Notes: a model not told the origin generated them from the letters alone. A stretch of DNA of 64,000 nucleotides from Macrostomum lignano (GCA_002269645.1 NIVC01001204.1:62001-126000), one strand, 5' to 3'; positions 1-64,000 are shown, numbered from the stretch's first letter. Translations and numbers: made by a program.

Positions 1-394
1 ATGATCCTATGATCTATTCTTCATGATCCTATGATCTATTCTTCATGATCCTATGATATATTCTTCATGATCCTATGATCTATTCTTCATGATCCTATGA
101 TCTACTCTTTATGATCCTATGATCTATTCTTTATGATCCTATTATCTATTCTTCATGATCCTATGATCTATTCTTTATGATCCTATGATATATTCTTCAT
201 GATCCTATGATCTATTCTTCATGATCCTATGATCTATTCTTTATGATCCTATGATCTATTCTTTATGATCCTATGATCTATTCTTTATGATCCTATTATC
301 TATTCTTCATGATCCTATGATCTATTCTTTATGATCCTATGATATATTCTTCATGATCCTATGATCTATTCTTCATGATCCTATGATGTATTCT
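1..394. repeat. Minisatellite, 22-bp unit ATGATCCTATGATCTATTCTTC (intronic in the SOCS-box gene; truncated by window start)
   Basis: About 18 tandem copies read directly; lies upstream of the acceptor at 566-567. Confidence 0.95.
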
Positions 395-567
395 CCGTTC
401 TCTCTCCTTTTCTATCACTTGAATCCCTAGGCTAAGTATCTACTCTCTCAGCAGTCTTATCTCTAGTCTAATCCAGCAAATAGACATGCTGAACTTCTCA
501 GCTCCATGTGTCTAACACAGTCTCCGTAAATGCCTCATCTTTAATATCCCCCTCCCTCGCCCTGCAG

Positions 568-827
568 CGGAGCCGCTGCCTCTAATGGTGCTCTGCCGGT
601 CCGTCATTCGCAAGCACTTCCAGCGTCGGGCAGCCGCCGCCGCCGCCGCCGCCGCTGCTGCAGCAAGTCGTCATGGCAACAGCGCCCCTAGCAACGGCCC
701 TAGCAACGCTGGTAGTACTCAAGCGCAGTTGCTACCAGAGATTAACAAGCTGCCGCTACCTAACAGCATCAAGGATTACCTGCTGTACCGCACCCCCTGC
801 TCAGATGGGGCCGGCTCTATGCAATAA
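568..827 (+). CDS. SPSB1: Terminal coding exon of an SPRY-domain SOCS-box protein (SPSB1/4, gustavus-like)
   Basis: Acceptor cctgcAG at 566-567, phase 1 (C|CG=P). Translation PEPLPLMVLCRSVIRKHF...EINKLPLPNSIKDYLLYR matches the SPSB/gustavus SOCS box (PEPLPLMDLCR...LPLP.SLK.YLLY). TAA at 825-827. The SPRY exons would lie upstream of the window, so the family call rests on the SOCS box alone. Confidence 0.75.
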
Positions 828-1340
828 CAATTATTCATAACTATTTATTATATGCTATAAATCAATTTGATTACTAATTCGCAGCTTATTTGATAACTAC
901 TCAGTAAGAGACGGCCATCTGTTTGTGTGTGCATGTTTTTTTTTTAAAGAAAAGTGATCTACAAGAAGAAGCACTTAGCAATTGTAATTAAGTATTGTTT
1001 CACCTATATAATGTCTCACATTAGACGTTGCTTCTTGTTGTTCCTTGTTAACTCGGGAATCGATAATCTACTACTTAGCTTATGTTCGTCTACGTGTATT
1101 CTTTTCTTTGTTTTCATTTATTTTTAATTTTACTCGCGCATCCTACTGCAGCTACTGGGGCTAGTAGGCGAGTAACGAGTTTTATTCGATTTATTTGTTT
1201 TTTAGGAAGAAAAAGACTGACAAAATAAGCTTCGTATAATGTGAAGTAAGTATTGTTATTGGTTCTATTGTCTGTACTTTTTTGCGAACAGTCTGTTTGT
1301 AAAACTTTCCTTTGTCCGCCATCCCGTTTTTATCATATGC

Positions 1341-1346
1341 AATAAA
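1341..1346 (+). terminator. Putative polyadenylation signal (AATAAA) of the SOCS-box gene
   Basis: Canonical hexamer ~515 nt after the stop, at the end of an AT-rich 3' UTR-like stretch, followed by T-rich sequence. Confidence 0.5.
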
Positions 1347-1448
1347 CTCAAGCCATTTTTATCGAAGCTGTTTGTTTTTAGCTTTCTAGTACCTATGGAA
1401 AGTCCAAGTCGAGGAAAATTTTATAAACACAGTTATAAGCATTTTGGC

Positions 1449-1632
1449 TAGATTCTCAAGATTGATGTCTATCTTCATGTCTAGATTCTCAAGATTGATG
1501 TCTATCTTCATGTCTAGATTCTCAAGATTGATGTCTATCTTCATGTCTAGATTCTCAAGATTGATGTCTATCTTCATGTCTAGATTCTCAGGGTAGATGT
1601 CTATCTTTATGTGTAGATTCTCAAGGATAGAC
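1449..1632. repeat. Minisatellite, 33-bp unit TAGATTCTCAAGATTGATGTCTATCTTCATGTC
   Basis: About 5.5 tandem copies; gives the 11-aa periodic ORF 1386..1634. Confidence 0.95.
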
Positions 1633-2542
1633 ATCTAGGTTCATATCTAATGTACGAGTAGATTATTAAATAGTTTTTCAAGTCTAACTTCCAGTCTATG
1701 TATAGATATCCTTCCTAGGAAAATTTGCCAATCTAGTAGATTATCTTGAAGAAATTGACGTAGGCAAATTTAAAATAGCACCAGTTTCTTCTTTGTTTTA
1801 AGTCGCATAATTTGTTTAAATTTGAGCCTGAGAAATATTATTTCATTGCTGGTCCTGTTCATTTGTTGCCGTTTTTTGTCCCTTTTCTCTTAATGCCAGG
1901 CACTCACCTGCTGCTATGCTCCGGCGCTGATTATTTGCTTTTGTTTGCTTTGCTTTTCCTGCTTCTGCTATAAACTGCTTTTAGTACATTCGTCTGTCTG
2001 ACCGACTTTCTGCACTTTTTAACCTAGTTTTGTGTTTTTTTTGTCCACGTTTAAGCAATAATACTCGCTTCTGTCTACTTACTGTAAGTAAGTAGTATAA
2101 GTAGCGCATTCAGTCTATTATTAAGTTCATGGAATTTGCGTGTAATTAGCAAAATACTGTTTTTTTTCTCTCAAATTAGTTCATTTTGTTGATACAAAAC
2201 AACTATAAAGTAACTAAATATTCATTTTATCATATAATGAAATTATATAATGCATTATATATGTCTACACCTGCCTGTTGTTTTCACCTTTCGTAATTTG
2301 CGTTTTGTTAATTCGACTCGTAATTATGTTTATTAATATTTATTACTGACGCAAATACAATTTTGAGCAGCTGTAAGCTGGTCTCTAATAACTATTGCGC
2401 TGCGCAATATTGGGTAGTTGAAATCAATTTGCGGCTGTCTTGATTGCAGCTTTTAGTTATTTGATTTTTCCTAGCCTGAATTGCACTTTTACTGTAGGAT
2501 TTTCTTAGTTTGGCTTGTTGAAAAGGCTGCTGAAAACGGTGG

Positions 2543-3285
2543 GATTGATGAGTGTTTATTGATAGATTGATGAGTGTTTATTGATAGATTGATGAGTGTT
2601 TAGTGATAGATTGATGAGTGTTTATTGATAGATTGATGAGTGTTTACTGATAGATTGATGAGTGTTTATTGATAGATTGATGAGTGTTTATTGATAGATT
2701 GATGAGTGTTTATTGATAGATTGATGAGTGTTTATTGATTGATTGATGAGTGTTTATTGATAGATTGATGAGTGTTTATTGATAGATTGATGAGTGTTTA
2801 TTGATTGATTGATGAGTGTTTATTGATAGATTGATGAGTGTTTATTGTTAGATTGATGAGTGTTTATTGATTGATTGATGAGTGTTTATTGATAGATTGA
2901 TGAGTGTTTATTGATAGATTGATGAGTGTTTATTGATACACTGATGAGTGTTTATTGATAGATTGATAAGTGTTTATTGATAGATTGATGAGTGTTTACT
3001 GTTAGATTAATGAGTGTTTATTGATAGATTAATTAGTGTTTACGCTCGTATTGATAGATTGATGTGTGTTTATTGATAGATTGATGAGTGTTTATTGATA
3101 GATTGATGAGTGTTTATTGATAGATTTATGAGTGTTTATTGATAGATTGATGAGTGTTTATTGATAGATTGATGAGTGTTTATTGATAGATTGATGAGTG
3201 TTTATTGATAGATTGATGAGTGTTTATTGATAGATTGATGAGTGTTTATTGATAGATTGATGAAAGCTTATTGATAGATTGATAT
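2543..3285. repeat. Minisatellite, 22-bp unit TTGATGAGTGTTTATTGATAGA
   Basis: About 33 tandem copies read directly. Confidence 0.95.
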
Positions 3286-3414
3286 TGATTGATACTTGAT
3301 AGATCGATAACATCAAAACGGGTAAAATGATTAACTCCATCAGGTAGATAAACTAATTAAAGAATTTTGACATCTGAATCGCAGAGCCCAGCTACATTTA
3401 TTACATCAGCCGCG

Positions 3415-3558
3415 ATGTCTTCAATCGATAGTGATGACCTTCGTCGATGGCTGCCCGACTTTCCATCTGGTCCGCTGGAGCCGTTTCGCAGGCGGGCCTC
3501 CTTCGACTGGAGACGGATGGCCCGTCTGCTGTTTGGAGAGGACGGATTGCGAGTTCGG
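3415..3558 (+). CDS. ACOX3: Peroxisomal acyl-CoA oxidase 3 (pristanoyl-CoA oxidase), exon 1
   Basis: MSSIDSDDLRRWLPDFPSGPLEPFRRRASFDWRRM matches the ACOX3 N-terminus ([24 protein letters not shown]). Donor GTGAGA at 3559, phase 0. Confidence 0.9.
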
Positions 3559-3589
3559 GTGAGACTGCCCGCGGCGATGACAATTCTAC

Positions 3590-4250
3590 TGGACTCTCAC
3601 CCTTAGATTCTCTTGGACTCTCACCCTGAGATTCTCTTGGACTCTCACCCCGAGATTATTTTGGGACTATAACCCTTAGATTTTCTTAGACTTTCACCCT
3701 TAGATTCTCTTGGACTCTCACCCTGGGGTTCTCTCGGACTCTCACCCTGAGATTCTCTTGGACTCTCACCCCGAGATTATCTTGGGACTATAACCCTTAG
3801 ATTTTCTTAGACTTTCACCCTTAGATTCTCTTGGGCTCTCACCCTGGGGTTCTCTCGGACTCTCACCCTGGGATTCTCTTGGACCCTCACCCTGAGGTTC
3901 TCTTGGACTCTCACCCTGAGATTCTCTTGGACTCTCACCCCGAGATTATCTTGGGACTATAACCCTGAGATTCTCTTGGGACTATAACCCTTAGATTTTC
4001 TTAGACTCTCACCCTTAGATTCTCTTGGACTCTCACCCTGGGGTTCTCTCGGACTCTCACCCTGGGATTCTCTTGGACTCTCACCCTGAGGTTCTCTTGG
4101 ACTCTCACCCTGAGGTTCTCTTGGACTCTCACCCTGAGATTCTCTTGGACTCTCACCCTGAGGTTCTCTTGGACTCTGACCCTGGGATTCTCTTGGACTG
4201 TCACCCTGAGATTCTCTTGGAATCTCACCCTCAGATTCTCTTGGCCTCGC
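3590..4250. repeat. Intron-1 minisatellite, 24-bp unit GGACTCTCACCCTGAGATTCTCTT
   Basis: About 27 copies; explains the 8-aa periodic ORFs at 4001-4342. Confidence 0.95.
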
Positions 4251-4405
4251 ATTCTCTGATTCTCTTGGAACTTTCTTGTCCTGAGATTATATTCGACTTT
4301 AAGATTCTTCTTGTCGATCTTTTTAGACTTTCACCTTTTTAATAGGTTGGCCTCACCCTGAGATACTTAGACAGTAGACATTAGACTCTTACATTTTCTC
4401 TGCAG

Positions 4406-4847
4406 TTGACAGTGTGGCGCACAATGGAGTCCGACCCGGTGTTCGCGCACAGTCAGCGGCCCCTAGCCCTTCAAGAGGTGCGCAAGCGAACCTACCTGCA
4501 GTGCAAGCGACTATTTGAGTACACTTTTTTGACCGACGAAGATCTGATGTCCAATCCCCAGCTGTTGAGTCACTTCAACCAGGCCGTTCTCATGTACGAT
4601 AAGTCTCTGCTAGCCAAGTACTCCCTCACTGTCACCATGTTTGGCTCCAGCGTCATGTCTATGGGCAAGAGTCACCAGGACTATTTTGAGCGAGCAAGGA
4701 ATTTCGAGCTGTTCGGATGTTTCGCTCTGACCGAGCTGTCGCACGGTAGCAATGCTAGGGCGATGCGAACTGAAGCTCGATACGATCCTCAGACTAAAGA
4801 GTTTGTGCTCAACACTCCCGATTTGGAGGCTATGAAGATTTGGGTTG
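4406..4847 (+). CDS. ACOX3: ACOX3 exon 2
   Basis: Acceptor ctgcAG at 4404-4405. Encodes CKRLFEY...[13 protein letters not shown]...[16 protein letters not shown], hallmark acyl-CoA oxidase motifs. Donor G|GTGAGT at 4848, phase 1. Confidence 0.95.
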
Positions 4848-6412
4848 GTGAGTTTAGTGTCATAGATTTCTAAAAATCAGTCACATGCCTATCTACTTAG
4901 ACAAAAACAAACCATTCTTCATCTTAGTTGCAGTTTCAATAGGATCATAATTTTGTCTCCGTAGGGGTTTTTGATGTTGCTGATTTCAAATTTGAGCTTC
5001 ATTTTTTGTAGCTTAAAGCCAACAACCGGGGCATGGGGAATGGAAGGTTTTAGGGTGGGGAGAATCTTTATGGGGATTCATTTTACGTACCTAAACTTCA
5101 ATAGAGGCGCATGGAGGTCTATTGTAGATTAGGTTCATAAATTCGGAGACTGAGGGGGGCTCCTAGGGTGGAAATTGCAATGAAGCTTAAATCAGAAATT
5201 TAGCAAGTTATCAAACACCTCCATGGAGAAAAATTATAATCGTATCAAAATTAATTGATATCAGCAGCTGTAGTTACCTTCAGAATGGAGACAACGCAGA
5301 TTAGTCGAAATAAGTATAGGTAAACACTAGCAATCAGCGCCCCCCGGTTGGGGAGCCAAAAATTGCAGTACAATTTGTTTTAATAAACTACATGTAGCGT
5401 CTCTTTGCAATATACCTCAGCAGTCCCTTGTAAGCCTTGACATGTCAGCAATTTTCCCCACAGGCCTCAACATATCAACTCCCCCCTTGACATCTCAGCG
5501 ATGCCCTCCATAAGCCTTGAAATCTTGAAAAATATCTTCAACTTTCTAACCCTAACCCTAAACATAACCCTAAAGCATTAACATTTCAGTAATTCTCTCC
5601 AAGAGTCATTATAGCACTACAGCATTATAGCGATTCCCTACAAGCCTCGACATCGCAGGAATTTCCAAATGAATCTTTTAACTTCGACATGACGCTTCTT
5701 TTATTTTTTACATGACGCCTACATGACGCAAATCAAAAGCGGGAGGTGAGGGGCGGGTGGCGAACCGTGAGTCAGCACTTTTAAAACACTTTTCTGGCGT
5801 GGCACTCTCGCTGCACTATAACAAATTTAGTGAAGAAAAATTAATAGACAATCTTTTTATCGGAGTTAAAAATCGAACCCTCTAAATGTCTTTTAGAATG
5901 AATTCGTTACATTTTGGAAAATATTTACACTTGAAAGGTATGATTCTAAAAAAAGTTCAATTTTTAAACATACAAGTTTTCAAAACTGCTTCCGAAGCTC
6001 CTGTTACTTCTGAAGGTATTTTTTGCAGTTTTTTGCTTTATTATCATTTTGGACAGCCTCTAAGACTGTGGCGAATGTTTCAGAAAAATCGGAAAATTGA
6101 AAGTATTTTACGTACCTAAAGTTCAAGAAGTCCCATTCTTAGTATATAGGACTAGTTGATTTAGCCCCCTTTGGGGGCTAGTTGACTATGTAGTCGCCAA
6201 GCTCCTCCAGGGCCTGCTTTACATGTACACACTGTTATGCCTTCTCCTCAATGAAGGGAATTAGCTCGACAAGCCACAAGAGTAAATTTTCGTGCACGAG
6301 CACCCGCACGGTCTTTGGCGATTAGAGTCTGGCTTCGAGGTTTTATATACTTTCGATACATATCGGTTTTTCAAAATCCCTACTGCTTACTGCTGTATTG
6401 CCCGCAACGCAG

Positions 6413-6854
6413 GCAACCTGGGCCAGTCAGCTACTCACGCTCTGGTCTATGCTCAACTAATCACGCCCGACGGTTCGAACCACGGACTTCACGCGTTTGC
6501 CGTGCCAGTCAGAAGCCCGAGCACAATGCTGCCCTATCCTGGAGTTATTGTCGGCGATATGGGCGCCAAAATCGGCTTCAACGGAGTCGACAACGGATTT
6601 GTGGCCTTCAACGGCTATCGCATTGACAAGTCCTGTCTGCTCAACCGGACCGGAGACGTCACGGACTCTGGCGAGTACGTCAGTCCTTATAGGGACGCTT
6701 CTAAACGTCTAGGCGCTACTCTGGGCGCCCTGAGCGGCGGCAGGGTCGGCATTGTCGGCATGGCAGCCTCTGGTCTGTCCATGGCAACGGTTATCGCTAT
6801 CCGGTACTCGGCCTCTCGGAAGCAGTTCTGCGAAGACGCCTACGACTATGGCGG
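6413..6854 (+). CDS. ACOX3: ACOX3 exon 3
   Basis: Acceptor acgcAG at 6411-6412 completes G|GC. Encodes GNLGQSATHALVYAQL...PGVIVGDMGAKIGFNGVDNGF...LSGGRVGI...IRYSASRKQF. Donor GG|GTGAGA at 6855, phase 2. Confidence 0.92.
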
Positions 6855-7520
6855 GTGAGATCTCAGTTGGGATGGTGAGATCTCATTTTGGAGGTAGAGA
6901 TCTCAGTTGGGATGGTGAGATCTCATTTTGGAGGTAGAGATCTCTGTTGGGAAGCTGAAATATCATTTTGGTGGTAGAGATCTCAGTTGGAAGGGTAAGA
7001 TTTCATTTTGGAGGTAGAGATCTCAGTTGAGAGGGTGAGATATCATTTTGGAGGTAGAGATCTCAGTTGAGAGGGTGAGATATCATTTTGGAGGTAGAGA
7101 TCTCAGTTGAGAGGGTGAGATATCATTTAGGAGGTAGAGATCTCAATTGGCAGGGTAAGACTTCATTTTGGAGGTAGAGATCTCAATTGGCAGGGTAAGA
7201 TCTCAGTTGAGAGGGTGAGATATCAATTTGGAGGTAGAGATCTCAATTGGCAGGGTAAGATCTCAGTTGAGAGGGTGAGATATCATTTTGGAGGTAGAGA
7301 TCTCAATTGGCAGGGTAAGATCTCAGTTGAGAGGGTGAGATATCATTTTGGAGGTAGAGATCTCTGTTGGGAAGCTGAAATTTCATTTTGGAGGTAGAGA
7401 TCTCAGTTGAGAGGGTGAGATATCATTTTGGAGGTAGAAATCTCAGTTGAGAGGGTGAGATATCATTTTGGAGGTAGAGATCTCAGTTGGGAAGATGAGA
7501 TCTCAGTTAGGAGTGTGAGA
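6855..7520. repeat. Intron-3 minisatellite, 40-bp unit GTGAGATATCATTTTGGAGGTAGAGATCTCAGTTGAGAGG (dimer of related 20-mers)
   Basis: About 16 copies starting at the splice donor. Confidence 0.93.
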
Positions 7521-7614
7521 TCTTGCCAATATAAAGTTTTGTTTAAGTTTTTGGACTGCAACATTTTGAGAGAATCGTGCCACTTCTTTACTTAAAAAAC
7601 TATTAAAAAAACAG

Positions 7615-8083
7615 AAAATCGCAGCGACAGCCCTCCAGCATCTCGTCTTCATCATCAGCCAGCCATGACAACCAGCGGCTCGGCCTGTCCTCATCTTCAT
7701 CACCAGATGCTCAGCAGCCGCAGAATCCGGCAGCCCCAGAGCGGCCAGTCCTGGAGTATTCGATGCAGCAGCAGCGCCTCTTCCCTCACCTGGCCGCTGC
7801 CTACGCCTGGACCCACATGACCGACTCTCTGTTCGCCGACTACGTCGCGCTGCGCCTGACAGATCCCAAATCCCCGTCTGCGGCCAGCGCCGGTCGGGAG
7901 CTGCACGCTCTGTCCTCGGCGTTGAAGCCGGCCGTGTCGTGGGCCTGCATGTCCGCCCTGCAGGAGGCGAGGGAGGCCTGCGGGGGTCACGGCTATCTGG
8001 CTGCGGGACGGCTGGGACAGTTGCGCAACGATTTTGACGCGTCCTGCACCTACGAAGGAGAAAATCACGTGCTGCTGCAGCAG
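7615..8083 (+). CDS. ACOX3: ACOX3 exon 4 (5' boundary uncertain)
   Basis: Encodes ERPVLEYSMQQQRLFPHLAAAYA...HALSSALKPAVSW...REACGGHGYL...CTYEGENHVLLQQ, including the catalytic Glu motif TYEG. Donor CAG|GTGAGG at 8084. Phase-compatible acceptors end at 7614, 7638 and 7662; 7614 is used here. Confidence 0.88.
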
Positions 8084-8119
8084 GTGAGGTGGGAAGGCCC
8101 GGAGGTCAGCCCCGCACTT

Positions 8120-8780
8120 CCAGTTGTTAATATTTTCCAAGAAATCGATCCCAGTTGGTGATATTTTCTCAGAAATCGCTTCCAGTTGGTGTAATTTCTA
8201 AGAAATCGCTTCCAGTTGGTTAGATTTCCAAGAAATCGATCCCAGTTGGTGATATTTCCAAGAAATCGATCCCAGTTGGTTAGATTTCCAAGAAATAGAT
8301 TCCAGTTGGTGATATTTCCAAGAAATCGCTTCGGGTTGGTACATTCTCCAAGAAATCGATCCCAGTTGGTAAGATTTTCTAAGAAATCGCTTTCAGTTGG
8401 TGAGATTTCTTAGAAATGTCTTCGTTACTTTCGCTGCGTGGACGTTTCTAAGAAACCACCTCAAGTTGGAAGGATTTCTGAGAAATCGGTTCTTTAATTT
8501 GGTGATATTTTCTAAGTAATCGCTTCCAGTTGGTGATATTTCTAAGAAATCGCTTCCAGTTGTTGTAATTTCTAAGAAATCGCTTCCAGTTGGTTAGATT
8601 TCCAAGAAATCGATCCCAGTTGGTTAGATTTCTAAGAAATCGCTTTCAGTTGGTTAGATTTCCAAGAAAGTGCTTCCAGTTGGTTAGATTTCCAAGAAAT
8701 CGATCCCAGTTGGTGATATTTCCAAGAAATCGCTTCCAGTTGGTACAATTTTCTAAGAAATCGCATTCAGTTCGTGAGCA
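8120..8780. repeat. Intron-4 minisatellite A, ~30-bp unit AGAAATCGCTTCCAGTTGGTTAGATTTCCA
   Basis: About 20 degenerate copies with 10-aa periodic ORFs. Confidence 0.9.
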
Positions 8781-9255
8781 ATCAGCTCAGATTATTGGAA
8801 TTTCTAAGAAACCAGCTCAGATTAGTGGCATTTCTAAAAAATCAGCTCAGATTAGTGGGATTTCTAAGAAATCTGCTCAGATTAGTGGATTTCTAAGAAA
8901 TCAGCTCAGATTAGTATTTTTTCTAAGAAATCAGCTCAGATTAGTTGGGTTTCTAAGAAACCAGCTCAGATTATTGGGATTTCTAAACAATCAGCTCAGA
9001 TTAGTAATTTTTCAAAGAAATCAGCTCAGATTATTTGGATTTCTAAGAAATCAGCTCAGATTAGTGGGATTTCTAAGAAACCAGCTCAGATTATTGGGAT
9101 TTCTAAACAATCAGCTCAGATTAGTAATTTTTCAAAGAAATCAGCTCAGATTATTTGGATTTCTAAGAAATCAGCTCAGATTAGTGGGATTTCTAAGAAA
9201 CCAGCTCAGATTATTGGGATTTCTAAACAATCAGCTCAGATTAGTGGGATTTCTG
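8781..9255. repeat. Intron-4 minisatellite B, 30-bp unit AGAAATCAGCTCAGATTAGTGGGATTTCTA
   Basis: About 16 copies with a 120-bp higher-order repeat (around 8930-9240). Confidence 0.9.
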
Positions 9256-9474
9256 CGAAGTCGTCTTTTAATTTGGTGGGGTTTCTAAGAAACAGCTTCC
9301 AGTTTCTAAGTGAAGCATTTTTTAAGAAATCAATAGATGAATTTCTGAGTATCACTTATCCGCTATACAGAGATTTCTGAATCTGACAGATCATTTCCAG
9401 CCAGTTCCAGTCAATGCGATTATTTCCAAGAAACACAAGCATTTCCCCATAAAATAACAAAAATTGCGCGTCAG

Positions 9475-10125
9475 GCCACGGCTCACCTGCTATCTCTGGC
9501 ATCCAAGCTGAAGAAGCAGCCAACTTCAAAAGCTGCCGACACCGCCTCTGCCGCCGCGACCGCCGCCTCCCCTCTCGGCAGCTATCGCTATCTGTTCTTC
9601 TTGAGCTTTGAGCAGCAGCAGCAGCAGCAACAGCAAAAGCTCCTGCCCAGCCTTCAGGAGATGCTGGACGGCGAGGGCTTCTCCGCGGACGCCGACGACA
9701 GCATCGAAGGCGTCCCCGCGCTGCTCAGCCTGCTGCACTCGCTGATCGGCAACCTGCTGCTCCGCCCAGAGTCGGCGCCGCTGTCGCCCTGGCGAGCCAA
9801 GACCCTCGCCCTCGCCTACGCCGACGCCGAAGTGCTTCGCCGGTTTCGTCGACTCGCCTTCGGCGTTCCGGCCACCTCGGAGTGTCTGGCCGGGCCGCTG
9901 CGGCTGCTGTGGGTTGTGCACGGCCTGAGTCTGGTGCAGCGGCATCTGCCGGCCATGTTCGAGGCCGACTGCCGCGATTTTGATGCGGTCCAGTTGGCCA
10001 GGTGGCTGCCAGCCTGTCAGGCTGCCGCGTGCGCCGCTCTTCTGCCAGAGTCGCTGGGTCTGGTTGACGCCATCGCCCCTACCGACTTTGTGCTCAACTC
10101 TGCTCTGGGAGCGTCTGATGGGCTG
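9475..10125 (+). CDS. ACOX3: ACOX3 exon 5
   Basis: Acceptor gtcAG at 9473-9474, phase 0. Open frame ATAHLLSL...SPLGSYRYL...GLVDAIAPTDFVLNSALGASDGL (human: DAIAPPDFVLDSPIGRADG). Donor GTGAGA at 10126. Confidence 0.9.
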
Positions 10126-10129
10126 GTGA

Positions 10130-10745
10130 GATTCTAGAAATGGGATTTGAATTCTTGGATTCTAGAAATGGGATTTGAATTCTGGGACTCTGGAAATGGG
10201 AATTGAATTCTGGGATTCTAGAAATGGGATTTGAATTCTGGGATTCTGGAAATGGGAATTGAATTCTGGGATTCTAGAAATGGGATTTGAATTCTGGGAC
10301 TCTGGAAATGGGATTTGAATTCTGGGATTCTAAAAATGGGATTTGAATTCTGGGATTCTGGAAATGGGAATTTAATTCTGGGATTCTAGAAATGGGATTT
10401 GAATTCTGGGACTCTGGAAATGGGAATTGAATTCTGGGATTCTAGAAATGGGATTTGATTTCTGGGATTCTAAAAATGGGATTTGAATTCTGGGATTCTA
10501 AAAATGGGATTTGAATTCTGAGATTCTAAAAATGGGATTTGAATTCTGGGATTCTGGAAATGGAAATTGAATTCTGGGATTCTAGAAATGGGATTTGAAT
10601 TCTGGGACTCTGGAAATGGGATTTGAATTCTGTGATTCTAGAAATGGGATTTGAATTCTGAAATTCTGGAAACGGGATTTGAATCCTGGGATTCTAGATA
10701 TGGGATTTGAATTCTGGGATTCTGGAAATGGGATTTGAATTCTGA
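10130..10745. repeat. Intron-5 minisatellite A, 28-bp unit TAGAAATGGGATTTGAATTCTGGGATTC
   Basis: About 22 copies starting 5 nt after the donor. Confidence 0.95.
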
Positions 10746-10779
10746 GATTAGGATGTGAATTCCTGAGAGTAAGATTAGA

Positions 10780-11695
10780 ATTCTGAGAGTGAGATTTGAG
10801 ATGTAAGAGTGAGATTTGACTTCTGAGAGTGAGATTTGAGTTGTGAGAGTGAGATTTGAGTTGTGAAAGTGAGATTTGAGCTGTGAGAGTGAGATTTGAA
10901 TTCTGAGAGTGAGATTTGAATTGTAAGAGTGAGATTTGAATTCTAAGAGTGAGATTTGAATTGTAAGAGTGAGATTTGAATTGTGAGAGTGAGATTTGAA
11001 TTGTGAGAGTGAGATTTAAATTCTGAGAGTAAGATTTGAATTGTGAGAGTGAGATTTTGAGTTGTGAGAGTGAGATTTGAACTCTGAGAGTGAGAATTGA
11101 ATTGTAAGAGTGAGATTTGAATTCTGAGAGTGAGATTTGAATTGTGAGAGTTGGATTTAAGTTGTGAGAGTGAGATTTAAGTTGTGAGAGTGAGATTTGA
11201 ACTCTGAGAGTGAGATTTGAATTCTGACAGTGAGATTTGAATTGTGAGAGTGAGATTTGAGTTGTGAGAGTGAGATTTGAGTTGTGAGAGTGAGATTTGA
11301 GTTGTGAGAGTTAGATTTAAATTGTAAAAGTGAGATTTGAATTCTGAGAGTGAGATTTGAATTGTAAGAGTGAGATTTGAATTGTGAGAGTGAGATTTGA
11401 ATTGTAAGAGTGAGATTTGAATTGTAAGAGTGAGATTTGAATTATGAGAGTGAGATTTGAATTGTAAGAGTGAGATTTGAATTATGAGAGTGAGATTTGA
11501 GTTGTGAGAGTGAGATTTAAATTCTGAGAGTGAGATTTGAATTGTGAGAGTGAGATTTGAGTTGTGAGAGTGAAATTTGAGTTGTGAGAGTGAGATTTGA
11601 ATTGTGAGAGTGAGATTTGAATTGTGAGAGTGAGATTTGAATTGTAAGAGTGAGATTTGAGTTGTGAGAGTGAGATTTGAGTTGTGAGAGTGATA
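10780..11695. repeat. Intron-5 minisatellite B, 20-bp unit GTGAGATTTGAATTGTGAGA
   Basis: About 45 copies. Confidence 0.95.
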
Positions 11696-12124
11696 ATTCC
11701 TCAAGTGGGGATTTGAATTCTGCTTGTGTTATTTCAGTAGCTATTTCAATTAAAAAAAGGATGATTTTCATAGCTGCCTACTTGTGAGTAGTTGAGTCTG
11801 GTTATTTCTTTAAAGCTTGTCTGCAACGATGTGGCAATTAATTCTTACAAAAACAAACAATTCCATAATTTTGCCTTTCAACTCAAAACCAGGGCGTGTT
11901 AAATTTCTTTTTTGGGAGGCGTATTCAACGCACAAATATTGCGGCGGTTAATCTACAGGCAATCAGTTAATCTGGCTTGTGGGGGTCTTCCGTCCCAGCC
12001 CAGCCCAGATCAGTTTGTATAATCTTTTCTCAACCTAGATTTTCTAGTGTACTCATACTCGTGTTCCACGGCCCGAGCTCGCCATTTTTTCTTTATTAAT
12101 ATATGCGTCATTATATATTCATTA

Positions 12125-13405
12125 TCCCTCTCATTTTATCATTCCCTCCCCTCATTTTATCATTCCCTCCCCTCATTTTATCATTCCCTCCCCTCATTTT
12201 ATCATTCCCTCCCCTCACTTTATCATCCCCTCCCCTCATTTTATCATTCCCTTCCCCTCATTTTATCATTCCCTCCTCTCATTTTATCATCCCCTCCCCT
12301 CATTTTGTCATCCCCTCCCCTCATTTTATCATTCCCTCCCCTCATTTTATCATCCCCTCCCCTCATTTTGTCATCCCCTCCCCTCATTTTATCATTCCCT
12401 CCCCTCATTTTATCATTCCCTCCCCTCATTTTATCATTCCCTTCCCTCATTTTATCATTCCCTCCCCTCATTTTATCATTCCCTCCCCTCATTTTATCAT
12501 TCCCTCCCCTCATTTTATCATTCCCTTCCCCCTTATTTTATCATTCCCTTCCCCTCATTTTATCATTCCCTTCCCCTCATTTTATCATTCCCTTCCCTCA
12601 TTTATCATTCCCTTCCCCTCATTTTATCATTCCCTTCCCCCTTATTTTATCATTCCCTCCCCTCATTTTATCATTCCCTCCCCTCATTTTATCATTCCCT
12701 TCCCCCTTATTTTATCATTCCCTTCCCCTCACTTTATCATTCCCTTCCCTCATTTTATCATTCCCTCTCCCCGTTTTATTATTCCCTTCCCCTCACTTTA
12801 TCATTCCCTTCCCCTCACTTTATCATCCCCTCCCCTCATTTTATCATTCCCTTCCCCTCATTTTATCATTCCTTTCCCCTCATTTTATCATTCCCTTCCC
12901 CTCACTTTATCATCCCCTCCCCTCATTTTATCATTCCCTCTCCCCTCACTTTATCATTCCCTTCCCCTCATTTTATCATTCCCTTCCCCTCACTTTATCA
13001 TTCCCTTCCCTCATTTTATCATTCCCTCTCCCCGTTTTATTATTCCCTTCCCCTCACTTTATCATTCCCTTCCCCTCACTTTATCATTCCCTTCCCCTCA
13101 CTTTATCATTCCCTCCCCTCATTTTATTATTCCCTTTTCCCTCATTTTATCATCCCCTCCCCTCATTTTATCATTCCCTTTTCCCTCATTTTATCATCCC
13201 CTCCCCTCATTTTATCATCCCCTCCCCTCATTTTATCATTCCCTTTTCCCTCATTTTATCATTCCCTTCCCTCATTTTATCATTCCCTTCCCTCATTTTA
13301 TCATTCCCTCCCCCTCATTTTATCATTCCCTTCCCTCATTTTATCATTCCCTCCCCTCATTTTATCATTCCCTCTCCCCGTTTTATTATCATCTCCCTTC
13401 ATTTT
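12125..13405. repeat. Intron-5 minisatellite C, ~21-bp pyrimidine-rich unit TTTTATCATTCCCTCCCCTCA
   Basis: About 60 copies with unit-length variation; ends just before the acceptor. Confidence 0.95.
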
Positions 13406-13417
13406 TGAATCCCGCAG

Positions 13418-13537
13418 ATCTATGAGAATATTGTCCAGTCAATGTTCACCGCGCCAGGCGCTTTTGAAAGACCCGAATGGTGGTCAGAGTTCCTGGACAA
13501 GCCCAGCATTGGCGGCAGACCCGTTGCTAGGCTCTGA
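13418..13537 (+). CDS. ACOX3: ACOX3 exon 6 (terminal; not in the ORF track)
   Basis: Acceptor ccgcAG at 13416-13417, phase 0. Translates IYENIVQSMFTAPGAFERPEWWSEFLDKPSIGGRPVARL* (human: LYKNLW...ERASWWPEF...SKL). C-terminal ARL fits the PTS1 consensus. The six exons total 2268 nt, divisible by 3. Confidence 0.92.
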   Translation: MYENIVQSMFTAPGAFERPEWWSEFLDKPSIGGRPVARL

Positions 13538-13934
13538 GTTTTGCTTAGCAACCAGAACTGAGACAATGACCAATCTTCTTGTGACTTTTTAAACAAAACG
13601 CCAAATACGAATTTAAAAGATTTTTTCGGCTAATATCGTTTGAAACAATTTTAATATTTTCTAATTTCCATTGGTGTTCAAGGCTAATTGCTTTGTTTTT
13701 TCTGATTTTATTATTTATTGCTTCTTTAGACTTATATAACTGAATTGATTAGAATTTTATTGAATATCTGCTTCTGAAATATATTACAATAACTTCTAAT
13801 TGTTAATTGATTTTCAATTTTTATCTGTAGCTTTCATTTGTCTTTTATTTAATTAACTTTAAAATTAACATTGTTAAAATCATTTGACATTATTGAATAG
13901 TAAAATTAATATGCAATCTGATACTTCAAATTAT

Positions 13935-15140
13935 TCGGTAATCTATACTTCAGGTCCTTCAGTAATCTATACTTCAGATCATTCAGTAGTCTACACTTCA
14001 GATCATTCAGTAATCTACATTTCAGATCATTCAGTAATCTACACTTCAGATCATTCAGTAATCTACACTTCAGATCATTCAGTAATCTACACTTCAGATC
14101 ATTTAGTAATCTATACTTCAGATCATTCAGTAATCTATACTTCCGGTTCTTCAGTAATCTACACTTCAGATCATTCAGTAATCTATACTTCAGATCATTC
14201 AGTAATCTATACTTCCGGTTCTTCAGTAATCTATACTTCAGGTTCTTCAGTAATCTATACTTCCGGTTCTTCAGTAATCTATACTTCCGGTTCTTCAGTA
14301 ATCTATACTTCAGGTTCTTCAGTAATCTATACTTCCGGTTCTTCAGTAATCTATACTTCCGGTTCTTCAGTAATCTATACTTCAGGTTCTTCAGTAATCT
14401 TTACTTCCGGTTCTTCAGTAATCTATACTTCAGGTTCTTTAGTAATCTATACTTCCGGTTCTTCAGTAATCTATACTTCCGGTTCTTCAGTAATCTATAC
14501 TTCCAGTTCTTCAGTAATCTATACTTCCGGTTCTTCAGTAATCTATACTTCCGGTTCTTCAGTAATCTATACTTCCGGTTCTTCAGTAATCTATACTTCC
14601 GGTTCTTCAGTAATCTATACTTCAGGTTCTTCAGTAATCTATACTTCCGGTTCTTCAGTAATCTATACTTCAGGTTCTTCAGTAATCTATACTTCCGGTT
14701 CTTCAGTAATCTATACTTCCGGTTCTTCAGTAATCTACACTTCAGATCATTCAGTAATCTATACTTCAGATCATTCAGTAATCTATACTTCCGGTTCTTC
14801 AGTAATCTATACTTCAGGTTCTTCAGTAATCTATACTTCCGGTTCTTCAGTAATCTATACTTCAGGTTCTTCAGTAATCTATACTTCCGGTTCTTCAGTA
14901 ATCTATACTTCCGGTTCTTCAGTAATCTACACTTCAGATCATTCAGTAATCTATACTTCAGATCATTCAGTAATCTATACTTCCGGTTCTTCAGTAATCT
15001 ATACTTCAGGTTCTTCAGTAATCTATACTTCCGGTTCTTCAGTAATCTACACTTCAGATCATTCAGTAATCCATACTTCAGGATCATTCAGTAATCTTCA
15101 CTTCAGATCATTCAGTACTCGTAATCTATACTTCAGGTCC
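13935..15140. repeat. Minisatellite, 24-bp unit TCAGTAATCTATACTTCCGGTTCT (variant ...CTTCAGATCAT)
   Basis: About 50 copies; gives the VIYTSGSS/VIYTSDHS ORF. Confidence 0.95.
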
Positions 15141-15234
15141 TTCAGTAGTGCATGCATAGCTTAGGTCTTAAACAACAAACTTTGAATTTTATGCGGCGAA
15201 GACAGCAAAAATAAGTGAAACGTTTCTTACAGTT

Positions 15235-15240
15235 TTTATT
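15235..15240 (-). terminator. Putative polyadenylation signal of the orphan ORF
   Basis: TTTATT on + (AATAAA on -) about 240 nt downstream of the stop at 15481. Confidence 0.45.
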
Positions 15241-15480
15241 TTTACCTGGTCACAATTTCTAGTCACTTTATACTGTACGCATTAGATGAGTTTGGCCATA
15301 GAAAAGGTTAACAGAAGTTACGAGCTCATGAGATCATTATATTACAAGACATTACAAGTCTGGCATGAAAATATAATCAGGTTGCAATGTTAAAATTTTG
15401 TTTTAATCTCAAGCTTACATACAGCAAGCTTTCAGCATGAATGAATTGTTAAGAATCAATTTTGGCATTGCCAAAGCTAA

Positions 15481-16182
15481 TCAAGTGTAGTGCCCCTTCC
15501 GATCTCGGGCATCTCTTTTCTTTGCCGACTTCTTCGCGGAATTCTCTGGGTAGAGAAACAGCTCGACCAGCTTTTTGGCTTTCGACGGCTTAGCAGGAGA
15601 GGATGGGTTGGACTTTGACTGCTGCGGAGGCTGCGGCTGCTGGTAACTGTTGTGTGGAATGCTGAAGCTGCGTGGCTTGTTGCCTTGGTGCAGCAGGTAC
15701 GGCGGCTGGTACTGCTCGTGTGAGTAGTATCCCGGATCTTGTGAGACTCTAGCTGCCTGCTCCTGCATCTGCGGATGTTTTGGCAGCGACGGCGAAAAGG
15801 AAGAAGTTTGCGGTGTCAGCCTCGCTGGGGCGCTCTGCAGCGAGTTGGATCCCGCCTGCGGCGCCGAGGCTGTCAACTCCGAGCTGGGATAGTCGTAGGT
15901 ATCGGTCAGGCACATCTCCACGAAGTCTTTCATGCACTTGACGCTGAAGCCCAGGCTGACTGCCTGTTCCATCTTGTCGATCAGCTGGTGATGCTTGGCG
16001 TTCATGTTGTCCAGCGACAGAATGCCCTGGTCGAAGATGAACATCCTGGCTGCGACGGGCAGGTCCTGTCCATCCATCAGGCTGTAGAACTCGTTAAACT
16101 GCGCAAGATTCTCAGGCTGGCACAGGTCTTGAAAAGACTTCTGGATGGTTTCAACTCGGCGTTGTAAATCCGAGTTGGACAT
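15481..16182 (-). CDS. Hypothetical 233-aa protein, apparently single-exon (helical N-terminal domain, Q/P/S-rich linker, basic C-terminus)
   Basis: Non-repetitive GC-richer ORF starting at ATG 16182 (MSNSDLQRRV...) within track ORF 15481..16413, with coding-like codon usage. TATA-like TATAATATA about 105 nt upstream and AATAAA downstream. No recognised family. Confidence 0.65.
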   Translation of the reverse strand: MSNSDLQRRVETIQKSFQDLCQPENLAQFNEFYSLMDGQDLPVAARMFIFDQGILSLDNMNAKHHQLIDKMEQAVSLGFSVKCMKDFVEMCLTDTYDYPSSELTASAPQAGSNSLQSAPARLTPQTSSFSPSLPKHPQMQEQAARVSQDPGYYSHEQYQPPYLLHQGNKPRSFSIPHNSYQQPQPPQQSKSNPSSPAKPSKAKKLVELFLYPENSAKKSAKKRDARDRKGHYT

Positions 16183-16669
16183 GGTCGGTCGGCTATGCGT
16201 AAAAGAATCTCTGCGATGGATTTTTGTTCCTTGTGTCTTGGCTATTGCGGCTACTATGCAGAGCCTGCTGTAATTAAAGTGGGCTATATTATACTTGCTC
16301 GGGCTTAGGCACACGGATCTAAGTCGAGAGAGAGAGAAGAGAAACAGCTGGCCTCCTCTCTCCTCTCTCTGCTTGAAAACAGGCATGTCTGCGCACTGTC
16401 TTAATGCTTTCATCTGCTTTCAGCCATTGTTCTTCGGGCTCTGTGAAATTCCTGTACAAATTGTGCATTCCATTGGCGTACGCAGGACGAGAGGGGGCCG
16501 GGGCCCCCGCCTCAGCCCTGGAACATATGGCATCTAAGTGAGGTTGGTTCGGCAACCGAGAGACAAGGACGTCTAAACAAGAGACAGGGGGCGCCGAACC
16601 AAGAGACAGGGGCGCTGTGAAGTCTAGGTTTGCGTGCCGAGAAAGGTGGCCTCTGTGTGGCTTTGTTTG

Positions 16670-16765
16670 CTCAATATATTTATTAGTCAATATTGGGGGT
16701 GGGGTAAAGCGATGCGTGATTGGTCGAGAATTGGTAAACAAGTTTAGGCGAGAGGGTGAGTCATG
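16670..16765 (-). promoter_or_regulatory. Cluster of Pol II promoter-like motifs oriented toward the orphan ORF
   Basis: On the - strand: TGACTCA (16757-16763), three CCAAT (16730-16734, 16719-16723, 16692-16696), a CCCCACCCCC box and AT-rich TAATAAATATA at about 16675-16685. Motif presence only. Confidence 0.35.
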
Positions 16766-16799
16766 AATAATGTGAGGCAGAGAGTAGCGTACGACCTAC

Positions 16800-17325
16800 A
16801 GGCGCCTAACCAAGAGACAGGGGGCGCCGAACCAAGAGACAGGGGCGCCTAACCAAGAGACAGGGGCGCCTAACCAAGAGACAGGGGCGCCTAACCAAGA
16901 GACAGGGGGCGCCGAACCAAGAGACAGGGGCGCCTAACCAAGAGACAGGGGGCGTCTAACCAGGAGACAGGGGCGCCTAACCAAGAGATAAGGGCGCCTA
17001 ACCAAGAGACAGGGGCGCCTAACCAAGAGACAGGGGGCGCCGAACCAAGAGACAGGGGCGCCTAACCAAGAGACAGGGGCGCCTAACCAAGAGACAGGGG
17101 GCGCCGAACCAAGAGACAGGGGCGCCTAACCTAGAGACAGGGGCGCCTAACCAAGAGACAGGGGGCGCCTAACCAGGAGACAGGCGCGCCTAACCAATAG
17201 ACAGGGACGTCTAACCAATAGACAGGGGCGCCTAACCAAGCGACAGGGGCGCCTTCGAAGAGAAAGTGGCGCCCACGATCGAGACAAGGGGCGCTCACAA
17301 AGAGACAGGGGCGTCTAACCAAGAG
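16800..17325. repeat. GC-rich minisatellite, 21-22-bp unit GACAGGGGCGCCTAACCAAGA
   Basis: About 24 copies, plus 2 outlying copies at about 16575-16615. Confidence 0.95.
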
Positions 17326-17617
17326 CCGTGGATTACTAGACAGAGAATCTGGAAAGGTAAAGCCAACTGCAGTTTATAAATGCTTTTCTCCGCCTAGCTC
17401 AGAGCTGCATGCCTTAGTGTTTAATGAGGCTTATTCGTTACTCTTAAGCTTGGAAAGTTCTCTTTTTCAGCCTCACTCACTGGTGCTAAATTTAGCAAAT
17501 TGATGTTATTTCTGTTTTGCGAGAGAAAATAACAAAAAATAAAGTTTTAATATGGAACTGTCACCTCTATTTAGGGCTGAGCTGAGTTTACTTGTTTACT
17601 TGGTTTACTTGGTTGAA

Positions 17618-20600
17618 TCACTCCAAGAATCTTCTCTATCAGACTCGTCACTCCAAGAATCTTCTCTATCAGACTCGTCACTCCAGGAATCTCTTCTCTA
17701 TCAGACTCGTCACTCCAAGAATCTTCTCTATCAGACTCGTCACTCCAAGAATCTTCTCTATCAGACTCGTCACTCCAGGAATCTCTTCTCTATCAGACTC
17801 GTCACTCCAGGAATCTCTTCTCTATCAGACTCGTCACTCCAAGAATCTTCTCTATCAGACTCGTCACTCCAAGAATCTTCTCTATCAGACTCGTCACTCC
17901 AAGAATCTTCTCTATCAGACTCGTCACTCCAAGAATCTTCTCCATCAGACTCATCACTCCAGGAATCTCTTCTCTATCAGACTCGTCACTCCAGGAATAT
18001 CTTCTCTATCAGACTCGTCACTCCAAGAATCTCTTCTCTATCAGACTCGTCACTCCAAGAATCTTCTCTATCAGACTCGTCACTCCAAGAATCTTCTCTA
18101 TCAGACTCGTCACTCCAAGAATCTTCTCTATCAGACTCATCACTCCAGGAATCTCTTCTCTATCAGACTCGTCACTCCAGGAATATCTTCTCTATCAGAC
18201 TCGTCACTCCAAGAATCTCTTCTCTATCAGACTCGTCACTCCAAGAATCTTCTCTATCAGACTCTTCACTCCAGGAATCTCTTCTCTATCAGACTCGTCA
18301 CTTCAAGAATCTTCTCTATCAGACTCGCCACTCAAGAATCTTCTCTATCAGACTCTTCACTCCAAGAATCTTCTCTATCAGACTCTTCACTCCAGGAATC
18401 TCTTCTCTATCAGACTCGTCACTCCAAGAATCTTCTCTATCAGACTCTTCACTCCAGGAATCTCTTCTCTATCAGACTCGTCACTCCAAGAATCTTCTCT
18501 ATCAGACTCGTCACTCCAAGAATCTTCTCTATCAGACTCTTCCTCCAGGAATCTCTTCTCTATCAGACTCGTCACTCCAAGAATCTCTTCTCTATCAGAC
18601 TCGTCACTCCAAGAATCTTCTCTATCAGACTCGCCACTCAAGAATCTTCTCTATCAGACTCTTGACTCCAGGAATCTCTTCTCTATCAGACTCGTCACTT
18701 CAAGAATCTTCTCTATCAGACTCGCCACTCCAGGAATCTCTTCTCTATCAGACTCGTCACTCCAGGAATCTCTTCTCTATCAGACTCGTCACTCCAAGAA
18801 TCTTCTCTATCAGACTCTTCACTCCAGGAATCTCTTCTCTATCAGACTCGTCACTCAAGAATCTTCTCTATCAGACTCGTCACTCCAAGAATCTTCTCTA
18901 TCAGACTCGTCACTCCAAGAATCTTCTCTATCAGACTCGTCACTCCAAGAATCTTCTCTATCAGACTCATCACTCCAGGAATCTCTTCTCTATCAGACTC
19001 GTCACTCCAGGAATATCTTCTCTATCAGACTCGTCACTCCAAGAATCTTCTCTATCAGACTCGTCACTCCAGGAATCTCTTCTCTATCAGACTCGTCACT
19101 CCAGGAATCTCTTCTCTATCAGACTCGTCACTCCAAGAATCTTCTCTATCAGACTCGTCACTCCAAGAATCTTCTCTATCAGACTCGTCACTCCAAGAAT
19201 CTTCTCTATCAGACTCGTCACTCCAAGAATCTTCTCTATCAGACTCATCACTCCAGGAATCTCTTCTCTATCAGACTCGTCACTCCAGGAATATCTTCTC
19301 TATCAGACTCGTCACTCCAAGAATCTCTTCTCTATCAGACTCGTCACTCCAAGAATCTTCTCTATCAGACTCGTCACTCCAAGAATCTTCTCTATCAGAC
19401 TCGTCACTCCAAGAATCTTCTCTATCAGACTCGTCACTCCAGGAATCTCTTCTCTATCAGACTCGTCACTCCAGGAATCTTCTCTATCAGACTCGTCACT
19501 CCAAGAATCTCTTCTCTATCAGACTCGTCACTCCAAGAATCTTCTCTATCAGACTCTTCACTCCAGGAATCTCTTCTCTATCAGACTCGTCACTTCAAGA
19601 ATCTTCTCTATCAGACTCGCCACTCAAGAATCTTCTCTATCAGACTCTTCACTCCAAGAATCTTCTCTATCAGACTCTCACTCCAGGAATCTCTTCTCTA
19701 TCAGACTCGTCACTCCAAGAATCTTCTCTATCAGACTCTTCACTCCAGGAATCTCTTCTCTATCAGACTCGTCACTCCAAGAATCTTCTCTATCAGACTC
19801 GTCACTCCAAGAATCTTCTCTATCAGACTCTTCACTCCAGGAATCTCTTCTCTATCAGACTCGTCACTCCAAGAATCTCTTCTCTATCAGACTCGTCACT
19901 CCAAGAATCTTCTCTATCAGACTCGCCACTCAAGAATCTTCTCTATCAGACTCTTCACTCCAGGAATCTCTTCTCTATCAGACTCGTCACTCAAGAATCT
20001 TCTCTATCAGACTCGCACTCCAGAATCTTCTCTATCAGACTCGTCACTCCAGGAATCTCTTCTCTATCAGACTCGTCACTCCAAGAATCTTCTCTATCAG
20101 ACTCTTCACTCCAGGAATCTCTTCTCTATCAGACTCGTCACTCAAGAATCTTCTCTATCAGACTCGTCACTCCAAGAATCTTCTCTATCAGACTCGTCAC
20201 TCCAAGAATCTTCTCTATCAGACTCGTCACTCCAAGAATCTTCTCTATCAGACTCGTCACTCCAAGAATCTTCTCTATCAGACTCGTCACTCCAGGAATC
20301 TCTTCTCTATCAGACTCGTCACTCCAGGAATCTTCTCTATCAGACTCGTCACTCCAAGAATCTCTTCTCTATCAGACTCGTCACTCCAAGAATCTTCTCT
20401 ATCAGACTCTTCACTCCAGGAATCTCTTCTCTATCAGACTCGTCACTCAAGAATCTTCTCTATCAGACTCGCCACTCAAGAATCTTCTCTATCAGACTCG
20501 TCACTCCAAGAATCTTCTCTATCAGACTCGTCACTCCAGAATCTCTTCTCTATCAGACTCGTCACTCCAAGAATCTTCTCTATCAGACTCTTCACTCCAG

Positions 20601-23600
20601 GAATCTCTTCTCTATCAGACTCGTCACTCCAAGAATCTTCTCTATCAGACTCGTCACTCCAAGAATCTTCTCTATCAGACTCTTCACTCCAGGAATCTCT
20701 TCTCTATCAGACTCGTCACTCCAAGAATCTCTTCTCTATCAGACTCGTCACTCCAGGAATCTTCTCTATCAGACTCGCCACTCAAGAATCTTCTCTATCA
20801 GACTCTCACTCCAGGAATCTCTTCTCTATCAGACTCGTCACTCAAGAATCTTCTCTATCAGACTCGTCACTCCAAGAATCTCTTCTCTATCAGACTCGTC
20901 ACTTCAAGAATCTTCTCTATCAGACTCGTCACTCCAAGAATCTCTTCTCTATCAGACTCGTCACTCCAGAATCTTCTCTATCAGACTCGTCACTCCAGAA
21001 TCTCTTCTCTATCAGACTCGTCACTCCAAGAATCTTCTCTATCAGACTCTTCACTCCAGGAATCTCTTCTCTATCAGACTCGTCACTCCAAGAATCTTCT
21101 CTATCAGACTCGTCACTCCAAGAATCTTCTCTATCAGACTCGTCACTCCAAGAATCTTCTCTATCAGACTCTTCACTCCAGGAATCTCTTCTCTATCAGA
21201 CTCGTCACTCCAAGAATCTTCTCTATCAGACTCGTCACTCCAAGAATCTTCTCTATCAGACTCTTCACTCCAGGAATCTCTTCTCTATCAGACTCGTCAC
21301 TCCAAGAATCTTCTCTATCAGACTCGTCACTCCAGAATCTTCTCTATCAGACTCGTCACTCCAGAATCTTCTCTATCAGACTCGTCACTCCAAGAATCTC
21401 TTCTCTATCAGACTCGTCACTCCAAGAATCTTCTCTATCAGACTCGTCACTCCAGGAATCTCTTCTCTATCAGACTCGTCACTCCAAGAATCTTCTCTAT
21501 CAGACTCGCCACTCAAGAATCTTCTCTATCAGACTCTTCACTCCAAGAATCTTCTCTATCAGACTCGTCACTCCAGGAATCTCTTCTCTATCAGACTCGT
21601 CACTCCAAGAATCTTCTCTATCAGACTCTTCACTCCAGGAATCTCTTCTCTATCAGACTCGTCACTCCAAGAATCTTCTCTATCAGACTCGTCACTCCAA
21701 GAATCTTCTCTATCAGACTCTTCACTCCAGGAATCTCTTCTCTATCAGACTCGTCACTCCAAGAATCTCTTCTCTATCAGACTCGTCACTCCAGAATCTT
21801 CTCTATCAGACTCGTCACTCAAGAATCTTCTCTATCAGACTCTTCACTCCAGGAATCTCTTCTCTATCAGACTCGTCACTCCAAGAATCTTCTCTATCAG
21901 ACTCGTCACTCCAAGAATCTTCTCTATCAGACTCGTCACTCCAGAAATCTCTTCTCTATCAGACTCGTCACTCCAAGAATCTTCTCTATCAGACTCGTCA
22001 CTCCAAGAATCTTCTCTATCAGACTCGTCACTCCAGGAATCTTCTCTATCAGACTCGTCACTCCAAGAATCTTCTCTATCAGACTCTCACTCCAGGAATC
22101 TCTTCTCTATCAGACTCGTCACTCCAGAAATCTTCTCTATCAGACTCTCACTCCAGGAATCTTCTCTATCAGACTCGTCACTCCAAGAATCTCTTCTCTA
22201 TCAGACTCGTCACTCCAAGAATCTTCTCTATCAGACTCTTCACTCCAGGAATCTCTTCTCTATCAGACTCGTCACTCCAAGAATCTTCTCTATCAGACTC
22301 GTCACTCCAAGAATCTTCTCTATCAGACTCGTCACTCCAGGAATCTCTTCTCTATCAGACTCGTCACTCCAGGAATCTTCTCTATCAGACTCGTCACTCC
22401 AAGAATCTTCTCTATCAGACTCGTCACTCCAAGAATCTTCTCTATCAGACTCTTCACTCCAGGAATCTCTTCTCTATCAGACTCGTCACTCCAAGAATCT
22501 TCTCTATCAGACTCGTCACTCCAGAATCTCTTCTCTATCAGACTCGTCACTCCAAGAATCTTCTCTATCAGACTCGTCACTCCAAGAATCTCTTCTCTAT
22601 CAGACTCGTCACTCCAAGAATCTTCTCTATCAGACTCGTCACTCCAAGAATCTTCTCTATCAGACTCTTCACTCCAGAATCTCTTCTCTATCAGACTCGT
22701 CACTCCAGAATCTCTTCTCTATCAGACTCGTCACTCCAAGAATCTTCTCTATCAGACTCTTCACTCCAGGAATCTCTTCTCTATCAGACTCGTCACTCCA
22801 AGAATCTTCTCTATCAGACTCGTCACTCCAAGAATCTTCTCTATCAGACTCGTCACTCCAAGAATCTTCTCTATCAGACTCTTCACTCCAGGAATCTCTT
22901 CTCTATCAGACTCGTCACTCCAAGAATCTTCTCTATCAGACTCGTCACTCCAAGAATCTTCTCTATCAGACTCTCACTCCAAGAATCTTCTCTATCAGAC
23001 TCGTCACTCCAGAATCTCTTCTCTATCAGACTCGTCACTCCAAGAATCTTCTCTATCAGACTCGTCACTCCAAGAATCTTCTCTATCAGACTCGTCACTC
23101 CAAGAATCTTCTCTATCAGACTCGTCACTCCAAGAATCTTCTCTATCAGACTCGTCACTCCAAGAATCTCTTCTCTATCAGACTCGTCACTCCAGAATCT
23201 TCTCTATCAGACTCGTCACTCCAAGAATCTCTTCTCTATCAGACTCGTCACTCCAAGAATCTTCTCTATCAGACTCTTCACTCCAGGAATCTCTTCTCTA
23301 TCAGACTCGTCACTCCAAGAATCTTCTCTATCAGACTCGTCACTCCAAGAATCTTCTCTATCAGACTCTCACTCCAGAATCTTTCTCTATCAGACTCGTC
23401 ACTCCAGAATCTCTTCTCTATCAGACTCGTCACTCCAAGAATCTTCTCTATCAGACTCTTCACTCCAGGAATCTCTTCTCTATCAGACTCGTCACTCCAA
23501 GAATCTTCTCTATCAGACTCGTCACTCCAAGAATCTTCTCTATCAGACTCGTCACTCCAGGAATCTTCTCTATCAGACTCGTCACTCCAGAATCTTCTCT

Positions 23601-26600
23601 ATCAGACTCGTCACTCCAAGAATCTTCTCTATCAGACTCTTCACTCCAGGAATCTTCTCTATCAGACTCGTCACTCCAAGAATCTTCTCTATCAGACTCG
23701 TCACTCAAGAATCTTCTCTATCAGACTCTTCACTCCAGGAATCTCTTCTCTATCAGACTCGTCACTCCAAGAATCTTCTCTATCAGACTCGTCACTCCAG
23801 GAATCTCTTCTCTATCAGACTCGTCACTCCAAAATCTTCTCTATCAGACTCGTCACTCCAAGAATCTTCTCTATCAGACTCTTCACTCCAGGAATCTCTT
23901 CTCTATCAGACTCGTCACTCCAAGAATCTTCTCTATCAGACTCGTCACTCCAAGAATCTTCTCTATCAGACTCGTCACTCCAGGAATCTCTTCTCTATCA
24001 GACTCGTCACTCCAAGAATCTCTTCTCTATCAGACTCGTCACTCCAGGAATCTTCTCTATCAGACTCGCCACTCAAGAATCTTCTCTATCAGACTCGTCA
24101 CTCCAAGAATCTTCTCTATCAGACTCTTCACTCCAGGAATCTCTTCTCTATCAGACTCGTCACTCAAGAATCTTCTCTATCAGACTCGTCACTCCAGAAT
24201 CTTCTCTATCAGACTCGTCACTCCAGGAATCTCTTCTCTATCAGACTCGTCACTCCAAGAATCTTCTCTATCAGACTCTTCACTCCAGGAATCTCTTCTC
24301 TATCAGACTCGTCACTCAGAATCTTCTCTATCAGACTCGTCACTCAAGAATCTTCTCTATCAGACTCTTCACTCCAGGAATCTTCTCTATCAGACTCGTC
24401 ACTCCAAGAATCTTCTCTATCAGACTCGTCACTCCAGAATCTTCTCTATCAGACTCGTCACTCCAAGAATCTCTTCTCTATCAGACTCGTCACTCCAGAA
24501 TCTTCTCTATCAGACTCGTCACTCAAGAATCTTCTCTATCAGACTCTCACTCCAGGAATCTCTTCTCTATCAGACTCGTCACTCCAAGAATCTTCTCTAT
24601 CAGACTCGTCACTCCAAGAATCTTCTCTATCAGACTCGTCACTCCAGGAATCTCTTCTCTATCAGACTCGTCACTCCAAGAATCTTCTCTATCAGACTCG
24701 TCACTCCAAGAATCTTCTCTATCAGACTCGTCACTCCAAGAATCTTCTCTATCAGACTCGTCACTCCAAGAATCTTCTCTATCAGACTCGTCACTCCAGG
24801 AATCTCTTCTCTATCAGACTCGTCACTCCAAGAATCTTCTCTATCAGACTCGTCACTCCAAGAATCTTCTCTATCAGACTCGTCACTCCAAGAATCTTCT
24901 CTATCAGACTCGTCACTCCAAGAATCTTCTCTATCAGACTCGTCACTCCAGAATCTCTTCTCTATCAGACTCGTCACTCCAGAATCTTCTCTATCAGACT
25001 CGTCACTCCAAGAATCTTCTCTATCAGACTCGTCACTCCAAGAATCTTCTCTATCAGACTCGTCACTCCAGAATCTCTTCTCTATCAGACTCGTCACTCC
25101 AAGAATCTTCTCTATCAGACTCGTCACTCCAAGAATCTTCTCTATCAGACTCGTCACTCCAAGAATCTTCTCTATCAGACTCGTCACTCCAGAATCTCTT
25201 CTCTATCAGACTCGTCACTCCAGAATCTCTTCTCTATCAGACTCGTCACTCCAAGAATCTTCTCTATCAGACTCGTCACTCAAGAATCTTCTCTATCAGA
25301 CTCGTCACTCCAGGAATCTTCTCTATCAGACTCGTCACTCCAAGAATCTTCTCTATCAGACTCGTCACTCCAAGAATCTTCTCTATCAGACTCGTCACTC
25401 CAAGAATCTCTTCTCTATCAGACTCGTCACTCCAAGAATCTTCTCTATCAGACTCGTCACTCCAAGAATCTTCTCTATCAGACTCGTCACTCCAAGAATC
25501 TTCTCTATCAGACTCGTCACTCCAAGAATCTTCTCTATCAGACTCGTCACTCCAGGAATCTCTTCTCTATCAGACTCGTCACTCCAAGAATCTTCTCTAT
25601 CAGACTCGTCACTCCAGAATCTCTTCTCTATCAGACTCGTCACTCCAAGAATCTTCTCTATCAGACTCGTCACTCCAAGAATCTTCTCTATCAGACTCGT
25701 CACTCCAGAATCTTCTCTATCAGACTCGTCACTCCAAGAATCTTCTCTATCAGACTCGTCACTCCAAGAATCTTCTCTATCAGACTCTTCACTCCAGGAA
25801 TCTCTTCTCTATCAGACTCGTCACTCCAAGAATCTCTTCTCTATCAGACTCGTCACTCCAAGAATCTTCTCTATCAGACTCTTCACTCCAGGAATCTCTT
25901 CTCTATCAGACTCGTCACTCAAGAATCTTCTCTATCAGACTCGTCACTCCAGAATCTTCTCTATCAGACTCGTCACTCCAGGAATCTCTTCTCTATCAGA
26001 CTCGTCACTCCAAGAATCTTCTCTATCAGACTCGTCACTCCAAGAATCTTCTCTATCAGACTCTCACTCCAGAATCTTCTCTATCAGACTCGTCACTCAA
26101 GAATCTTCTCTATCAGACTCGTCACTCCAGGAATCTTCTCTATCAGACTCGTCACTCCAGAATCTCTTCTCTATCAGACTCGTCACTCCAAGAATCTCTT
26201 CTCTATCAGACTCGTCACTCCAAGAATCTTCTCTATCAGACTCGTCACTCCAAGAATCTTCTCTATCAGACTCGTCACTCCAAGAATCTCTTCTCTATCA
26301 GACTCGTCACTCCAAGAATCTTCTCTATCAGACTCGTCACTCCAAGAATCTTCTCTATCAGACTCGTCACTCCAAGAATCTCTTCTCTATCAGACTCGTC
26401 ACTCCAAGAATCTTCTCTATCAGACTCGTCACTCCAAGAATCTTCTCTATCAGACTCGTCACTCCAAGAATCTTCTCTATCAGACTCGTCACTCCAAGAA
26501 TCTTCTCTATCAGACTCGTCACTCCAGAATCTCTCTATCAGACTCGTCACTCCAGAATCTTCTCTATCAGACTCGTCACTCCAAGAATCTTCTCTATCAG

Positions 26601-29600
26601 ACTCGTCACTCCAAGAATCTTCTCTATCAGACTCGTCACTCCAGAATCTCTCTCTATCAGACTCGTCACTCCAAGAATCTTCTCTATCAGACTCGTCACT
26701 CCAAGAATCTTCTCTATCAGACTCGTCACTCCAAGAATCTTCTCTATCAGACTCGTCACTCCAAGAATCTTCTCTATCAGACTCTTCACTCCAGGAATCT
26801 CTTCTCTATCAGACTCGTCACTCCAGAATCTTCTCTATCAGACTCGTCACTCCAAGAATCTTCTCTATCAGACTCTCACTCCAGGAATCTCTTCTCTATC
26901 AGACTCGTCACTCCAGAATCTTCTCTATCAGACTCGTCACTCCAAGAATCTTCTCTATCAGACTCGTCACTCCAAGAATCTTCTCTATCAGACTCGTCAC
27001 TCCAGAATCTCTTCTCTATCAGACTCGTCACTCCAAGAATCTTCTCTATCAGACTCGTCACTCCAGGAATCTTCTCTATCAGACTCGTCACTCCAAGAAT
27101 CTTCTCTATCAGACTCGTCACTCCAAGAATCTTCTCTATCAGACTCGTCACTCCAGGAATCTCTTCTCTATCAGACTCGTCACTCAAGAATCTTCTCTAT
27201 CAGACTCGTCACTCCAGGAATCTTCTCTATCAGACTCGTCACTCCAGAATCTTCTCTATCAGACTCGTCACTCCAAGAATCTTCTCTATCAGACTCGTCA
27301 CTCCAGGAATCTCTTCTCTATCAGACTCGTCACTCCAAGAATCTTCTCTATCAGACTCGCACTCCAAGAATCTTCTCTATCAGACTCGTCACTCCAGAAT
27401 CTTCTCTATCAGACTCGTCACTCCAAGAATCTTCTCTATCAGACTCGTCACTCCAAGAATCTTCTCTATCAGACTCGTCACTCCAAGAATCTCTCTCTAT
27501 CAGACTCGTCACTCCAGAATCTTCTCTATCAGACTCGTCACTCCAAGAATCTTCTCTATCAGACTCGTCACTCCAGAATCTTCTCTATCAGACTCGTCAC
27601 TCCAAGAATCTTCTCTATCAGACTCGTCACTCCAAGAATCTTCTCTATCAGACTCGTCACTCCAAGAATCTTCTCTATCAGACTCGTCACTCCAAGAATC
27701 TTCTCTATCAGACTCGTCACTCCAAGAATCTTCTCTATCAGACTCGTCACTCCAAGAATCTTCTCTATCAGACTCGTCACTCCAAGAATCTTCTCTATCA
27801 GACTCGTCACTCCAAGAATCTTCTCTATCAGACTCGTCACTCCAAGAATCTTCTCTATCAGACTCGTCACTCCAAGAATCTTCTCTATCAGACTCGTCAC
27901 TCCAAGAATCTTCTCTATCAGACTCGTCACTCCAAGAATCTTCTCTATCAGACTCGTCACTCCAAGAATCTTCTCTATCAGACTCGTCACTCCAGGAATC
28001 TTCTCTATCAGACTCGTCACTCCAAGAATCTTCTCTATCAGACTCGTCACTCCAAGAATCTTCTCTATCAGACTCGTCACTCCAAGAATCTTTCTCTATC
28101 AGACTCGTCACTCCAAGAATCTTCTCTATCAGACTCGTCACTCCAAGAATCTTCTCTATCAGACTCGTCACTCCAAGAATCTTCTCTATCAGACTCGTCA
28201 CTCCAGAATCTTCTCTATCAGACTCGTCACTCCAGAATCTCTTCTCTATCAGACTCGTCACTCCAAGAATCTTCTCTATCAGACTCGTCACTCCAGAATC
28301 TTCTCTATCAGACTCGTCACTCCAAGAATCTTCTCTATCAGACTCGTCACTCCAAAATCTTCTCTATCAGACTCGTCACTCCAAGAATCTTCTCTATCAG
28401 ACTCGTCACTCCAAGAATCTTCTCTATCAGACTCGTCACTCCAAGAATCTTCTCTATCAGACTCGTCACTCCAAGAATCTTCTCTATCAGACTCGTCACT
28501 CCAAGAATCTTCTCTATCAGACTCGTCACTCCAAGAATCTTCTCTATCAGACTCGTCACTCCAGAATCTTCTCTATCAGACTCGTCACTCCAAGAATCTT
28601 CTCTATCAGACTCGTCACTCCAGAATCTTCTCTATCAGACTCGTCACTCCAAGAATCTTCTCTATCAGACTCGTCACTCCAAGAATCTTCTCTATCAGAC
28701 TCGTCACTCCAAGAATCTTCTCTATCAGACTCGTCACTCCAAGAATCTTCTCTATCAGACTCGTCACTCCAAGAATCTTCTCTATCAGACTCGTCACTCC
28801 AAGAATCTCTCTCTATCAGACTCGTCACTCCAGAATCTTCTCTATCAGACTCGTCACTCCAAGAATCTTCTCTATCAGACTCGTCACTCCAAGAATCTTC
28901 TCTATCAGACTCGTCACTCCAAGAATCTTCTCTATCAGACTCGTCACTCCAGGAATCTTTCTCTATCAGACTCGTCACTCCAAGAATCTTCTCTATCAGA
29001 CTCGTCACTCCAAGAATCTTCTCTATCAGACTCGTCACTCCAGAATCTTCTCTATCAGACTCGTCACTCCAAGAATCTTCTCTATCAGACTCGTCACTCC
29101 AGAATCTTCTCTATCAGACTCGTCACTCCAGAATCTTCTCTATCAGACTCGTCACTCCAAGAATCTTCTCTATCAGACTCGTCACTCCAGAATCTCTTCT
29201 CTATCAGACTCGTCACTCCAGAATCTTCTCTATCAGACTCGTCACTCCAGAATCTTCTCTATCAGACTCGTCACTCCAAGAATCTTCTCTATCAGACTCG
29301 TCACTCCAAGAATCTTCTCTATCAGACTCGTCACTCCAAGAATCTTCTCTATCAGACTCGTCACTCCAGAATCTCTTCTCTATCAGACTCGTCACTCCAA
29401 GAATCTTCTCTATCAGACTCGTCACTCCAAGAATCTTCTCTATCAGACTCGTCACTCCAAGAATCTTCTCTATCAGACTCGTCACTCCAAGAATCTTCTC
29501 TATCAGACTCGTCACTCCAGAATCTTCTCTATCAGACTCGTCACTCCAGAATCTTTCTCTATCAGACTCGTCACTCCAAGAATCTTCTCTATCAGACTCG

Positions 29601-32600
29601 TCACTCCAAGAATCTTCTCTATCAGACTCTTCACTCCAGGAATCTTCTTCTATCAGACTCGTCACTCCAAGAATCTTCTCTATCAGACTCTCACTCCAGG
29701 AATCTTCTCTATCAGACTCGTCACTCCAAGAATCTTCTCTATCAGACTCGTCACTCCAAGAATCTTCTCTATCAGACTCTTCACTCCAGGAATCTCTTCT
29801 CTATCAGACTCGTCACTCCAAGGAATCTCTTCTCTATCAGACTCGTCACTCCAAGAATCTTCTCTATCAGACTCTCACTCCAGAATCTTCTCTATCAGAC
29901 TCGTCACTCCAGAATCTTCTCTATCAGACTCGTCACTCCAAGAATCTTCTCTATCAGACTCTCACTCCAGGAATCTTCTCTATCAGACTCGTCACTCCAG
30001 AATCTCTTCTCTATCAGACTCGTCACTCCAAGAATCTTCTCTATCAGACTCTCACTCCAGAATCTTCTCTATCAGACTCGTCACTCAAGAATCTTCTCTA
30101 TCAGACTCGTCACTCAAGAATCTTCTCTATCAGACTCTTCACTCCAGAATCTTCTCTATCAGACTCGTCACTCCAAGAATCTTCTCTATCAGACTCGTCA
30201 CTCCAGAATCTCTCTATCAGACTCGTCACTCCAAGAATCTTCTCTATCAGACTCGTCACTCCAAGAATCTTCTCTATCAGACTCTTCACTCCAGAATCTT
30301 CTCTATCAGACTCGTCACTCCAAGAATCTTCTCTATCAGACTCGTCACTCCAAGAATCTTCTCTATCAGACTCGTCACTCCAGAATCTCTTCTCTATCAG
30401 ACTCGTCACTCCAAGAATCTTCTCTATCAGACTCGTCACTCCAAGAATCTTCTCTATCAGACTCGTCACTCCAGGAATCTCTTCTCTATCAGACTCGTCA
30501 CTCCAAGAATCTTCTCTATCAGACTCGTCACTCCAAGAATCTTCTCTATCAGACTCGTCACTCCAAAATCTTCTCTATCAGACTCGTCACTCCAAGAATC
30601 TTCTCTATCAGACTCGTCACTCCAAGGAATCTCTCTCTATCAGACTCGTCACTCCAAGAATCTCTCTATCAGACTCTCACTCCAGAATCTCTTCTCTATC
30701 AGACTCGTCACTCCAGGAATCTCTTCTCTATCAGACTCGTCACTCCAAGAATCTTCTCTATCAGACTCTCACTCCAGAATCTTCTCTATCAGACTCGTCA
30801 CTCCAAGAATCTTCTCTATCAGACTCGTCACTCCAAGAATCTTCTCTATCAGACTCGTTCCAAGAATCTCTTCTCTATCAGACTCGTCACTCCAGGAATC
30901 TCTTCTATCAGACTCGTCACTCCAAGAATCTTCTCTATCAGACTCTTCACTCCAGAATCTTCTCTATCAGACTCGTCACTTCAAGAATCTTCTCTATCAG
31001 ACTCGTCACTCCAGAATCTTCTCTATCAGACTCGTCACTCCAGGAATCTCTTCTCTATCAGACTCGTCACTCCAAGAATCTTCTCTATCAGACTCGTCAC
31101 TCCAGGAATCTCTTCTCTATCAGACTCGTCACTCCAAGAATCTTCTCTATCAGACTCGTCACTCCAAGAATCTTCTCTATCAGACTCTCACTCCAGGAAT
31201 CTTCTCTATCAGACTCTCACTCCAAGAATCTTCTCTATCAGACTCGTCACTCCAAGAATCTTCTCTATCAGACTCGTCACTCCAAGAATCTTCTCTATCA
31301 GACTCTCACTCCAAGAATCTTCTCTATCAGACTCGTCACTCCAAGAATCTTCTCTATCAGACTCGTCACTCCAAGAATCTCTTCTCTATCAGACTCGTCA
31401 CTCCAAGAATCTTCTCTATCAGACTCGTCACTCCAGAATCTTCTCTATCAGACTCGTCACTCAAGAATCTTCTCTATCAGACTCGTCACTCCAGGAATCT
31501 TCTCTATCAGACTCGTCACTCCAAGAATCTTCTCTATCAGACTCGTCACTCCAAGAATCTTCTCTATCAGACTCGTCACTCCAGAATCTCTTCTCTATCA
31601 GACTCGTCACTCCAAGAATCTTCTCTATCAGACTCGTCACTCCAAGAATCTTCTCTATCAGACTCGTCACTCCAAGAATCTTCTCTATCAGACTCGTCAC
31701 TCCAAGAATCTTCTCTATCAGACTCTTCACTCCAGGAATCTCTTCTCTATCAGACTCGTCACTCCAAGAATCTTCTCTATCAGACTCGTCACTCCAAGAA
31801 TCTTCTCTATCAGACTCTTCACTCCAGGAATCTCTTCTCTATCAGACTCGTCACTCCAAGAATCTTCTCTATCAGACTCGTCACTCCAAGAATCTTCTCT
31901 ATCAGACTCTTCACTCCAGGAATCTCTTCTCTATCAGACTCGTCACTCCAAGAATCTTCTCTATCAGACTCGTCACTCCAGAATCTTCTCTATCAGACTC
32001 GTCACTCCAAGAATCTTCTCTATCAGACTCTTCACTCCAGAATCTTCTCTATCAGACTCGTCACTCCAAGAATCTCTTCTCTATCAGACTCGTCACTCCA
32101 AGAATCTTCTCTATCAGACTCGTCACTCCAAGAATCTTCTCTATCAGACTCGTCACTCCAAGAATCTTCTCTATCAGACTCGTCACTCCAAGAATCTTCT
32201 CTATCAGACTCGTCACTCCAAGAATCTTCTCTATCAGACTCGTCACTCAAGAATCTTCTCTATCAGACTCGTCACTCCAGAATCTTCTCTATCAGACTCG
32301 TCACTCCAAGAATCTTCTCTATCAGACTCGTCACTCCAGGAATCTTCTCTATCAGACTCGTCACTCAAGAATCTTCTCTATCAGACTCGTCACTCCAAGA
32401 ATCTTCTCTATCAGACTCGTCACTCCAGAATCTTCTCTATCAGACTCGTCACTCAAGAATCTTCTCTATCAGACTCGTCACTCCAAGAATCTTCTCTATC
32501 AGACTCGTCACTCCAAGAATCTTCTCTATCAGACTCGTCACTCCAGAATCTTCTCTATCAGACTCTTCACTCCAGAATCTTCTCTATCAGACTCGTCACT

Positions 32601-35600
32601 CAAGAATCTTCTCTATCAGACTCTTCACTCCAGAATCTTCTCTATCAGACTCGTCACTCCAAGAATCTTCTCTATCAGACTCGTCACTCCAAGAATCTTC
32701 TCTATCAGACTCGTCACTCCAAGAATCTTCTCTATCAGACTCGTCACTCCAAGAATCTTCTCTATCAGACTCTCACTCCAAGAATCTTCTCTATCAGACT
32801 CTTCACTCCAGGAATCTCTTCTCTATCAGACTCGTCACTCCAAGAATCTTCTCTATCAGACTCTCACTCCAAGAATCTTCTCTATCAGACTCGTCACTCC
32901 AGGAATCTTCTCTATCAGACTCGTCACTCCAAGAATCTTCTCTATCAGACTCGTCACTCCAAGAATCTTCTCTATCAGACTCGTCACTCCAGGAATCTCT
33001 TCTCTATCAGACTCGTCACTCCAAGAATCTTCTCTATCAGACTCGTCACTCCAGAATCTCTTCTCTATCAGACTCGTCACTCCAAGAATCTTCTCTATCA
33101 GACTCGTCACTCCAAGAATCTTCTCTATCAGACTCGTCACTCCAGGAATCTCTTCTCTATCAGACTCGTCACTCCAAGAATCTTCTCTATCAGACTCGTC
33201 ACTCCAAGAATCTTCTCTATCAGACTCGTCACTCCAGGAATCTCTTCTCTATCAGACTCGTCACTCCAAGAATCTCTTCTCTATCAGACTCGTCACTCCA
33301 AGAATCTTCTCTATCAGACTCGCCACTCAAGAATCTTCTCTATCAGACTCTTCACTCCAGGAATCTCTTCTCTATCAGACTCGTCACTCAAGAATCTTCT
33401 CTATCAGACTCGTCACTCCAGAATCTTCTCTATCAGACTCGTCACTCAGGAATCTCTTCTCTATCAGACTCGTCACTCCAAGAATCTTCTCTATCAGACT
33501 CTTCACTCCAGGAATCTCTTCTCTATCAGACTCGTCACTCAAGAATCTTCTCTATCAGACTCGTCACTCCAAGAATCTTCTCTATCAGACTCGTCACTCC
33601 AGGAATCTTCTCTATCAGACTCGTCACTCAAGAATCTTCTCTATCAGACTCGTCACTCCAGGAATCTTCTCTATCAGACTCGTCACTCCAGAATCTCTTC
33701 TCTATCAGACTCGTCACTCCAAGAATCTTCTCTATCAGACTCGTCACTCCAGAATCTTCTCTATCAGACTCGTCACTCAAGAATCTTCTCTATCAGACTC
33801 TTCACTCCAGGAATCTCTTCTCTATCAGACTCGTCACTCAAGAATCTTCTCTATCAGACTCGTCACTCCAAGAATCTTCTCTATCAGACTCGTCACTCCA
33901 GAATCTTTCTCTATCAGACTCGTCACTCCAAGAATCTTCTCTATCAGACTCGTCACTCCAAGAATCTTCTCTATCAGACTCGTCACTCCAGAATCTTCTC
34001 TATCAGACTCGTCACTCCAAGAATCTTCTCTATCAGACTCGTCACTCCAGAATCTTCTCTATCAGACTCGTCACTCCAGAATCTTCTCTATCAGACTCGT
34101 CACTCCAGAATCTCTCTCTATCAGACTCGTCACTCCAAGAATCTTCTCTATCAGACTCGTCACTCCAGGAATCTCTTCTCTATCAGACTCGTCACTCCAA
34201 GAATCTTCTCTATCAGACTCGTCACTCCAGAATCTCTCTATCAGACTCGTCACTCCAAGAATCTTCTCTATCAGACTCGTCACTCCAGAATCTTCTCTAT
34301 CAGACTCGTCACTCCAGGAATCTTCTCTATCAGACTCGTCACTCCAAGAATCTTCTCTATCAGACTCGTCACTCAAGAATCTTCTCTATCAGACTCGTCA
34401 CTCCAGAATCTCTTCTCTATCAGACTCGTCACTCCAAGAATCTTCTCTATCAGACTCGTCACTCCAAGAATCTTCTCTATCAGACTCTCACTCCAGGAAT
34501 CTCTTCTCTATCAGACTCGTCACTCCAAGAATCTTCTCTATCAGACTCGTCACTCCAAGAATCTTCTCTATCAGACTCTTCACTCCAGGAATCTCTTCTC
34601 TATCAGACTCGTCACTCCAAGAATCTTCTCTATCAGACTCGTCACTCCAAGAATCTTCTCTATCAGACTCTCACTCCAGAATCTTCTCTATCAGACTCGT
34701 CACTCCAAGAATCTTCTCTATCAGACTCGTCACTCCAGGAATCTCTTCTCTATCAGACTCGTCACTCCAAGAATCTCTTCTCTATCAGACTCGTCACTCC
34801 AAGAATCTTCTCTATCAGACTCGTCACTCCAAGAATCTTCTCTATCAGACTCGTCACTCCAAGAATCTTCTCTATCAGACTCGTCACTCCAAGAATCTTC
34901 TCTATCAGACTCTTCACTCCAGAATCTCTTCTCTATCAGACTCGTCACTCCAAGAATCTTCTCTATCAGACTCGTCACTCCAAGAATCTTCTCTATCAGA
35001 CTCGTCACTCCAAGAATCTCTTCTCTATCAGACTCGTCACTCCAAGAATCTTCTCTATCAGACTCGTCACTCCAAGAATCTTCTCTATCAGACTCGTCAC
35101 TCCAAGAATCTTCTCTATCAGACTCGTCACTCCAAGAATCTTCTCTATCAGACTCGTCACTCCAAGAATCTTCTCTATCAGACTCGTCACTCCAAGAATC
35201 TTCTCTATCAGACTCTTCACTCCAGGAATCTCTTCTCTATCAGACTCGTCACTCCAAGAATCTTCTCTATCAGACTCGTCACTCCAAGAATCTTCTCTAT
35301 CAGACTCGTCACTCCAGAATCTCTTCTCTATCAGACTCGTCACTCAAGAATCTTCTCTATCAGACTCGTCACTCCAGGAATCTTCTCTATCAGACTCGTC
35401 ACTCCAGGAATCTCTTCTCTATCAGACTCGTCACTCCAAGAATCTTCTCTATCAGACTCTTCACTCCAGGAATCTTCTCTATCAGACTCGTCACTCAAGA
35501 ATCTTCTCTATCAGACTCGTCACTCCAAGAATCTTCTCTATCAGACTCGTCACTCCAGAATCTTCTCTATCAGACTCGTCACTCAAGAATCTTCTCTATC

Positions 35601-38600
35601 AGACTCGTCACTCCAGAATCTCTTCTCTATCAGACTCGTCACTCCAGAATCTTCTCTATCAGACTCGTCACTCCAAGAATCTTCTCTATCAGACTCGTCA
35701 CTCCAGAATCTTCTCTATCAGACTCGTCACTCCAAGAATCTTCTCTATCAGACTCTCACTCCAAGAATCTTCTCTATCAGACTCGTCACTCCAGGAATCT
35801 CTTCTCTATCAGACTCGTCACTCCAAGAATCTTCTCTATCAGACTCGTCACTCCAAGAATCTTCTCTATCAGACTCTCACTCCAGAATCTTCTCTATCAG
35901 ACTCGTCACTCCAGAATCTCTTCTCTATCAGACTCTCACTCCAAGAATCTCTTCTCTATCAGACTCGTCACTCCAGAATCTTCTCTATCAGACTCGTCAC
36001 TCCAGAATCTCTTCTCTATCAGACTCGTCACTCCAGAATCTTCTCTATCAGACTCGTCACTCCAAGAATCTTCTCTATCAGACTCGTCACTCCAAGAATC
36101 TTTCTCTATCAGACTCGTCACTCCAAGAATCTCTTCTCTATCAGACTCGTCACTCCAAGAATCTTCTCTATCAGACTCGTCACTCCAGAATCTTCTCTAT
36201 CAGACTCGTCACTCCAGGAATCTCTTCTCTATCAGACTCGTCACTCCAAGAATCTTCTCTATCAGACTCGTCACTCCAGGAATCTCTTCTCTATCAGACT
36301 CGTCACTCCAAGAATCTTCTCTATCAGACTCGTCACTCCAAGAATCTTCTCTATCAGACTCGTCACTCCAAGAATCTTCTCTATCAGACTCGTCACTCCA
36401 GAATCTTCTCTATCAGACTCGTCACTCCAAATCTTCTCTATCAGACTCGTCACTCAAGAATCTTCTCTATCAGACTCGTCACTCCAGGAATCTTCTCTAT
36501 CAGACTCGTCACTCCAAGAATCTTCTCTATCAGACTCTCACTCCAGAATCTTCTCTATCAGACTCGTCACTCCAAGAATCTTCTCTATCAGACTCGTCAC
36601 TCCAAGAATCTTCTCTATCAGACTCGTCACTCCAGGAATCTCTTCTCTATCAGACTCGTCACTCCAAGAATCTCTTCTCTATCAGACTCGTCACTCCAAG
36701 AATCTTCTCTATCAGACTCGTCACTCCAAGAATCTTCTCTATCAGACTCGTCACTCCAAGAATCTTCTCTATCAGACTCGTCACTCCAGGAATCTCTCTC
36801 TATCAGACTCGTCACTCCAAGAATCTTCTCTATCAGACTCGTCACTCCAAGAATCTTCTCTATCAGACTCGTCACTCCAAGAATCTTCTCTATCAGACTC
36901 GTCACTCCAAGAATCTTCTCTATCAGACTCGTCACTCCAGGAATCTTCTCTATCAGACTCGTCACTCCAAGAATCTTCTCTATCAGACTCGTCACTCCAA
37001 GAATCTTCTCTATCAGACTCTCACTCCAAGAATCTTCTCTATCAGACTCTCACTCCAAGAATCTTCTCTATCAGACTCTCACTCCAGAATCTCTTCTCTA
37101 TCAGACTCGTCACTCAAGAATCTTCTCTATCAGACTCGTCACTCCAAGAATCTTCTCTATCAGACTCTTCACTCCAGAATCTCTTCTCTATCAGACTCGT
37201 CACTCAAGAATCTTCTCTATCAGACTCGTCACTCCAAGAATCTTCTCTATCAGACTCTCACTCCAGGAATCTTCTCTATCAGACTCGTCACTCCAAGAAT
37301 CTTCTCTATCAGACTCGTCACTCCAGGAATCTTCTCTATCAGACTCGTCACTCCAAGAATCTCTCTATCAGACTCGTCACTCCAAGAATCTTCTCTATCA
37401 GACTCGTCACTCCAGAATCTTCTCTATCAGACTCGTCACTCCAAGAATCTTCTCTATCAGACTCGTCACTCCAGAATCTCTCTCTATCAGACTCGTCACT
37501 CCAAGAATCTTCTCTATCAGACTCGTCACTCCAAGAATCTTCTCTATCAGACTCGTCACTCCAGAATCTCTTCTCTATCAGACTCGTCACTCCAAGAATC
37601 TTCTCTATCAGACTCGTCACTCCAAGAATCTTCTCTATCAGACTCGTCACTCCAAGAATCTTCTCTATCAGACTCGTCACTCCAAGAATCTTCTCTATCA
37701 GACTCGTCACTCCAGGAATCTTCTCTATCAGACTCGTCACTCCAGAATCTTCTCTATCAGACTCGTCACTCCAAGAATCTTCTCTATCAGACTCGTCACT
37801 CCAGAATCTTCTCTATCAGACTCGTCACTCCAGAATCTTCTCTATCAGACTCGTCACTCCAAGAATCTTCTCTATCAGACTCGTCACTCCAGAATCTCTT
37901 CTCTATCAGACTCGTCACTCCAAGAATCTTCTCTATCAGACTCGTCACTCCAAGAATCTTCTCTATCAGACTCTCACTCCAGAATCTCTTCTCTATCAGA
38001 CTCGTCACTCCAAGAATCTTCTCTATCAGACTCGTCACTCCAAGAATCTTCTCTATCAGACTCTTCACTCCAGAATCTCTTCTCTATCAGACTCGTCACT
38101 CCAAGAATCTTCTCTATCAGACTCGTCACTCCAAGAATCTTCTCTATCAGACTCGTCACTCCAGAATCTTCTCTATCAGACTCGTCACTCCAAGAATCTT
38201 CTCTATCAGACTCGTCACTCCAAGAATCTTCTCTATCAGACTCGTCACTCCAGAATCTTCTCTATCAGACTCGTCACTCCAAGAATCTTCTCTATCAGAC
38301 TCGTCACTCCAAGAATCTTCTCTATCAGACTCGTCACTCCAGAATCTTCTCTATCAGACTCGTCACTCCAGAATCTTCTCTATCAGACTCGTCACTCCAA
38401 GAATCTTCTCTATCAGACTCGTCACTCCAAGAATCTTCTCTATCAGACTCGTCACTCCAAGAATCTCTTCTCTATCAGACTCGTCACTCCAAGAATCTTC
38501 TCTATCAGACTCGTCACTCCAAATCTTCTCTATCAGACTCGTCACTCCAAGAATCTTCTCTATCAGACTCGTCACTCCAGAATCTCTTCTCTATCAGACT

Positions 38601-41600
38601 CGTCACTCCAGAATCTTCTCTATCAGACTCGTCACTCCAAGAATCTCTTCTCTATCAGACTCGTCACTCCAAGAATCTCTCTCTATCAGACTCGTCACTC
38701 CAAGAATCTTCTCTATCAGACTCTTCACTCCAGAATCTCTTCTCTATCAGACTCGTCACTCCAAGAATCTTCTCTATCAGACTCGTCACTCCAGAATCTT
38801 CTCTATCAGACTCGTCACTCCAGGAATCTCTCTCTATCAGACTCGTCACTCCAAGAATCTTCTCTATCAGACTCGTCACTCCAAGAATCTTCTCTATCAG
38901 ACTCTCACTCCAGGAATCTCTTCTCTATCAGACTCGTCACTCCAAGAATCTTCTCTATCAGACTCGTCACTCCAAGAATCTTCTCTATCAGACTCTCACT
39001 CCAGGAATCTCTTCTCTATCAGACTCGTCACTCCAAGAATCTTCTCTATCAGACTCGTCACTCCAAGAATCTTCTCTATCAGACTCTTCACTCCAGGAAT
39101 CTCTTCTCTATCAGACTCGTCACTCCAAGAATCTTCTCTATCAGACTCGTCACTCCAAGAATCTTCTCTATCAGACTCGTCACTCCAGGAATCTTCTCTA
39201 TCAGACTCGTCACTCAAGAATCTTCTCTATCAGACTCGTCACTCAAGAATCTTCTCTATCAGACTCGTCACTCCAGGAATCTCTTCTCTATCAGACTCGT
39301 CACTCCAAGAATCTTCTCTATCAGACTCGTCACTCCAAGAATCTTCTCTATCAGACTCGTCACTCCAGGAATCTCTTCTCTATCAGACTCGTCACTCCAA
39401 GAATCTTCTCTATCAGACTCGTCACTCCAAGAATCTTCTCTATCAGACTCGTCACTCCAAAATCTTCTCTATCAGACTCGTCACTCCAAGAATCTTCTCT
39501 ATCAGACTCGTCACTCCAAGAATCTTCTCTATCAGACTCGTCACTCCAAGAATCTTCTCTATCAGACTCTTCACTCCAGGAATCTCTTCTCTATCAGACT
39601 CGTCACTCAAGAATCTTCTCTATCAGACTCGTCACTCCAAGAATCTTCTCTATCAGACTCGTTCACTCCAGGAATCTCTTCTCTATCAGACTCGTCACTC
39701 AAGAATCTTCTCTATCAGACTCGTCACTCCAAGAATCTTCTCTATCAGACTCGTCACTCCAAGAATCTTCTCTATCAGACTCGTCACTCCAAGAATCTTC
39801 TCTATCAGACTCGTCACTCCAAGAATCTTCTCTATCAGACTCGTCACTCCAGGAATCTTCTCTATCAGACTCGTCACTCCAAGAATCTCTTCTCTATCAG
39901 ACTCGTCACTCCAGAATCTTCTCTATCAGACTCGTCACTCCAAGAATCTTCTCTATCAGACTCGTCACTCAAGAATCTTCTCTATCAGACTCGTCACTCC
40001 AGAATCTCTTCTCTATCAGACTCGTCACTCCAAGAATCTTCTCTATCAGACTCGTCACTCCAGAATCTTCTCTATCAGACTCGTCACTCCAGAATCTTCT
40101 CTATCAGACTCGTCACTCCAAGAATCTTCTCTATCAGACTCGTCACTCCAAGAATCTTCTCTATCAGACTCGTCACTCCAAGAATCTTCTCTATCAGACT
40201 CGTCACTCCAAGAATCTCTCTCTATCAGACTCGTCACTCCAGAATCTTCTCTATCAGACTCGTCACTCCAGAATCTCTTCTCTATCAGACTCGTCACTCC
40301 AAGAATCTTCTCTATCAGACTCGTCACTCCAAGAATCTTCTCTATCAGACTCGTCACTCCAAGAATCTTCTCTATCAGACTCGTCACTCCAAGAATCTTC
40401 TCTATCAGACTCTTCACTCCAGAATCTCTCTCTATCAGACTCGTCACTCCAAGAATCTTCTCTATCAGACTCGTCACTCCAAGAATCTTCTCTATCAGAC
40501 TCTTCACTCCAGGAATCTCTTCTCTATCAGACTCGTCACTCCAAGAATCTTCTCTATCAGACTCGTCACTCCAAGAATCTTCTCTATCAGACTCGTCACT
40601 CCAAGAATCTTCTCTATCAGACTCGTCACTCCAAGAATCTTCTCTATCAGACTCGTCACTCCAAGAATCTTCTCTATCAGACTCGTCACTCCAAGAATCT
40701 TCTCTATCAGACTCGTCACTCCAGGAATCTTCTCTATCAGACTCGTCACTCCAGAATCTTCTCTATCAGACTCGTCACTCCAAGAATCTTCTCTATCAGA
40801 CTCGTCACTCCAGAATCTTCTCTATCAGACTCGTCACTCCAAGAATCTTCTCTATCAGACTCGTCACTCCAGAATCTTCTCTATCAGACTCGTCACTCCA
40901 GGAATCTTTCTCTATCAGACTCGTCACTCCAAGAATCTTCTCTATCAGACTCGTCACTCCAAGAATCTTCTCTATCAGACTCTTCACTCCAGGAATCTCT
41001 TCTCTATCAGACTCATCACTCCAAGAATCTTCTCTATCAGACTCTTCACTCCAAGAATCTCTTCTCTATCAGACTCGTCACTCCAAGAATCTTCTCTATC
41101 AGACTCGTCACTTCCAGAATCTTCTCTATCAGACTCGTCACTCCAAGAATCTCTTCTCTATCAGACTCGTCACTCCAGAATCTCTTCTCTATCAGACTCG
41201 TCACTCCAAGAATCTTCTCTATCAGACTCGTCACTCCAGAATCTTCTCTATCAGACTCGTCACTCCAAGAATCTCTTCTCTATCAGACTCGTCACTCCAA
41301 GAATCTTCTCTATCAGACTCGTCACTCCAAGAATCTTCTCTATCAGACTCGCCACTCCAAGAATCTTCTCTATCAGACTCGTCACTCCAGGAATCTCTTC
41401 TCTATCAGACTCGTCACTCCAAGAATCTTCTCTATCAGACTCTCACTCCAAGAATCTTCTCTATCAGACTCTTCACTCCAGAATCTCTTCTCTATCAGAC
41501 TCGTCACTCCAAGAATCTTCTCTATCAGACTCGTCACTCCAAGAATCTTCTCTATCAGACTCTTCACTCCAAGAATCTTCTCTATCAGACTCGTCACTCC

Positions 41601-44600
41601 AAGAATCTTCTCTATCAGACTCGTCACTCCAAGAATCTTCTCTATCAGACTCGTCACTCCAAGAATCTCTTCTCTATCAGACTCGTCACTCCAAGAATCT
41701 TCTCTATCAGACTCGTCACTCCAAGAATCTTCTCTATCAGACTCGTCACTCCAAGAATCTTCTCTATCAGACTCTTCACTCCAGGAATCTCTTCTCTATC
41801 AGACTCGTCACTCCAAGAATCTTCTCTATCAGACTCGTCACTCCAAGAATCTTCTCTATCAGACTCTCACTCCAGGAATCTCTTCTCTATCAGACTCGTC
41901 ACTCCAAGAATCTTCTCTATCAGACTCGTCACTCCAAGAATCTTCTCTATCAGACTCTTCACTCCAGGAATCTCTTCTCTATCAGACTCGTCACTCCAAG
42001 AATCTTCTCTATCAGACTCGTCACTCCAAGAATCTTCTCTATCAGACTCTTCACTCCAGAATCTCTTCTCTATCAGACTCGTCACTCCAAGAATCTTCTC
42101 TATCAGACTCGTCACTCCAAGAATCTTCTCTATCAGACTCTCACTCCAGGAATCTCTTCTCTATCAGACTCGTCACTCCAAGAATCTTCTCTATCAGACT
42201 CGTCACTCCAAGAATCTTCTCTATCAGACTCTCACTCCAGAATCTTCTCTATCAGACTCGTCACTCAAGAATCTTCTCTATCAGACTCGCCACTCAAGAA
42301 TCTTCTCTATCAGACTCGTCACTCCAAGAATCTTCTCTATCAGACTCGTCACTCCAAGAATCTTCTCTATCAGACTCGTCACTCCAAGAATCTTCTCTAT
42401 CAGACTCGTCACTCCAAGAATCTTCTCTATCAGACTCTTCACTCCAGAATCTCTTCTCTATCAGACTCGTCACTCAAGAATCTTCTCTATCAGACTCGCC
42501 ACTCAAGAATCTTCTCTATCAGACTCGTCACTCAAGAATCTTCTCTATCAGACTCGCCACTCAAGAATCTTCTCTATCAGACTCGTCACTCCAAGAATCT
42601 TCTCTATCAGACTCTTCACTCCAGGAATCTTCTCTATCAGACTCGTCACTTCAAGAATCTTCTCTATCAGACTCGTCACTCCAGAATCTTCTCTATCAGA
42701 CTCTCACTCCAGGAATCTCTTCTCTATCAGACTCGTCACTCCAAGAATCTCTTCTCTATCAGACTCGTCACTCCAGGAATCTTCTCTATCAGACTCGCCA
42801 CTCAAGAATCTTCTCTATCAGACTCTCACTCCAGGAATCTCTTCTCTATCAGACTCGTCACTCCAAGAATCTTCTCTATCAGACTCGTCACTCCAAGAAT
42901 CTTCTCTATCAGACTCGTCACTCCAGGAATCTCTTCTCTATCAGACTCGTCACTCCAAGAATCTTCTCTATCAGACTCGTCACTCCAAGAATCTTCTCTA
43001 TCAGACTCGTCACTCCAAGAATCTTCTCTATCAGACTCGTCACTCCAAGAATCTTCTCTATCAGACTCATCACTCCAGGAATCTCTTCTCCATCAGACTC
43101 GTCACTCCAGGAATATCTTCTCTATCAGACTCGTCACTCCAAGAATCTCTTCTCTATCAGACTCGTCACTCCAAGAATCTTCTCTATCAGACTCTTCACT
43201 CCAGGAATCTCTTCTCTATCAGACTCGTCACTCCAAGAATCTTCTCTATCAGACTCTTCACTCCAGGAATCTCTTCTCTATCAGACTCGTCACTCCAAGA
43301 ATCTTCTCTATCAGACTCGTCACTCCAAGAATCTTCTCTATCAGACTCTTCACTCCAGGAATCTCTTCTCTATCAGACTCGTCACTCCAGGAATCTCTTC
43401 TCTATCAGACTCGTCACTCCAAGAATCTTCTCTATCAGACTCTTCACTCCAGGAATCTCTTCTCTATCAGACTCGTCACTCCAAGAATCTTCTCTATCAG
43501 ACTCTTCCCTCCAGGAATCTCTTCTCTATCAGACTCGTCACTCCAAGAATCTCTTCTCTATCAGACTCGTCACTCCAGGAATCTTCTCTATCAGACTCGC
43601 CACTCAAGAATCTTCTCTATCAGACTCTTGACTCCAGGAATCTCTTCTCTATCAGATTCGTCATTCCAAGAATCTTCTCTATCAGACTCGTCACTCCAAG
43701 AATCTTCTCTATCAGACTCGTCACTTCAAGAATCTTCTCTATCAGCCTTGTCACTCCAGGAATCTCTTCTCTATCAGACTCGTCACTCCAAAATCTTCTC
43801 TATCAGACTCATCACTCCAAGAATCTTCTCTATCAGACTCTTCACTCCAGGAATCTCTTCTCTATCAGACTCGTCACTCCAAGAATCTTCTCTATCAGAC
43901 TCATCACTCCAAGAATCTTCTCTATCAGACTCTTCACTCCAGGAATCTCTTCTCTATCAGACTCGTCACTCCAAGAATCTTCTCTATCAGACTCGTCACT
44001 CCAAGAATCTTCTCTATCAGACTCTTCACTCCAAGAATCTCTTCTCTATCAGACTCGTCACTCCAAGAATCTCTTCTCTATGAGACTCGTCACTCCAAGA
44101 ATCTTCTCTATCAGACTCGTCACTCCAAAATCTTCTCTATCAGACTCGTCACTCCAAGATTCTTCTCTATCAGACTCTTCACTCCAGGAATCTCTTCTCT
44201 ATCAGACTCGTCACTCCAAGAATCTTCTCTATCAGACTCTTCACTCCAGGAATCTCTTCTCTATCAGACTCGTCACTCCAAGAATCTTCTCTATCAGACT
44301 CGTCACTCCAAGAATCTTCTCTATCAGACTCTTCCCTCCAGGAATCTCTTCTCTATCAGACTCGTCACTCCAGGAATCTCTTCTCTATCAGACTCGTCAC
44401 TCCAAGAATCTTCTCTATCAGACTCTTCACTCCAGGAATCTCTTCTCTATCAGACTCGTCACTCCAAGAATCTTCTCTATCAGACTCGTCACTCCAAGAA
44501 TCTTCTCTATCAGACTCTTCCCTCCAGGAATCTCTTCTCTATCAGACTCGTCACTCCAGGAATCTCTTCTCTATCAGACTCGTCACTCCAAGAATCTTCT

Positions 44601-45975
44601 CTATCAGACTCTTCACTCCAGGAACCTCTTCTCTATCAGACTCGTCACTTCAAGAATCTTCTCTATCAGACTCGCCACTCAAGAATCTTCTCTATCAGAC
44701 TCTTCACTCCAGGAATCTCTTCTCTATCAGACTCGTCACTTCAAGAATCTTCTCTATCAGCCTTGTCACTCCAGGAATCTCTTCTCTATCAGACTCGTCA
44801 CTTCAAGAATCTTCTCTATCAGACTCGTCACTCCAGGAATCTTCTCTATCAGACTCGTCACTCCAGGAATCTCTTCTCTATCAGACTCTTCACTCCAGGA
44901 ATCTCTTCTCTATCAGACTCGTCACTTCAAGAATCTTCTCTATCAGACTCGCCACTCAAGAATCTTCTCTATCAGACTCTTCACTCCAGGAATCTTCTCT
45001 ATCAGACTCGTCACTTCAAGAATCTTCTCTATCAGCCTTGTCACTCCAGGAATCTTCTCTATCAGACTCTTCCCTCCAGGAATCTCTTCTCTATCAGACT
45101 CGTCACTCCAAGAATCTCTTCTCTATCAGACTCGTCACTCCAGAATCTTCTCTATCAGACTCTTGACTCCAGGAATCTCTTCTCTATCAGATTCGTCATT
45201 CCAAGAATCTTCTCTATCAGACTCGTCACTCCAAGAATCTTCTCTATCAGACTCGTCACTCCAGGAATCTCTTCTCTATCAGACTCGTCACTCCAAGAAT
45301 CTTCTCTATCAGACTCGTCACTCCAAGAATCTTCTCTATCAGACTCGTCACTCCAAGAATCTTCTCTATCAGACTCGTCACTCCAAGAATCTTCTCTATC
45401 AGACTCATCACTCCAGGAATCTCTTCTCTATCAGACTCGTCACTCCAGGAATATCTTCTCTATCAGACTCGTCACTCCAAGAATCTCTTCTCTATCAGAC
45501 TCGTCACTCCAAGAATCTTCTCTATCAGACTCTTCACTCCAGGAATCTCTTCTCTATCAGACTCGTCACTCCAAGAATCTTCTCTATCAGACTCTTCACT
45601 CCAGGAATCTCTTCTCTATCAGACTCGTCACTCCAAGAATCTTCTCTATCAGACTCGTCACTCCAAGAATCTTCTCTATCAGATTCGTCATTCCAAGAAT
45701 CTTCTCTATCAGACTCGTCACTCCAGGAATCTTCTTTTCTATTAGACTCGTAACTCCAGGATTCTTCTTTATCAGACTCGTCACTCCAAGAATCTTCTCT
45801 ATCAGACTCGTCACTCCAGGAATTTTCTCTATCAGACTCGTCACTCAAGAATCTTCTTTATAAGACTCGTCACTCCAAGAATCTTCTCTATCAGACTCGT
45901 CACTCCAGGAATCTCTTCTCTATCAGACTCGTCACTCAAGAATCTTCTCTATCAGATTCGTCACTTCAAGACTCT
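17618..45975. repeat. Giant tandem array, 30-bp unit CCAAGAATCTTCTCTATCAGACTCGTCACT (about 940 copies; 29-32-bp variants)
   Basis: Read directly. The three + frames give ESSLSDSSLQ / SIRLVTPRIF / YQTRHSKNLL with no stop triplet. Confidence 0.98.
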
Positions 45976-46699
45976 TTTTATCCTCGCGAACGTCAGGCAC
46001 CAGAAAATTGCAGCCTCGGTGTCGTCCGGCACGCAGAGCACGAAAATCTAGAAACTAACAAATAACATGTTTTGCAAGTTAAAGCAAATGTGCATAAGAC
46101 CAGTCGATGTGTTAACACAAGTAGTCATATCTTGCGGATATATAAACATGCACGTGCTTAGTTTGCATTTCGTAACATGGAATTTTATACGTTCGTAGCT
46201 GAATAAAAGCCACTTAATACAGATAAGCTGCCGATTCGCGTGTACGCACTACTTAGGCCCAGCATGATAAGACGGACATTATATACGAGTTGCCAAGTTT
46301 GTGCCAGAGTAAATGGTGCATTTGCCAACTGAATCTACCAGTAATTACGAGCTACAGCGAATCAACTTTAACTTTGCTATTCTTTATCTCGGCTTTCCAC
46401 TTGCTGATTGCACGGATTTTTATTCGGTCGGTATGACTATACCTGCCTATACCAGCCTTTAGCCTTGTTTGAGCAACTGCATGTCCTGCTCTCTGATTCG
46501 GTAAGTTCAACCACTGTCGTCTGTAACCAGTCTTTTAGTGTAAGCCTGTATAGCCTTCGCATAGCTTTCCAAAGTTTTCCAAAAGCACGCAGTTTAGAAT
46601 CTATTGAACTAAATCTGAAAAGTTTCTTAAACAACTAATTTTTCTCTATATTACTAGAGATGTATTGTAAGTATAGTATAAGTGTGGGATTTTCGTTGT

Positions 46700-48610
46700 T
46701 TTATCAGACTCATCACTCCGAGACTCTTTTCTATCAGCCTTGTCACTCCCAGAATCTTCTTTTCTATCAGACTCTTCACTCCAGGAATCTTTTCTCTATC
46801 AGACTCGCCACTCAAGAATCTTCTCTATCAGACTCGTCACTCCAAGAATCTCATGTAACAGACTCGTCACTCCAGGAATATCTCTATCAGCCTTGTCACT
46901 CCAGGAATCTCTTCTCTATCAGACTCTTCACTCAAGAAATATCTCTATCAGACTCGTCACTCCAGGAATATCTTCTCTATCAGCCTTGTCACTCCAAGAA
47001 TCTTCTCTATCAGCCTCGTCACTCCAAGAATCTTCTCTATCAGACTCGTCACTCCAGGAATCTCTTCTCTATCAGACTCGTCACTCCAGGAATCTTCTCT
47101 ATCAGACTCGTCACTCCAGGAATCTTCTCTATCAGACTCTTCACTCCAGGAATCTCTTCTCTATCAGACTCGTCACTCCAAGAATCTTCTCTATCAGACT
47201 CGTCACTCCAAGAATCTTCTCTATCAGACTCTTCCCTCCAGGAATCTCTTCTCTATCAGACTCATCACTCCAGGAATCTCTTCTCTATCAGACTCGTCAC
47301 TCCAGGAATCTCTTCTCTATCAGACTCGTCACTCCCGGAATCTTCTCTATCAGACTCGCCACTCAAGAATCTTCTCTATCAGACTCTTGACTCCAGGAAT
47401 CTCTTCTCTATCAGACTCGTCACTTCAAGAATCTACTCTATCAGACTCGCCACTCAAGAATCTTCTCTATCAGACTCGTCACTCCAGGAATCTCTTCTCT
47501 ATCAGATTCGTCATTCCAAGAATCTTCTCTATCAGACTCGCCACTCAAGAATCTTCTCTATCAGACTCTTGACTCCAGGAATCTCTTCTCTATCAGACTC
47601 GTCACTCCAGGAATCTCTTCTCTATCAGACTCGTCACTCCAAGAATCTCTTCTCTATCAGACTCGTCACTCCAAGAATCTTCTCTATCAGACTCGCCACT
47701 CCAAGAATCTTCTCTATCAGACTCGTCACTCCAAGAATCTTCTCTATCAGCCTCGTCACTCCAAGAATACGCTCGTATTCTCTATCAGACTCGTCACTCC
47801 AAGAATCTTCTCTATCAGACTCGTCACTCCAAGAATCTCTTCTCTATCAGACTCGTCACTCCAAGAATCTCTTCTCTATCAGACTCGTCACTCCAATAAT
47901 CTTCTCTATCAGCCTCGTCACTCCAAGAATCTTCTCTATCAGACTCGTCACTCCAAGAATCTCTTCTCTATCAGCCTCGTCACTCCAAGAATCTCTTCTC
48001 TATCAGACTCGTCTCTCCAAGAATCTTCTCTATCAGACTCGTCACTCCAAGAATCTTCTCTATCAGCCTCGTCACTCCAAGAATCTTCTCTATCAGCCTC
48101 GTCACTCCAAGAATCTTCTCTATCAGCCTCGTCACTCCAAGAATCTTCTCTATCAGCCTCGTCACTCCAAGAATCTTCTCTATCAGCCTCGTCACTCCAA
48201 GATTCTTCTCTATCAGCCTCGTCACTCCAAGAATCTTCTCTATCAGACTCGTCACTTCAAGAATCTTCTCTATCACACTCGTCACTCCAAGAATCTTCTC
48301 TATCAGACTCGTCACTTCAAGAATCTTCTCTATCAGACTCGTCACTTCAAGAATCTTCTCTATCACACTCGTCACTCCAAGAATCTTCTCTATCAGACTC
48401 GTCACTTCAAGAATCTTCTCTATCAGACTCGTCACTTCAAGAATCTTCTCTATCACACTCGTCACTCCAAGAATCTTCTCTATCAGACTCGTCACTTCAA
48501 GAATCTTCTCTATCAAACTCGTCACTCAAGAATCTTCTCTATCACACTCGTCACTCAAGAATCTTCTCTATCAAACTCGTCACTCAAGAATCTTCTTTTC
48601 CATCAGATTC
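46700..48610. repeat. Second block of the same 30-bp array (about 63 copies, more diverged)
   Basis: Same unit and orientation, with degenerate ends. Confidence 0.96.
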
Positions 48611-50055
48611 TTCAGAGTCTAAATGGGACCCCTGTTTCTAAATTAAACAATTGTCTGCTTCCAAAGTGGCTCTAAAGAGCTCTTTTATGTCCGTCATCAA
48701 GGTCTACAAAGAGCTGCGCTTGCTTCCTGTTTTGAAGCTTTCAATTTGGGAGTCTTAATCCCGAGGATGAATGTCAGAATTGAATCCCTGCATGGGAGCC
48801 CCCTAGGTCGGCAACGTGGACTCGGCTGGAGTATTTTTCTTTCACAGACCGAGTCCGCAACTTGCAGGAGCTGTTCGCGGATACGAGCTGATGATGCACA
48901 TTTGGGAAGGGAGGGGAAGAAGGAAGGAATAGGAGAGAGGGGAGAGGGGAGAGAGGAGCGGGTTCGACCGGCCTGGCTCATGGTGGCCTAGAAGCAGATC
49001 CTGGAGAGGAAAATATTCCCCATTCTCAGCCTGTTTTCTAAAAAACAGAGATTTTAGTTTTCTGAACTAGACATAAGACATTTAATGTGTGGAGAACCTT
49101 TGTTTCGTTACTCCAAAATGCAGATAATTTATCGGGTTTTCGTATGAGAAAGCAACTCCAGGTTCTAGTTCTAGGCCTCCATGCCTGGCACTATACTTGG
49201 TTAGTCAGCCGAGTGCACATTAGAACGCAAAACTCGAAAGGCCGCACGAGAAATGAATCGAGGGTGTGTAAATCCTGGCGGAACGGGACGGAGAGAAAAG
49301 GGAGTGGACGGTGCTGGGCAGGCAGTGGAGGAGGAAGAGAGAGGTGGGGATGGGACAGAAAGAGCTGAAATTAGGCCTTGGGGTTTGGGCACCACCACTG
49401 CAGCATGGAGCACTAGAGGCCCCAAGCATTCAGCTAGGTTTAAGTAGATGGTTTGCTTCAAATAATTATTTGCTTTCTTTCTGTTAAACTGTGTTGACAT
49501 GTTAGCCTACCGTAGACAAATGAAAATATTCACTGAATTTTTTGACTTGACAACCGAGAACTGACTCGCTGGGCTCGTTCCTAGTAAGCCATGGCTGCGG
49601 GACTGACTGACGGGGAAGAAAGGGCGGAAGAGGCACAGTGTACAGCACCCCCCCCCCCTGGGCGGTTGGACAGATATCCACCACGAGGGACGGGCCTGGG
49701 CAGCTCCTGTAATGTTTTATCCTACACTCATCTCTTGTCCTCACTTTCCCAAAGCTGACCATAAAGTCTGACTGTTGAGTTTAGAGTTTTTTTCAATTTC
49801 GATTTATTATAACTAGTGGACTAAATAAAACCGACCATGCAGGATTTGATGTAATCTGTCAGGCCCTGTCTGTCTGTCTGTCCGCTCTGCTTTCGGATTC
49901 GCTAAGTTATAACTGCTATATTGTAGATCGTATACAACTCAAAATACACTAGCTACACAGTACAGAAAAGTCTATCTTGAAAAAAAACGCAGAGCCACAC
50001 CGCCAACGCAGCGGATATACTCAGCTAGTGACTCACCTCACAGCGGCTGCAGCAA

Positions 50056-50246
50056 ATGGTTCGACTCGCGAGACAGCTGAGGTTGGCTTCTGCCGGAAAC
50101 GGTCGGATCCGTCTGATGCTGGCCACCATCGCTACGTTCGCTTGCGTCACCTGGACTGTCGCTTTGATTAGCAGTGTTGGGAAGTTTGGCGTAAGCGGAC
50201 AGAATGGTCAGATTAGCCTGGAGGATTTCGACAGTATCCAGCAGAG
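50056..50246 (+). CDS. DUF229-family protein copy A, exon 1 (N-terminal membrane anchor)
   Basis: MVRLARQLRL...IRLMLATIATFACVTWTVALISSV hydrophobic segment. Donor AG|GTGAGG at 50247, phase 2. The same 191-nt exon is present in copy B. Confidence 0.8.
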
Positions 50247-50304
50247 GTGAGGGGTTGAGTCTTGAGTCAGTTGGTACTGTATTTTCTGATTGAGGTATCT
50301 AGGT

Positions 50305-50985
50305 GATTTCTTTGGTTGTTAGTTGATTGATTTGGTTGCTAGGTGATTCATTTGGTTGCTAGGTGATTCATTTGGCTGCTAAATGATTTATTTCGTTGCT
50401 AGTTGATTGGTTTGGTTGCTAGGTGATTCATTTGGTTGCTAGGTGACTGATTTGGTTGCTAGGTGATTGATTTGGTTGCTAGGTGATTGATTTCGTTGCT
50501 AGGTGATTCATTTGGTTGCTAGGTGATTCATTTGGTTGCTAGGTGATTCATTTGGTTGCTAGGTGATTCATTTGGTTGCTAGATGAATGATTTGGTTGCT
50601 AGATGATTGATTTGGTTGCTAGATTATTGATTTGGTTGCTAGATGATTGATTTCGTTGCTAGGTGATTCATTTGGTTGCTAGGTGATTCATTTGGTTGTT
50701 AAGTGATTCATTTGGTTGCTAGATGAATGATTTGGTTGCTAGATTATTGATTTGGTTGCTAGATTATTGATTTGGTTGCTAGATGATTCATTTGGTTGCT
50801 AGGTAACTTTTGTTGCTGGATGATTGATTTGGTTGCTAGGTGATTGATTTCGTTGCTAGGTGATTCATTTGGTTGCTAGGAGATTCATTTGGTTGCTAGA
50901 TAAATGATTTGGTTGCTAGATGATTGATTTGGTTGCTAGGTAACTTTTGTTGCTGGATGATTGATTTGGTTGCTAGATGATAATT
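50305..50985. repeat. Intron-1 minisatellite of DUF229-A, 20-bp unit TTGGTTGCTAGGTGATTCAT
   Basis: About 33 copies. Confidence 0.95.
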
Positions 50986-51122
50986 GAATAGACCAGGATT
51001 TTGTTGTTGAGTAGCTGGCTCGATAATTGAGTACGTTGTGTTAGCAGGTGAGTTAAAATCGAAGGCTGACTAAAATTGAACATTTCGCACTCTCCTCATC
51101 ATTGTCATCGAATATCCTTCAG

Positions 51123-51838
51123 CCTGCCCGAGCTCACTCACAAGTCGCAGCGGTGTGTTTCACCCAAATTGCCAGTCACCAACCAGCTCGTCCGAGCCAA
51201 CAGACCCCGACCGATTCCCGCCGATGTCTGTCAGCGTGGAACCTCGAAGAACTGGCTGAGAGTGTCCGAGTCCAGGGTCTACCTCAGGCCGGAGTACTCA
51301 TCGGCCAACTGCACCGCGGAGCCCGTCGTGCGGCTGGACGACCAGTCGAGCGAGTTCGGCAGCGCCAGGCCGCTCCGCAGCGGAGACGAGCTGCCCAGTC
51401 TGGGATTCCGAGCTTCCTGCCAGTCACCAGACCGCACCAGCCGCCACAGCTCCGTCTACTACGGAGTGAAGCGAGCGACGTCGTCTGCAGCCGGCAGTCG
51501 CGGGGGGTCGCCGACCGACAGCTCGGAGCTCGGCAACGTCATCATGCTGGGCCTGGACTCGCTGTCCCGACTCGAGAGCTTGCGGTCGCTGCCCCGAGCC
51601 AGCCACATCATGCAGGACCGCCTTGGCGCCATCACCCTGCAGCAGTACAACATCATGGGAGACGGCACGCCCGCCGCTCTGCTGCCCATCCTGACGGGGG
51701 TTCGGGAGGCCGACATGCCCGAGTCTCGGAAGGGCTTCGCTGGAGCTCGATTTCTGGACGACTCGCTTCGGTGGATCTTCCAGGACCTGCGGGACCGGGG
51801 CTTCCTCACTCTGTACGGAGAGGAGGGCAACTTCATGG
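51123..51838 (+). CDS. DUF229-family (alkaline phosphatase/sulfatase-like) protein copy A, exon 2
   Basis: Acceptor ccttcAG at 51121-51122. Encodes NVIMLGLDSLSR...YNIMGDGTPAALLPILTG, matching the DUF229 motifs (NV...G.DS.SR; YN..GD.T...L...LTG). Donor G|GTGAGC at 51839. Confidence 0.9.
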
Positions 51839-52297
51839 GTGAGCAATTCTGACGCTTAAAGATTACCCAGCGATCACCATTCGCAAACCGCCAAAGTACA
51901 CAATTCACGTCGATCCAGTCAGAGCTCTGTTGCTGCTCCACATTCTGTCTCCGTCTCGGATTCCCTGGCTTAGTCCTTCAGTCGATCCTCTGCACTCTGT
52001 ACAATAATGTCATTCTGTCTTTCAACTTCTCTGGACTTCAGTGGGAAGCAAAGATTTTAGGCCTCTCTGTCCAGAGGCTTTCGCAGTCAAGACGGCTTTA
52101 GCTGAGTAATTACGAGTAGTGAGTTGCCGAGACTTCTTGATTTATTCCGGTGTCCGGTTTCCAGTGTGGGACTTTTGCCTAATAACTATTAAATAAGCTG
52201 TGCTTACCACTACTTTAGCCCTGCATGATCCAGTGATTTTACTTTTTAATGCTCTGTTGCTGGTCTTGACATGGAATTTAACGTCGCAAATTTTCAG

Positions 52298-53091
52298 GCA
52301 CTTTCCAGCTGCGGTTTCACGGCTTCAGACGCCAGCCCACGGATTTCTACCTGAGACCGGCGCTGCTGCAGCAGGAGCGGCTGCAGACCAACGCCATCTG
52401 CATCGGAGACGAGATCGCCAGCGCCAGAATGCTCTCGGCCGTCAAGGATCTCTTCACCCTGTACCCGGACAGGCCCAAGTTCGCCTTCACCTTTTTCGGC
52501 TCTTTGTCGCACGAGAATCAAGACCTGTCTCCCATGGACGCTGAGCTCGTCAAGTTCCTGGATTGGTTCGAGGCCGCCAACCTCAGCAGCAACACCAGCA
52601 TCATTCTGATGTCGGACCACGGCCAGCGGCACGGACCGCTGAGGAACTCCATGCAGGGCAAGCTGGAGGAGTCGCTACCGCTCATGAGCATCGCGCTGAG
52701 CAGGCAGCTGATGAGCCGCAAGAAAGATGCGGCAGAGACGCTGAGGACCAACGCAAATAGACTCACAACGCCTGTCGACATTCACAGGACTCTGTTGAAC
52801 TTATCTGGACTCAGAGACTCTACCACGCTCGCAGCGAGTGGCGCCAGCCTCACGTCGTACTCGCTGATCGATGAGGCCGTTCCGGAGACTCGCAGCTGCT
52901 CAGATGCGGGCATTCCGACTCACTGGTGCTCGTGTCTGCGGCTGAAGAAGATTCAAGAGCCGAGCTCGAACGAGCTGGCCGTGAGAGCCGCTCGGTTCGC
53001 AGTGAACCAGATGAACTCGGCCACTGAGCCGTTCCGACACCTGTGCCATGAGCTGCAGCTGGGGAATGTCACGGAGGCCGATGTCAGCTTG
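52298..53091 (+). CDS. DUF229 copy A, exon 3
   Basis: Acceptor ttttcAG. Encodes GTFQLRFHGFRRQPTDFYLRP...MSDHGQRHG...GKLEESLP...RLTTPVDIHRTL...CSDAGIPTHWCSC. Donor TTG|GTGAGT at 53092. Confidence 0.92.
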
Positions 53092-53249
53092 GTGAGTGAC
53101 CGCTTGAGTCTTCCTAAAACATGAGGCGCTATATTGATGTCACTGATAGTGGAATGGGTCATGACGCTGAACCTGCAGATCGTGCAGGCGATGGGGTGTC
53201 ATAATGTCAACAGACTGGAATGTCAACTAGTTGCTTAAGCGTCCTTCAC

Positions 53250-53422
53250 TCTCTGACACACCTGTAGACTCTCTGACACACCTGTAGACTCTCTGACACA
53301 CCTGTAGACTCTCTGACACACCTGTAGACTCTCTGACACACATGTAGACTCTCTGACACACCTGTATACTCTCTGACACACCTGTAGACTCTCTGACACA
53401 CCTGTAGACTCTCTGACACACC
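53250..53422. repeat. Minisatellite, 20-bp unit CTCTGACACACCTGTAGACT
   Basis: About 8.5 copies in intron 3 of DUF229-A. Confidence 0.93.
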
Positions 53423-53783
53423 TTCCTTAGTAACGTCGTTTAAAATCGTTAATCGTTTAAAATTTAAAGCTTTCCTCTCTCACTCAAGCCTTTCATTCCT
53501 TTTCGTTGAAACTACTAGCGACTTAATTTCCTAATTTTTTATTATTAAATGATAATTGAACTCGAGAGACTACCAATCTTAGACTGACTTCGTGGGAAAC
53601 TGCCACTGCCTTAGAGTACCTTAAGCATCCAGAAAAATCAAGATGTGATCATAGCCTGTAATATGCAAGCCTGTAAGGTGTTTGTCGGCAATTTATAATT
53701 ACAGAAGCTGGAAATCAGGTGAGAGTAGTGCAGTTTTCCTTTTATAAAATTCACTCCAAGCTGAAGTTGTCGCCTTCTTTTAG

Positions 53784-54689
<906 letters not shown>

Positions 54690-54965
54690 TGCAGACAGGC
54701 CAAGACAAACAGGTAGATGTAGGACAGGCAGATGCAGGACAGGTAGATTCAGAGAGGCAGATGCAGACAGGCAGACGCAGACAGGCAGATGCAGACAGGT
54801 AGATTCAGACAGGTAGATGCAGACAGGCAGACGCAGACAGGTAGATGCAGACAGGTAGATGCAGACAGGTAGATGCAGACAGGTAGATGCAGACAGGCAG
54901 ACGCAGGACAGGCAGATGCAGACAGGCAGATGCAGACAGGCAGATGCAGACAGACAGACGCAGGA
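54690..54965. repeat. Degenerate 14-bp repeat GCAGACAGGTAGAT derived from the ACAG run
   Basis: About 19 irregular copies continuous with the microsatellite. Confidence 0.85.
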
Positions 54966-54999
54966 CAGGCTGCATCAGCTCCAATCTGTCGCACTGCAG

Positions 55000-55305
55000 A
55001 TCAGCGGAGACTTGGCCAAGCGCGAGCGCCACATGGGCCGGGACTTTTCATACAACATGGCCAACAGCGACCTGGTGGCCTCCGGCTACATCACGGTGCG
55101 ACTCTTCGCAAAGCCCAGCAGCGGCCTGTACGAAGCCACCGTGCAGTTCAGCTTGCAGCAGCACAGCGGGTTCTCGGGGGGTCGTCGGATTTTGAAGTTC
55201 CTCTACGTGAGCGAGCCCTCCCGCATCAATCGATACGGCCGGCAGGCTGACTGCATCGCACAGATGCAGCCTCACTTGAGAAAGTTCTGCTTCTGTGAGC
55301 CCTGA
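55000..55305 (+). CDS. DUF229 copy A, exon 4 (terminal)
   Basis: Acceptor ctgcAG at 54998-54999, phase 0. Encodes GLYEATV...SRINRYG.QA.C...LRKFCFC*, the typical DUF229 C-terminus. The four exons total 2007 nt (668 aa). Confidence 0.9.
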   Translation: MSGDLAKRERHMGRDFSYNMANSDLVASGYITVRLFAKPSSGLYEATVQFSLQQHSGFSGGRRILKFLYVSEPSRINRYGRQADCIAQMQPHLRKFCFCEP

Positions 55306-55389
55306 CTTCTCTGCGGCTGACGTTGAAGGTAACTGCTGAGTCTCTCCGATGCACCTTTGAGCTCTCTGACACTTCTAATACCTGTTAAG

Positions 55390-55560
55390 TTCTTGACACG
55401 CCTGTAGACTCTCTGACGCACCTGCAGACTCTCTGACGCACCTGCTGATTCCCTGACACGCCTGCAGACTCTCTGACACACCTGCAGACTCTCTGACACA
55501 CATGTAGACTCTCTGACACACATGTTGAGTCCCTGACACACTTGTGACACACCTGACACA
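55390..55560. repeat. Second cluster of the 20-bp CTCTGACACACCTG(T/C)AGACT minisatellite
   Basis: About 8 more diverged copies just 3' of the DUF229-A stop. Confidence 0.88.
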
Positions 55561-55633
55561 CTTCCGGTGTTAGCCAGAACTGGCGTGACTTAGCGAAACT
55601 CGCTGCAATCTGATGCAATCTCTAGGGTTATCG

Positions 55634-55639
55634 AATAAA
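55634..55639 (+). terminator. Putative polyadenylation signal of DUF229-A
   Basis: AATAAA about 330 nt after the stop. Confidence 0.4.
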
Positions 55640-56039
55640 TTAACATTTCCAATAACTGCTGTCGATTTTTATTTAGACAGACTACAGTATGTAGAAAATT
55701 AGAAAATTGTGTCGCATCATTATGTAGATATGTTAGCTGAAACTGCTGCTTATCCCATACCAGACGAATCGCTTGTCATACGAGTATCATGTTTACAATA
55801 ATTTTTTTTACAAATTAGTCCACGGAATCTAATATATTATCCGCGTATTAAATCATACTAGTACATCTTTTGTTAAGTTTCAACAAAACAAACCTTTTTT
55901 GCAATCGGTTTGAAATTTGATCTCTTTTATTTGCCATTTTGATAATAATTCAGATATTTAGTGCATGGAATTCGATGCTTTCAATGAATTTTTAGTCTAT
56001 GTACCAAAGTTCTCAACTTGACTGACAAGAGCAGAGATG

Positions 56040-57050
56040 CTGAGATGCCAAGGCTCACGGGGGAATTGCTGAGATGCCAAGTCTAACAGGGGGGAATTGC
56101 TGAGATGCCAAGTCTCACAGGGGGGAATTGCTGAGATGCCAAGTCTAACAGGGGGGAATTGCTGAGATGCCAAGTCTAACAGGGGGGAATTGCTGAGATG
56201 CCAAGTCTAACAGGGGGGAATTGCTGAGATGCCAAGTCTAACAGGGGGGAATTGCTGAGATGCCAAGTCTAACAGGGGGGAATTGCTGAGATGCCAAGTC
56301 TCACAAGGGAGAATCGCTGAGATGCCATTGCTCACGGGGAATTGCTGAGATGCCAATGCTCACGGCGGTAATTGCTGAGATGCCAATGCTCACAGGAGGG
56401 AATTTCTGAGATACCAATGCTCACGGGGAATTGCTGAGATGCTAAGTCTTACAGGGGGAATCGCTGAGATGCCAAGTCTCACAGGGGGGAATTGCTGAGA
56501 TACCAATGCTCACGGGGAATTGCTGAGATGCCAAGTCTCACAAGGGAGAATCGCTGAGATGCCAATGCTCACGGGGAATTGCTGAGATGCCAATGCTCAC
56601 GAGGGGAATTGCTGAGATGCCAAGTCTAACAGGGGGGAATTGCTGAGATGCCAAGTCTCACAGGGGGGAATTGCTGAGATGCCAATGCTCACGGGGGAAT
56701 TGCTGAGATGCCAAGTCTCACAGGGGGGAATTGCTGAGATGCCAAGTCTCACAGGGGGGGAATTGCTGAGATGCCAAGTCTCACAGGGGGGAATTGCTGA
56801 GAAGCCAATGCTCACGGGGAATTGCTGAGATGCCAAGTCTCACAGGAGGGAATTGCTGAGATAGCAATGCTCACGGGGAATTGCTGAGATGCTAAGTCTT
56901 ACAGGGGGAATCGCTGAGATGCCAAGTCTCACAGGGGGGAATTGCTGAGATAGCAATGCTCACGGGGAATTGCTGAGATACCAATGCTCACGGGGGTAAT
57001 TGCTGAGATGCCAAGTCTCACAGGGGGGAATTGCTGAGATGCCAAGTCTT
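56040..57050. repeat. Minisatellite, ~28-31-bp unit GGGGGAATTGCTGAGATGCCAAGTCTCACA
   Basis: About 34 copies with G-run length variation, lying between the two DUF229 3' ends. Confidence 0.95.
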
Positions 57051-57889
57051 ATGCCAAAAATGCCAAAAATGAATTAAGGATAGAATAAAAATCCTGGTTC
57101 AGAATTCGCCTCTCGAATTAGGTGGAATACATTGGATTGAAATAAGAATTTTCTTTAACTGAGATGCTGACTGTAATATTGGAATTAAAGTAGGAGAATT
57201 TATACCTGAAAATACTCAAATTTTGGATCTTCATGGGCCTTCAAGCAAAAGCAAAGTATAAAAAACCTAAATGTGTCGCTACCTATTTGAGAAGCAATTG
57301 AGACTCGAATTCGCAGAAACTCGATGCCGTGAAAATAATGACCGAGTGGCCTCGTGCGACTCTCTAATAGTTGCACCATCGAGAACGATGGACTGACTAT
57401 TAGTTAACACCATTTCCAGCTAAATAATTCTGTTGCTGAACAGCGTGGATCTTCATTTTGGGTGAGCCAATCAATTGACTTGCCTATACCGTTAGCAAGC
57501 ACAGGCTCCAGCTCTGTAGTTTTGCATTTTGAGCACACCGCCTTTGGACATGGAGACGGACAGGCAGATAAATGAGCACAGACACAGGCTGGGTGAGTGA
57601 GCGTCTAAGGCTACTGAACTCTGACAGATGGTCGGTCAGGGAACGAATATTTTAAGCATTCTCGCATTGGCACTGCTTGGGATCGCAAAGTGTACAAGCA
57701 ATCTTTGAACCTAACCGAAAATCTATCGTAAACCCAACCTAACCCTGGAGCCAGCAAGCCTACGCTCTCGCATGTATTTTGCACAATTTTTATCCACCTT
57801 AAAACAATTTTTGCTTCAAAACGAGCGCTAACATTAGGAATCCATTGCAGAGTTCAAGTTTTGTAAATTACCCGTCGCCTAGATGCGAC

Positions 57890-58210
57890 TCATGAAGGAC
57901 TGTCACTGACGCCAGTACGGCACAGGCAAAACTTTCGCAGGTGAGGCGCGACCTCAGTGACGCAGTGAGCCTGACTGCCGTACCGGTTGATGCGGGAGGC
58001 CTCCGAAGTGGAGGACAGCAGCAGCAGAGGATTGCCGAAACGCGATCGCTGCAGGCCGAACTGCACCGACGCCTCAAAGAGGCCTCCGTTCGGCTCTGTG
58101 ACGAGGCGGAGCGTCAGGTAGCCGGCAGCGAGCAGCGCCGAGTTCTCCGCGTTGTAGGCCACGTAGCGCCAGCTGACGTGGCGCTCACGGCGAGCCAGAT
58201 CCTCGCTTGC
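57890..58210 (-). CDS. DUF229 copy B, exon 4 (terminal)
   Basis: Acceptor ccgcAG at 58212-58211. Encodes ASEDLARRERH...GLFEASV...SRINRYGSQAHC...LRKFCLC...*. Confidence 0.88.
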   Translation of the reverse strand, partial: ASEDLARRERHVSWRYVAYNAENSALLAAGYLTLRLVTEPNGGLFEASVQFGLQRSRFGNPLLLLSSTSEASRINRYGSQAHCVTEVAPHLRKFCLCRTGVSDSPS

Positions 58211-58325
58211 CTGCGGCGTTGCAGAGGGGGGGGGGAGTAGCTCGGGGGTTGTTCGAATCTGTGCTCGTCCATTTCGGGCTGGTGCACAAAAAATATGTCT
58301 CAGGAAGACTCGAGCGGTCACTCAC

Positions 58326-59119
58326 CAAGCTGACATCGGCCTCCGTGACATTCCCCAGCTGCAGCTCATGGCACAGGTGTCGGAACGGCTCAGTGGCCGA
58401 GTTCATCTGGTTCACTGCAAACCGAGCGGCTCTCACGGCCAGCTCGTTCGAGCTCGGCTCTTGAATCTTCTTCAGCCGCAGACACGAGCACCAGTGAGTC
58501 GGAATGCCCGCATCTGAGCAGCTGCGAGTCTCCGGAACGGCCTCATCGATCAGTGAGTACGATGTGAGGCTGGCGCCACTCGCTGCGAGCGTGGTAGAGT
58601 CTCTGAGTCCAGATAAGTTCAACAGAGTCCTGTGAATGTCGACAGGCGTTGTGAGTCTATTTGCATTGGTCCTCAGCATCTCTGCCGCATCTTTCTTGCG
58701 GCTCATCAGCTGCCTGCTCAGCGCGATGCTCATGAGCGGTAGCGACTCCTCCAGCTTGCCCTGCATGGAGTTCCTCAGCGGTCCGTGCCGCTGGCCGTGG
58801 TCCGACATCAGAATGATGCTGGTGTTGCTGCTGAGGTTGGCGGCCTCGAACCAATCCAGGAACTTGACGAGCTCAGCGTCCATGGGAGACAGGTCTTGAT
58901 TCTCGTGCGACAAAGAGCCGAAGAAGGTGAAGGCGAACTTGGGCCTGTCCGGGTACAAGGTGAAGAGGTCCTTGACGGCCGAGAGCATTCTGGCGCTGGC
59001 GATCTCGTCTCCGATGCAGATGGCGTTGGTTTGCAGCCGCTCCTGCTGCAGCAGCGCCGGTCTCAGGTAGAAATCCGTGGGCTGGCGTCTGAAGCCGTGA
59101 AACCTCAGCTGGAAAGTGC
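58326..59119 (-). CDS. DUF229 copy B, exon 3
   Basis: 794 nt, same length and splice sites as copy A exon 3, near-identical protein. Confidence 0.92.
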
Positions 59120-59879
59120 CTGAAAATTCGCGATGTTAAATTCCATGTCAAGACCAGCAGCGGAGCAAGTGAAATAACTCAATCCTGACTAACTGACTAG
59201 CAACAGAATAAGGACTTCACTGCAAGGTGAAACGAGTGGTAAGCAAAGCTCAACCAATAGTTATTAGGCAAAAGTCACGCCAGAAACGAACAGTGGGTAG
59301 GTCAAGAAATGTCTCTGCAAGTCGCTAATTACTTTACTAAAGCCTCCTTAACTGCCAGAGGCCTAGAACTTCTTGCTCCCCACTGAAGTCCAGGGGAGTT
59401 CAAGGACCGAATGGCTTGTATAGAGTACAGAGGATCGACTGAAGGACTAAGCCAAGAACTTCTACTCGGAGACAGGGAGTTCTAGAGCAGCTGCAGAGTA
59501 ATTTTTTGCGGTTTGTGAGGATGGTGAACCGCTGGGTAATCTTTTAGCGCTGTAATTGCAGTGCCATTTGTCATAAGTTGGAGTTCAAAAGCAATTGCAT
59601 TGCTGAGCCTCTCTGAGCCATAAAAGTCGCAGAAGCCTGAAGACTCCAATGTGTACAGATTACTCTAGGTCCAGACGCCGCCTGTAAAAAATAACAAAGC
59701 AGATCTTCGCCTATTCTAAAAATCAATACGTTTGCCTTGTCTTTTCAGGGTACTCGTACCCTGAAATTTCACCTTAAATGCAAAGTCGCTTCCAACATTC
59801 AGACGAAACAGAAACGAAGCGATGAAGGTGCTCGATATGAGAGAGGCGGAGCTTAATACAGAGTTGTAAGCAGACATTG

Positions 59880-60830
59880 AGGTAATACTTGAGCTAATAC
59901 ATAAGCTAATACATGAGCTAATACATAAGCCAATACATGAGCTAATTCATGAGCTTATACATGAGCTTATACACGAGCTTATACATAAGCTAATACATAA
60001 GCTAATACTTGAGCTAATACTTGAGCTAATACATGAGCTTATACACGAGCTAATACATGAGCTAATACATGAGCTAATACATGAGCTAACACACGAGCTA
60101 ATACACGAGCTAATACACGAGCTAATACATGAGCTAATACATGAGCTAATACATGAGCTAACACATGAGCTAATATATGAGCTAATACATGAGCTAATAC
60201 TTGAGCTAATACATGAGCTTATACACGAGCTAATACATGAGCTAATACATGAGCTAATACATGAGCTAACACACGAGCTAATACACGAGCTAATACACGA
60301 GCTAATACATGAGCTAATACATGAGCTAATACATGAGCTAACACATGAGCTAATATATGAGCTAATACATGAGCTAATACATGAGCTAATATATGAGCTA
60401 ATACATGAGCTAACACACGAGCTAATACACGAGCTAATACACGAGCTAATACATGAGCTAATACATGAGCTAATACATGAGCTAACACATGAGCTAATAT
60501 ATGAGCTAATACATGAGCTAATACATGAGCTAATATATGAGCTAATACATGAGCTAACACACGAGCTAATACATGAGCTAATACATGAGCTAATATATGA
60601 GCTAATACATGAGCTAACACATGAGCTAATACATGAGCTAATACATGAGCTAACACATGAGCTAATATATGAGCTAATACATGAGCTAACACACGAGCTA
60701 ATACATGAGCTAATACATGAGCTAATACATAAGCTAACACACGAGCTAATACATGAGCTAATACATGAGCTAATACATGAGCTAATACTTGAGCTAATAC
60801 ATAAGCTAACACACGAGCTAATTCATAACC
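59880..60830. repeat. Minisatellite, 12-bp unit ATGAGCTAATAC (intron 2 of DUF229-B)
   Basis: About 78 copies; gives the VLAH ORF. Confidence 0.96.
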
Positions 60831-60904
60831 AACCGGGTGCTCACCTATGAGGTTGTCCTCCTCCACGTCCAGTTGGTCTACTTCATTCAGAGTAATAATA
60901 CGCG

Positions 60905-61196
60905 GTCGTAATAATAATAATTAATAACATCTGCCCTAATGGACAGATATGCAACTGACAGCTCAGCGACTACGCGGCGCATCTGAAGGCTGCGTACGGC
61001 TGTTCAGTCCAAGGAATGGGGGATCCCTCAATTACTCCCAGCTAATGCTGGCATTCATTTTGCAGCTGGGTGAACTGAAGCAATGCAGAGTTAAGTGTCT
61101 TGCTCAAGGACACAAATTGTTCCTAGTGGGTCGAGAATCGAACCCCCGATCTTCGAGTCATGAGTCCGATGCTCCAACCAATAGGCTACCACCCCC
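60905..61196 (-). mobile_element. tRNA-derived SINE with CORE/V-like central domain
   Basis: The - strand reads GGGGGTGGTAGCCTATTGGTT (A box) ... GGGTTCGATTCT (B box), then TTGTGTCCTTGAGCAAGACACTTAACTC...CAGTTCACCCAGCTGCAAAATG, resembling the CORE/V-SINE domain, and ends in an (ATT)n-like tail at about 60905-60925. Confidence 0.75.
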
Positions 61197-61811
61197 ATTC
61201 AGAAAGACAGAAATGGTGAATCAATTTGAAAGTCTGAGTATCATAGATAGAATTCACTAATAGATAGCATGCAGTTTTGCGACTAGATGCACTAGCTCCA
61301 TATATTTTGCACTTTTGTGACTGCGCGCTTATTCCAATGTGGTCCAAGGCACGTTGCAATATTTAGGTGCGAGCTTCTTTCTCTGCGCAAAACGCTACCT
61401 GAAATCTAACCTAGGGGAGCAAAATTGCAGTCAACGACTCTAGACGAAAGAACTCTAAAATTTTACAAGAAAGTCACAGGTCACTGTTCTTGACATGCAT
61501 TTAGAGTCCAATTCATTGATGCCCAGTTTTGGTGATTTGATAACGTTTAAATAATGCCAATGCCTTAAAGTATCCTTGAATAGGATGAATCGAGATACCT
61601 CAGCCAGTGAACTCTCAACGATCCCTTTAGCTTAATACCGTGCATGGACATTATTAAATAAATCGCACGGCAAAAAAATTGTCGTGGGATTCACTTCAAT
61701 GAGTACCAACCCAAAGTTCACCAAATTTGAGAACGTATCTTCTCTACTCTTTACTTTTTCAGGGCGAATGCTTCAGAACTCAAGCTGACAACTCAAAAAA
61801 CGCGCTCTCAC

Positions 61812-62527
61812 CGTATTCAGACTGCTCCTCTCCGTACAGAGTGACGAAGCCCCGGTCCCGCAGGTCCTGGAAGATCCACCGAAGCGAGTCGTCCAGAAAT
61901 CGAGCTCCAGCGAAGCCCTTCCGAGACTCGGGCATGTCGGCCTCCCGAACCCCCGTCAGGATGGGCAGCAGAGCGGCGGGAGTGCCGTCTCCCATGATGT
62001 TGTACTGCTGCAGGGTGATGGCGCCAAGGCGGTCCTGCATGATGCGGCTTGCTCGGGGCAGCGACCGCAAGCTCTCGAGTCGGGACAGCGAGTCCAGGCC
62101 CAGCATGATGACGTTGCCGAGCTCCGAGCTGTCGGTCGGCGACCCCCCGCGACTGCCGGCTGCAGACGACGTCGCTCGCTTCACTCCGTAGTAGACGGAG
62201 CTGTGGCGGCTGGCGCGGTCTGGCGACTGGCAGGAAGCTCGGAATCCCAGGCTGGGCAGCTCGTCTCCGCTGCGGAGCGGCCTGGCGCTGCCGAACTCGC
62301 TCGACTGGTCGTCCAGCCGCACGACGGGCTCCGCGGTGCAGTTGGCCGACGAGTACTCCGGCCTGAGGTAGACCTTGGACTCGGACACTCTCAGCCAGTT
62401 CTTCGAGGTTCCACGCTGACAGACATCGGCGGGAATCGGGCGGGGTCTGTTGGCTCGGACGAGCTGGTTGGTGACTGGCAATTTGGGTGAAACACACCGC
62501 TGCGACTCGTGAGTGAGCTCGGGCAGG
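61812..62527 (-). CDS. DUF229 copy B, exon 2
   Basis: 716 nt, same acceptor and phase as copy A. Contains NVIMLGLDSLSR and GDGTPAALLPILTG. Donor G|GTGAGA at 61811. Confidence 0.9.
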
Positions 62528-62821
62528 CTGAAGGTTATTCGATGACAATGATAAGGAGAGTGCGAAATGTTCAATTTTAGTCAGCCTTCGATTTTAACTC
62601 ACCTGCTAACACAACGTACTCAATTATCGAGCCAGCTACTCAACAACAAAATCCCGGTTTATTCGACCCAAGCAATCACCTTGTAACCAAAATAAGCACA
62701 TAGCAACAAGAATCAATCATCTAGCAACCAACATAATCACTTAGCAACCAATCCATTACCTAGCAACCGCAACCTCAATCAGGAAATACAGTATCATCCG
62801 ACTCAAACCTCAACCGCTCAC

Positions 62822-63012
62822 CTCTGCTTGATTCTATCGAAAACCTCCAAGCTAATCTGACCATTCTGTCTGCTATTGTCAAATTTTCTGACACTGCTGA
62901 TCAACGCGACAGTCCAGGTGACGCAAGCGAACGTAGCGATGGTGGCCAACATCAGACGGATCCGGCCGTTTCTGGGAGAAGCCAACCTCAGCTGTCTCGC
63001 TAGTGGAATCAT
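62822..63012 (-). CDS. DUF229 copy B, exon 1
   Basis: MIPLARQLRL...IRLMLATIATFACVTWTVALISSV, 191 nt as in copy A. Donor AG|GTGAGC. In-frame upstream ATGs exist (63021, 63099). Total CDS 2022 nt (673 aa). Confidence 0.8.
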
Positions 63013-64000
63013 TTGCTGCATCCGCTTCGAGGGAGTATGTCCACTGCGTTGGTGATGTGGCTCTGCGTTTTTTCCGAGTTTTTTCTGAGCTCTATGCAAG
63101 CTTGATTGAGGTAGCTTGGTCAGTCTGTGTGATATTTTGGTGGTTGTTGTAGACAGCTAGGCAGGAGAGGCTTGGTAGAACTACAGGCTAGCTTGTCTCT
63201 CTATGCGGAAATGTTGAGACGATTTGAGCTAGTAGCATGGAGCCAGTTATTTTTGTCTCCCTTGATCTTCACTTTTAGCATCGTGATGACTGCGATATTG
63301 CTACTTTCAGAGGGGAGACGAAAAGGAACACGATACGAAAACGACTTTGTCTATGGCAGTCACGAGCCAATAGGACGGAACGGGGAGGAAAGGGAATGCT
63401 TAAAGGGAAGATAATGTACATCAGCAATAATGTACATTTTAGCCAGTCCACTGAAATGTACATGGCGCTTTAGGCTGGAATTCCGAGAAAGACAATAAAA
63501 ATTAGGGTGGGGCGAAGGGTCGTATGGAAAGGCGCTGTTGGAGGGTTTCAGCTTGGGGGTAAAAACCAATAAATGAGCCTTGGTGTTAAAAATACATTAA
63601 AATGGTTCTGTTTAACTTACTACTGAACCAAAAGTAGTTTACACGCAAATGTGCTGAGTAGCCCATCCAATTATTATAGTATCTGCCCTGGGTCTTCCCT
63701 GGGCCCCTGGCGAGGTGGGTGGAGAGAGGAGGTGGCCGTTGGGTTTGTTTACAAGCTGTCGTGGTGTGGAAAAAGTATAACGTGTAAACTAAGAAAGCCT
63801 GATTGTCTATGGCTAACGCTTCTCTTTCATCATTTCTAACCTAAATATCACGTGATGTATAATCGTACAGTCATGCAGTCCCTCGGCGAGTGCTCAGAAA
63901 CGCAAGGAATTCACACATGAAATGCACAGCAGCTTTCGTTTTCCGCTTGCCATACCATTTTCAACCGTTTTTGAAGTGACTTTTCAAAAAAAAACTTTTG

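Follow-up and report, generated by a model that had tools for sequence, protein, structure and literature searches.

How can two neighbouring genes be nearly identical in the middle of their coding sequence and strongly diverged at one end? The question is raised by two DUF229 genes, here called A and B, that lie tail to tail in a 64,000-nt stretch of DNA from the flatworm Macrostomum lignano (the window). The original prediction took them for old inverted duplicates whose catalytic core is repeatedly homogenised by gene conversion while the C-terminal end of each copy diverges. The answer involves a third gene, C, which lies just beyond the window.

Contig NIVC01001204.1 of M. lignano (L003) is identical to the window over 16,111 nt and runs past its end, where it holds gene C. 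The cluster reads A (+), then B and C (both -), and the window truncates it 1.2 kb before C is reached. C shares the orientation of B, from which it is separated by 2.2 kb on the upstream side. In hand-built models, A and B are two intact open reading frames with GT..AG introns. Exons 1 to 3 measure 191, 716 and 794 nt in both genes, whereas exon 4 is 306 nt long in A and 321 nt long in both B and C. Gene A, which is without annotation in the deposited record for the contig, is 98 % identical to Mlig021190g1 of another subgenome copy. The gene content of the locus can be corrected accordingly, to three intact DUF229 genes versus one fused model and another gene missed in the deposited version. 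Coordinates are collected in Table 1. Minisatellites dominate a blastn comparison of L001 with the window unless they are filtered, and comparisons were therefore filtered or run per segment.

Table 1. Features of the DUF229 cluster; positions refer to the window unless the contig is named
Feature	Position	Strand	Remarks
Gene A, DUF229, 668 aa	exons 50056-50246, 51123-51838, 52298-53091, 55000-55305	+	Pfam E = 1.3e-88
Gene B, DUF229, 673 aa	exons 63012-62822, 62527-61812, 59119-58326, 58210-57890	-	Pfam E = 1.9e-89
Gene C, 680 aa	L003 10001-14416 = extended window 69652-65237	-	exons 200/728/794/321 nt
Older A/B stratum: 74 nt upstream of ATG, exon 1, start of intron 1	49982-50373	+	pairs with B 63073-62690, 83-90 %
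Inverted repeat arms around exon 1, 261 nt	50036-50296 / 62772-63032		87 %
20-nt minisatellite, about 34 copies, intron 1 of A	50299-50981	+	lies between the 88 % and 98 % strata
Same 20-nt minisatellite in B, about 5 copies	62666-62781		
Tract T1 in A: exon 2 without its final 12 nt, and the 137 nt of intron 1 that precede it	50986-51825	+	pairs with B 62664-61825, 98 %; inverted repeat arms of 840 nt
Tract T2 in A: exon 3 with intron flanks of 48 nt (intron 2) and 31 nt (intron 3)	52250-53122	+	pairs with B 59167-58295, 98 %; inverted repeat arms of 873 nt
Spacer between the stop codons of A and B	55306-57889	.	includes 31-nt minisatellite 56038-57049
C-type 3' block of B: exons 3 and 4, intron 3 and the 3'-most 540 nt of intron 2	57886-59710	-	97.5 % over 1831 nt to C; alignment of L003 12591-14420 with window 59710-57886
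End of B exon 2 (12 nt) and start of intron 2 (~60 nt)	61750-61824	-	C-type (97 %), unlike A
Start of the 2.2-kb B-C intergenic region	63013-64000	-	

The two genes of the window form a patchwork. From exon 1 to exon 4 their nucleotide identity is 88, 96.8, 98.7 and 64 % (23 differences in 191 aligned positions, 23 in 716, 10 in 794 and 107 in 297), and divergence is heterogeneous among exons (chi-square 385, p = 3e-83). Three pairs of inverted repeat arms, also compared by blastn, cover exon 1, most of exon 2, and exon 3. Exon 3 carries nine synonymous changes and a single T/M replacement. In exon 2 there are five scattered replacements, to which the last four codons are added (GNFM in A, QSEY in B). 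The mosaic identity of the inverted pair, the exon lengths and the replacements had all been predicted, and all are seen in the gene models.

The tracts of high identity include intron flanks and end abruptly. A and B differ at 4 positions in the last 137 nt of intron 1 and at 50 in the adjoining 63 nt; at 4 in the last 48 nt of intron 2 and at 47 in the adjoining 60 nt; and at 3 in the first 31 nt of intron 3 and at 51 in the following 60 nt. Within the tracts the intron flanks are 91-97 % identical, and just past each edge ungapped identity is about 20 %. Intron 2 had been described as intermediate in homology, which is true of some patches (about 120-180 nt, 80-85 %) but not of the intron as a whole, the remainder being unalignable (459 nt in A, 2692 nt in B).

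When A is compared with C, the two core tracts alone align. T2 is present in C with identical edges (97 %), and T1 is common to C as well from about 51245-51311 onward (96 %). The older stratum at the 5' end of A and B, where exon 1 is 88 % identical with a dS of 0.29, has no similarity to C.

Painted against A and C in steps of 100 nt, gene B falls into A-only, shared and C-only blocks. Its A-like part starts at position -74 and takes in most of exon 2, and it is C-like (97-99 %) over the final 12 nt of that exon and onward to the end of exon 4; in the 3' block, resemblance to A is limited to the exon 3 portion. Upstream of -74, no homology was found between the flank of B and the upstream regions of A and C. 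Several partner-specific parts of B have diverged by about 12-24 % from the donor: identity is 83-88 % in the exon 1 region, 80-87 % in proximal intron 2 and 76 % in the 3' flank. B is thus a hybrid in which an A-type 5' end is joined to a C-type 3' end within the shared core of exon 2. The C-type end of exon 2 explains the divergent codons GNFM and QSEY. Likewise, because exon 4 of B is C-like, the exon 4 divergence between A and B is the old divergence between A and C (dS about 1.2) and did not arise within the pair.

These observations change the original prediction in its central point. A closed two-gene system, with exon 4 of B diverging in place, does not agree with the 97-99 % identity of B to C in distal intron 2, intron 3 and exon 4. 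An exon 4 derived from a third locus by chimeric duplication had been named as the outcome that would speak against the proposal, and the C-type 3' end of B is essentially that outcome. The idea of old duplicates with a homogenised core survives for the A and C lineages; it does not apply to A and B, as B is chimeric. A simple inversion by NAHR between C and A was also considered as the sole origin of B and rejected: its A-5'/C-3' product would have the orientation of A, and intact A and C would not be kept.

Synonymous divergence can be read directly as a series of strata. Between A and B, dS is 0.29 in exon 1, 0.04 in 5' exon 2, 0.03 and 0.05 in the core of exons 2 and 3, and 1.16 in exon 4. 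Between A and C the corresponding values are saturated, 1.58, 0.039 and 0.027, and 1.16; between B and C they are saturated, 1.45, 0.07 and 0.044, and 0.062. Copies of the same paralogue in different subgenomes differ by 0-0.1, and the core dS among A, B and C (0.03-0.07) is no higher. The first exons of A and C are unalignable, and the distance between these genes in 5' exon 2 and exon 4 matches that to the genome's other DUF229 clade. The per-exon dS check proposed with the original prediction (0.29; 0.03-0.05; 1.16 for A and B) is therefore strongly non-uniform, as anticipated.

Within the core, variants are not sorted by paralogue. Over 1310 nt in eight gene copies, 27 sites are informative and split the copies in 20 different ways; the four-gamete test fails for 202 of 351 site pairs, and 0 sites favour monophyly of A. 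By the Hudson-Kaplan minimum, 5 or more recombination events took place in the exon 2 core and 11 or more in exon 3. Neighbour-joining trees by segment keep the paralogues apart in exon 1, 5' exon 2 and exon 4, except that B and C are mixed in exon 4, and mix them in the core. These trees were built on three subgenome copies in place of sister-species orthologues; a protein search for such orthologues found M. lignano copies only, the next matches being about 32 % identical. Nor do the paralogues cluster cleanly by subgenome in the core, where the pattern is reticulate, unlike the textbook tree in which genes cluster by genome. A run-length test gave P <= 1e-4 for A-B and B-C, and P = 0.04 for A-C, which is uninformative with three sequences. 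This test is a simplified in-house permutation of the order of polymorphic sites, of the Sawyer or GENECONV type. No GC3 excess was found in the converted core relative to the ends (0.79-0.84 vs 0.74-0.84), so the signature of GC-biased conversion is absent.

The assembly Mlig_3_7 is reported to contain three subgenomes that are about 2 % SNPs apart, and the three contig copies of the cluster fit these subgenomes (PMC10733133). The large-scale mosaic is seen again in three contigs with distinct variants. Chimeric B is found on two subgenome contigs that carry different variants of it. The independent ML2 assembly encodes both variants and also A; its proteins P0026 and P0023 match one B variant each at 99.5 % identity, P0026 from exon 2 onward. 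Part of the fine-scale sharing of variants could stem from short-read polishing of a PacBio assembly with eight near-identical copies, or from exchange between subgenomes.

One subgenome copy (L002) has lost B by a crossover between C and B inside exon 3. Its gene keeps the C type past a 6-nt indel and the earliest diagnostic sites in exon 3, and is B-type thereafter. The downstream flank of B comes next (98 % over 820 nt), and the 5' half of B and the C-B spacer are missing. The spacer between A and B has the same orientation in 3/3 subgenome copies, which are collinear, and no inversion of it was seen among them. The argument that inverted orientation allows conversion without deletion is sound, but B and C are direct repeats, and between them a deletion did occur.

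The history that best fits these data, with a probability of roughly 80 %, is that of a three-member DUF229 cluster with old A/C duplicates, a chimeric B, recurrent conversion of the core and a C/B crossover. A and C would be the old duplicates, and the mosaic of A and B would have three layers. The first would be the ancient A/C divergence, found in exon 4 and at the very end of exon 2 (12 nt). The second would be the age of the A-type 5' end of B, recorded in exon 1. The third would be recent and repeated non-allelic gene conversion, holding two islands at dS 0.03-0.07 in A, B and C: most of exon 2, and exon 3 with its 48-nt and 31-nt intron flanks. The islands encode the predicted metal-binding and nucleophile motifs. 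Conversion would act wherever homology survives and halt where the introns can no longer be aligned, and for this reason the sharp edges would be common to the gene pairs. Recombination of this kind would also have ended in a crossover between C and B, which are direct repeats, giving a C/B hybrid and the loss of B.

Non-uniform dS, near-identical neutral sites and replication in assemblies together indicate that homogenisation of the core by conversion is real, as had been proposed: synonymous sites and intron flanks are nearly identical alike, and the pattern holds in three contigs and an independent assembly. Interlocus gene conversion and NAHR are real at this locus, by a mechanism that is well known. 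The events would probably have had the direction and order given above, and the 5' end of B may have been acquired by conversion or by chimeric duplication. Exchange may also be going on today, because the divergence of the core is no greater than that between subgenomes.

Other explanations would dispense with one or more of these steps. It is improbable that A and B are a closed pair of old inverted duplicates in which the core was homogenised and the C-terminal exon of B diverged in place. Such a pair would show heterogeneous dS, tracts that include intron flanks and genes inverted tail to tail, all of which are observed; it would not show a B that matches C at 97.5 % in distal intron 2, intron 3 and exon 4, whose exon 4 has the length found in C (321 nt vs 306 nt in A) and a dS of 0.06 to C versus 1.16 to A, and whose last four exon 2 codons are C-type. 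C is unlikely to be an assembly duplicate of B, from which it is distinct in its flanks, exon 1, intron 1 and 5' exon 2. A single chimeric duplication, for instance by A-to-C template switching inside exon 2, could have made B without later conversion, leaving one clean switch in the exon 2 core, unique flanks and several partner-specific parts about 12-24 % diverged. This is distinctly improbable, since one level of divergence per donor would be expected, whereas the A-B dS is 0.29 in exon 1 and 0.04 in 5' exon 2, the 137 nt of intron adjoining 5' exon 2 are 97 % identical between A and B, unlike exon 1, and B and C are 80-87 % identical in proximal intron 2 but 97.5 % in the distal 1.8 kb. 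Whatever the origin of B, the A-C dS of 0.03-0.04 in the core versus 1.2-1.6 at the ends needs conversion, and the reticulate sharing of variants is likewise contrary to a single event.

Mlig_3_7 is a PacBio assembly with three subgenome copies, a type prone to error (PMC10733133), and a 1-nt deletion within a run of G in one copy (L4_A) is probably erroneous. Cross-mapping of reads might in principle have homogenised exons 2 and 3, or mis-joined haplotypes might have made B. That the locus is such an artefact is very unlikely: the same large-scale mosaic is present in three contigs with distinct variants, both B variants and A are also encoded in ML2, an independent assembly, the tracts differ by 1-3 % and are not identical, and polishing is unable to turn about 40 % divergence into 98 % identity with base-sharp edges. 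Purifying selection alone, preserving the catalytic core without exchange of sequence, can practically be dismissed. Although the core encodes family-invariant motifs and dN/dS is low, synonymous divergence is 30-40 times lower there than in exon 4 or 5' exon 2, the intron flanks are near-identical too, and the core has only 61-66 % protein identity to the other DUF229 clade.

Understood as a converting cluster with a chimeric member, the locus resembles several known systems. The human RHD and RHCE genes are inverted paralogues, tail to tail, in which gene conversion acts on the scale of exons and hybrid alleles exist. They share with A and B the inverted arrangement, a short spacer, whole-exon tracts with short intron flanks and modular hybrid genes. 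In M. lignano, however, a third paralogue in direct orientation participates, the gene ends have a dS above 1, and the comparison is between subgenome copies of a neopolyploid instead of human alleles.

The globin genes provide a second parallel, with concerted evolution by HBG1/HBG2 conversion and the delta-beta hybrid of Lepore-type unequal crossing-over; opsin and CYP21 arrays are similar. As in the Lepore case, C and B are direct repeats, and a crossover in the homogenised tract gave a 5'-C/3'-B hybrid with loss of the intervening copy. The difference is that the junction lies here in a coding exon of an uncharacterised enzyme family. In the palindromes of primate Y chromosomes, arm-to-arm conversion likewise takes place between inverted sequences of one chromosome without deletion. 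Their arms are near-identical over the full length, while identity here is confined to two islands of 0.6-0.9 kb within diverged genes. The locus does not belong to the palindrome class, as exon 1 is 88 % and exon 4 is 64 % identical and most intron sequence is unalignable.

The assignment of the proteins to DUF229 and to the alkaline-phosphatase fold agrees with the original prediction, from Pfam, conserved motifs, a structural model and Foldseek. Proteins A and B match Pfam DUF229 (PF02995) over their full length (298 and 301 bits vs a cutoff of 25), with weaker matches to Sulfatase and Phosphodiest. The motifs D-S-x-S...R, G-D-G-T and D-H-G lie at invariant positions; D209, S210, S212, R218, G243, T246, H410 and G411 are invariant in 15 homologues from flatworm, insect, mollusc and nematode. 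They belong to the metal-ligand and nucleophile motifs, the nucleophile itself being a putative assignment. The AF2 model (pLDDT 79, pTM 0.75) has an alkaline-phosphatase-like alpha/beta fold, which Foldseek matches to S1 sulfatases, EptC, LtaS and YejM (E 7e-9 to 1e-6, probability 1.0, target-normalised TM 0.4-0.57). A sequence search of the PDB gave a weak arylsulfatase match alone (6hhm, E = 2e-4). DUF229 is an uncharacterised animal branch of the alkaline-phosphatase superfamily, with a predicted fold like that of sulfatases and phosphoethanolamine transferases. In the full-text literature, no functional study or characterised member was found for DUF229, PF02995 or IPR004245, matches being mostly to DUF229x phage-defence names, and nothing relevant was found on gene conversion in Macrostomum.

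As an instance of gene conversion and unequal crossing-over, the locus is clear-cut but not out of the ordinary. Since the mechanism is a textbook one and the protein family is without known function, its general significance is modest. It illustrates cleanly how conversion and crossover combine in a neopolyploid flatworm, and one route by which the three subgenomes of M. lignano diverge structurally (three genes vs two). There is also a practical consequence: because exons 2 and 3 are effectively shared, paralogue-specific probes, RNAi and guide RNAs must target exon 1 or exon 4.

In terms of modules, A has an A-type N-terminus and an A-type C-terminus, C is C-type at both ends, and B has an A-type N-terminus and a C-type C-terminus. 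It is conceivable, though rather unlikely, that homogenisation of the core only is more than a by-product of where homology persists, and is a recurrent and possibly selected mode in Macrostomum DUF229 genes, with a uniform catalytic core and with N-terminal membrane anchors and C-terminal beta-domains kept distinct and recombined as modules. If so, the combinatorial variants would share a single enzyme chemistry but differ in localisation or substrate pocket, and their copy number would be diverging among the three subgenomes. A second DUF229 pair, P0029 and P0003, is arranged head to head and has a single tract of 1597 nt (97.9 %) covering exons 2 and 3, with nothing else shared.

Two DUF229 genes, A and B, lie tail to tail in the window. 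Models for both were built from the ORF list and splice signals, each translates without a stop, and both proteins match Pfam DUF229 (E about 1e-88). Exons 1-3 have the same lengths in the two genes (191/716/794 nt), whereas exon 4 is longer in B (321 nt) than in A (306 nt). The introns differ far more, at 876 vs 294 nt (intron 1), 459 vs 2692 nt (intron 2) and 1908 vs 115 nt (intron 3) in A and B, respectively, and mini- and microsatellites account for most of these length differences.

Coordinates of the DUF229 genes, shared tracts and repeats (window positions unless a locus is named)
Feature	Coordinates	Strand	Description
Gene A, exons 1-4	50056-50246, 51123-51838, 52298-53091, 55000-55305	+	668 aa
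Gene B, exons 1-4	63012-62822, 62527-61812, 59119-58326, 58210-57890	-	673 aa
Gene C	L003 10001-14416	- (as B)	exons 200/728/794/321 nt, 680 aa; outside the window
Inverted arms	52250-53122 / 58295-59167		873 nt, 98 % (repeat finder)
Inverted arms	50986-51825 / 61825-62664		840 nt, 98 % (repeat finder)
Inverted arms	50036-50296 / 62772-63032		261 nt, 87 % (repeat finder)
B: 74 nt upstream, exon 1, intron 1 start	63073-62690	-	A-like 83-90 %; no C similarity
B: intron 1 end, 5' exon 2	62664 to ~62340	-	A-like 98 %; C highly diverged
B: remaining exon 2	~62340-61825	-	96-100 % to both A and C
B: last 12 nt of exon 2, intron 2 start	61824-61750	-	C-like 97 %, unlike A
B: mid-intron 2		-	patchy C-like matches only, 80-87 %
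B	59710-59168	-	C-like 93-99 %
B: exon 3 and flanks	59167-58295	-	about 98 % to A and to C
B: intron 3, exon 4	58294-57886	-	C-like 97-99 %; 64 % to A
30-nt minisatellite array	17618-48596		about 1023 copies, 31 kb, 91 % matches
Intron/spacer repeat	50299-50981		20-mer x34
Intron/spacer repeat	53784-54970		(CAGA)n x227
Intron/spacer repeat	56038-57049		31-mer x33
Intron/spacer repeat	59878-60826		12-mer x79

Identity between A and B changes abruptly along the genes. The inverted arms are reproduced by blastn when one gene region is aligned to the reverse-complemented other, and mismatches in exons 1-4 number 23/191, 23/716, 10/794 and 107/297, a strongly heterogeneous rate (chi-square 385, p = 3e-83). 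Of the ten differences in exon 3, nine are synonymous and one is a T/M replacement; in exon 2, five replacements are scattered and the last four codons differ as well. The near-identity tracts end sharply within the introns. There are 4 differences in the last 137 nt of intron 1 vs 50 in the adjoining 63 nt. Intron 2 shows 4 over its last 48 nt and intron 3 shows 3 over its first 31 nt; just outside these two stretches, identity is at chance level. The inverted pair with mosaic identity described in the original prediction is thus real by repeat finder, blastn, per-exon differences and sharp edges, and its replacement counts for exons 2 and 3 were correct.

The closest protein matches of A and B are other Macrostomum lignano proteins. 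The window's own contig in assembly Mlig_3_7 (NIVC01001204.1, here L003) matches window 47890-64000 at 100 % identity (16,111 nt) and runs past the window end, where a third paralogue, C, is found with its stop codon 2.2 kb upstream of the B ATG. The deposited 680-aa model Mlig002440g1 (protein P0021; L003 10001-21763, or 69652-57890 in an extended window) fuses exons 1-2 of C to exons 3-4 of B, and gene A (50056-55305) has no deposited model on this contig. Contrary to the annotation, the cluster, ~20 kb in all, holds three intact DUF229 genes.

Synonymous divergence (Nei-Gojobori dS) is far from uniform among the three genes. Between A and B it is 0.03-0.05 in the core, that is, most of exon 2 plus exon 3, vs 0.29 in exon 1 and 1.16 in exon 4.

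Synonymous divergence per segment
Segment	A-B	A-C	B-C
Exon 1	0.29	saturated	saturated
5' exon 2	0.04	1.58	1.45
Exon 2 core	0.03	0.039	0.07
Exon 3	0.05	0.027	0.044
Exon 4	1.16	1.16	0.062

In protein sequence, A and C are roughly as far from each other as from the other DUF229 clade of M. lignano (P0003-P0005), with 47-49 % identity in 5' exon 2 and 47-55 % in exon 4. Core identity is 97 % between A and C and 61-66 % between either of them and that clade. With ends at this old level and a near-identical core, A and C are old duplicates with a young core.

The third gene also explains B. When B is painted against A and C in 100-nt windows, with HSPs alongside, its upstream end resembles A and its downstream end C. 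B shares exon lengths 191 and 716 with A and 321 with C. Both the diverged last exon of B and the four codons that end its exon 2 are therefore C-type, and B is an A/C chimera with an exon 4 of the C lineage. The original prediction had read A and B as two old inverted duplicates with a converted core and a diverging exon 4. Conversion of the core stands, but the two genes are not a closed pair, and the reading is incomplete because B derives its last exon from the lineage of C.

Most loci in Mlig_3_7 are present three times, one per subgenome (S, L1, L2), and these copies differ by SNPs at about 2 % overall and 1.1 % in coding sequence (PMC10733133). Three copies of the cluster were recovered: A, B and C in the window copy, A, B and C in a second contig (L004), and A plus one C-like gene in the third (L001/L002). 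ORFs are intact in every copy except L004 A, where exon 2 (gene-region coordinates 1548-2262) has a frameshifting 1-nt deletion in a G run; this is probably a PacBio homopolymer assembly error, or else marks a pseudogenised subgenome copy. Core dS between paralogues (0.03-0.07) does not exceed the 0.02-0.07 obtained when one gene is compared across subgenomes.

The evidence points to repeated and recent exchange in the core. In 1310 nt of core from eight gene copies, the 27 parsimony-informative sites give 20 different splits, monophyly of A is backed by none of them and that of C by only three, and of 351 site pairs, 202 are incompatible by the four-gamete test. By the Hudson-Kaplan minimum, the exon 2 core requires at least 5 recombination events and exon 3 at least 11. 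In a simplified Sawyer-type permutation, the longest shared fragments A-B and B-C each have P <= 1e-4. Neighbour-joining trees mix the paralogues in the core but place them cleanly apart in the outer segments (exon 1, 5' part of exon 2, exon 4), except that B and C are mixed with each other in exon 4. Subgenome affinity also switches along the cluster: the window copy is nearest L004 at the A end, where exons 1 and 4 differ at 0-1 positions, and nearest L002 at the C end, where C exon 1 is identical and exon 3 has 5 differences. This switch suggests exchange between subgenome copies in addition to that between paralogues.

Selection and assembly error might each be proposed as the source of such a mosaic. 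Selection on the protein is ruled out as the cause of the young A/C core, since the homogenisation extends to synonymous sites and intron flanks. Mis-polishing, the alternative raised with the original prediction, could contribute to some fine-scale sharing of variants. It cannot yield base-sharp islands of 98 % identity where the surrounding sequence is about 40 % diverged. The mosaic is moreover seen in three contigs, each with distinct variants, and the independent assembly ML2 encodes both B variants (protein P0026, 99.5 % to the window B; P0023, 99.5 % to L004 B) as well as A variants. Homogenisation reaching synonymous sites and intron flanks, together with incongruent trees, makes core gene conversion among these paralogues well supported, as had been proposed.

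The subgenome copy with only two genes provides an example of crossing-over. Its "C" gene (P0002, Mlig002440g3; L002, NIVC01000085.1, 10001-15235) is 98 % identical to the window contig's C from the upstream flank to the stop, and is followed by the 3' flank of B (98 % over 820 nt), not that of C. Its diagnostic sites remain C-type past a 6-nt indel that precedes exon 3 and over the first C-specific positions within that exon, then turn B-type in the distal part of the exon and stay so. The gene is a C/B crossover hybrid with its junction inside exon 3. Unequal crossing-over between C and B as direct repeats, within the homogenised exon 3, would produce this hybrid and a deletion of ~6.6 kb. 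Since exon 1 dS between A and B (0.29) is far above subgenome divergence, B is older than the separation of the subgenomes, which makes the two-gene arrangement the derived one.

Mechanistically, this small cluster combines non-allelic gene conversion with crossover by NAHR, a kind already well known. Both processes are familiar at the RH, globin, opsin and CYP21 loci, which the DUF229 cluster would resemble in mechanism.

A second cluster repeats the pattern. On NIVC01001165.1 (L005 / L007), two DUF229 genes (P0029 and P0003) are arranged head to head with about 9.5 kb between them and have a single common tract of 1597 nt (97.9 %) covering exon 2, a short intron 2 and exon 3. Alignment of the two genes found no similarity outside this tract; their proteins are 25 % (exon 1) and 52 % (exon 4) identical. 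Homogenisation confined to the core is therefore a pattern of the family in the M. lignano genome. A stray partial exon 2 copy lies on the opposite strand at L005 8552-8986, and NIVC01001016.1 (L006) was grouped with this cluster.

In each of the three proteins, one hydrophobic segment follows a short basic tail near the N-terminus (aa 20-38 in A and B, aa 23-41 in C), which suggests that exon 1 encodes a type II signal anchor. D209, S210, S212, R218, G243, T246, H410 and G411, invariant in 15 homologues from flatworm, insect, mollusc and nematode, are all encoded in exons 2-3. Foldseek matches an AlphaFold2 model (pLDDT 79, pTM 0.75) to S1 sulfatases, the phosphoethanolamine transferase EptC, LtaS and YejM (E 7e-9 to 1e-6, probability 1.0), which supports the alkaline-phosphatase-superfamily fold originally predicted. 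Judging by its spacing from D209, T246 (in GDGTP) would occupy the position of the sulfatase Cys/Ser nucleophile; a Thr nucleophile there would point to phospho-transfer, not sulfatase chemistry. Most of a C-terminal beta-domain (strands 556-636) comes from exon 4; this domain lies outside the Pfam DUF229 model but has Cys, Arg and Tyr residues conserved across the family. A and B thus have anchor and core in common and differ in the C-terminal domain; B and C have core and C-terminal domain in common and differ in anchor and stem.

The single 30-nt array fills almost half of the window and is strongly skewed towards C over G on the + strand (GC skew about -0.54); the matching interval of L001 is only about 4 kb. 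The L001 region aligns to the window from about 10 kb on, chiefly over minisatellites, and carries an acyl-CoA oxidase gene (ACOX Pfam domains; 1-2250) about 8 kb upstream of A. Copy numbers of the intron and spacer repeats vary between paralogues and subgenome copies; the spacer 31-mer array spans about 1 kb in the window vs about 3.3 kb in L002.
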